Virus record (IMG/VR): IMGVR_UViG_3300034116_000385
Coordinates: 1-39,590 of that record
Length of the DNA: 39,590 nucleotides
Source of the DNA: a virus
Taxonomy: Duplodnaviria > Caudoviricetes
Direction: 5' to 3' (one strand)
This document shows, piece by piece, positions 1-39,590 of this stretch. Made by a program: the position numbers and the translations under genes. How positions within the stretch are numbered: the stretch's first letter is position 1; the number at the start of each line of letters is the position of its first letter. The notes under the pieces are model-generated. The model was not told the origin of the DNA and did not search any database. It saw nothing but the letters and a program-made list of their open reading frames with translations.

Positions 1-147
1 TTTAAGAACGCAGCTGATCCAATCTTCAGCGGTATTTATACCCGAATCTGGAGCACTGCACTTCAACTTGAGGAGATGACGTATGCGCGAGTCTACCCTG
101 TGGACTTTGATTCGAACCCGGATTCCAGGGCATCTAGTCCGGATTGA
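1..147 (+). CDS. 3' part of a hypothetical phage protein (partial; probably continues the ORF that starts at 39530)
   Basis: Frame 1 is open from base 1 (FKNAADPIFSGIYTRIWSTALQLEE...) to TGA at 145-147. Not in the ORF track. Confidence 0.55.
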   Translation, partial: FKNAADPIFSGIYTRIWSTALQLEEMTYARVYPVDFDSNPDSRASSPD

Positions 148-490
148 AAACTTAGCCGGCATCGGGCAGCCAGACGTCAATGGTTGCCACGATGGCAGCG
201 AAGCTTGGGTCGAATTAAAGCTTGTCAAGGGTAACTACATCTACTTCAGAACGAGTCAACTTGCTTTCTTTAAGAAGCGTTGCAAGGAGAACGGCAGAGT
301 ATTTGTACTAGCGCGAAAAGACGACGACATCCTAATTTTCCGAGCGAGTTCCGTCGTAGCTGTGGCAGAGTTGTTTGAGCCAGTGAAAGACGGCGCTTGC
401 CGGATCAAGTGGGTACTTATCCCAGAGTCGTTCCTGTTTACGAAGCCTTGGGATTGGCAAAAGATCGCGGATTTAATCTATAGATCTTAG
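83..490 (+). CDS. PD-(D/E)xK nuclease, VRR-NUC / Holliday-junction resolvase-like
   Basis: E near the N-terminus, GQPDV and WVELK motifs, followed by a 'SQLAF' helix; GAGGAG RBS upstream; located in the replication module. Confidence 0.75.
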   Translation: MRESTLWTLIRTRIPGHLVRIENLAGIGQPDVNGCHDGSEAWVELKLVKGNYIYFRTSQLAFFKKRCKENGRVFVLARKDDDILIFRASSVVAVAELFEPVKDGACRIKWVLIPESFLFTKPWDWQKIADLIYRS

Positions 491-506
491 GTTATTGCCA
501 ATATAG

Positions 507-515
507 TGATATGAT
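507..515 (+). promoter_or_regulatory. Putative extended -10 promoter (TGaTATGAT)
   Basis: TGnTATGAT in an AT-rich intergenic gap about 20 nt before the RBS AAAGGAG and ATG. Confidence 0.4.
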
Positions 516-537
516 CAATAAACAGAAAGGAGAAATG

Positions 538-858
538 ATGACGGTTTATGTGGTTCAGGAACCTCGCGGAATTAACCTGATGCCTGCTGAGAAATACGGC
601 GAACTGAAAGTGCTGCTGCCTCCTGGCAACGTGGCTTACAGTGCTGCGCCTACGGTTTCGAGGCTGAAGCGTGGGTTGGCCCGGTTCACTGATGAGGATT
701 ACTTACTGATGGTCGGCGATCCTGCTGCCATCGCAGTCGCGGGTGCTGTAGCTACGATGCTGAACAACGGACGCATGAAAGTGCTGAAGTGGGATCGGCA
801 AGAGATGCGGTACTACGTAGTTGAATTTGATCTAATGAGGAGAAGCGATGACTACTGA
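538..858 (+). CDS. Phage hypothetical protein (small alpha/beta fold, DYLLMVGDP motif)
   Basis: ORF 511-858; AAAGGAG at 526-532 favours a start at 535 or 538. Confidence 0.7.
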   Translation: MTVYVVQEPRGINLMPAEKYGELKVLLPPGNVAYSAAPTVSRLKRGLARFTDEDYLLMVGDPAAIAVAGAVATMLNNGRMKVLKWDRQEMRYYVVEFDLMRRSDDY

Positions 859-1375
859 TGTCACACCAGGCGACGACAGCCTGAAAGTCGTAGCTGAATT
901 AGCAGCTAAGCAAGTGCAGCTTGAGAAAGAGATAGAGGATTTAGAAGCGCAGTTGAAAGAGAAGACAGAAGCCTTGTCCCAAGTACAGGAAAAGGATTTA
1001 CCTGAAGCCATGACTGAGTGCGGCATCAGTGAGTTCAAGCTTGTCGATGGCAGCAAGATTACTGTCAAGCCTTTCTACCAAGCTAATCCTCCTAAAGAGA
1101 AGTACGACGAAGCGATGCAATGGTTGCGCGACAATGGTCATGGAGACTTGATCAAGAACGACGTGATCGTAAGCTTCGGCAAAGGTGAAGATGAAAATGC
1201 CTTGGACTTCAAGACCTTCTTGAAAGACAACGGTACTTCATACACCGACAAGACAGGCGTTCATGCTATGACGTTTAAAGCGTTTGTGCGTGAACAAGTG
1301 GAATCAGGTAGGAACTTGCCCTTCGACCTGTTAGGTATTTACATCGGGCAGAAAGCAACCATTAAGAAAGGATAA
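848..1375 (+). CDS. Phage replication-module protein with N-terminal coiled coil, function unknown
   Basis: 175-aa ORF with GAGGAG RBS, heptad-rich N-terminus and WLRDNGHGDLIK / VHAMTFKAFVRE motifs. Confidence 0.75.
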   Translation: MTTDVTPGDDSLKVVAELAAKQVQLEKEIEDLEAQLKEKTEALSQVQEKDLPEAMTECGISEFKLVDGSKITVKPFYQANPPKEKYDEAMQWLRDNGHGDLIKNDVIVSFGKGEDENALDFKTFLKDNGTSYTDKTGVHAMTFKAFVREQVESGRNLPFDLLGIYIGQKATIKKG

Positions 1376-1380
1376 CTCAA

Positions 1381-2130
1381 ATGGCCAAGAACGAAGTAGC
1401 CGAAAAGAAACAGGGTGGCGCCCTGGCAGTGATCGACTTTGCAGCAGATGCGGGCATGGGTATGGAGGGAATGACTAGCCAAGATATGGCTATTCCTTTC
1501 TTCAACATCTTGCAAAAGCTTTCTCCACAGCTAGATACTTTGCCTGACGCAAAAGCAGGCATGATCTTCAACACAGTAACTGAAGAGGTTTTCAAAGACA
1601 TCTTGGTTATTCCATGCGCGTACAAGCGTGAGTTTGTAGAGTGGCGCCCACGTGAACAGGGTGGTGGTCTTGTTGGCCAACACGCAATCACATCTGAAGT
1701 TGTGGCAAACGCTAAGAGTCTCAATGGTCGTTTAACCGCGGCCTCTGGCAACTTGCTCGTTGAAACAGCTTACCACTTCGTGTTGCGCATTGAGCTAGAT
1801 ACTGGGCTCATGGAACCTGGTTTGATTACCATGAGCAGCACGCAGCTGAAGAAGAATCGTCGTTGGAATAGCTTGATGAACAACCTGAAGGTTCAGGGTC
1901 CATCAGGTCCTGTTACTCCTGCACGCTTCAGTCACATGTACAAGCTTGGTTCTGTTGCAGAACAGAATGACAAAGGTGCTTGGTCAGGTTGGACTATCGA
2001 TATGGTAGGTCCTGTCTCTGAACCAGGCATGTACCAAGCAGCTCGTGACTTTGCGCAACAGGTGATGTCAGGTGCAGTGAAGACCGCAGCTCCTGAAGCA
2101 GAACACACAGGCGAACACAACGCGTTTTAA
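1381..2130 (+). CDS. Probable single-stranded DNA-binding / annealing protein
   Basis: 249 aa, beta-rich core with aromatic residues, acidic tail ending in Phe (EAEHTGEHNAF), sits just before the primase and is followed by a terminator. Confidence 0.55.
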   Translation: MAKNEVAEKKQGGALAVIDFAADAGMGMEGMTSQDMAIPFFNILQKLSPQLDTLPDAKAGMIFNTVTEEVFKDILVIPCAYKREFVEWRPREQGGGLVGQHAITSEVVANAKSLNGRLTAASGNLLVETAYHFVLRIELDTGLMEPGLITMSSTQLKKNRRWNSLMNNLKVQGPSGPVTPARFSHMYKLGSVAEQNDKGAWSGWTIDMVGPVSEPGMYQAARDFAQQVMSGAVKTAAPEAEHTGEHNAF

Positions 2131-2137
2131 CGAAAGG

Positions 2138-2168
2138 GCCCGGGGTTCGCAGCCCCGGGTTTTAATTT
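2138..2168 (+). terminator. Rho-independent terminator
   Basis: GCCCGGGGT-tcgca-GCCCCGGGT stem-loop followed by TTTAATTT. Confidence 0.75.
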
Positions 2169-3656
2169 ATGCTCATAGAAAATTTCATGGAAATTTTCGA
2201 GGGGCTGTCGCGAGCTCATGGTACTTACGCAATTAAGGGTAGTCGTCAGGACAATAAACTAACTGGCAAAGCTACTACTGTTCGTGAACCAGTCACCAAG
2301 GAGCTATGGCAACAGCATCTCGAAGGTAAGACAGGACTTGGCGTTATTCCAATTAACGACGACTCACTGTGCAAGTTCGGTGCTATTGACATTGATACCT
2401 ATGATGGCAGCATTGACTTGCCTAAGATCAATGCAGCAATAGAAGAACTCAAAGTCCCACTGTTCCCCTGCGCCAGTAAGTCAGGCGGCATTCACTTGTA
2501 CCTGTTCACCAATGAGTGGGTAGAAGCCGGACTCATTCAACAAAAGTTAAAAGACCTTGCAGCTTACATGGGTTACGGTGGCTGCGAAATTTTTCCGAAG
2601 CAAACCAAAATCCTCGCGGATCGTGGGGACATCGGTCAATGGATCAACATGCCTTATTTTGGCGACACGCGTTGGTGCCAAGGCATGAAGCCAGAAGCCT
2701 TCATTGAGAAGGTGATGGCTAATCGTTTCACTGCTAAGCAACTAGAAGACTTGGTTATCAAGGTCAAGACAGACTTTGAAGATGGTCCGCCTTGCTTGCA
2801 GCATCTTGCAACCAAAGGCTTTCCACAAGGGACACGCAACAATGGCTTATTCAACATCGCTGTTTACTGTCGTAAGAAGAATCCAGACAACTGGGAAGGA
2901 GATCTGGAAGGCTTTAACGTACAGCTTATGGAACCACCCTTGTCATCTTCCGAAGTACAAGGGGTCATTAAATCTGCGAAAAGAAAAGACTATCAATACA
3001 CTTGTAGTAAGCCTCCTATTGCTCCTTACTGTAATTCTGGTGTGTGCAAGCTTCGTAAGCATGGTATTGGGGCTAGCAGCGATATGCCTGCTGTTCACAG
3101 CCTCACAAAGTTTAACACTAACCCTCCCATTTGGTTCTTGGATATTGACGGTGGTGGTCGGCTGGAACTAGAGACCGATGACTTGCACAATCAACGTCGC
3201 TTCCAGCGTAAGTGTATGGAGCGATTGAACGTGCTGCCTGCCAAGATGAATGATATTGCTTGGACCAAGCTGATCAATCACTTGCTTGAGAACCTAACAG
3301 TCATTGAAGCACCGCCTGATGCTTCACCAGTAGGTCAGTTGTTCGAGTACATCGAACGTTTCTGTACTGGTCGTGTGCAAGCTAAGACTAAGGAAGAGAT
3401 CTTGCTTGGTAAGCCGTGGTCTGAGGCTAACAAGCATTATTTCAGGATGGCAGACTTGATGGCGTTCCTAGATCGTCACCACTTCAGAGATTACAAGGTG
3501 CACCAGGTAACTTCGATCTTACGCGAGAACGGTGCTGAGCACCACTTCTTCAACATCAAAGGTAAGGGCATTAACCTCTGGGCAGTCGAAGCTTTTGAGA
3601 AGCATCATGGTGACTTTGATACTCCTGACTTAGGCGACAACGGAGAAATCTTTTGA
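2169..3656 (+). CDS. Archaeo-eukaryotic primase (AEP/Prim-Pol) family protein with PriCT-like domain
   Basis: GAIDIDTYD (DxD motif I), SKSGGIHLYLF (motif II His), EIFPKQ, INMPYF; then PPCL...GTRNNGLFNIA (PriCT-like) and further Cys residues. Confidence 0.8.
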   Translation: MLIENFMEIFEGLSRAHGTYAIKGSRQDNKLTGKATTVREPVTKELWQQHLEGKTGLGVIPINDDSLCKFGAIDIDTYDGSIDLPKINAAIEELKVPLFPCASKSGGIHLYLFTNEWVEAGLIQQKLKDLAAYMGYGGCEIFPKQTKILADRGDIGQWINMPYFGDTRWCQGMKPEAFIEKVMANRFTAKQLEDLVIKVKTDFEDGPPCLQHLATKGFPQGTRNNGLFNIAVYCRKKNPDNWEGDLEGFNVQLMEPPLSSSEVQGVIKSAKRKDYQYTCSKPPIAPYCNSGVCKLRKHGIGASSDMPAVHSLTKFNTNPPIWFLDIDGGGRLELETDDLHNQRRFQRKCMERLNVLPAKMNDIAWTKLINHLLENLTVIEAPPDASPVGQLFEYIERFCTGRVQAKTKEEILLGKPWSEANKHYFRMADLMAFLDRHHFRDYKVHQVTSILRENGAEHHFFNIKGKGINLWAVEAFEKHHGDFDTPDLGDNGEIF

Positions 3657-5113
3657 CGTGGACAATCATCTTTGGTCCGCCAGGGACAGGCAAGACTACT
3701 GCAGGAATGCGGTTCATTGAAGAGCGACTGGAAAAGGGGATGAAGCCAGAGCGTATTGGGTACGTCGCATTTACCAAGAAGGCGGCCAATGAAGCACGCA
3801 GCCGTGCCGCTGAGCGGTTTGGTTTCACCAAGGACAACATGCCGTACTTCAGGACCATCCATAGTTTAGCCTTCATGCAGTTAGGAATGAAGCCAAGTTC
3901 CATGCTGCAGCGTGCAAACTACAAGGAGCTGGGCGAGAAACTCGGCATCGAAGTCAGTGGATACTCTAACACAGAGGACGGACTACTGCAGGGAATGCCG
4001 TTAGGCGACCGGTACTTCTTCCTTGATAACCTAGCCAGGATTACAAGGCAGCCATTGAGAAAGATCTACGAGGATTCTGGCGACGACGAGATTGACTGGC
4101 ATGAACTAGACCGGGTTTCAAGGACCTTGATCCAGTACAAGAAGGTGCACGGGCTAATGGACTTCACAGACTTGCTTGAGGTCTGGATTGACAGAGGTCC
4201 TGTCCCAAAGCTAGATGCGATCTTCGTCGACGAGGCGCAAGATCTGTCGATGCTGCAGTGGGATTTTGTAGATAAACTAACTAGAAATGTGGAGGACAAA
4301 TATGTCGCAGGTGACGACGATCAAGCTATCTATCGATGGGCCGGAGCAGCTGTTGAAAAAATTATACATCTCCCAGGCAAGCGTATTATCCTGGATCAAT
4401 CATATCGAGTCCCAAGAGCAGTACATAAACTGGCAAGTTCTGTCATCTCAGTCGTCCAGAACCGTGTGCCCAAACGATTCAGGCCGGCTGAATCTGACGG
4501 TGGAGTTCACTGGCATCACAACCCAGAGGAAGTCGACCTAAGCAAGGGGTCGTGGTTGCTGCTTGCCAGGAATAGCTACCTGACTTCGCAACTAGAAGAC
4601 CTATGCTTGACAGCCGGTTACCCGTTCCAGTCGCTGAAGAAGAACCCACTCGATTCAGACAGCTTGAAAGCAATAATCGCGTGGACCAGACTTTGTCGCG
4701 GTGAACGGATAGATGGCGACGCGTTAAGATTAGTCTATCGGTTCATGGGCATTAGAAAGAGAACCGATAAAGAAAGGATATACGAACTAAAAGACACGGG
4801 TCTTGAACCAGGGATCTGGCACGAGAAGCTAGTCTATATACCAGCAGCCGAACGAGAGTTCTACATCTCTGCTCGTAGACAAGGCGAAACTCTAACCGGA
4901 GAACCACGGATCAAGATCAACACCATTCACGCCGTCAAAGGTGGTGAAGCAGACAACGTGTTGATGCTGACAGACATGGCATCTAGGTCGTACAAGTACA
5001 TGCAGCAGTACCCGGACGATGAAGCTCGGGTGTTTTACGTGGGAATGACTAGGGCGAAGCAGAACTTGCATCTGATCCAGCCGCAGACTAGACTTTTTTA
5101 CGAGATCGGATGA
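3653..5113 (+). CDS. UvrD/Rep-like superfamily 1 helicase
   Basis: GPPGTGKT, VDEAQD, AGDDDQAIY, QSYR, TIHAVKGGEAD, YVGMTRAK. TTG start overlaps the primase stop, with a GGAGA RBS. Confidence 0.92.
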   Translation: MTWTIIFGPPGTGKTTAGMRFIEERLEKGMKPERIGYVAFTKKAANEARSRAAERFGFTKDNMPYFRTIHSLAFMQLGMKPSSMLQRANYKELGEKLGIEVSGYSNTEDGLLQGMPLGDRYFFLDNLARITRQPLRKIYEDSGDDEIDWHELDRVSRTLIQYKKVHGLMDFTDLLEVWIDRGPVPKLDAIFVDEAQDLSMLQWDFVDKLTRNVEDKYVAGDDDQAIYRWAGAAVEKIIHLPGKRIILDQSYRVPRAVHKLASSVISVVQNRVPKRFRPAESDGGVHWHHNPEEVDLSKGSWLLLARNSYLTSQLEDLCLTAGYPFQSLKKNPLDSDSLKAIIAWTRLCRGERIDGDALRLVYRFMGIRKRTDKERIYELKDTGLEPGIWHEKLVYIPAAEREFYISARRQGETLTGEPRIKINTIHAVKGGEADNVLMLTDMASRSYKYMQQYPDDEARVFYVGMTRAKQNLHLIQPQTRLFYEIG

Positions 5114-5143
5114 CTAGGATTATCCTAGAGAACGGGAAAAAAT

Positions 5144-6592
5144 ATGGAGAGTAGTAACGTATACCCCTTTAAGACAAAGCCATACGCTCATCAGGCCAAA
5201 GCCTGGGACATGTCGAAGGAAAAAGACGAGTTTGCCTTGTTCATGGAGATGGGAACTGGCAAGACAAAGGTAGCGATTGACACCATTTCGTACCTTTATG
5301 ACTCAGGTCGGATTAACTCCGTGCTGATTGTAGCTCCCAAGGGTGTCTACATGAACTGGGTAACCAAGGAGATACCAACGCATTTGCCTGATCACATCCA
5401 GTATCGGATGGCAAGCTGGCACGCCAGTCCAAGGAAGGCAGAGCAAGAAGCCTTAGACAACGTGATGAAGCCGACAGACGATCTTCGGATTTTGATCATG
5501 AACGTCGAAGCATTCTCCACGGACCGTGGTACCAAGTTCGCTAGGCTATTCATGGACGTGGGTGGACGAGTGGCTATGGTAGTCGACGAGTCAACGACGA
5601 TCAAGAACCCTGGAGCGCAGCGCACGAAGAACGTGATCAAGATCGGAACGTTGGCCAAGTACCGTAGGATCTTGACAGGCGAACCGGTGACCCGCAGTCC
5701 CCTCGATATTTATAGCCAGGCGCAATTCTTGAATCCGCACCTGCTAGGCTTCAGTAGCTACTACACGTTCCGCAACCGGTACGCGATCTTAGTCGACATC
5801 AAGGCCGGCAACCGTAGCTTCAAGAAGATCGTCGGCTTTAGGCAGCTAGATGAATTGACCAAGCTGTTGCAGCGGTTCTCGTACAGGGTTAAGAAGGCCG
5901 ACTGTCTTGACTTGCCACCGAAGGTCTACCAGTACCGCCACGTTGAGTTGACGCCAGAGCAGAAGAAACTCTACAAGCAGCTGTCTGATACGGCCATTGC
6001 GACTTTGCAAGGCAAGGCCTTGACAGTAGACAACGTGCTGACAGAGATTCTGCGGCTGCACCAGATTACTTGCGGCCACTTCAAGTCTGACGAGGGCGAG
6101 ATCGTCGACGTGCCGAACAATCGTTTGTCTGAGCTGATGGACGTACTTGACGAGGCAGACGACAAGGTTATCATCTGGGCGAACTACGTAGCCGACATCC
6201 GAAAGATCGAGGAATCCTTAGCCAAGGTCTACGGACCAGAGTCCGTGGTTAGCTACTATGGGGATACTAGTACTGATGCTAGGTCTGACGCAGTTAAGCG
6301 CTTTCAAGAGGATCCTGCAGTAAGATTCTTTGTAGGCAACCCGGCCACGGGAGGCTACGGTATTACCTTGACTGCGGCCACGATGGTTGTGTACTTCTCG
6401 AACAGCTATAACCTAGAGCACCGCTTGCAATCAGAGGACCGTGCTCACCGGATCGGTCAGACCAAGTCAGTGAACTACGTCGACCTCTGTGTTCAAGGCA
6501 CCATTGACGAGAAGATCATCAAGGCTCTGCGCGAGAAGAAGAACATTGCAGCACAGGTGCTTGGTGAGGATATTACTTCTTGGCTTTCATAG
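5144..6592 (+). CDS. SNF2-like superfamily 2 helicase/ATPase
   Basis: MEMGTGKT, VVDES, LTGEP, GYGITLT and QSEDRAHRIGQ motifs. Confidence 0.92.
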   Translation: MESSNVYPFKTKPYAHQAKAWDMSKEKDEFALFMEMGTGKTKVAIDTISYLYDSGRINSVLIVAPKGVYMNWVTKEIPTHLPDHIQYRMASWHASPRKAEQEALDNVMKPTDDLRILIMNVEAFSTDRGTKFARLFMDVGGRVAMVVDESTTIKNPGAQRTKNVIKIGTLAKYRRILTGEPVTRSPLDIYSQAQFLNPHLLGFSSYYTFRNRYAILVDIKAGNRSFKKIVGFRQLDELTKLLQRFSYRVKKADCLDLPPKVYQYRHVELTPEQKKLYKQLSDTAIATLQGKALTVDNVLTEILRLHQITCGHFKSDEGEIVDVPNNRLSELMDVLDEADDKVIIWANYVADIRKIEESLAKVYGPESVVSYYGDTSTDARSDAVKRFQEDPAVRFFVGNPATGGYGITLTAATMVVYFSNSYNLEHRLQSEDRAHRIGQTKSVNYVDLCVQGTIDEKIIKALREKKNIAAQVLGEDITSWLS

Positions 6593-6884
6593 GCTTTGAC
6601 AGCATGGTAGATCCTGCACTGGCTCCGCCAGCATTTGATCGTTCCTTGGCCGCCTTGACGGCGTTGTCAATCGAGTCAAAAGACTTGTAGGTTTTTCCAG
6701 ACTTGAGGACATTGTTTACAGCCGTGTCCTCGTCAACTTCCTTACCTCCCCACAGAGACGGAATGTTTGTCGGTTTTCCTTCATTCAGTCTTGGATCGGT
6801 AACCGTAATGCTTACCTCTGTTGAGTGGCTGCCGTCAGGGTTTTTCCTAGCAGGCAGTCCGTCGTGGGTTAGTAAGGTAGGCAT
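6573..6884 (-). CDS. Hypothetical protein, last gene of the late operon
   Basis: 103-aa ORF whose ATG overlaps the endolysin stop (TAATG); its end overlaps the SNF2 gene end by 20 nt. Confidence 0.65.
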   Translation of the reverse strand: MPTLLTHDGLPARKNPDGSHSTEVSITVTDPRLNEGKPTNIPSLWGGKEVDEDTAVNNVLKSGKTYKSFDSIDNAVKAAKERSNAGGASAGSTMLSKPMKAKK

Positions 6885-7333
6885 TATGCAATCTCAAAGT
6901 GTGGACCATCGATGAATGGTCTCTTGTTCTGTTTGCGACGAGTGTCGATGTAGTAGTTCATGGCTTCTTCCATCGTGCCTCGCCAGAGGCGAATGTCCGG
7001 GATATTCCAAGCTGCTCCCCAGCGCAAAGGTACATTGACCTCAATGGCTGCTTGCTTCATGGCGTCGGCTACGTTGTCGTACAGGTTTAGTTCCCATGAA
7101 CCACGACCATCAATGTAGGCCATGAGATCTACTGCTTGCCCCTTGATGTGCTTGCCATCCATGGTCTGAGAAGCACCTGCCTCAAACAAGCGCTTCTGTT
7201 CTTCCACGGTCCTCAGTCCACAAATGACGCCAAAGTCTACGGTCGTGTAATCAATGGCGAGCTTGACCACCTTAACTAGGCGCGGGTCTACGCCTTGCAG
7301 GTTCTTGAGACTGCGCTCAGACAGGGTGAACAT
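6884..7333 (-). CDS. Endolysin, M15 family Zn peptidase (L-Ala-D-Glu peptidase-like)
   Basis: GLRTVEEQ, KH-x6-D (KHIKGQAVDL), RWG and DGPHFE motifs. Confidence 0.9.
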   Translation of the reverse strand: MFTLSERSLKNLQGVDPRLVKVVKLAIDYTTVDFGVICGLRTVEEQKRLFEAGASQTMDGKHIKGQAVDLMAYIDGRGSWELNLYDNVADAMKQAAIEVNVPLRWGAAWNIPDIRLWRGTMEEAMNYYIDTRRKQNKRPFIDGPHFEIA

Positions 7334-7722
7334 TACTTCTTCAGGACTTGAGCGATACCAGGCAGAACTTTCTCTGCGCTGCGACCAATGACGTAACCGC
7401 CAATGCCCAGTTCTACGATGTCCCAGAGCTTTATGTACTCGGCTTCGGTAAGGTTAGGTGCTGCCCAACCAAACCAGCGGGCCACGATCAAGGCTCCAAA
7501 GGTCAACATCAAGATCGGTCGCCAGTTAGCTGCTAGCCAGTGTTCGCTTGCTGCTTCAGCTTTGACGATGTCGCCACGAACAGTAAGCTCGGTCAACTGA
7601 CCTTTCTGAGCCATGTCCATAAGAGCTAGTTTTGCTTGGTCCTTCTTTTCCTGGTCAGGCCACAGGCGATCAATGAGTTGACCACCTATGTTTAAGACCG
7701 CGGTTACTGGATCAGCTGCCAT
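7333..7722 (-). CDS. Holin (3TM / GTA-holin-like family)
   Basis: NWRP motif, hydrophobic segments, GYVIGRSAEK C-terminus; adjacent to the endolysin. Confidence 0.8.
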   Translation of the reverse strand: MAADPVTAVLNIGGQLIDRLWPDQEKKDQAKLALMDMAQKGQLTELTVRGDIVKAEAASEHWLAANWRPILMLTFGALIVARWFGWAAPNLTEAEYIKLWDIVELGIGGYVIGRSAEKVLPGIAQVLKK

Positions 7723-7725
7723 GAT

Positions 7726-7935
7726 TTACCCCATTTTTTGAAGCAGCAGTAGGAGAGTGAACATCGCGCCAAAGGCTCCGACAATCAAAGTTCCTGCTGC
7801 TGTGACTAGAATTCCTTCTATTCGTTTCAGTCGTGCATTTGTCGAAACAAATTGAACTTCGATTTTCTCGTAGCGCTCAGCACAGACCTGCTCGTGAGTG
7901 GACAGTTGCGCCTGGACTTCACCTACTGTAGCCAT
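7726..7935 (-). CDS. Small coiled-coil membrane protein of the lysis module
   Basis: GGAG RBS before the ATG at 7935; HEQVCAERY motif, coiled coil and one C-terminal TM helix. Confidence 0.7.
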   Translation of the reverse strand: MATVGEVQAQLSTHEQVCAERYEKIEVQFVSTNARLKRIEGILVTAAGTLIVGAFGAMFTLLLLLQKMG

Positions 7936-7936
7936 A

Positions 7937-8302
7937 TTACTCTCCGAACAAAGCGTCAATCTCGTGCTGCTTAACAGCGACCATAGCTGCAATGTCATCA
8001 AGGACTGCAGCGTCACGCAGACGATTGGCTTGCAACTCGTCGTCGATTGAGTACTTAGCGCGAATCGTTTTAGGGATCTGGGCGCGAATCATCTGTGCAC
8101 GTGGACTGTTAGCTTTGCACCAAGTGATGTCTGCCGCAGAACCTTCAACCCAGTTCTCTGTCTGGGCATCGTTGAACACGGCCAAGCAAGCGTCGTCCAT
8201 AGACGCGTAGGTCACGTCGTCTTTGCTGCCATGCCAGATTGGTGCGTTACCAAACCCAGCTTGAGGATGAACAAAGTCACCCGTGAATTTATAAAGTTTC
8301 AT
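7937..8302 (-). CDS. Hypothetical protein, possible tail-fibre assembly chaperone
   Basis: 121-aa ORF with AGGAG RBS directly downstream of the receptor-binding gene; IRAKYSIDDE motif. Confidence 0.55.
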   Translation of the reverse strand: MKLYKFTGDFVHPQAGFGNAPIWHGSKDDVTYASMDDACLAVFNDAQTENWVEGSAADITWCKANSPRAQMIRAQIPKTIRAKYSIDDELQANRLRDAAVLDDIAAMVAVKQHEIDALFGE

Positions 8303-8312
8303 CTTCTTCTCC

Positions 8313-10322
8313 TTATGGGTTTAAAGTCATGAAGCGACCGTTAAAGCCAGCATCACTTGAGAACTCACCCTCGCCGTTGGTGCCCATGTGCAAAGCTCGA
8401 CCGTCAGACATCAGGAACTGAAGGTTAAAGGCTGAACCGTATGGGTAGCCAGAGGCGCGATAGTCCACGATTGTTTGGTGCGTGCCACAAGCAGAGCCGT
8501 CTTCCGAGGACCAAGGTCCTGGTAGCAAGACAGGGCGACTATAGGAGACGGTTGTGTTGTCACTGCGGTAAGTGCCCATGTTCACACCATAGCCTAGCAA
8601 GTACATCCGTCCGGCTAAGTCCTGCACCATCCACCCAGTTCCTGCTTCACTGTAAATGTACGGGAAAATGCGCGTGATCTGGCCTCGCGGGAACACGCGA
8701 TCGCTATTTGTAGTTACACCTGCGATGTAGGTAAACGTGCGGTTGCGGGTTGTGTCGCAAATAGCCCCCGGTTGGGTAGGGCTTGACGAGCTAGTCGTCG
8801 TGCCGTTACCAAACTGGCCGTTGCCATTGTAGCCCCAGCAATACAGGTTACCCGCAAGACTAACGTTAGGGTTTCCTGCGCTAAACGAATCTGGGTTTCC
8901 TTCAATCGCAGCCACGGTTACGTAGTAAGCGCAGCCGTTAACATAAAACTCGGCGAAGGTTTGAGAGGTTCCGCAGCGTACGTAGGCGCTTTGGTTTGTT
9001 GTGTTGCCGTTACCAAGGTTGCCAAAGGGGTTGTAACCCGAACCGTACAGTTCACCGTTGTTCTTCAAGTAGTATGAGGAACCGTAGTAGTTCCAACCAC
9101 CTGAGTAGTAAGAACCTTGGTGGCATTCAATGTCGTAGACGTTGGTGGCACCAGAGACTAACTGAGGTGAGGTATACGAGGTTGTGTTGCCAAGGCCAAG
9201 TTGACCTTGCGCGTTGTTGCCCCAAGTGTACAGTTGACCCGTGTTGTTAACGGCCATAACCATGCGAGGTCTAGCGTGCAGCATGCGCACGTTAGTAATG
9301 CCAGACACTAGTTGAGGCGTGGTTTGCGGGGTTGTCGTGTTACCGATGCCGCACTCGCCGTTGCCGTTGTAGCCCCAGGTCCACAGGCGATAGCTGCTGT
9401 CAATAGCAAAAGCGGTGACAAGGTCTGATTCACCGCCGTTAAGTTCTTGCGACACCCAAAGACCAATGATCTTGCAGCTTTGGCCAGACACTGAAGCATC
9501 AGGACCTAAGTAAGGAATCTTGGTCCACGCATACACATCAGTGGTGTGCCCTGCTCCCGCAAGACCCACGCTATTGTAGCCCATGAAGAAGACGTCGCCG
9601 TCCTTAGTCAAAGCCAAAGCAGAGCCAGAACCATTCTGGTGGATTTGTACAAAGTGGTCGCCGGCTCGCATCAAACCAAATTCACCGCTAAACGTCATCA
9701 CAGACGTTAAGTTAGCATGGTTGTGAGTGTGCGCGTATTTACCAGCAAGGCCGTAGGACGTGTCACCGCGAGCAATATACTCATAGCGATCGTTAAGGAA
9801 GGCTGAGTTAAGGTGGCGAGAATAACCAGCTCGACGTGACGAGACGCGTGGTCCAAGGCGCGGGTTTAGCAAGCCAGACGCAATACGCAAGTTGTTGCCA
9901 GCTGCTTCTCCAAGCCACGGCTCATTGCCTGTACCAATCAAGTTTGCAGGCGCGTGGCTGTACTGCGTCTTGTAGGTGTTAACTAGGATTGAGTTGCCAA
10001 CAAAACCAGCGGGCGCTGCCCAGCTAATTCCTGAGCCAGAGGCCGTCAAGACCTGGCCAGCTGCCCCGATGCCAAAGCGAATAGGACCACTACCATTGTG
10101 CGTGGCTAGGTCACCAAGCGTCGTTAGAATGTTTACGCCCTGCACCATGACATCCCAATAAGTTGTATTTGTTGGGACGGTGCCAGCTGCCGGCGGGGTT
10201 AGTTTACAAATGTAAACGCTGCTGTCAGTATAGCTGACAACATCGTCTTTCTCGTATGCCGTTGCGCCGGAGTAAGCTCCGCGCCACGTAAATTTAAGTT
10301 TTCCAAGATCAAGGGTTGCCAT
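8313..10322 (-). CDS. Tail receptor-binding protein with RCC1/BLIP-II-like beta-propeller repeats
   Basis: Repeats WGYNGNGECGIGNTT, WGNNAQGQLGLGNTT, SGYNPFGNLGNGNTT, WGYNGNGQFGNGTTT; N-terminal WRGAY...DDVVSY...YW module; tail position. Confidence 0.8.
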   Translation of the reverse strand: MATLDLGKLKFTWRGAYSGATAYEKDDVVSYTDSSVYICKLTPPAAGTVPTNTTYWDVMVQGVNILTTLGDLATHNGSGPIRFGIGAAGQVLTASGSGISWAAPAGFVGNSILVNTYKTQYSHAPANLIGTGNEPWLGEAAGNNLRIASGLLNPRLGPRVSSRRAGYSRHLNSAFLNDRYEYIARGDTSYGLAGKYAHTHNHANLTSVMTFSGEFGLMRAGDHFVQIHQNGSGSALALTKDGDVFFMGYNSVGLAGAGHTTDVYAWTKIPYLGPDASVSGQSCKIIGLWVSQELNGGESDLVTAFAIDSSYRLWTWGYNGNGECGIGNTTTPQTTPQLVSGITNVRMLHARPRMVMAVNNTGQLYTWGNNAQGQLGLGNTTSYTSPQLVSGATNVYDIECHQGSYYSGGWNYYGSSYYLKNNGELYGSGYNPFGNLGNGNTTNQSAYVRCGTSQTFAEFYVNGCAYYVTVAAIEGNPDSFSAGNPNVSLAGNLYCWGYNGNGQFGNGTTTSSSSPTQPGAICDTTRNRTFTYIAGVTTNSDRVFPRGQITRIFPYIYSEAGTGWMVQDLAGRMYLLGYGVNMGTYRSDNTTVSYSRPVLLPGPWSSEDGSACGTHQTIVDYRASGYPYGSAFNLQFLMSDGRALHMGTNGEGEFSSDAGFNGRFMTLNP

Positions 10323-10332
10323 GCTTTACTCC

Positions 10333-11220
10333 TTACGGTAATGTGCAGATGAGGTGGCCGTCATTGTTGACAGAGAAGACATTGCCTGACGCGCCAAGGA
10401 AATAGTCCTCATAATTGTTTACGTTGAAAGAATCAGCGTCTCCAATGATTGATCGGTCTAGCAGCAATGAACCACTTGAGATCCTAAAACCATAGAAGGT
10501 TGAGTTGTCTTGTGGCGGTGCGATTGTCTCGTAACCAGACCGGTCAGACTTGATACGAATAAACTTAAGCTCGTCACCAGCAACTAAGGTTGGCAGACCG
10601 GCGTTAGTAACGGCAGTTGATGCTGTGGCTGCAGAAGCGGCAGCACTTGATGCAGACGCGCTGGCAGCATTAGCGGCTGCCGTGGCGGTGGCTGCGTTAG
10701 TTTGAGCATTTGCGATGTCGTTTGTCGACGGCCCCATGGCAACCTTAGTGCCTGTAGCATCAACAACCAGAGCTTTGTTTGCCTCAAATTCAGCAACACG
10801 AATGTTGGTCACCGTACTGGTTTCAACAACCTGTAGCGAGCGGTCAAGCTGTTCTTGCAACTGCGTCGCAATGATGGTCAGCTTGTCAAGAGCACCTTCG
10901 TGGGTTTCGGCTGGGAATGGATCACCTTCAGTGTAGTCCACTTGCTGGACAATCGGTGTTCCACGTAGAATAACGATCTTGAAGCCAGCAGCCAGGTTTG
11001 AGTTCAGCGTGACCGTGGCGAACTTAGTTGAGGCGTTGATCGTGACTGTGTAGTCGTATGGGTTCGCACCACCACGAGTTCTTAGAGTCTGTACGCTTGC
11101 AGTATCAACAGTAAAAACCTTGAGGTCGTCCAAACCCTGGACGGTCGCATTGAAGTAGAAAGTGTTCGTTGAACCAGTGCCAACCTGGACGACACGTTTA
11201 ATTTCGGTTTGAACTGTCAT
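10333..11220 (-). CDS. Tail fibre adaptor protein (T7 gp17 N-terminal-like)
   Basis: N-terminal beta domain, then FPAETHEGALDKLT..QQL helix and Ala/Ser-rich coiled coil; follows the last internal virion protein. Confidence 0.75.
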   Translation of the reverse strand: MTVQTEIKRVVQVGTGSTNTFYFNATVQGLDDLKVFTVDTASVQTLRTRGGANPYDYTVTINASTKFATVTLNSNLAAGFKIVILRGTPIVQQVDYTEGDPFPAETHEGALDKLTIIATQLQEQLDRSLQVVETSTVTNIRVAEFEANKALVVDATGTKVAMGPSTNDIANAQTNAATATAAANAASASASSAAASAATASTAVTNAGLPTLVAGDELKFIRIKSDRSGYETIAPPQDNSTFYGFRISSGSLLLDRSIIGDADSFNVNNYEDYFLGASGNVFSVNNDGHLICTLP

Positions 11221-13733
11221 TGCACTAGACTCCTAAGGTTACCTCCGTATGGGACCTGCTCGCTCGGCGGAACGAAAAATCGCTGATCATTCTCTTGCAT
11301 TATACGGCTTTCCATCCGACGAAGATACCCTGGGTTGACCATCTCTTGGAGCTCGTACAAGATCAAATAGTCCAGGGCTTGTCTAGTATAAAACAAGTTG
11401 ATGAACGGAGTGTTGTTTGTAATGGTTCGCATAACGTTCGCGCCCACGTCTTCCCCAGTACGAATGCGGGTAAAAATCTCAGCTAGGTCATCTACCTGTC
11501 CAAGGGTAGGACCTGCCAGGGTTGACAGGAATGAACGTCCATACCGGCTGTATTCACCAAACAGGAAGTCGCCGTAAATACCAAGGCCTCCGCCTTGACT
11601 CATGGCAGCGAACATAAGCTTGGCGTCTTTCTCCGTGTCTCCAGTAAAGGTCCGAGGTTCCTTGCCCTTTAGCACGTCCTTAGCAACCATCGAAGCGTAT
11701 CCGAACAGGGTTGTACCAGCTATCAAATGTACTAGCCCCATCATATCTGGCTTGCCGTCGGCAGCTCCATGGATCTCGCGGCCAAGACCGCGTCGAATCA
11801 TCGTGATTGGGAAGGCCTTAAACTGCATGATCAGGCGGATAACCTCGCCCTCGACAGTACCAACCTCAGTGCCCTGGCTCATGATCGCTCGTTCAGCGGC
11901 TCCTGGCATTGGGACAGCGTAGTCTGACCGGTCTTGGAAGTAGGTATCTAAGCGAGACACTAATTCGTCTCTAGCCATAGAGATGTCTCTAGCCGACGGT
12001 TTAGCGTTGCCCTTGTCTTTCAAGTACTGCTTGATCGTTGCATCGTCAAGATCTTCGATGGCTTCACTGACCATGTACTTATTGCCATCAGCCGCTTCTT
12101 TCACAGCGTGCTTACGGTACAAGTTCCACTCGACTTCGCCAATGTCGTACTGCTGCATCACGTTCGCCGCCTTGCCTAGCTGACTGTGTTGCAAGTCAAC
12201 CTTGTTGGCCAGGTTGTTGCTCATAATCAAAGCAGCGCTGGTTCGGTTAGTGTCGTTCCACCAGCTCATCAGGTTAAGCTTGAAGAAGCGTTGCTGCAAC
12301 TTGGCCATAGCTCCAGGGACCGAGTCCTGAGAACCAAACCGAGCTGTCACGTCGCCAATCAGACCATCAAAACCTACGCCAAGAAGACGAGCAATCTCCT
12401 TACGTTCAAGATCACCACGGCCTTTGAACAGGTTGACAAAGGTGTCGCTGTAGGCCTTCAGTAAGGGAACGCCTTGATAACGCAGTTCAGCTGCTTGGTT
12501 AGGAATGTCAGTCACTGACGACACAACGGCTCCACCTAGCTTTGCCATGTTTTGAATTGAGCGAGTAATGGCTCCGACCCTAGCCAAACTAACGCTAGCT
12601 GGGATTCGAGTAGTGCCGTCAATCTCTTTCAGCTGGTTCATCAAGTTCTTTTTAGACAGCTGGTCGTAGATTTCTGGCTGATCACGGTACTTAACTTTGA
12701 GCTCAGTGACCATTCGATCAAACATAGCAACAGGGTTCGTGCCCAGACCTTCCATCAAAGCAGTGTTGCGAGCCATGTGTTCAAGGCCACCAACAATCGC
12801 TTCACGTAAGTCCTGTGTACCAAACTGCTCGTTGTATGCCATGAATGAGTCAGAGTCCTTGAAGTGCAAGGTACGCTCCTGGCTCATTTTCTTAGCTACG
12901 TTAGCAGGTCCTTTAAAACCATGCAAGAAGTTGCTCTCGTTGTCGCCCTTAAAGCGCTTGTGCATTCCTGTCGTCAAGCCAAGGTAAGCACCTTTTAGGA
13001 ACTCATCAGCGTCTGCGCCTCTAAACGTAGCTTCAATGTCTAGTTTATCCAGGACGTAGTTCTTCCAGTTTTCAAAACCAGCCTTACGGATTCTGGCTTG
13101 GTCGTGGCTTTGTCTGAAGATGTAGCCTGGTCTTGCTTGGATGTAGGCACCTGCTCTGTTGGCTCGCTCAATTGCTGTTGCTTGGTATTTGTGGATGACC
13201 GCTGCAATCTTTTGCGCCACAGGGTTGTTCGACGAGCCAGGGGTTCCATTTGGTTTGATCTCAAAAAGTTCACGAGCGACATCGTCGTCCATGTGACCGT
13301 TGCTGAAATGAACGAGCAAGTCGTCTTTTTCTAGGTCATGAATTAACCGGCCTATGTACTTATTAGACAGGGCTTTGCCTTGCGCATCAATACTCAGTTT
13401 TGATCCTACCCGGTTCTTAACTGAACCTACCATCAAGGCCTTAAGACCCTCAGCTGGGTTGTCAAACTTAGTAAGGAAATTGTAGTTCTGCGCCAGCACC
13501 TTGGCGTTAATCATGGTGTTGCGCTTCTCGATGGCGGCTGCCAAGATGCTGTCTTTTAAGCGCTGTTGAAGGTGAGCAGCAATTGTCGCGTCTAGGTTGT
13601 CGACATGCAGCATCTTCTTCTTTGACGAGATAAACGTGTCGATCTCAGACAACAAGTCAGAAGCCTGGTCATCACTGATCTTGCCTTCACCAGCGGCTTT
13701 CTTAATAATATTCAAGCAATCTTGCATTGCCAT
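11217..13733 (-). CDS. Internal virion (ejection) protein, large helical
   Basis: 838 aa, helical, QFKAFP and GGGLGIYGDFLF motifs; last gene before the tail fibre, as with gp16-like proteins. Confidence 0.75.
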   Translation of the reverse strand: MAMQDCLNIIKKAAGEGKISDDQASDLLSEIDTFISSKKKMLHVDNLDATIAAHLQQRLKDSILAAAIEKRNTMINAKVLAQNYNFLTKFDNPAEGLKALMVGSVKNRVGSKLSIDAQGKALSNKYIGRLIHDLEKDDLLVHFSNGHMDDDVARELFEIKPNGTPGSSNNPVAQKIAAVIHKYQATAIERANRAGAYIQARPGYIFRQSHDQARIRKAGFENWKNYVLDKLDIEATFRGADADEFLKGAYLGLTTGMHKRFKGDNESNFLHGFKGPANVAKKMSQERTLHFKDSDSFMAYNEQFGTQDLREAIVGGLEHMARNTALMEGLGTNPVAMFDRMVTELKVKYRDQPEIYDQLSKKNLMNQLKEIDGTTRIPASVSLARVGAITRSIQNMAKLGGAVVSSVTDIPNQAAELRYQGVPLLKAYSDTFVNLFKGRGDLERKEIARLLGVGFDGLIGDVTARFGSQDSVPGAMAKLQQRFFKLNLMSWWNDTNRTSAALIMSNNLANKVDLQHSQLGKAANVMQQYDIGEVEWNLYRKHAVKEAADGNKYMVSEAIEDLDDATIKQYLKDKGNAKPSARDISMARDELVSRLDTYFQDRSDYAVPMPGAAERAIMSQGTEVGTVEGEVIRLIMQFKAFPITMIRRGLGREIHGAADGKPDMMGLVHLIAGTTLFGYASMVAKDVLKGKEPRTFTGDTEKDAKLMFAAMSQGGGLGIYGDFLFGEYSRYGRSFLSTLAGPTLGQVDDLAEIFTRIRTGEDVGANVMRTITNNTPFINLFYTRQALDYLILYELQEMVNPGYLRRMESRIMQENDQRFFVPPSEQVPYGGNLRSLVQ

Positions 13734-16700
13734 TTACATTCCTTTCTTAATACAGACCACGGCTGCTTCAGCTGCTTTGTGCATGTCAACAGCGTTGACT
13801 TGCTTCTGATCTAGCATCTTAAGCTCGTTGTCCAAGGCGGCTTTAATCGCTGTTCCAAGCTCAGGATCTATGTTTGCCATTTCAGCGTCTAGATTTGCTT
13901 GCAAGGCCTCAAGGTCACTGTCGATAAGTTTGAGGTCGTTGTCCATAACCTTTAAGGCATCAGCCACAGAATCTTTAGGCTCGTTAAGCAACGGCTCAGG
14001 ATCTGCTGCGTTGCTTGGTTGCTTATGGTACGCCTTGGCAATCTTTAGTTTCTGAGCATCAGGCAACTCAAATGGCAAGACAGCATTGGGGTCTGGCAGC
14101 AATTCAAGAATCAAAGTAGGATCACCAAAGTCGTGGGTAGGCTTGATGACTTGCTTAACTCGGAACTTAGCTCCTCTATCAATCAGCAACTCTACTTCGC
14201 TTTTATGTGAGGACACAGAACCAGCTAAGACGGCTTTACTTCCTTCAGGCACAAGTATCTTTGTCAACGGAGCCTTGCCCTTGTAGCTGCCATGCCAAGT
14301 CTTTGCTGTCTCAAAAGAAAACGACGTGCTACTAAAACCGTGCATCGTGATGAAGTGGCCTTCAGCTGCTTTAAGTAGCTCGTAGGCTTTCATGCCATCC
14401 AAGTTCTGGTCCCAGACAAACTGCTTGAGATTAAGGTCTGCCAAGATATTGTTGAAAGTCGTGTAGCGAACGTTGCCGCGCCAAACCTCGTACTTCTCAG
14501 TTGTTTCAGGAAGCTTCTTAAAGACAGCATCTAAGTTGTCAATCCTCTTTTGCATCTCAGGGGAGATGGTTTTACCAAGTACTTCTTTCCCCCACAAGGC
14601 ATTGTTAATTTCGACGTAAGCGCTGCCAGTGTAGCTTTTTAACGCGCTCATCTCTGATGGGGTCAATGACTTCTCAATCTGATCGTAGAACTTATTGAGA
14701 AACTTGTTGGCGTCACTCGTGTTAAAAAACTTGACGGTGTTTGTTTCTTTCGCTACTTCTTTCGCTACCTGGTCGTAGGTTTTTTCTAAGTCAAGGCGAC
14801 GCAAGGCTAGTTTTTCCTTAAGTTCCTCAGCTAGCTTTTTGTCCATGCCTTGCAGCACGGCAGAGTCAACAAGCTTATTGACTTCCTCCTGAGGCACCCT
14901 AAGGATCCTAGCCACGGCTTCTTCTGTATCTTTTAAGCTTACATTACTAAACACATCAGGGTTCTTATCCATGATGCTCTTATAGTCCATCAGCTTTGTA
15001 GTAAACTTGTCGCCTTTTAGTTCACCTTGAGCGCGGTATAACAAGGCGCCACCTGGATCAATACGCCAAACTTGGTTCTTGCCTTCAATCAATTGCATGT
15101 TGAAGTTAGGAGCGTTGCCAACAACGTCCCAGTTTGCCAAGTATGCGTCAATGATCAAGTGCTGCGCAAAAGCTTTTTGCTGCTCTTCAGGTAAAGCTTT
15201 AAATTCCTTAGGACCGATCGTCTTAAACTGCTTGATCCAGTCACTGGCGACCCCAACAACCTGTCTTTGCTCGGTAACCAGGGTTGTCTTTGGCATGGGC
15301 ACGCCGTACCACGTGTACAGGGTTGCAGCAACCCACTCATTCAGTGCTTGATCTTTGCCGTAAAACTTTACGTAGTACTGGCTGTTATCGTTCTTGTCGA
15401 TGAACAAGCCACCCTTGTTTGTACCAAGCTGCTGACCAACACTTTCTAAGTTGTCGATGTCAAACGCTGTGTCGTAGCCAGCAAAAGAGTTGTAGACGTC
15501 TCCAGTATTTTCTAGGTAACCGTCAGGATCAAACATGGCTGCTTCAACAGCAGGTTTTCCTTTAGGATTAAGGTCACTAAATACTTCACTGACGGCATCT
15601 TGAGCAAACATAGACTCCATGGCCTGCTCAGGACCAATGGAAACGTTGTGTTGATTTTGCTTAGGATTAAAAACAGCGTTCTTAATCTCCATGACGTGAG
15701 TCATGTTGTTCTTAGCAAGGTTGTAAGACCCCTTGTATGCGATGTCTAGTGCCGCTTCTTCACTAATAGAAATACCGTGCACAGCAAGCAAATCTTTTAG
15801 GTCTGCAGCAACCTTATTCATATCAATCGTTCCCTGTGTCGAGAACGACTTAGATGTCAGCAGGCCCATAGGACCGCGAGGATTTGGCTTGACAGTCAGG
15901 ATTTGATTGTCAGTAGTTCTTACGTAGAACGCAATGTTGTTTTGCATGCCGTTGACTTTTGCCAACTGCACGGCTTCATCAAACTGAGGATCAGCTAAGG
16001 CGCGGGTGATCTGTGTAGTCGTGATCTTTGCGGCTTTAGGTGATGTCGCCTCGTCCATCAAGGCCATACTTGTAGTCACATCTTCGTATGGCTTAAAGTC
16101 TTTGATTGGACTGCTTTTCTGCTCGAGTATGTTTTCTTCAGGGTCTAGTTTTGTAGGCACACCTTCTGAGCCAATGTTTGGCATGTCCCCACCGGCCTTG
16201 TTAATGGCATCAAGCGGGGTAACCATTCCATTAGGAGCATCAGGCGCATCAAAGTTAACAGGGTAGACCTTGTTTGAAGCACCAACAGTTGCAATCTGGC
16301 CCACTTCAACGTTGTGGCCGTTAGCTGCTTGCTTAATTGCAGTCTCAAGCGCTTGTGCGTGGCTGCGACTACGCAAACCTTTGTAGCCGTCGTAAACTTT
16401 TCCGCCAACAGCAAATAGACCAGCTCCCGCCACAGTACCGAAGGTAATGTTAGTCAAGGAGTCCATCATGTCGTAGTCTGCTTTTTCTTGCGTCTTCGCA
16501 GCGTAGATCAAAGGCTCAACGGCCAATGAACCTACAAAACCTGCTTCAGCACCTCTAGCAAGTCGAGCAGCGGTCACGCCAAGCTTTGCGTACCTAGCCT
16601 CACCTAAGATCGGCACAAAGCCAATGGCAAGACCAACAGGGTCAAAGATAGCCGTACCCATGGCCAAACCAAAACCAATCGAACCATCAACAAAGCCTTG

Positions 16701-17231
16701 AGCTCGATCGAAGGTACTGTTGAGGCGCAGCTCATCGAGTTTTCGTTTGTGTTGAATCTTTGCAACAAGGTTGCTAACTGGCTTATCCCAAGACAAGTGA
16801 CCTGGGATGCCGTACTCCGTGTTTGCTTGATCAGGCTGAATTATCGATGGCCGCTCAGTGAGACTAAACTCCTCAAGTGTTGGGCGGTTTTTCCAGCCTT
16901 GACCGCCACCACCTCGACTTGAGTTAGCCCTGCGGTTGTAAAGACGCTTTAGTTCGTCATCAGTGTTGTTGGTTAACTCTTCAGCTCTGCGAATCTCTCG
17001 CATGCGCTTAAGGGAGTCGATGCCCGTCTCGCCCCAACCAATGTCAATAGCAGCATCAGCAACTTGTCCAGTGGTAGACCTGAGGTCATCAAAACCAAAA
17101 CTCTGAAACCACTTTGAAGGAGCTAACGGAGTAAAGTTAGCCCCGAGCTCTTGAGCTCCACGAAGTTCTGACTCAGTAATTCCTAAGCCATTACTGCGTA
17201 TGTTGACGTCTTTTTTTATTTTTTCAGCCAT
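13734..17231 (-). CDS. Internal virion (ejection) protein with kinase-like and ADP-ribosyltransferase domains
   Basis: Lies between internal virion genes; Gly/Ala-rich hydrophobic N-terminal region; kinase-like motifs at about 14790-15440; VIP2/Alt-type ART motifs (YT..Y..IN..L, VWRG, FSSTS, EVELL) at about 14095-14670. Confidence 0.8.
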   Translation of the reverse strand: MAEKIKKDVNIRSNGLGITESELRGAQELGANFTPLAPSKWFQSFGFDDLRSTTGQVADAAIDIGWGETGIDSLKRMREIRRAEELTNNTDDELKRLYNRRANSSRGGGGQGWKNRPTLEEFSLTERPSIIQPDQANTEYGIPGHLSWDKPVSNLVAKIQHKRKLDELRLNSTFDRAQGFVDGSIGFGLAMGTAIFDPVGLAIGFVPILGEARYAKLGVTAARLARGAEAGFVGSLAVEPLIYAAKTQEKADYDMMDSLTNITFGTVAGAGLFAVGGKVYDGYKGLRSRSHAQALETAIKQAANGHNVEVGQIATVGASNKVYPVNFDAPDAPNGMVTPLDAINKAGGDMPNIGSEGVPTKLDPEENILEQKSSPIKDFKPYEDVTTSMALMDEATSPKAAKITTTQITRALADPQFDEAVQLAKVNGMQNNIAFYVRTTDNQILTVKPNPRGPMGLLTSKSFSTQGTIDMNKVAADLKDLLAVHGISISEEAALDIAYKGSYNLAKNNMTHVMEIKNAVFNPKQNQHNVSIGPEQAMESMFAQDAVSEVFSDLNPKGKPAVEAAMFDPDGYLENTGDVYNSFAGYDTAFDIDNLESVGQQLGTNKGGLFIDKNDNSQYYVKFYGKDQALNEWVAATLYTWYGVPMPKTTLVTEQRQVVGVASDWIKQFKTIGPKEFKALPEEQQKAFAQHLIIDAYLANWDVVGNAPNFNMQLIEGKNQVWRIDPGGALLYRAQGELKGDKFTTKLMDYKSIMDKNPDVFSNVSLKDTEEAVARILRVPQEEVNKLVDSAVLQGMDKKLAEELKEKLALRRLDLEKTYDQVAKEVAKETNTVKFFNTSDANKFLNKFYDQIEKSLTPSEMSALKSYTGSAYVEINNALWGKEVLGKTISPEMQKRIDNLDAVFKKLPETTEKYEVWRGNVRYTTFNNILADLNLKQFVWDQNLDGMKAYELLKAAEGHFITMHGFSSTSFSFETAKTWHGSYKGKAPLTKILVPEGSKAVLAGSVSSHKSEVELLIDRGAKFRVKQVIKPTHDFGDPTLILELLPDPNAVLPFELPDAQKLKIAKAYHKQPSNAADPEPLLNEPKDSVADALKVMDNDLKLIDSDLEALQANLDAEMANIDPELGTAIKAALDNELKMLDQKQVNAVDMHKAAEAAVVCIKKGM

Positions 17232-17236
17232 AGTGG

Positions 17237-19549
17237 TTAGTTGCCAAAGCTAAAGAAACTTTTTTTCTTTGGAAGCAAAGTTGGATTGTTTAACTGGTCC
17301 CACGTAAATTCAACAGTCTTGCCGTAGTTGTCTACGACCGGTTCAGGAACCCCGTTAGTTTCAACGACAAGTTGAACGCCAGTACTGTTAGCGTTGTTGA
17401 TCCAATAGCTGCGCTTTTCAAGAATCTCATTAAAGGCTTGCTGACGTTTAGCTGGGTCTGCGTTCCCTGGATTCATTGAACCGGGGGCAGCCAGGGTTGT
17501 AAACGTCGTCAAGAGTTTTGAGTCTGTCCTTAGGCGTTCAGTATTGCTGTGAATTTGCTTAGGGTTTAAATTTGACGTCTGCGTGCCGCTGCCAATTCTT
17601 CGCATGGGAACGTAGTAAGTTCCTCCTTCCATGTCGTAGCCTTGGGTAATCGTTTTAAATGCTTTTTCTAACGCGCGTTGACTATCATTTGATCCTGAAG
17701 CTACAAGTTCAGTTGCTGCCATCCTAACTGCCAAAGCCCTTGCTGAGTTGTAAACCTCAAGGCGATCGCTTACGCCTCCAGTAAGTGCGCGTTTATACTT
17801 GTCGCCGATCTGCTTTGAGCGATCATCAAGAGTGTTCCAGCTAACACCTGTGCTCTGCAAGGTGCCCATGTTTTTCTTAACAGTCTCTTGTGGGATAGAC
17901 AAGGAACGAATAATGGCAGGTTCAGCAGCAGTGCCCATCGCGTTGGCCGCCCAAATATATTCAGCCGGCAAAGCATTAGGTCCTGACATTAACTGTCGCC
18001 AAACAATCTGCATTTGCCCTTTGTATTTGCCGTCTTCTCCACTGTACCTTGTGACAAAACTTCTAAGGCGTCGACCTAGGTCTTCCCCTGTCGTTCCTGT
18101 CAGATACGAGCGTTCACGTTCTACTTCGCTATCGCTAAGAACCTTTAATTCGTGATCAGGGACTCCGTCTCGACGTTGAGCAGCAATAACGTAGTCGTTT
18201 GCTTCTCCTTGTTTTCCATCCTTGATAAGTTGAACTACAACGGGGTTTTGCTTGTAGTGCGCAGCAGCATCTCTTTCTCTTTCTGCTAAGATGCTATTGG
18301 CTCTTTGAGCAACACCTTGCTGAACTTTTTCCTCGTCGGCAGCATTGGCTCCTGACGGTTTAAGATTTTTAACGGTCTGCACAATTTCAGCACTTGATTG
18401 CTTAGAAAAGTTGGCTGTAATCCCGTAAATCTTTTTGTTGATCGTTATTTCTCTGTGTGCTTTACTCGCAGTCACAAAAGCCTTTTCTCTGCTTTTAGGG
18501 TCGTTAGGATCAAGCACAGCGTAAACTTTTGCCTCAATTTCCTTAACAGAACCAAAACCACTCGGTGTAGTTCCTGTTAGTGCTGCAGCAACAGCGTCGT
18601 CAAGCTGGGTATCAAGCTCGTACAGTGCCTTGACGTTGATGAATTCTGCTGAAGTTTTACTTGCGTTCAGCAGAATAGCATATTGATCACCGGTAAAACC
18701 GTACAGCTTTTCTAGTTTCCAGCGACCTTCTGGTGTTGAACCTAGTTGTTTAAGTGCAGCATGCGCGGCCTTAGGATCGTCTGAGATCATGCGGCGCCAG
18801 GAAACCTCAGCAACCTTGTTTAAGTTTTCTTTGGCTTTTTGCAAAACACCGGGTCTAGCAATGCCAATGTATTTGTCAGCGTTGTCTGGTTTTTTGCCGA
18901 CAGCCGTGAGGCCCTTCATTGAATCAGGAATGTTTTTCTGATCCATATCGCCTAATACCGTACGCCACACCATCATTGTGCCGTCAAGTTGGGTTGGATC
19001 GTTAGAAACATGCACTGCCGCCTTTTCAAGACCGTCTTGTATTCCAACTTCGACGGCTTGTACGTGGTACCTACTTTGCGCGTCTACGGCTTTGGCCATT
19101 GCGGCTTCTCTAAAACGCAAACCAAACTTTTCAAACTCTGCTCTAAAATACTTGTTCTTATCGGCTAACTGTAAATAAGCCTCGTCTTCAAACAGTTTGT
19201 TAACAATGGTTGAGGTTTTAGTTACAAGGCCGTCAAGGTTTGGATCGGTAAGATCAGCCTTTTGATACTTTGCAACGTTGCGTTCTTCCTCTAAAGAAAG
19301 TTGTTCAAAAGCTTTAGAAAACTTTTCGCCAAGGACTGTCGACGCATAGGCCATATCAAGAGAAGCTTTTTCTTTTTGCTGCTGGTCGTACCACTTGTAA
19401 CCAATTTGAGCCGCCTCGCGAATGTCTTTACCGGTCTGCGCCATACCGGCAGAACCTACGGTAAAGGCTTCTCTTTCACGAGAATCTAATCCCCCCTGAT
19501 AACTAACCGGCAGAGTACCACGTCGTTCGTATGTTGGAATTTTTGGCAT
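17237..19549 (-). CDS. Internal virion (ejection) protein, gp15-like position
   Basis: 770-aa helical protein starting MPKIPTY, directly after the gp14-like gene. Confidence 0.7.
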   Translation of the reverse strand: MPKIPTYERRGTLPVSYQGGLDSREREAFTVGSAGMAQTGKDIREAAQIGYKWYDQQQKEKASLDMAYASTVLGEKFSKAFEQLSLEEERNVAKYQKADLTDPNLDGLVTKTSTIVNKLFEDEAYLQLADKNKYFRAEFEKFGLRFREAAMAKAVDAQSRYHVQAVEVGIQDGLEKAAVHVSNDPTQLDGTMMVWRTVLGDMDQKNIPDSMKGLTAVGKKPDNADKYIGIARPGVLQKAKENLNKVAEVSWRRMISDDPKAAHAALKQLGSTPEGRWKLEKLYGFTGDQYAILLNASKTSAEFINVKALYELDTQLDDAVAAALTGTTPSGFGSVKEIEAKVYAVLDPNDPKSREKAFVTASKAHREITINKKIYGITANFSKQSSAEIVQTVKNLKPSGANAADEEKVQQGVAQRANSILAERERDAAAHYKQNPVVVQLIKDGKQGEANDYVIAAQRRDGVPDHELKVLSDSEVERERSYLTGTTGEDLGRRLRSFVTRYSGEDGKYKGQMQIVWRQLMSGPNALPAEYIWAANAMGTAAEPAIIRSLSIPQETVKKNMGTLQSTGVSWNTLDDRSKQIGDKYKRALTGGVSDRLEVYNSARALAVRMAATELVASGSNDSQRALEKAFKTITQGYDMEGGTYYVPMRRIGSGTQTSNLNPKQIHSNTERLRTDSKLLTTFTTLAAPGSMNPGNADPAKRQQAFNEILEKRSYWINNANSTGVQLVVETNGVPEPVVDNYGKTVEFTWDQLNNPTLLPKKKSFFSFGN

Positions 19550-20079
19550 TATTTACCGCCTTTTAATGGTGCCACAGTTACGTCGCTGCGAGTTGCTTTC
19601 TTGCTTCCCCACACGCCCATGTCGTAACCCATGTAAGCTGTTTGAGCGCTGCCAGTAAGGATTGTCCCAAATGCGGCCGTCTTACCTTGGCGAGCAGACG
19701 CTTCACCTTGGAAGCGAGACATGTTGGCTTCGTCTTGGAAACCTTGAGCTTGCAATTGGCCACCGTACAAAATAGCTAACTGCTCCATTGTGCCTTGAAT
19801 AGTCGTGTCTTCTTGTAAGTCAAGGATCGTACCAGACCTGCCCATACCACTGGCCGCCGCAGCTGCTCGCTGTGAGCCAATGAGGCGGCGAAGACGTGAA
19901 GCTTCTGCTTCTGCCTCATAATTTGCCTTCTCAAGAGCGACTTGCTTATTGCGCTCCATGATCTGAGCGTTGTAGTCTGCCGCCTTTTTAGCGTCTTGGC
20001 CTGCTTGGTATTGTCCGTAGGCTTGCACAGCCGTTCCGACTGCGGCGGCGGCAAGAACCATTGTTGATACTGCTGCCAT
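19549..20079 (-). CDS. Internal virion protein, T7 gp14-like
   Basis: 176 aa, Ala/Gly/Gln-rich, hydrophobic N-terminus, QRAAAAASG motif; gene order. Confidence 0.75.
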   Translation of the reverse strand: MAAVSTMVLAAAAVGTAVQAYGQYQAGQDAKKAADYNAQIMERNKQVALEKANYEAEAEASRLRRLIGSQRAAAAASGMGRSGTILDLQEDTTIQGTMEQLAILYGGQLQAQGFQDEANMSRFQGEASARQGKTAAFGTILTGSAQTAYMGYDMGVWGSKKATRSDVTVAPLKGGK

Positions 20080-20528
20080 CAGTGAACTCCTTTCAGGTGA
20101 GCTCGCTCGACAACTGAGTAGCCGAGTTTATTAAATAGTTTCCCGGCCGGGTAGTCATCAGCTACTCTTAGATCTGACAGGGAAACTACGCTTGCTCCCA
20201 TATTTTTTGCCCAATCCTCAAATGCGTTTAAAAGACGCACGGCAGACATGCCTGACCGATGCTCTTCTTGTATCCACCAACCCAGTTCTATGGCAACCTT
20301 GGTCTTTGGTGAAAACCAAAATTGAGACATCATTCCACAGAGGGCACCTATGATTTTACTGTCTTTTTCCGCAACGAGGATAATTCCGTTGTCGAGTAAA
20401 TTACAAAGCGCCTGAATTAAGTCGTCGTCGTTGATCTGGGTGTGATCGGCAAACATTGAGTAGTCGAGAAACGGCCTTGCCATTTCGACGATAGGATCAA
20501 TGTCAGCAATTGTTGCAGGTCTAATCAT
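20079..20528 (-). CDS. GNAT family acetyltransferase (T7 gp13 position)
   Basis: MIRPATIADI start, WWIQEEHRSG acyl-CoA loop, AFEDWAKNMGA, LFNKLGY. Confidence 0.85.
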   Translation of the reverse strand: MIRPATIADIDPIVEMARPFLDYSMFADHTQINDDDLIQALCNLLDNGIILVAEKDSKIIGALCGMMSQFWFSPKTKVAIELGWWIQEEHRSGMSAVRLLNAFEDWAKNMGASVVSLSDLRVADDYPAGKLFNKLGYSVVERAHLKGVH

Positions 20529-22561
20529 CGCTCAGACACCGTCATTGCGTACATGATCGCCAAGATCGTACAGGGGTGAGGCGTGTCAGACTGTACAAGC
20601 AACTCAAACTGACGCTCAGGAGCATGCTGGACTAACACTCGTTTGTCCCCTGTGAACAATCTGATTGAACCCATAGGCATAGCACCAGACCGGAAAGGAA
20701 TGATCTCTAGGGCCCCTCCGTTAGCCGAGAACTTCAAGTTAAACGTGTCCACAAGCCTGAAAGTAACGCGTTCAATGCGGCGAATCTTGCCCTGGGAAGG
20801 ACCTGTCTGAGTCTGAACCTCTGGATCAAGGGTTCGTATCCTGGCTACGTAAGGCAGACCCACGCTAACCTTTGACGCCAAGCGAGCAAGAGAAATAGAA
20901 CCAGAACTAACTACGCGGTCTGGGTGGACGGCACCGTCAGCTAGAATTTGAACTGTCTCACCTTCAAGGTGATCAAGGCCGGCCAAGACGTCGACTGGAG
21001 GACCGTCGTAGCTAATGCCGCTATCGATAAAGAACGCGTCCTCAACAACCATGCCCTTTGCCGTATCAAAGGATTTTTCTAAATACTCGACATACTGCAC
21101 GGTCGAACCGTCGATGGTTCGTTCAACGATCATGTACAGAACCTCTTCTGACTCGTCGTTCTTAGGAATCACCGCAATACTTTTAACGACGACATCTGCG
21201 CCGCCAATAATGTGCCGGTGCCAAGCTACCACCTCTTGATCTGGCTCGTACGTTAAACAGCGAAGTTCGCCTGTCTGCAACAGCGTCCACACTAGGTTGT
21301 CTGGTGAACGAGCATAGGCAATCTGCTTGACGTTACCTGTTGTAATGTGTTCAGCAAGCAGCGTAAGGTCAACAGAGGCATACCCGTCAATGTTGATGTC
21401 ATATGATAACTCACGCACTTTTAGACGTGAACGGTCAATATATAGTGTGGTCCTACTAGCACCTACAGGGCGTTCATTAGCAGTGCCGTCAGTGGTTTCA
21501 CGAGAGATAGTTGAGTTTGATGGCGTCAACGCCTCGTAGTTTCGACCGGCAGACAAAATGAATGGACCGTCTGAGGTGCCTAGCTGCAAACGCTTCTCGC
21601 CGTAAATCCAGCGAATGGCGTTCACCTGGTCAGTCGCCAAGGTGAAACTAAGCGCCGAGTCGTCAAGCACCTCTGCCTTTGCATTTGACGGGCTAAACGT
21701 GGCAAACTCGCCCGTACGCGTTCCCCAAATAGTAGCTGGCTTAGAATTGCTTGCAGCAAAGAACAACCGCTCTTGGAAGAACGCGATGCACGACGGCCAA
21801 CCAAGGGTATTTGACCAAGCGCCTAGGCGCCAGTCTTTAGTAGCGTTGCCACCACCTGTTGAACCAAAAGGAAAGTCTGCGTCGACAACCACCGTAATAG
21901 TTGTTGGGTTTGTATAGGCAGTAATCTTAGCTGCTCCCCAAACAGCTGGTGAACCGTTTTTAAAACGAAACCAGCGACCAACGTCGGTGGCGGCAAAAAC
22001 GCCGCTACTCGCCGTAACCGTTGCAGTGCCGGTAAGGTGCGATACGTGACAAGTAATGGCCGTCCTGTTAACCTCGTTGTATGGGCCATCCCGCGGCTCG
22101 TAAAGATCTAAGGACCAGTTAGTAGGTCCTAAACGATTAAGCGTTCTTGGTTGATAATCCTTATGAACAAGATACAGCACGTCAGCTGACTGCGTAAAGT
22201 CAAGATCGTCAAGATCATCTTCTGTGTACGGAGTAATCAGTTCATACGGAGCCGTACCTGCGGCATTTAGCAACACAGCTTCATTGCGGTAAAAGCGAAT
22301 GTACAGGTGACCAAACTCGACAATGTACGCTTGCTCAGTTGAGAAGATGAACGGAACAATCTTCGTCTTTTTGTCGGCAAATTTTGTTGGAGCGAGGTAA
22401 CGGGTTCCTGAGCGCTTAGTAACGCCGCCATGAGGAAAGATAATGTAGTTCTCGCAGCGCTCAATCGACGTTGCGTATTTTTGCAAGTCAACACGACCGT
22501 ACAAGCGAGGAGAAATCTCCCCACCGGTAAAGTTAGTTTGAATTGGCGTTGTACGTGACAT
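20525..22561 (-). CDS. Tail tubular protein B / nozzle (T7 gp12-like)
   Basis: QTNFTGGEISPRLYGRVD, GGVTKRSGT, FTQSADVL, WPSCIAFFQERL and VVAWHRH motifs. Confidence 0.9.
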   Translation of the reverse strand: MSRTTPIQTNFTGGEISPRLYGRVDLQKYATSIERCENYIIFPHGGVTKRSGTRYLAPTKFADKKTKIVPFIFSTEQAYIVEFGHLYIRFYRNEAVLLNAAGTAPYELITPYTEDDLDDLDFTQSADVLYLVHKDYQPRTLNRLGPTNWSLDLYEPRDGPYNEVNRTAITCHVSHLTGTATVTASSGVFAATDVGRWFRFKNGSPAVWGAAKITAYTNPTTITVVVDADFPFGSTGGGNATKDWRLGAWSNTLGWPSCIAFFQERLFFAASNSKPATIWGTRTGEFATFSPSNAKAEVLDDSALSFTLATDQVNAIRWIYGEKRLQLGTSDGPFILSAGRNYEALTPSNSTISRETTDGTANERPVGASRTTLYIDRSRLKVRELSYDINIDGYASVDLTLLAEHITTGNVKQIAYARSPDNLVWTLLQTGELRCLTYEPDQEVVAWHRHIIGGADVVVKSIAVIPKNDESEEVLYMIVERTIDGSTVQYVEYLEKSFDTAKGMVVEDAFFIDSGISYDGPPVDVLAGLDHLEGETVQILADGAVHPDRVVSSGSISLARLASKVSVGLPYVARIRTLDPEVQTQTGPSQGKIRRIERVTFRLVDTFNLKFSANGGALEIIPFRSGAMPMGSIRLFTGDKRVLVQHAPERQFELLVQSDTPHPCTILAIMYAMTVSER

Positions 22562-22564
22562 TGT

Positions 22565-23164
22565 TTACCACCTTGGAGGAACGCCTAACCGCGAATCAGC
22601 AATGCCAAATCGGCTGTTAAGCCAGTAGTCAGCATCAAGAACTTCTTGTGAATTTTCTTGAGCATCAACAAATTTAGCTTCACGCAGCTTTAGCTCATAA
22701 AGCTGCCACATCTGTTCCATCGTACTTGACGATTGAAGTAGAGGATGCGCAAGGTCCGCCGCTAAGCGAGCAGCCAATGCATCAACTAACAAGGTATCGT
22801 AGCTCGGTACGTCTGTTAGGAGTGCGATGTATTTTATTTTTAGATTGTCGCCGTCGTATAGAATACGGCGAGACTCAATTGAGTAACGACCATTCACGTC
22901 TTCAAGCGTGAGTAGTCTTAGAAAATCTGCTGGCAACACGAATTGATGACTAAACTCGTAAGCTGGAATTACATTGTCAAGAGGCAAAGCGACACGACGA
23001 ACCAAACAATTCCAAGGGTGAGCGCGAAACACCGCTGCTCTTGAGTCATCGTAAAGACGACGAGCAGTTGATGCTGCCTTAGTAGGATCAGACAACGAGT
23101 TGACTGGATCAACGCCCAGTAATGTGAGTGACCTGTTTACTACTTCAATGTCTGATGCTGCCAT
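22565..23164 (-). CDS. Tail tubular protein A / adaptor (T7 gp11-like)
   Basis: N.SL.LLG, HPWNC, LPADFLR and LAARLA motifs; gene order. Confidence 0.88.
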   Translation of the reverse strand: MAASDIEVVNRSLTLLGVDPVNSLSDPTKAASTARRLYDDSRAAVFRAHPWNCLVRRVALPLDNVIPAYEFSHQFVLPADFLRLLTLEDVNGRYSIESRRILYDGDNLKIKYIALLTDVPSYDTLLVDALAARLAADLAHPLLQSSSTMEQMWQLYELKLREAKFVDAQENSQEVLDADYWLNSRFGIADSRLGVPPRW

Positions 23165-23175
23165 GTGTTTCTCCT

Positions 23176-23216
23176 AACAAAAACGGGAGACCAAGCCTTA
23201 CGGCCCGATCCCCCGC
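23176..23216 (-). terminator. Rho-independent terminator after the capsid genes
   Basis: Minus strand GCGGGGGATCGGGCC-GTAA-GGCTTGGTCTCCCGT-TTTTGTT: long stem, GNRA loop and U tract. Confidence 0.85.
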
Positions 23217-23236
23217 ACTACCGGTTTTCCTCTGAC

Positions 23237-23689
23237 TTAGTCTAGTGTGTACAGGATCTGACCGTTCAAAGTGGCGCCGTCTGGGATCGTACCACCGGTG
23301 ATAGTTGCTCGCACAGTCAAACCAGTCTTGCTAGACAGTTTAGACGATGCAACACCGTTGACAGTACCAGCGGTAGCAACTGATGTGTTCGCCAAGAAGG
23401 CATCATCATCAGCGGCAACAGCCGTGTTTGAAAGGTTAGTGTAGCCTGTGTGACCGACTTTAACGACGCGCGAAGCGCCAAGTGCTGAGTTGACAATCTG
23501 CACACCAAGGATGCGCACAGTGCCAGCAGGCATTTGGCAAAGAGTCACGGTGTCGCCATCTGCGCCTGCGCCTGACTGAGTAAAGTCAAACGCACGAACG
23601 CGAACGCGACCATGCTCATCGCACACGTCATTCATCGTCGCAGGAACGGTCTGTGTGTTACCGTATTGCGTGCTGTTTTGATTAGCCAT
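23237..23689 (-). CDS. Capsid decoration/cement protein (probable)
   Basis: CAGGAGG RBS before the ATG at 23689; small beta-rich protein between the major capsid gene and the terminator. Confidence 0.7.
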   Translation of the reverse strand: MANQNSTQYGNTQTVPATMNDVCDEHGRVRVRAFDFTQSGAGADGDTVTLCQMPAGTVRILGVQIVNSALGASRVVKVGHTGYTNLSNTAVAADDDAFLANTSVATAGTVNGVASSKLSSKTGLTVRATITGGTIPDGATLNGQILYTLD

Positions 23690-23715
23690 AATAAATATTC
23701 CTCCTGTTATGGGCA

Positions 23716-24600
23716 TTATTCAGCGCAGATGATCTCAACTACTTTCTCTTCTTCCATACGGGTTGCACCGAAGGAAGCTGAGACGTAGACTTGAGTCGAA
23801 TTGCGCTTGTCGCGACGAGGACCGATGTCAGTAATAATGTCCTGACCAACAGCAACGAGCAGACCTGATTGAGCCCAGGCAACTACGCGACGGTGGTTAG
23901 AAGCATTGGTACGAACGAGTTCGGTGCGGACAAATTCAAAACCCATGAAAGTGTTGAGCTCACCCTGTACCAACGCGCGAACTGTGTTGTAGTCTGCGCT
24001 AGATACTTCGGTTGTTTTCAACAGATCAGTCACTTGTTTTGCCGTAACTGCGATATAACGACGCTCGGTAGGATCTACCTCGTTTGCGTCAAGGATTTGT
24101 TTTGCCTTGCGCAGCTTAGCGATAGTCAAACCAGAGTTAGCAGCAACACCAGACTCAACATAGTCAACAGCAACTTGTTGCGTGTTTGGGAAAGTCACGG
24201 TGGTAGCACCGGTTTTGCCTGTGTAGACAGAACCGAAAGCGGCGTCAAGAATCACTTCGTCCATCTTACGACCAAGCGCATAAGCAGCGTTTTGGCTATA
24301 AGGTGAGCTAGGATCAATCAGCATACGAATGCGATCAGGACGGTCGATCAAGTCAGCCCAGTCGAAATCGCGCAATGAAACGCGACGGCGATCATGTGGG
24401 ACGTTGATCAAGGGGGTATCTTGATGGCGGCCGGTAACCTCTTGAGCAGTGGTCGCACCAATGCGATCGTAGAACTCAAACTCAGCATTTTGAGTTTCAG
24501 CACGTACGAGAGCACGCAGACGCGAGCCTTTCTGCTGGACAAGGTGTTCAACGTTGGCACGGTACTGCTGTACAAATGCCGTAGTGATTTGAATGGACAT
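23716..24600 (-). CDS. Major capsid protein
   Basis: FVQQY...QQKGSRLR, YALGRKMDEVI, GELNTFMGFEF, GATRMEEEKVV; strong GAGGAGG RBS; follows the scaffold region. Confidence 0.92.
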   Translation of the reverse strand: MSIQITTAFVQQYRANVEHLVQQKGSRLRALVRAETQNAEFEFYDRIGATTAQEVTGRHQDTPLINVPHDRRRVSLRDFDWADLIDRPDRIRMLIDPSSPYSQNAAYALGRKMDEVILDAAFGSVYTGKTGATTVTFPNTQQVAVDYVESGVAANSGLTIAKLRKAKQILDANEVDPTERRYIAVTAKQVTDLLKTTEVSSADYNTVRALVQGELNTFMGFEFVRTELVRTNASNHRRVVAWAQSGLLVAVGQDIITDIGPRRDKRNSTQVYVSASFGATRMEEEKVVEIICAE

Positions 24601-24644
24601 TATGTCCTCCTCATTCAGTTAAAAGTTAAAAAACACGTTTGCTC

Positions 24645-24721
24645 GCAGAGGCTGCCCAAAATCGGACCCCCACATACCCTTATGGCTAGGCGATGCCCAC
24701 GGACCCTTTCGGGTTGCCCGT
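24645..24721 (-). promoter_or_regulatory. Structured 5' leader of the major capsid gene (two bulged hairpins)
   Basis: Hairpins ACGGG-CAA-CCC-GAAA-GGG-UCCGU (24699-24721) and GUGGGGG-UCC-GAUUUU-GGG-CAG-CCUCUGC (24645-24673); TATTAT -10-like hexamer at 24728-24733 just upstream. Confidence 0.55.
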
Positions 24722-24755
24722 AAGTAGATAATACAGCAAAAACCGGAAAAATGAA

Positions 24756-25079
24756 CTAGCCCAGCATCTTGCTTTTACCCATTCTGCTATCTTTGTTTCG
24801 GACAGTAGTCGCGTCCATGTTAACCGTATTGAAGTCGGCCTTCATTTCTCGCTGGACTTTTTTCACAACGTCATCAACGTCGTTGTTTACCGTCTTTTGT
24901 TTTAGCCGCTCAGCAAGGCGATCGGACATGCTTTTCTGAACGTCTGATGGCAAAGACGTCGACTTGACGGCTTCTCGGATAACCTGTTCCTTCTTAATCT
25001 CTTGAGAAGGCAGGGCATTCGTGACCATTTGCTGAAGTTCTTCTAGGTCCTTAGAGTTCTTGCTGAGCAGGGTTTTCAT
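24756..25079 (-). CDS. Hypothetical Lys-rich helical protein
   Basis: 107-aa ORF filling the gap between the scaffold and capsid genes, starting 2 nt after the scaffold stop. Confidence 0.6.
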   Translation of the reverse strand: MKTLLSKNSKDLEELQQMVTNALPSQEIKKEQVIREAVKSTSLPSDVQKSMSDRLAERLKQKTVNNDVDDVVKKVQREMKADFNTVNMDATTVRNKDSRMGKSKMLG

Positions 25080-25081
25080 AG

Positions 25082-25936
25082 TTACTGTGCCTCGTCTGGG
25101 TAAGCGAAGCCAAATAGGTCTTGCATCTTCTTCACAGCTTCCGCGTGACCGGTGGCTCCTGGGGTCATGTAGGATGTCATAAAGTCCTTGTCTCGCTGCA
25201 TGCGAGCGATCTCTTGGCGAGCACTGTCAGGAGTCATTGTCCAACCTCGAGATTGTCCTGGGGTTGCCAAGGCTTCTTGCATCTGCTGACCAATCTTTGC
25301 AAACATCTTCACAAACATCGGATGATCGCCGAGACCTGTCTGGTCTAGCCACTGCATAAGCTCTTGACCACCAAAAGTTTCAACAGCACGAACAGCAAGG
25401 TCTACTCGCTCATCAAAGGCTTTGCCAAACTCGCGCTTCACTTCGCTAACCCACTGTTCGCGGCTAGCTTGACCGTTCTGCGTAATGGCTTGGTGCTGCT
25501 CGCCAACGTAGCCCATGTAGTCTTTGAAAAGACCCTCAGCTTGTTTTTGAGTAAGGCCGTGCGAATGAAAGATCTTTTTAAAGCGGTCAAGAGACGCTGG
25601 ATCAAACTCAAGACCGTCTGGCACTACGCCATTTGGCTCAAGCTTGTAGTTGCCATCGCCAGGACGACCAAGTCGTTCATAAAACATATCCCACTCAGAA
25701 GGATCTGCGCCTTCTACTGGAATAGAAACCTTGTCCTTGCCGATCATGCGCTGAGCATGGACGTACGATTTTGCAAGACCGTTCAGGTCTTTGATGTCTG
25801 CCAGAGTGGGATCTGCGCGCAACGTTTCATCTAAAGAAGCTCGCCAATCCATCGCTGAACCGGCAGAGCTGCCCCCAGCGTCACCAGCACCTACGGCGCC
25901 AGCGTCACCCATGGACCCTCCGTTCATATCACTCAT
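25082..25936 (-). CDS. Capsid scaffolding/assembly protein
   Basis: LAKSY..AQRMIG, FYERLGRP, GLTQKQA and GLGDHP motifs; lies between portal and capsid. Confidence 0.85.
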   Translation of the reverse strand: MSDMNGGSMGDAGAVGAGDAGGSSAGSAMDWRASLDETLRADPTLADIKDLNGLAKSYVHAQRMIGKDKVSIPVEGADPSEWDMFYERLGRPGDGNYKLEPNGVVPDGLEFDPASLDRFKKIFHSHGLTQKQAEGLFKDYMGYVGEQHQAITQNGQASREQWVSEVKREFGKAFDERVDLAVRAVETFGGQELMQWLDQTGLGDHPMFVKMFAKIGQQMQEALATPGQSRGWTMTPDSARQEIARMQRDKDFMTSYMTPGATGHAEAVKKMQDLFGFAYPDEAQ

Positions 25937-26189
25937 TGTTTAACTCCTCAAGTCGTTTCAAAAGTTGCCTTGCGTCTCTTTCCAAAAAACGCAAAATGCT
26001 AAGCACCAAGCGACGCTGACCTTCACGGTGCGCCGTCTCAGTAGGATCACCCGACACGTACGTGGTATCGCCGATGAACCCAACTTTGCAGAGGTGTTCA
26101 AGCACACGTTCGCCATCAGGCGTGGAAAAGATTTTCTTGTAGCTGTCTTGCAACTCTACCGGATTAAACTGGCGGGGCATTCTGCTCAA
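25929..26189 (-). CDS. Small head-module protein (Bbp19-like)
   Basis: YKKIFSTPDGERVLEHL...EGQRRLVLSI pattern directly after the portal gene. Confidence 0.75.
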   Translation of the reverse strand: MSRMPRQFNPVELQDSYKKIFSTPDGERVLEHLCKVGFIGDTTYVSGDPTETAHREGQRRLVLSILRFLERDARQLLKRLEELNNE

Positions 26190-27837
26190 CTCCTAAGGGT
26201 GGCGGCGGCTCCATTTGCTCAGGCATAGTAGCAGCGGCGGTTGCTGCATCCTTAGCCATGGCGGCCATCTCACGGTTTCGAGACACGTCCATCTGCTCTT
26301 GAGCTTGCTGCGCTTTTTGCTGACGCATTGCTTGCAGCTGATCTTGCGGCATGAGAGTTTCAAGCGGAGCATCAAGCAGTCTAGCTGCCCAGCGAACAGT
26401 ACCGTCAGTGTCAATGTTGTCGTACACTTCGGGTTTAATGTTTGCCAGCGGCACGAGAGCTTCAAGCAGACGAGTAAAGCTAAACAGTTGCTGTGTCTTT
26501 TGAGCGCGAGCTACTGGAGACACATAGTCAATGCGCGTGTTGCGGCCTTCGATTTTTTGAGGAGCTCTTGGCAGCATCTTGCGACGAGCCATAATGTTGA
26601 ACACGCGGTCGATCATAGGACCAAGCAACTCAAACTGCAAGCGGCCAACCATAGGACCCATGAGGCGCATACGCTCTTCTTGGCGCTGCAGCACTTCAGT
26701 TGCAGTCATTGAAGGACCTTCGCGCATCTGCATCCAGTCAACGTGGAACGTTTTCAAGATGTGTGTGCGGCGTGAATCAATGAACTCAAGGCCAATGTCT
26801 GGTCGTACACCTTCAACAAGGGGCATGACCCGGTCTTGTGTACCTGAACGGTAGTAGTTCAAGCCACCGGGGATCGTGCGCAGTGGCAGCATGAAGCCGT
26901 CGTCAGGGACAAGCAATGGAGGATCAGTGGCCTTTTGAGCAGCCTTGATCACCGTCTTGCTCATCTCATTGACCATCTTGATGTCTGGCATAGCAGTCAT
27001 TGCAGGTGAACGACCGTAGACTTCACCAGCAGTCTTTGTCCAACGAGGTACCATGTAGGGGAACTCGTTAAAGCCACTGAGGTTTAGCAGCAGCTTCTCT
27101 TCTTCCAAGATGTATGCACTCATGAAGGGCATATTCGTGGCAAGCTTGCTGTCTGGATTAAACGTGTCTCTAGGCTCTACTGCATGGATGCAAGTAAATT
27201 CTTTGTGAGGATCTTTGTAGACGTTCTCAATGAACTTCTCAGGCAGCTTGTCTTTGTACATCTGCAAGAGTTGACGACCTGAATGCTTGTACTGACGATA
27301 CAAGGTATCAACAACACCTTCAGAGTTTTCAGCAACGTAGCACTCAGCTAAGTGGTACGTTCTAAAGCTGATCGCTTTACCTGGCTTGTCTTCAACGTAG
27401 AGAACGCCAGTACCATAAGACCCAAGGTCTAGGTACAGCTCATGAATCATCGAGCCAAAGTTTGAATTAGGCGAGTGAAAGACGTCACGGAACATAATGT
27501 CCACAACATCTTGCAGCCATTGCCGAACCTCGTCAGACTCTTCATCTCGGCTACGTTCAAGCAGCAGAGTGAACCACGTCTCAGACGGAGCGGTCAAATA
27601 GCCATGAAGCCCAGCGGCCAATTGCTCATTTGCAAGCGGAGCCGTTGAGTCGTAGACTTTGTCAAACCTTGTTCGGTCGCCTTGGCTGCGTTGAGCGTTG
27701 AAATCACCGCGTCTTGGGTTGACAAAATCTGTGCAATCTTGCCAAGTACTTTCCCAAGGGCTGCGAATCTGCTTAAGTTTCCCCAGGCGATCAATCGTGG
27801 TAGTGACAAGCTTTTTATCGTCTTGTCCTTTATCCAC
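26164..27837 (-). CDS. Portal (head-to-tail connector) protein
   Basis: YDSTAP, DLGSYGTG, PRW..GEVYGRSPA, MTATEVLQR and YVSPVARAQ motifs; 557 aa. Confidence 0.93.
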   Translation of the reverse strand: MDKGQDDKKLVTTTIDRLGKLKQIRSPWESTWQDCTDFVNPRRGDFNAQRSQGDRTRFDKVYDSTAPLANEQLAAGLHGYLTAPSETWFTLLLERSRDEESDEVRQWLQDVVDIMFRDVFHSPNSNFGSMIHELYLDLGSYGTGVLYVEDKPGKAISFRTYHLAECYVAENSEGVVDTLYRQYKHSGRQLLQMYKDKLPEKFIENVYKDPHKEFTCIHAVEPRDTFNPDSKLATNMPFMSAYILEEEKLLLNLSGFNEFPYMVPRWTKTAGEVYGRSPAMTAMPDIKMVNEMSKTVIKAAQKATDPPLLVPDDGFMLPLRTIPGGLNYYRSGTQDRVMPLVEGVRPDIGLEFIDSRRTHILKTFHVDWMQMREGPSMTATEVLQRQEERMRLMGPMVGRLQFELLGPMIDRVFNIMARRKMLPRAPQKIEGRNTRIDYVSPVARAQKTQQLFSFTRLLEALVPLANIKPEVYDNIDTDGTVRWAARLLDAPLETLMPQDQLQAMRQQKAQQAQEQMDVSRNREMAAMAKDAATAAATMPEQMEPPPPLGVEQNAPPV

Positions 27838-27839
27838 GA

Positions 27840-28097
27840 TTAACTACCGCCAAGAGGTGAGCGTGCGCCCAGCAATTTCTTCTTCTGCAGTTTTTCCATA
27901 CCAATGGAAACGCCTTGTGCACCAGTCAACATCGTACCTTCACGTGTTTGTTGACCTTCGCCCTCAATGTTACGTACTTTGTCAACCGCGTCAGCTACTG
28001 CCTTATCAGACGTCTTAGGTGCTTCAGGCGCCGCTGCCGCTGCTGGCGCAGCGCTTGGGGTCATACCCAAAAGTTTTCCAACAAATCCACCACACAT
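27840..28097 (-). CDS. Small virion/assembly protein (position of T7 gp6.7/gp7.3)
   Basis: 85 aa, starts MCGG, Ala/Pro-rich linker, TMLTGAQGV...KKLLG tail; AGGAG RBS; directly before the portal gene. Confidence 0.7.
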   Translation of the reverse strand: MCGGFVGKLLGMTPSAAPAAAAAPEAPKTSDKAVADAVDKVRNIEGEGQQTREGTMLTGAQGVSIGMEKLQKKKLLGARSPLGGS

Positions 28098-28099
28098 AT

Positions 28100-28552
28100 C
28101 TATCTCCTTTTCTTAAAAAGGTTACCTACAACCTCGTAACCCAGGAGATGGTACAGTTGTGCCGTTCTCTCTGGGGCTACTTGAGTCGACGTGGCCGGAA
28201 CAATTTCCTTTGCACCACGCGCAAATGCCCAATCTTCAAATGCCTGAACTAACTTGACAGCAGCCAAACCACCGCGTTTCGTTGGATCAACGTACAACGC
28301 CAGATCGACTGCCATCTGATCCTTACTGAAATAATACTCTGTTAGCAAACCTAAGTACATGCCGATTATAGTGCCGTCTTTTTCGGCGACGTACAAGAAG
28401 TATTCGTCAGGGTTGGCAACCATCAGGCTCAAGAGATGAGCTACCTTCTCGGGGTTATATGTGCAGACCCCTAAATAAGCTGACTCGTTAAACATCCGTT
28501 CACCAAGCTCGTTGATGATCGGCACGTCTGCTTCGGTTGCTGCCCTGATCAT
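28100..28552 (-). CDS. GNAT family acetyltransferase (second paralog)
   Basis: MIRAATEADV, LYVDPTKRGG, AFEDWAFARGA and LYHLLGY motifs. Confidence 0.87.
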   Translation of the reverse strand: MIRAATEADVPIINELGERMFNESAYLGVCTYNPEKVAHLLSLMVANPDEYFLYVAEKDGTIIGMYLGLLTEYYFSKDQMAVDLALYVDPTKRGGLAAVKLVQAFEDWAFARGAKEIVPATSTQVAPERTAQLYHLLGYEVVGNLFKKRR

Positions 28553-29844
28553 AGGATCTTGTATTCCATGTCGGCCATCCTAGGCAAGGACCTCTTGCTC
28601 AAGTCTAGCTGGTCTCGAAGGCCTACGCACATATATCGGAAAGCGTCGGCAGGGTGACTGGTCCAGTCGTGGAGTGGCTTGTCTCGGAAGACCTTGTGCT
28701 TCTCGTCAAAGTCTTTTCGGTACTGGCGCAATGATTCGATTAGGTGGGCGCACTTTTTCTCGTCGAACCAGCACTTAGGCAGCGTCGTTCGGACGGCTTC
28801 AATACCGTCATCGATCCTAAGGTTTGGTACCACTCGGAATCGGATGCCAAGTTCTCGGGCAACTTCAAGTCGAGACTTACCGCTGCCAAGCTCACGAACT
28901 TGAATATCGTGTGGGGCCAAATGTTCGCCGTAGACATAATCTCTTTCCTTGATAACCTTGGCGTAGTGGGCCATGCCCTCGCCGCTGGCTTCGTAGTAAT
29001 CGATGATTCGAATCTCTTGGCCGTGCTTCTGATAAAAAACTATTGCAGTCGAGTCTGAGACACCAAGGTCCCAGGCCGTATGCACCTCAAGGCGCGGTTC
29101 ATAGGGGAGACTTCCTAACCGGCCGTCGGCAAGCAGTTTGGCCATGGCTGTACCATAGTAGCTGCCAACAAGTGGTGCATCAAAACTGCAATAGAACTCT
29201 TGCTGGATCATCTCCTCTGGCATGCCGGACTCGCGCTCCTCGTCAACGGCTTCTAGGGAAATGGCCCTGGTGTCATCTACTGTAAGAGTTTGTTGGAACC
29301 ATCGCTCATTTCGTCTGGCCATGTTGAGCATGTCGTATCCATGGTTTCGACCTCGAGCGGTATAAATAAACAACGCCCATCCGCCATTCTCAGCCAAGAT
29401 GGGACGAATGTAATCCCATGCACGGGGATCTTGGAGGGAGTATTCAGAGAAAACGACCCCGACTGGATTTGCTCCAACCAGTCTATCGACATTGTCTGTA
29501 CCCACCACCTGATAGATCGAGCCATTCTTTAGCGTTAGCCGCATCTCCGTATTGTTGACCGCTTCCCACATCTCTTTCGGGAAGTGCTCGATAAACTTGC
29601 GACCATCACGCGTCATCCCGTCCCAGGCAATCTTACGGCCCTGGTTGTAAGTCGGGAACAAGTGCCAATACAGCCCAGGCCTTGTCAAGGCAGAAACTGC
29701 GCACCAGTTAACTGACAACAAGTCTTTGCCTGCACGCCGGTGCCAAACGGCCACGGCTCGCTTACCACCATCCTCAAGAAACTTCCACAGGGGAAACTGA
29801 TACGGCCTGGGAGCCCAATCAAGAGGTACTGTTATCTCCGCCAT
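28549..29844 (-). CDS. terL: Terminase large subunit
   Basis: WHRRAGKD, VVFSEY, QEFYCSF, AWDLGVSDST, SHPADAFRY; probable ATG at 29844 after AAAGGA. Confidence 0.93.
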   Translation of the reverse strand: MAEITVPLDWAPRPYQFPLWKFLEDGGKRAVAVWHRRAGKDLLSVNWCAVSALTRPGLYWHLFPTYNQGRKIAWDGMTRDGRKFIEHFPKEMWEAVNNTEMRLTLKNGSIYQVVGTDNVDRLVGANPVGVVFSEYSLQDPRAWDYIRPILAENGGWALFIYTARGRNHGYDMLNMARRNERWFQQTLTVDDTRAISLEAVDEERESGMPEEMIQQEFYCSFDAPLVGSYYGTAMAKLLADGRLGSLPYEPRLEVHTAWDLGVSDSTAIVFYQKHGQEIRIIDYYEASGEGMAHYAKVIKERDYVYGEHLAPHDIQVRELGSGKSRLEVARELGIRFRVVPNLRIDDGIEAVRTTLPKCWFDEKKCAHLIESLRQYRKDFDEKHKVFRDKPLHDWTSHPADAFRYMCVGLRDQLDLSKRSLPRMADMEYKIL

Positions 29845-30133
29845 CAGCGTCCTTTGCAACGTCGCTAAACCGTACGACGTTAATGTTGAATGAACCGCTG
29901 CCTTCGATCTCCATCTCGACAGCCTTACGCTTAGGCGCCACGTACTGCGCCAGTTCCTTGAACGCTTGGAACTTTAACTCCTGACTTGCAGTCGGATCGA
30001 CGGCTAGCATCGCCATACCTTCAATAGGATCGCAATTCAATGCTGCCAGTTTGTCTTCAATCTCTTGGGTCCGCTTATTCTTTGAACCCGCCGGACGACC
30101 TGCGCCGTCGCGCTTACCGCCTAGTTGTGCCAT
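29819..30133 (-). CDS. terS: Terminase small subunit (probable)
   Basis: GGKRDGAGRPAGSKNK and ELAQYVAPKRKAVE motifs; AGGAGG RBS; immediately upstream of terL. Confidence 0.8.
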   Translation of the reverse strand: MAQLGGKRDGAGRPAGSKNKRTQEIEDKLAALNCDPIEGMAMLAVDPTASQELKFQAFKELAQYVAPKRKAVEMEIEGSGSFNINVVRFSDVAKDADGGDNSTS

Positions 30134-30156
30134 GATGGGACCTCCTATGAACCTAT

Positions 30157-30184
30157 ATTATACGGACTACGTAGGATTGTACAC
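30157..30184 (-). promoter_or_regulatory. Putative late-operon promoter GTGTAC-N16-TATAAT
   Basis: Consensus TATAAT about 25 nt upstream of the terS ATG, with GTGTAC at the -35 position. Confidence 0.65.
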
Positions 30185-30213
30185 AGTCCCCTGAAAATTT
30201 GCCGAGGATCATA

Positions 30214-30287
30214 GGTTATTGGCATATTGTATTGATTGGCATTCTCTGCAATTTTCACACGCTGTGCTCTGTTTTTCCCTATACTAA
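30214..30287 (-). repeat. Bipartite repeat, copy 1 (inverted relative to 31771-31845)
   Basis: Minus strand TTAGTATAGGGAAAAA-N31-GCCAATCAATACAATATGCCAATAACC. Confidence 0.85.
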
Positions 30288-30449
30288 CCCCAATATGCAC
30301 GGATTTTTGCCGATCTACCTTTGAATGCCCCCGCAGAACCACTGACTAGGCGCTTCTAGGCCCGCGCCCCGCTGCCTGACACATGGGCCCCGGACCCGGG
30401 ACCAGGACACGAGCCGGCAATAAACATGCTCTTCTATATAGATACATCA

Positions 30450-30503
30450 ATCGAGGACCAGAAACCGTGCAGAATTAACGGAAATAAGCAGATCGAGGAC
30501 CAG
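30450..30503 (+). repeat. Short direct repeat ATCGAGGACCAG x2
   Basis: Exact 12-mers at 30450-30461 and 30492-30503; related GACCAG units near 30400 and 31746. Confidence 0.6.
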
Positions 30504-30737
30504 GGATCAGGGCAAACGGACAAAGGCGGAAGGTCGGGAGGATAGAAGTGGCAGGGAGAGTGTATGAAAAAGGTTGATTCTTAATCAGTGGAAAGAAGGA
30601 GGTCAGAAGATAGTAAGAAGCGTCGAAGCGCGCAACAACTTAAACTCTGCGCAATCGCGAACGGAAAGGAAAGATTGGTTGATAAGTTTTATTGATCAAA
30701 AGCAGGATTCCAATAAAAATAATTTACGCACAAAGTT

Positions 30738-30766
30738 GTGTACTTTTCGAACAAATGCGGTACAAT
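30738..30766 (+). promoter_or_regulatory. Putative early promoter GTGTAC-N17-TACAAT
   Basis: Preceded by an AT-rich UP-like tract and followed by AAAGGAG RBS and the first early ORF. Confidence 0.6.
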
Positions 30767-30807
30767 CAACTTACGGGAATAAATCTCGTACATAAAGGAG
30801 AATTGGA

Positions 30808-30984
30808 ATGAACTGTTACGGACGAGAAATCATGCAAAAGTTTTTGTGTGATGAAGAACTTGCTTCAGAAGTCTATGAAGAAATGTGTTGTGATGGAATA
30901 GATTTCAGCGAGTGCGAACAAAGAGAATTCGACATTTGTGCGAAAGAATGCTATGATCGAGTAATAGAAAGGAGAAAGTCATGA
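30808..30984 (+). CDS. Small acidic Cys-rich early protein (58 aa, not in ORF track)
   Basis: AAAGGAG RBS; MNCYGREIMQKFLCDEELASEVYEEMCCDGIDFSECEQREFDICAKECYDRVIERRKS; stop overlaps the next ATG (ATGA). Confidence 0.75.
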   Translation: MNCYGREIMQKFLCDEELASEVYEEMCCDGIDFSECEQREFDICAKECYDRVIERRKS

Positions 30985-31199
30985 TCACAATTGATCTTAA
31001 TGGTCCACAAGGGAACGCGTTCTATCTTATCGGACTTGGTAAAAAAATCGGACGACAGTTGGATCGTCCTTGGGAACAGGTAAACAATGCCGTCAATGAA
31101 ATGATGAGTGGAGATTACCAGAACTTGCTCGACGTTTTTGCTCGCGAGTATGGAGACTTTGTGGAATTTACAGGAGAGAATGATGGCGAAGAATTCTGA
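30981..31199 (+). CDS. Small phage hypothetical protein
   Basis: AAAGGAG RBS; IDLNGPQGNAFYLIG...EMMSGDY motif. Confidence 0.75.
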   Translation: MITIDLNGPQGNAFYLIGLGKKIGRQLDRPWEQVNNAVNEMMSGDYQNLLDVFAREYGDFVEFTGENDGEEF

Positions 31200-31440
31200 A
31201 AAAGTGGTGATGACCAGAGAGGAGGCGATTGATCGCCTTCTCAAAACGTGGGCGGATTATTATTGGGATGATCCGCATCAAGCGGTCGAGAACATTCTGT
31301 CTATCTACAAGAGTGGACTGAAGGGCTATGACAAGATGACAAGCATCGAACTGATCCAAGAATTGGAAGGTTCGACTTTTTATGGCGATGACGTGGAGAT
31401 CACGATTAGAAAGGAGATTGGCGATGGCGAACCAGTTTGA
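31180..31440 (+). CDS. Hypothetical early protein
   Basis: CAGGAG RBS before the ATGs at 31180/31183 within ORF 31108-31440. Confidence 0.65.
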   Translation: MMAKNSEKVVMTREEAIDRLLKTWADYYWDDPHQAVENILSIYKSGLKGYDKMTSIELIQELEGSTFYGDDVEITIRKEIGDGEPV

Positions 31441-31747
31441 GGTTTTAACCCGTAAAGACGATCTATCCGCCTTCAATGGCGGAAGTCTCAAGGGGTACGT
31501 CAAGACAGACTTTAAAACTCTGTGCAAGCTTTTTGGTCCACCAACTCACGGACCCTTTGATCCAAATGGAGACAAGGTAACGTGCGAGTGGAGGATAGTC
31601 ACGGACGATGGCTTGCTCATCACCATCTACGACTGGAAGCTTTTTGAGACCCCAATGGACGAATACGACTGGCACATTGGCGGACACGCGTTCGAGAACA
31701 TCGACTGGCTCAACAGTTTTGGTCTCGCTGCGTGGAAGTGGAGGTGA
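31424..31747 (+). CDS. Phage hypothetical protein (FGPP...DKVTCEW...TIYDWK...WHIGG)
   Basis: AAAGGAG RBS before the ATG at 31424 within ORF 31382-31747. Confidence 0.75.
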   Translation: MANQFEVLTRKDDLSAFNGGSLKGYVKTDFKTLCKLFGPPTHGPFDPNGDKVTCEWRIVTDDGLLITIYDWKLFETPMDEYDWHIGGHAFENIDWLNSFGLAAWKWR

Positions 31748-31770
31748 CCAGGGGATCAGTGTTGGCCGTA

Positions 31771-31845
31771 TTAGTATAGAGAAAAAATAATTTTTTTTCT
31801 TCATTCTATGTCCCCTTGGCCAATCAATACAATAACCCAATAACC
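31771..31845 (+). repeat. Bipartite repeat, copy 2, in AT-rich intergenic region
   Basis: TTAGTATAGAGAAAAA-N32-GCCAATCAATACAATAACCCAATAACC; an extra CCAATAACC at 31896-31904. Confidence 0.85.
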
Positions 31846-31914
31846 CCTTGATTCTGCATATATAAAAGGGGCCAAAAAGTTATTAACAAAATGCGCCAAT
31901 AACCCGATCGAACA

Positions 31915-31944
31915 GTGTACGTGGTTCTTGGTCCATGGTACGAT
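31915..31944 (+). promoter_or_regulatory. Putative promoter GTGTAC-N18-TACGAT with extended -10 TG
   Basis: Lies upstream of the AAAGGAG RBS and the ATG at 31981. Confidence 0.55.
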
Positions 31945-31980
31945 GTAATTCCGCACTTTTGCGGTTATAAAGGAGAATTT

Positions 31981-32181
31981 ATGAAAGTCAGTGATTTACT
32001 AGAGATCTTGCAAGATCACAATCCAAATGACCATGTCGTCATTGCCAAGGGCCCTGCAAGGCCGTTTGTGTCAAATGTCCGTGGAGTCGTGAAGTCTACG
32101 TCTGGTTCGCCAGTCTTCTTAGTTGAGGATTACGACGCGCAACCATTGTCTATCGATGTGTGGAGGCTTCTCGATGAATAA
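31981..32181 (+). CDS. Hypothetical protein (MKVSDLLEILQDHNPND...)
   Basis: AAAGGAG RBS before the ATG at 31981. Confidence 0.7.
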   Translation: MKVSDLLEILQDHNPNDHVVIAKGPARPFVSNVRGVVKSTSGSPVFLVEDYDAQPLSIDVWRLLDE

Positions 32182-32659
32182 TATCGAACAGGCTCGCAGT
32201 ATCGACGAGCTCAAGAAGTTTTCGATGCAAGACTTGTCTTCGTTGTATTCCAAGATCACCAAGACGCATTGTCCGAAGTTCAGTGATAAGACAGCTGCTG
32301 CCAAGAGGATCTTGCCAATGCTAGAGCAAAAGCGTGCCGAACAAAAACCGGCTTTGGTCTTTGTCGATCCACCCAAGGATCTGTCGAAGATCATCAAGGT
32401 TCGTGGTCGTCCGAAGGGCCAATTGTCCTCGAGACTCTATCACTTCAACTTCGACAAGTTTTTTGATCGCGAGCGAGACTTTGCCCCGCAAGCAAGGCAG
32501 ATCATCCGTGCTTTGTCTGCTAAGAATGTGGAGACCGTCACCGAAGCTGAGTTGATCGCTTTGATTGATGTCAAGACCAAGCAAAATCCATGGCGGATCT
32601 TCCAGTACTATCGTCCGCAGTTGATCAACCGTGGTGTTCTTAGGCTCGAGAATGCGTAA
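32174..32659 (+). CDS. Basic protein with putative winged-helix-like C-terminal domain
   Basis: GGAGG RBS before the ATG at 32174; C-terminal half resembles 33790-34017. Confidence 0.65.
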   Translation: MNNIEQARSIDELKKFSMQDLSSLYSKITKTHCPKFSDKTAAAKRILPMLEQKRAEQKPALVFVDPPKDLSKIIKVRGRPKGQLSSRLYHFNFDKFFDRERDFAPQARQIIRALSAKNVETVTEAELIALIDVKTKQNPWRIFQYYRPQLINRGVLRLENA

Positions 32660-32765
32660 CCCATCAGACTTTGAAGCGTTGTTGATTATGATCGCAATCC
32701 CCGCAGCAGTGGTAATTGTACTAGTACTATTATTCCTGTTGCGTGCGGTCATTTTCCGTGTATAA
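32652..32765 (+). CDS. 37-aa single-pass membrane protein (not in ORF track)
   Basis: MRNPSDFEALLIMIAIPAAVVIVLVLLFLLRAVIFRV; start overlaps the upstream gene end and the ORF fills the gap. Confidence 0.5.
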   Translation: MRNPSDFEALLIMIAIPAAVVIVLVLLFLLRAVIFRV

Positions 32766-32766
32766 T
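32739..32766 (+). promoter_or_regulatory. Putative sigma70 promoter TTGCGT-N16-TATAAT
   Basis: Consensus -10 about 30 nt upstream of the DUF932 ATG. Confidence 0.5.
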
Positions 32767-32797
32767 AGCCATTCCAACCACTAGAAAGGAGAATTTT

Positions 32798-33775
32798 ATG
32801 GCTCACTTAATCGAATCCATGGCGTATGCCAACTCTGTCCCTTGGCACGGTCTTGGTGCTCAGGTCTCTGATGCCTTGACGCCAGACGAGATGCTGCAAG
32901 CAGCTCAACTTGACTGGACCGTCAGCCGTCGTTCAATCTTCACCACTCAGACACCAGGCGACATTCAAGCCTCTGAAGGTACCTTGAAGACTAACGACTG
33001 GGGGCTCTTAGTCCGTGATTCTGACAACAAGATCTTAGGTCCTTGCGGCAAGAACTACATTCCGATGCAGAATGCCGAAGTGTTCCGTTTCTTCGACAAG
33101 TTCGTCAAGGCCGGTCACATGAAGATGGAGACCGCAGGTTCATTAGACGGCGGCCGTCAGATCTGGGGTCTTGCTGCCATTCAGCAGGGTTTTGCTTTGC
33201 CAGGCGGCGACGAAGTCAACGGCTATTTGCTGCTGAACCAGCCTCACGTCTGGGGCAAGTCCTTGACCATCATGTTTACGCCTATCCGAGTCGTCTGCAA
33301 CAACACTTTGACGCAAGCTCTCGGACAAGCTGGTGACCGCTTCACCATGTCGCACATACGGCAGTTTGATCAGGATGTCATCCAGAAGGCCGAAAAAGCC
33401 TTAGGCCTTGCTACCCATCAACTCGATGCTTTCAAGGTCACCGCGGAGCTCCTAGCAAGAGTGTCGTACCAAGAAAAGCATGTCACTGAGTACATCGCCA
33501 AGCTCTTCAACCCAGCACTCGTCGGCACAGATGAAATTACGCGCGATCTATTGTCCCGATCCGCGGACGAAGTCTATAATTGCCTTCACACGCAGCCAGG
33601 TGCCGAACTGTCCGAAGGATCTTGGTGGTCAGCCCTGAATGCGGTAACGTTCTACGTCGATCACAAAGCAGGTCGCAACCGCGATGCTGCCTTGAACTCT
33701 GCGTGGTTTGGCCCGCGTGCCGCTCTCAAGCGGAAGGCCTTAGACTTGGCTGTCGAGTACGCGCAAGCAGCCTAA
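32798..33775 (+). CDS. DUF932 family phage/plasmid protein
   Basis: MAH..ESMAY...PWHGLG, LDWTV, ETAGSLDGGR, TPIRVVCNNTL and WSALNAVT motifs. Confidence 0.88.
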   Translation: MAHLIESMAYANSVPWHGLGAQVSDALTPDEMLQAAQLDWTVSRRSIFTTQTPGDIQASEGTLKTNDWGLLVRDSDNKILGPCGKNYIPMQNAEVFRFFDKFVKAGHMKMETAGSLDGGRQIWGLAAIQQGFALPGGDEVNGYLLLNQPHVWGKSLTIMFTPIRVVCNNTLTQALGQAGDRFTMSHIRQFDQDVIQKAEKALGLATHQLDAFKVTAELLARVSYQEKHVTEYIAKLFNPALVGTDEITRDLLSRSADEVYNCLHTQPGAELSEGSWWSALNAVTFYVDHKAGRNRDAALNSAWFGPRAALKRKALDLAVEYAQAA

Positions 33776-33789
33776 CAGGAGAAACCAGG

Positions 33790-34017
33790 ATGGTGACTTA
33801 CCGCTTTATTCAAGTGCCTGATACAGCTCTGGCACGTCAGGCGAAGGCCATTCTGGCGATCATTGAGGAAGCTGGCGAAATCGGTAAAACCGAGCTTTTG
33901 ACCGTTGTCAGCCAACGCCTTAAGAGTCGCCAGAAGCCACAGCGTCTGCTGAGCTATTATCAAGGCAGCTTAATTAAGACAGGCAGCATCGAAGCAATCC
34001 GTTCCGTGGTACGATAG
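33790..34017 (+). CDS. Small basic winged-helix-like protein
   Basis: CAGGAG RBS and ATG at 33790 within ORF 33580-34017; similar to the C-terminus of 32174-32659. Confidence 0.65.
   Translation: MVTYRFIQVPDTALARQAKAILAIIEEAGEIGKTELLTVVSQRLKSRQKPQRLLSYYQGSLIKTGSIEAIRSVVR
34007..34015 (+). promoter_or_regulatory. Putative extended -10 promoter (TGgTACGAT) for the nucleotide-metabolism/polymerase operon
   Basis: Same TGGTACGAT 9-mer as at 31936-31944; about 65 nt upstream of the methyltransferase ATG. Confidence 0.4.
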
Positions 34018-34078
34018 TCACGGAGTCGTTCCGAGGCCGACTTTAAATGCCTCGACCACCCCTTAGAAAGGAAAATGT

Positions 34079-34918
34079 ATGGCAAACGAAAGAGGAAAAG
34101 CAATCGATAAGACATTCCTGTCCGTCGATAACGCTGAGGAACGCGGGTTCTTGCACCGTGATTACATCGCCCATTGTCTTCGCTGGACGCACGTCGTCAA
34201 GTGGCTGCATCAAGGCGGTCGTTACAAAACGGCTCGGATTTTAGACGTAGGTTGCGGTAAGGAGATGCCACTGGCAAAGCTCATGCACTCGTCTCGTCTA
34301 GGTCCTCAGTTCTACGCAGCTGCAGACGTCAGCAAATTGTCAATGCCTGATCAGTTCGCCAAGTCAACTTGGAAACCCAGTCAGTTGCTCAGCGAGTGTG
34401 ATGCAGCCGTTTTGAAGCCAGAGCAAATAGAGCAGACGCCAAATACGATCGTCTGTTTCGAAGTTGCCGAACACATCGAGCCAGAGCATTGCCGTCGCTT
34501 GTTGACGAACTTTGGCGCTTTGCTAGAAGACGACGGAGTCCTGTTCATCTCGACCCCTTGCTGGGATCCTGATGTAGGAGCCGCTGCGAACCACGTCAAC
34601 GAGATGACTTACCTTGCCTTTGGTGCTCTTCTTGAAGACATCGGCTGGCGCGTCGAAGGTCACTGGGGCACGTTCGCCTCGATGCGTGATTACAAAGACG
34701 AGTTGCCACCAGCACACAAGGAGGTGTTTGATGCAATGCGAGACTACTACGACAGCAACTACTTGGCGACCATCTTCGCTCCGCTCTATCCTTCACGCAG
34801 CCGCAATTGCTTGTGGCAGCTTAAGTGGAAACCAGGCGGCAGCAGACAATTCCCTGATCTACGTGATGTCGAAGGACGTTGGGGCAGTTCAGAGAAGTGG
34901 CGCGAGCTTCTTGCTTAG
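34079..34918 (+). CDS. Class I SAM-dependent methyltransferase (small-molecule type)
   Basis: RILDVGCG motif I, IVCFEVAEHI, DGVLFISTP, NHVNE; no DNA-methyltransferase catalytic motif seen. Confidence 0.85.
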   Translation: MANERGKAIDKTFLSVDNAEERGFLHRDYIAHCLRWTHVVKWLHQGGRYKTARILDVGCGKEMPLAKLMHSSRLGPQFYAAADVSKLSMPDQFAKSTWKPSQLLSECDAAVLKPEQIEQTPNTIVCFEVAEHIEPEHCRRLLTNFGALLEDDGVLFISTPCWDPDVGAAANHVNEMTYLAFGALLEDIGWRVEGHWGTFASMRDYKDELPPAHKEVFDAMRDYYDSNYLATIFAPLYPSRSRNCLWQLKWKPGGSRQFPDLRDVEGRWGSSEKWRELLA

Positions 34919-34983
34919 TATTCTGGTGGTGATGATCCTAGTGGTCATCACCATTTTTTGGCTAGAAATTAGAAAGGAAAAAC

Positions 34984-35346
34984 ATGTGGAACGACATAAA
35001 AGCATTTCACGAAAAATTTGGTCTGCAATACGAGGGCGAACCCAGAGATCTTCCAAAAGATCTGGCGAGCTTTAGGATTGGCTTCATCTTTGAGGAACTC
35101 GATGAACTCATCATTGCTGAAAATAAAACCGATCAGCTCGACGCGTTGGTGGACCTCTGCTACGTGGTCATGGGCACTGCTTATCTACAAGGCTTCGACT
35201 TCCAAGCCGCGTGGGACCGTGTCCATGCTGCAAACATGGCGAAGGTCCGTGGTCCGTCAGCGCGCAGTCAAGCTTTCGATGTCATCAAGCCCGAGGGCTG
35301 GACTGCTCCAGATCTATCGGACCTAGCAGGAGAAAGCAATGGCTGA
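34984..35346 (+). CDS. MazG-like all-alpha NTP pyrophosphatase (DR2231-like)
   Basis: FHEKF, EELDEL, DALVDLCYV, VHAANMAK and KPEGWTAPD motifs. Confidence 0.85.
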   Translation: MWNDIKAFHEKFGLQYEGEPRDLPKDLASFRIGFIFEELDELIIAENKTDQLDALVDLCYVVMGTAYLQGFDFQAAWDRVHAANMAKVRGPSARSQAFDVIKPEGWTAPDLSDLAGESNG

Positions 35347-35506
35347 CTACGTTAAGTTTGTAGCTGATAGCCAAAAAGACGCCGAAGAAAAGGCTGCTCA
35401 GTACGTCAAGGGTGAAGATCCTATGAGGTCTCCATCAATCTACACGTCTCAGCCCACTGAAAACGGCAAGTGGTTAGTTGTCGTTAAAGTGTGGGGACTT
35501 GACTGA
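35339..35506 (+). CDS. 55-aa hypothetical protein (not in ORF track)
   Basis: AGGAG RBS; MADYVKFVADSQKDAEEKAAQYVKGEDPMRSPSIYTSQPTENGKWLVVVKVWGLD; overlaps both neighbouring genes. Confidence 0.7.
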   Translation: MADYVKFVADSQKDAEEKAAQYVKGEDPMRSPSIYTSQPTENGKWLVVVKVWGLD

Positions 35507-36507
35507 TGATCTTTATTCTTGAAGGACCTGATGGTGTAGGTAAGACTACACTTGCTCAACACATGGCCAAGAAGCTCGGTGCAGTCTATTTGCATCTGAG
35601 TTATCGCTGGCCTGATCACATGTTTGAGTATCACACAGCCGCCATTCGTTGGGCCATTCGCAAAAGCCGCAAGCAACCTGTCATCATTGATAGGTGGTGG
35701 CCAAGTGAAGCCTTGTATGCTGCTGAATATCGTGGTGGTAGTAAGTGGGCGCAGATGGGCCGCATGATGGATCGTGTTGCTCGCAAGCATGGTGCAGTCT
35801 ACATCTACTGTTTGCCTGAAGACCTTGTCGAGTACGAAAAACGCTTTGACAAGCTAAAGACAGAACGAGAAGAGATGTACGACAACGTGCTTGGTGTTGC
35901 TAAGCGTTACATCCACTTGTGGCATGGTGACAAGTCTCACATACCAAACGAGAACTACACTGACTTGCTGCTAAGGACAGGTGGTGTAAAGAATCGAGAA
36001 GACCACGTCAAGTACTCCATTGAAAAGTGGGGAGACAAGCTTGATCTGTTCACAGACTACGTTGCAAATCGCGCAAGTCATTTGCTGTCTACGCAATTGC
36101 CTGACAGCATTGAGGAACCTAATTTCCTTGGTCACATACAGCAAGCGCAGTACCTTATGGTTGGTGAACGCGTCAATCCTAAGTACAACAACTTGTTTTG
36201 GCCTTGGTATGACTATGGTCACTCAAGTCTTTTCTTGGCTCAAGCGCTGCATCAAGTACCTGCACGTGAAGAACTATTTGTGTGGGCGAACTCAATCAAC
36301 TTTGATGGCACAAAGAACACGATGATTGAGAAAGCCTATGAGTTTAAACCAACGTTGAAAGTCGTAGCCCTTGGTAAGACTGCTTTGACGCACGTTACTA
36401 AGGCAGGCATTCCATTGCATGAGCATGTGAAGCATCCTGCTTTCGTAAAACGCTTTGAAGGTGACGTTGACTATCTAAGAGGAGTATTTAGACATGCCAT
36501 CCACTAA
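35506..36507 (+). CDS. dNMP (thymidylate-like) kinase fused to a uracil-DNA-glycosylase-like domain
   Basis: N-terminal IFILEGPDGVGKTT and IIDRWWPSE; C-terminal LMVGE, SSLFLAQAL, VVALGKTA and KHPA. Confidence 0.75.
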   Translation: MIFILEGPDGVGKTTLAQHMAKKLGAVYLHLSYRWPDHMFEYHTAAIRWAIRKSRKQPVIIDRWWPSEALYAAEYRGGSKWAQMGRMMDRVARKHGAVYIYCLPEDLVEYEKRFDKLKTEREEMYDNVLGVAKRYIHLWHGDKSHIPNENYTDLLLRTGGVKNREDHVKYSIEKWGDKLDLFTDYVANRASHLLSTQLPDSIEEPNFLGHIQQAQYLMVGERVNPKYNNLFWPWYDYGHSSLFLAQALHQVPAREELFVWANSINFDGTKNTMIEKAYEFKPTLKVVALGKTALTHVTKAGIPLHEHVKHPAFVKRFEGDVDYLRGVFRHAIH

Positions 36508-37243
36508 CAAAGAATGGTTGAAGACCATTGAACAGTGCATGCGTTGGGGCAACGTGGTTGCTCCTCGCGGTAAGAAGATCAAGGAACTGCTTGGTTATCA
36601 GACGATGATAAGCATGGAGTTTCCTGTGTTGACTGTTGAGGAGCGCAAGCTTGGCTACAAGTTCATGGCAGCTGAGGCTGCGTGGATCTTGAGTGGCGAC
36701 AATCGCGTCAGAACAATTGCACCTTACAGCAAGGCCATCAGCAACTTCAGTGATGACGGCTATTTTTACCACGGTGCTTACGGGCCCATGATTCGCGATC
36801 AATTGCATTTTGTGATTGATGCCTTGAACAGTGATCCTGATACAAGGCAAGCGGTCTTGACCATTTGGCGTCCAAACCCAAGGCCTAGTAAGGACATTCC
36901 TTGCACAGTGTCGATTCAGTTCTTGATTCGTGACGGGCACTTGCATGTAGTAGATACCATGCGCAGTTCAGACTTGTGGCTTGGTTGGCCGTATGACGTG
37001 TTCAACTTCAGTATGCTAGCTCGCTACGTGATCTGCCACTTGAAGCAGAAACCAGAGCTTGGCAACTTGATCTTGCAAGCAGGCAGCATGCACTTGTATG
37101 AAGAGCAATGGTCAGCAGCAGAAGATCTATTGGGCAAAGCCACTGAGGGTCCGGCAGTTATCTTGCCGTGGTTTGAGGATGGCGATGATTTGATTGACTG
37201 GTTATGGGAGCAAGCAGATGGCAACGGTATTCAAGAGACCTGA
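36494..37243 (+). CDS. Thymidylate synthase superfamily enzyme, probably a dCMP (hydroxy)methyltransferase
   Basis: GAYG, DPDTRQA, DIPCT (catalytic Cys), MRSSD, GWPYD and SMHLY motifs. Confidence 0.85.
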   Translation: MPSTNKEWLKTIEQCMRWGNVVAPRGKKIKELLGYQTMISMEFPVLTVEERKLGYKFMAAEAAWILSGDNRVRTIAPYSKAISNFSDDGYFYHGAYGPMIRDQLHFVIDALNSDPDTRQAVLTIWRPNPRPSKDIPCTVSIQFLIRDGHLHVVDTMRSSDLWLGWPYDVFNFSMLARYVICHLKQKPELGNLILQAGSMHLYEEQWSAAEDLLGKATEGPAVILPWFEDGDDLIDWLWEQADGNGIQET

Positions 37244-37826
37244 TCAAGATGCGTACTTTCTGGCTATGGCAACTCTCGTCTCGCTGCGCGCAACGTGTCG
37301 TAGACGCCGCGTTGGTTGTGTACTTGTGGACAGTAATCGCCATGTGCTCGCTACTGGCTACAACGGCGTTGCTCGTGGGCGCGATCATTGTCTTGATCAC
37401 CCATGTGCTGGTGCCGACTTTAAACCTGGCTTGGGGCTGGATCAGTGCGAAGCTATTCATGCAGAGCAAAACGCCATGCTCCAGTGCAAGGACACGCAAG
37501 CCATCGAGACCGCGTACATTACGGTAAGTCCATGCATTACGTGCGTGAAACTATTGATGAACACAGGCTGCAAACGAATTGTTTTCATAGAACCCTATGC
37601 ACACAGTCAAGCAGCACAGCTTTGGAAAGGCGAATGGAAACACTATGGAACAGTTGAGCATGTTTATGCCGAACTCAGGTTGGCGGCCGCCAAAGGAGTT
37701 CCCGAATTTGACGAGCGCCAAGAGGATCTCTTTGGACTGCGAAACGAGGGATCCTCACTTGATGGAGAGAGGTCCAGGCGGAGTGAGGTACGACGGGAAC
37801 GTAGTCGGGGTGAGTCTTGCGACTGA
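37218..37826 (+). CDS. dCMP deaminase family protein
   Basis: RATCRRRRVGCV, TGYNG, HAEQNA, SPCITC; GGGAG RBS before the ATG at 37218. Confidence 0.9.
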   Translation: MATVFKRPDQDAYFLAMATLVSLRATCRRRRVGCVLVDSNRHVLATGYNGVARGRDHCLDHPCAGADFKPGLGLDQCEAIHAEQNAMLQCKDTQAIETAYITVSPCITCVKLLMNTGCKRIVFIEPYAHSQAAQLWKGEWKHYGTVEHVYAELRLAAAKGVPEFDERQEDLFGLRNEGSSLDGERSRRSEVRRERSRGESCD

Positions 37827-39519
37827 AGACGCTGCTTGGTACTTTCCTTTTGCGCATGGAGGTGGAGATAACCTTGATAAGAATCAAGTGCTCCATTTTT
37901 TGGAAGATGTATTGGCACAACCGACGGAGAAAATAGGTGCGAACCTCATATACGACCTTGAGTGGCTGCGTGCAGAAGGCATTCAAGTCAATGGCCCCAT
38001 ACGCGACATCCAAATCGCGGAGCCGCTTATTGACGAGAACCAGTCCAGCTACAGCCTCTCGGCGCTTGCTAAGAAGTACCTTGGCGAAGACAAAGATGAA
38101 ACCCTACTCAGGCAAGCAGCTGTATCTGCTGGAGTCGACCCAAAAGGTGGACTTTGGAAACTTGCAGCCAGGTACGTTGGTCCCTATGCCGAAGCAGATG
38201 CTGCACTCCCTCTCAAGATTTACGACTTACAGAAAGAGATCCTAATCAAGGAAGACTTGTGGGACATCTTTACTCTTGAGTCTGATCTTGTCAACATCAT
38301 GCTTGACATGCGGTTTAAAGGCGTCCGCGTTGACGTCGATAAAGCTGAACAACTAAACGACCAAGGTTTAAAAGATGAAGCCGCGTTACTCGGCGAATTG
38401 AGAGACCTCGTTGGTTACGTGATCGACCCATGGTCAGGAGATGATCTAGGCAGAGCCTTCAAGAAGTTAAACATCTGGTACCCAGAGACTGCTAAGGGCA
38501 ATGCATCATTCACTGGCGATTGGTTGGCTAATCATGAGCTACCAATACCAAGGAAGATTGCTGAGTATCGTAAGCTAAACAAGATGCGTCGTGATTTTAT
38601 TGAGGGCATGGTCCTCAAGATGGAACACAGTGGTCGTATCCATTGTCAGTTTCACGCGTTGCGTAAAGATGAATCAGGTACAAGGTCAGGCAGGTTCAGT
38701 AGCTCTATGCCTAACTTGCAGCAAGTACCTGCTCGTGACGAGCATTGGGGTCCCTTGATTCGTGGTTTGTTCTTGCCAGATGAAGGCATGCATTGGGCTA
38801 GCTGTGATTACAGCCAGCAAGAACCTCGTATCCTTGTCCACTACGCAGACATCCTTGGTTTGAAAGGCAGCGAAGAAGCAGTGAGAACTTATTCTGAATC
38901 TGCTGATACTGACTTCCACCAAATGGTTGCTGACATGGCTGGCATCAAGCGTAAGCAAGCCAAGACCGTGAACCTTGGTATGTTCTACGGCATGGGCATT
39001 TACAAGCTCAGTCAAGAACTTGGTCTCAGTCAAGATGAAGCCAGACCTTTGTTTGAGCAGTACCACGATCGTGTGCCGTTTGTCAGGCAACTCAGTCAGC
39101 GCTGCACTCAGTCAGCTACTCAGAAAGGTTTCATTAAAACCTTGCTTGGTCGCAAGCGGCACTTCGATCTTTGGGAACCTGCAGATAGCCAGAACACTTG
39201 GCCTAACCGTGAGAACCCGTTGAACATGGAGCAAGCAAAGAAAGTCTGGGCAGACAGACCTTTACGCAGGTCAATGACTCACAAGGCACTGAACGCTTTG
39301 ATTCAAGGCGGAGCTGCTGACATGACAAAGAAAGCGATGGTTGACTTGTACAAGGCAGGCGAAATTGCGCACATTCAAGTGCACGATGAACTTTGCTTTA
39401 GTGTAAAAGATCGGGCTCATGGCGAACGCATCAAAGAAATTATGGAGCATTGTGTTAAAATAGCAGTTCCAATCAAGGTCGATTTAGAGATGGGACCTAC
39501 TTGGGGCGACAGCAAATAA
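37645..39519 (+). CDS. polA: Family A DNA polymerase with 3'-5' exonuclease domain
   Basis: Exo LDCET / NLIYD / YAEADA; SGRFSSSMPNLQQVP; motif A DYSQQEPR, motif B KQAKTVNLGMFYG, motif C VHDEL. ATG at 37645 is the probable start. Confidence 0.95.
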   Translation: MEQLSMFMPNSGWRPPKEFPNLTSAKRISLDCETRDPHLMERGPGGVRYDGNVVGVSLATEDAAWYFPFAHGGGDNLDKNQVLHFLEDVLAQPTEKIGANLIYDLEWLRAEGIQVNGPIRDIQIAEPLIDENQSSYSLSALAKKYLGEDKDETLLRQAAVSAGVDPKGGLWKLAARYVGPYAEADAALPLKIYDLQKEILIKEDLWDIFTLESDLVNIMLDMRFKGVRVDVDKAEQLNDQGLKDEAALLGELRDLVGYVIDPWSGDDLGRAFKKLNIWYPETAKGNASFTGDWLANHELPIPRKIAEYRKLNKMRRDFIEGMVLKMEHSGRIHCQFHALRKDESGTRSGRFSSSMPNLQQVPARDEHWGPLIRGLFLPDEGMHWASCDYSQQEPRILVHYADILGLKGSEEAVRTYSESADTDFHQMVADMAGIKRKQAKTVNLGMFYGMGIYKLSQELGLSQDEARPLFEQYHDRVPFVRQLSQRCTQSATQKGFIKTLLGRKRHFDLWEPADSQNTWPNRENPLNMEQAKKVWADRPLRRSMTHKALNALIQGGAADMTKKAMVDLYKAGEIAHIQVHDELCFSVKDRAHGERIKEIMEHCVKIAVPIKVDLEMGPTWGDSK

Positions 39520-39529
39520 AGGAGAACTT

Positions 39530-39590
39530 ATGTGGATATTTACTAAAGCAGGACTACTTAGTGTGGTGCAAAACAAGGCAGACAAGAACA
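39530..39590 (+). CDS. 5' part of a hypothetical phage protein (MWIFTKAGLLSVV..., runs off the window)
   Basis: AAAGGAG RBS and ATG at 39530; frame open to the window end. Confidence 0.7.
   Translation, partial: MWIFTKAGLLSVVQNKADKN

What the first reader, a model, noticed from the sequence alone, without database searches (positions are those of the whole stretch)
34079..39519. Candidate undescribed pyrimidine-modification pathway directly upstream of the DNA polymerase
Seen: one tightly packed, mostly overlapping run of SAM methyltransferase, MazG-like NTP pyrophosphatase, 55-aa ORF, dNMP kinase-UDG-like fusion, thymidylate-synthase homolog with Asp specificity residue, dCMP deaminase and PolA. 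Established: T4 makes hmC DNA with a TS-fold dCMP hydroxymethylase (gp42), a dNMP kinase (gp1) and a dCTPase (gp56), then glucosylates it. Inference: the same logic operates here, with a small-molecule methyltransferase and no glycosyltransferase. The product could be an O-methylated 5-substituted base such as 5-methoxymethyl-C/U, or plain 5mC/5hmC/5hmU. An alternative is a dCMP to 5m-dCMP to dTMP route with unmodified DNA. The chemistry cannot be read from sequence.
Basis: partly seen in the sequence, partly recalled or inferred. Interest (0 to 1): 0.9.

Follow-up and report, generated by a model that had tools for sequence, protein, structure and literature searches.

The report
Phage methyl-capped hydroxymethylcytosine gene cassette
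This lake phage carries a tightly packed gene set predicted to replace the cytosine in its DNA with 5-hydroxymethylcytosine, plus a methyltransferase that travels with such gene sets in many unrelated phages and likely caps that base with a methyl group, which would make a DNA letter (5-methoxymethylcytosine) that I could not find described.

Summary
All seven genes are real. The thymidylate-synthase homologue has D134/C137/T138/D160/D168, the same letters as T4 dCMP hydroxymethylase, and differs from RB69's hydroxylase and Xp12's methylase. The methyltransferase is tied to that chemistry: 82 of 84 well-flanked loci carry such an enzyme (loci are not all independent), from at least three distant lineages. 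It sits where relatives have a 5hmC carbamoyltransferase and where T4 has beta-glucosyltransferase. It keeps a Hen1/UbiG-like ExxEH..HxxE site in 136 of 136 sequences. Cultured phage AXL3 has the same cassette; its DNA was cut by only 2 of 37 enzymes, both A/T-only, which argues against canonical, plain 5mC or 5hmU-only DNA. Best reading: T4-like 5hmC substitution (about 0.9), then O-methylation to 5-methoxymethylcytosine (about 0.55). The methylated atom and the stage (nucleotide or DNA) are inferred, not shown. My literature searches found no such base. This scan noted the same cassette three times before on other genomes. New variant of a known kind, testable at once on AXL3.

The parts
34079..34918 (+). 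Class I SAM methyltransferase of a phage-dominated family, 279 aa; invariant E128, E131, H132, H172, E175 (Hen1/UbiG-like site); predicted 5hmC O-methyltransferase
34984..35346 (+). MazG-like NTP pyrophosphatase, 120 aa; predicted dCTPase (T4 gp56 role)
   Evidence: PF01503 over cut-off; phrog_671; present in 81 of 82 MT+TS loci
35339..35506 (+). 55-aa ORF of no known family; accessory, only in the closest relatives
   Evidence: 7 loci
35506..36507 (+). P-loop dNMP kinase (about residues 1-195, SPbeta YorR-like) fused to a UDG-fold domain (about 205-333); predicted 5hmdCMP kinase plus sanitising glycosylase
   Evidence: UDG domain fused in 55 of 82 loci
36494..37243 (+). Thymidylate-synthase-fold enzyme with D134/C137/T138/D160/D168; predicted dCMP 5-hydroxymethylase, closest solved structure the CMP hydroxymethylase 5b6d
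   Evidence: diagnostic positions from PMC13326640
37218..37826 (+). dCMP deaminase; predicted to supply dUMP to host thymidylate synthesis; its non-conserved C-terminal tail overlaps PolA
37645..39519 (+). Family A DNA polymerase with 3'-5' exonuclease domain

Best explanation
The cassette likely makes the phage replicate with 5-hydroxymethylcytosine in place of cytosine, and its methyltransferase is predicted to O-methylate that hydroxyl, which would give 5-methoxymethylcytosine as an anti-restriction base. Steps: the MazG-like enzyme would hydrolyse dCTP to dCMP (inferred from family and context). The TS-fold enzyme would convert dCMP plus methylene-THF and water to 5hmdCMP (signature shown, activity inferred, about 0.9). 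The YorR-like kinase and a host NDP kinase would make 5hmdCTP, and PolA would incorporate it (inferred). The deaminase would divert dCMP to dUMP for host thymidylate synthesis (inferred). The methyltransferase would bind a divalent metal at E128/E131/H132/H172, activate the 5-CH2OH and transfer a methyl from SAM (linkage shown, chemistry inferred, about 0.55). It could act on the nucleotide or on DNA; I cannot tell which. The UDG-fold domain probably removes deaminated products (speculative).
For: TS signature equals T4 gp42 (D145/C148/T149/D171/D179) and differs from RB69 gp48 (N186) and Xp12 (N162, P166); best PDB match is a CMP hydroxymethylase, E 4e-24. A TS is present in 104 of 129 MT-anchored loci and in 82 of the 84 with at least 3 kb on both sides; 102 of 104 show the full D/C/D/D signature and the other two are cut by contig ends. 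One of the two well-flanked exceptions has such a TS about 29 kb away. MT and TS trees disagree: L018 MT is 71% identical but its TS 28%; L048's TS matches T4 gp42 at E 1e-68. Slot swap: L117 and L160 have a carbamoyltransferase where MT sits, a family shown to modify 5hmC. In L048 MT follows the hydroxymethylase gene directly, as beta-gt does in T4. Best profile hits are the hydroxyl O-methyltransferases UbiG (E 9e-9) and HEN1 (E 1.5e-8), with ExxEH aligned; in HEN1 such residues hold Mg2+. AXL3 DNA resisted 35 of 37 enzymes, including KpnI (13 sites), which fully cuts 5mC DNA, and AccI and AciI, which fully cut 5hmU DNA.
Against: No biochemistry exists for any member. The fold does not discriminate: E. 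coli 4htf and ChlM score Z 18.6, HEN1 16.6 and N-methyltransferases 15-17. An ExxEH stretch also occurs in coclaurine N-methyltransferase. HEN1's metal binds a vicinal diol, which 5hmC lacks. H172 = HEN1 H860 is assigned by position only; the printed alignment stops before it. AXL3's pattern fits plain 5hmC too: T4gt resists nearly all the same enzymes, and AXL3's MT is only 30% identical to this one. 9 of 71 TS loci with at least 3 kb upstream and both pelagiphages lack the MT. T4-like MT loci also carry UDP-sugar genes, so a sugar could be the substrate there. Loci are not independent: 129 collapse to 29 clusters at 70% identity, 24 with a TS.
Confidence: 0.55

Rival explanations
1. 5hmC replaces C, but the methyltransferase methylates another atom, most plausibly the N4 amine, giving the isomer N4-methyl-5hmC.
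For: Same linkage data; N-methyltransferases score close to O-methyltransferases in fold; N4-methylcytosine is a known DNA base (established knowledge).
Against: No (D/N/S)PP(Y/F) amino-methylase motif (motif recalled; alignment). Strict pairing with hydroxymethylases and occupation of the slot of hydroxyl-acceptor enzymes point to the hydroxyl.
Confidence: 0.13
2. The DNA holds plain 5hmC and the methyltransferase has another target (an RNA, a protein or a metabolite) and rides along with the operon.
For: Pelagiphages and L135/L137/L144 manage with kinase plus TS only. AXL3's pattern fits T4gt. L208 has no TS within 6 kb, though it is a 12%-complete fragment. The protein is not basic (pI 5.9).
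Against: The gene stays with D/C/D/D enzymes across TS replacements and across podo-, sipho- and T4-like genomes in several gene orders, and is fused to a C5-methylase-like domain inside the cassette in L206/L211 and L209.
Confidence: 0.12
3. 5hmC is first substituted (sugar, thiol or amine) by an unrecognised phage or host enzyme, and the methyltransferase methylates that substituent.
For: UDP-sugar dehydrogenase, epimerase and cytidylyltransferase flank the MT in L048/L055/L059. An atypical C5-methylase-fold protein lies beside or fused to it in 10 of 129 loci. Hen1's site suits a diol.
Against: No glycosyltransferase or C5-methylase family in 5 of 5 near-complete or complete MT genomes searched, this one included (two of six searches lacked a positive control), and no spare conserved gene in the cassette.
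Confidence: 0.1
4. The deaminase turns 5hmdCMP into 5hmdUMP, so thymine is the replaced base (5hmU or methoxymethyl-U).
For: The deaminase is in 75 of 82 loci; the UDG-fold domain hints at uracil chemistry.
Against: AXL3 is cut by AATT and TTAA enzymes, resists G/C-site enzymes and encodes ThyX; 5hmU DNA resists only about 8% of enzymes.
Confidence: 0.04
5. The TS makes 5-methyl-dCMP or dTMP, giving Xp12-type 5mC DNA or unmodified DNA.
For: TS plus deaminase also sit together in Xp12. The window encodes no ThyX.
Against: Asp at the L143 position, unlike Xp12; no DHFR among 46 ORFs scanned, whereas Xp12 has one beside the pair; AXL3 resists KpnI.
Confidence: 0.03

Closest known systems
T4 glucosyl-5hmC pathway (gp42, gp1, gp56, cd, alpha/beta-glucosyltransferases)
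   Same: Same TS active-site letters; dNMP kinase, dNTP pyrophosphatase and dCMP deaminase beside it; a tailoring enzyme next to the hydroxymethylase gene.
   Different: No glucosyltransferase found; a class I methyltransferase instead; MazG-fold pyrophosphatase, YorR-like kinase with a UDG-fold domain, and PolA in a 40-kb podovirus-type genome.
5hmC carbamoyltransferase cassette (Yang et al. 2021, PMC8670742)
   Same: Published co-occurring domains are TS, PF01503 and dCMP deaminase; two loci of the same TS subfamily (53% and 47% identity) carry it in the MT slot.
   Different: Carbamoyl from carbamoyl-phosphate/ATP versus a predicted methyl from SAM; never seen with the MT (0 of 104 loci).
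Stenotrophomonas phage AXL3 and Pseudoxanthomonas phage PW916 cassette
   Same: Same order MT, NTP-PPase, kinase(-UDG), TS, deaminase; TS 49% identical with the same signature.
   Different: Siphoviruses with ThyX; MT 30% identical; published as ordinary dTMP synthesis, with the DNA modification unidentified.
5-hydroxy-dCMP synthases of RB69/DLP3 (Lee et al. 2026, PMC13326640)
   Same: TS fold, acidic residue at 143, Asp at 177.
   Different: They have D169N; this enzyme keeps Asp (D160), so 5-methoxycytosine is not predicted.
Hen1 and UbiG O-methyltransferases
   Same: Best profile matches; ExxEH and STP motifs align.
   Different: Far below the NCBIfam cut-offs; about 16% structural identity; different context and predicted substrate.

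Membership tests
dCMP 5-hydroxymethylase (T4 gp42 / MilA type) | Catalytic Cys and Asp at the ThyA N177 position | tested here: met
   C137, D168
dCMP 5-hydroxymethylase (T4 gp42 / MilA type) | Acidic residue at ThyA L143 with D169 retained | tested here: met
   D134, D160; criteria from PMC13326640
dCMP 5-hydroxymethylase (T4 gp42 / MilA type) | Forms 5hmdCMP from dCMP and methylene-THF | not testable with these tools
   needs an assay
5-hydroxy-dCMP synthase (RB69 gp48 type) | D169N | tested here: not met
   D160 here, N186 in RB69
Xp12-type 5-methyl-dCMP synthase | Non-acidic residue at position 143 and an adjacent DHFR | tested here: not met
   Xp12 N162 with DHFR beside it; here D134 and no DHFR hit. 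One reference sequence only.
Canonical ThyA or dUMP hydroxymethylase | Asn at position 177 | tested here: not met
   D168
T4-type glucosyl-5hmC system | A DNA glycosyltransferase gene | tested here: inconclusive
   None found, but the AGT and BGT searches had no positive control and the record is 97% complete
C5 DNA methyltransferases | PF00145 domain with catalytic PC motif | tested here: not met
   No PF00145 match in this genome; controls rang in 9 of 14
N4C/N6A DNA amino-methyltransferases | (D/N/S)PP(Y/F) motif (recalled) | tested here: not met
   FEVxEH at that strand end; no such Pfam hit
Hen1 2'-O-methyltransferases | ExxEH metal ligands | tested here: met
   E128, E131, H132 align with HEN1 EVIEH; invariant
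Hen1 2'-O-methyltransferases | Fourth ligand H860 | tested here: inconclusive
   Invariant H172 lies after the STP motif, but the printed alignment ends before it
Hen1 2'-O-methyltransferases | Family-level score | tested here: not met
   TIGR04074 14.9 bits against a cut-off of 340
UDG superfamily | UDG fold with G-E/D, Asn and HP motifs | tested here: met
   Foldseek family-4 UDG hits; G220, N262, H310, P311 conserved
Family 4 UDG | Fe-S cluster cysteines (recalled) | tested here: not met
   No conserved Cys in 38 sequences
MazG-like dCTPase | Specificity for dCTP | not testable with these tools
   Family match only (PF01503)

The most novel reading that the evidence does not exclude
A widespread set of aquatic and soil phages (podo-, sipho- and T4-like) replace every cytosine with 5-methoxymethylcytosine, an undescribed natural DNA base, made by a Hen1-like metal-dependent O-methyltransferase that caps 5hmC. 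This would hide the DNA from ordinary restriction enzymes and from 5hmC- and sugar-reading type IV enzymes, and would give a one-step SAM-dependent handle on 5hmC.
Probability: 0.45. Interest if true: 0.82.

Novelty: new variant of a known kind. Interest (0 to 1): 0.7.

Why it matters
It would add a new base to phage DNA chemistry and explain the unidentified modification of cultured phage AXL3, whose cassette was published as ordinary thymidylate synthesis. It would be the smallest cap on 5hmC, needing only SAM, which suits 40-kb phages; the family is large (1,335 proteins). An enzyme that alkylates 5hmC from SAM or SAM analogues could be a reagent for labelling 5hmC in epigenomics. One LC-MS run on AXL3 or PW916 DNA settles most of it.

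Tried and rejected
5-methoxycytosine via a hydroxylase: rejected, D169N absent. ThyX as proof that the TS is spare: present in AXL3, L055 and L153 but absent from this genome and from 5 of 5 relatives searched, so not general. Restriction-site avoidance: only mild palindrome depletion and GATC enrichment, uninformative without a comparison set. XbaI and PdmI as a sign that AXL3 has more than 5hmC (both partly cut T4gt): XbaI has 1 site and PdmI's 21 sites sit in GC-rich DNA, too weak to use. Fold search as a guide to substrate: generic class I hits only. RNA evidence: one RNA run gave nothing; another gave six short 90-99% contigs of a relative, which does not show transcription. The 55-aa ORF as a pathway part: rejected. 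The careful MT tree did not finish; quick trees were used, and the TS tree flags long branches, so only the large identity gaps are relied on. Iyer et al. 2013 could not be read, so an earlier computational mention of this cassette is not excluded. No complex prediction was run.
Full report
Setting. The window is a whole virus record, 39,590 bases, estimated 97% complete, with podovirus-type head, portal, tail and internal virion genes. Runs holding half or more of the region's words are 14 lake-water and 1 estuary metagenome, one of which may be the source; contigs of two other DNA runs cover 30 of 30 bins.

The TS homologue. Its best PDB match is a CMP 5-hydroxymethylase (5b6d, E 4e-24), ahead of every true thymidylate synthase. 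Lee et al. 2026 (PMC13326640; I read the abstract, the introduction and sections 24, 28, 29) give three diagnostic positions in E. coli ThyA numbering: N177D for dCMP, L143D/E for a non-methyl product, D169N for hydroxylation. Aligned with reference enzymes taken from GenBank records, the window enzyme reads D134/C137/T138/D160/D168; T4 gp42 D145/C148/T149/D171/D179; RB69 gp48 E/C/T/N/D; Xp12 N/C/P/D/D. So it is predicted to be a dCMP hydroxymethylase. The activity itself is not shown.

The methyltransferase is tied to that chemistry. In the GenBank phage collection it matched 5 records (4 phages: AXL3 twice, PW916, two spring-water phages), all among the top 7 TS hits; the top two TS hits, pelagiphages HTVC119P and HTVC200P, have kinase plus TS only. 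I gathered 129 MT-anchored loci (80 kept of 112, 45, 4). 104 of 129 show a TS; among the 84 with at least 3 kb on both sides, 82 do. 102 of the 104 have D/C/D/D, and the other two are cut by contig ends. Of the two well-flanked exceptions, L210's genome has a D/C/D/D enzyme about 29 kb away and L208 is a 12%-complete fragment. The loci are related: 63 clusters at 90% identity (53 with TS), 29 at 70% (24 with TS). In the other direction, 64 of 80 TS-anchored loci (80 kept of 87) have the MT, 62 of the 71 with at least 3 kb upstream. Among the 82, the MazG-like gene is in 81, the deaminase in 75, the kinase in 64 and the fused UDG domain in 55.

The link survives replacement of the TS. In quick trees (47 and 55 selected rows) the L018/L020 MT is sister to the window's (71% identical) while its TS is 28-31% identical and on a separate long branch. 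The MTs of L048/L053/L064 nest with those of L039/L044/L051, but their TS form another clade, and L048's matches T4 gp42 at E 1e-68. The TS tree warns of long-branch joins, so I lean on the identity gaps, not the deep order.

It fills the tailoring slot. Of the 9 well-flanked TS loci without MT, L117 and L160 have a carbamoyltransferase just upstream of the same genes, L163 has a PLP enzyme and two unknowns, L147 a 5'-nucleotidase, and five show nothing recognisable. That carbamoyltransferase family modifies 5hmC in DNA, RNA and 5hmdCTP (PMC8670742; passages and section 12). None of 104 MT+TS loci has it. Among 23 T4-type hydroxymethylase loci the MT is in 3 (the query's contig and two close relatives), directly after the TS gene, where T4 has beta-gt; others have TAGT, AGT-like, PLP or HMUDK genes (representatives scanned, not all).

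What the methyltransferase looks like. The model is confident (pLDDT 90.8) and is a plain class I fold. Foldseek ranks CmoM first (TM 0.54); VIA-align gives 4htf and ChlM Z 18.6, HEN1 Z 16.6 (rmsd 2.9, 187 aligned) and N-methyltransferases close behind, so fold does not fix the substrate. A profile of 49 diverse members hits UbiG (E 9e-9) and HEN1 (E 1.5e-8) first, with the ExxEH and STP motifs aligned. In HEN1, Glu796, Glu799, His800 and His860 hold the Mg2+ that binds the ribose hydroxyls (PMC10781085, passages). E128, E131, H132, H172 and E175 are invariant, and the motif is in 136 of 136 distinct proteins of 230 aa or more. Against: a similar stretch occurs in an N-methyltransferase, HEN1 binds a diol, and the fourth ligand is matched by position only. 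The neutral-to-acidic pI (5.9; median 6.1) does not favour DNA binding, while fusion to a C5-methylase-like domain in L206/L211 and L209 does, so the stage is open.

A cultured test case. AXL3 has the same five genes in the same order. Its DNA was cut by 2 of 37 enzymes, TasI and Tru1I; the authors left the modification unknown and read the genes as dTMP synthesis, noting a separate ThyX (PMC7504290, passages only; I did not see the gel in Figure S2). Against Flodman et al. 2020 (PMC7653180; part 2 of the text, passages, and part 1 of 3 of the spreadsheet): KpnI fully cuts 5mC DNA and not T4gt; AccI and AciI fully cut 5hmU DNA. AXL3 resisted all three and has 13 KpnI sites. This argues against canonical, plain 5mC and 5hmU-only DNA, but it does not separate 5hmC from a capped 5hmC, and a modified G is not formally excluded. 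The PW916 paper (passages) reports no restriction data.

No other tailoring gene. Five glycosyltransferase families and PF00145 gave 0 of 5 genomes each, this one and AXL3 included; the AGT and BGT searches had no positive control.

Mechanism and odds. 5hmC substitution about 0.9; the MT acting on the 5hmC pathway about 0.75; O-methylation of the hydroxymethyl 0.55. Shown: genes, residues, folds, co-occurrence, slot swaps. Inferred: every activity.

Novelty. Five library searches for such a base or enzyme returned no relevant paper (listings only), the listing showed none by title or abstract start, and the 2026 NAR paper has no mention of methyltransferase, methoxy or AXL3. The library lacks most subscription journals, and Iyer et al. 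2013 was not available. This scan has noted the same cassette three times on other genomes with the same reading; I had reached that reading and the AXL3 link before looking, and these notes are not independent evidence. It is a member of the T4-type pre-replicative 5hmC pathways by signature, with a predicted new tailoring step: a new variant of a known kind, interest 0.7.

Noticed in passing
L206/L211:4918-6837, L209:4717-6726 (fusions); L196, L200, L201, L202, L210, L214, L205 (adjacent or partial); L226:6254-7468: An atypical C5-DNA-methylase-fold protein keeps the PPC cysteine but has ESV for ENV and an aromatic residue in the SAM-binding motif; it is fused to or near the methyltransferase in 10 of 129 loci. 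It may activate 5hmC rather than methylate C.
   Followed up: partly
L163:2742-5989; L233, L238, L239: dCMP-hydroxymethylase clusters with a PLP-dependent enzyme and two unknown genes in the tailoring slot: a possible amino-acid-type hypermodification of cytosine, like those known for 5hmU.
   Followed up: no
L005, L006 (HTVC119P, HTVC200P); L135, L137, L144: T7-like pelagiphages carry kinase plus a D/C/D/D TS annotated as thymidylate synthase, with no tailoring gene nearby: cultured candidates for plain 5hmC DNA.
   Followed up: partly
L172, L174, L176, L188-L190; T4-type loci: A DUF1599-like small gene replaces the P-loop kinase in the cassette (weak Pfam hit), a hint that this domain has a kinase-like role.
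   Followed up: no
window 37645-37826: The deaminase's tail overlaps the first 182 nt of PolA; the overlap is 29-182 nt in relatives. PolA begins MEQLSMF, resembling a sliding-clamp-binding motif (motif recalled).
   Followed up: partly
window 13734-17231 (-): Large internal virion protein with an ADP-ribosyltransferase domain (PF03496, E 2e-26; Alt-like PHROG) and a weak HipA-like kinase hit.
   Followed up: no
window 20079-20528 (-), 28100-28552 (-), 8313-10322 (-): Two GNAT acetyltransferases among virion genes and a tail fibre with RCC1-like repeats.
   Followed up: no
L237:4783-7502 and L240: Inositol-1-phosphate synthase and an HMUDK-like gene downstream of a T4-type dCMP hydroxymethylase (only L237 scanned): possibly an inositol-based cytosine modification.
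   Followed up: no
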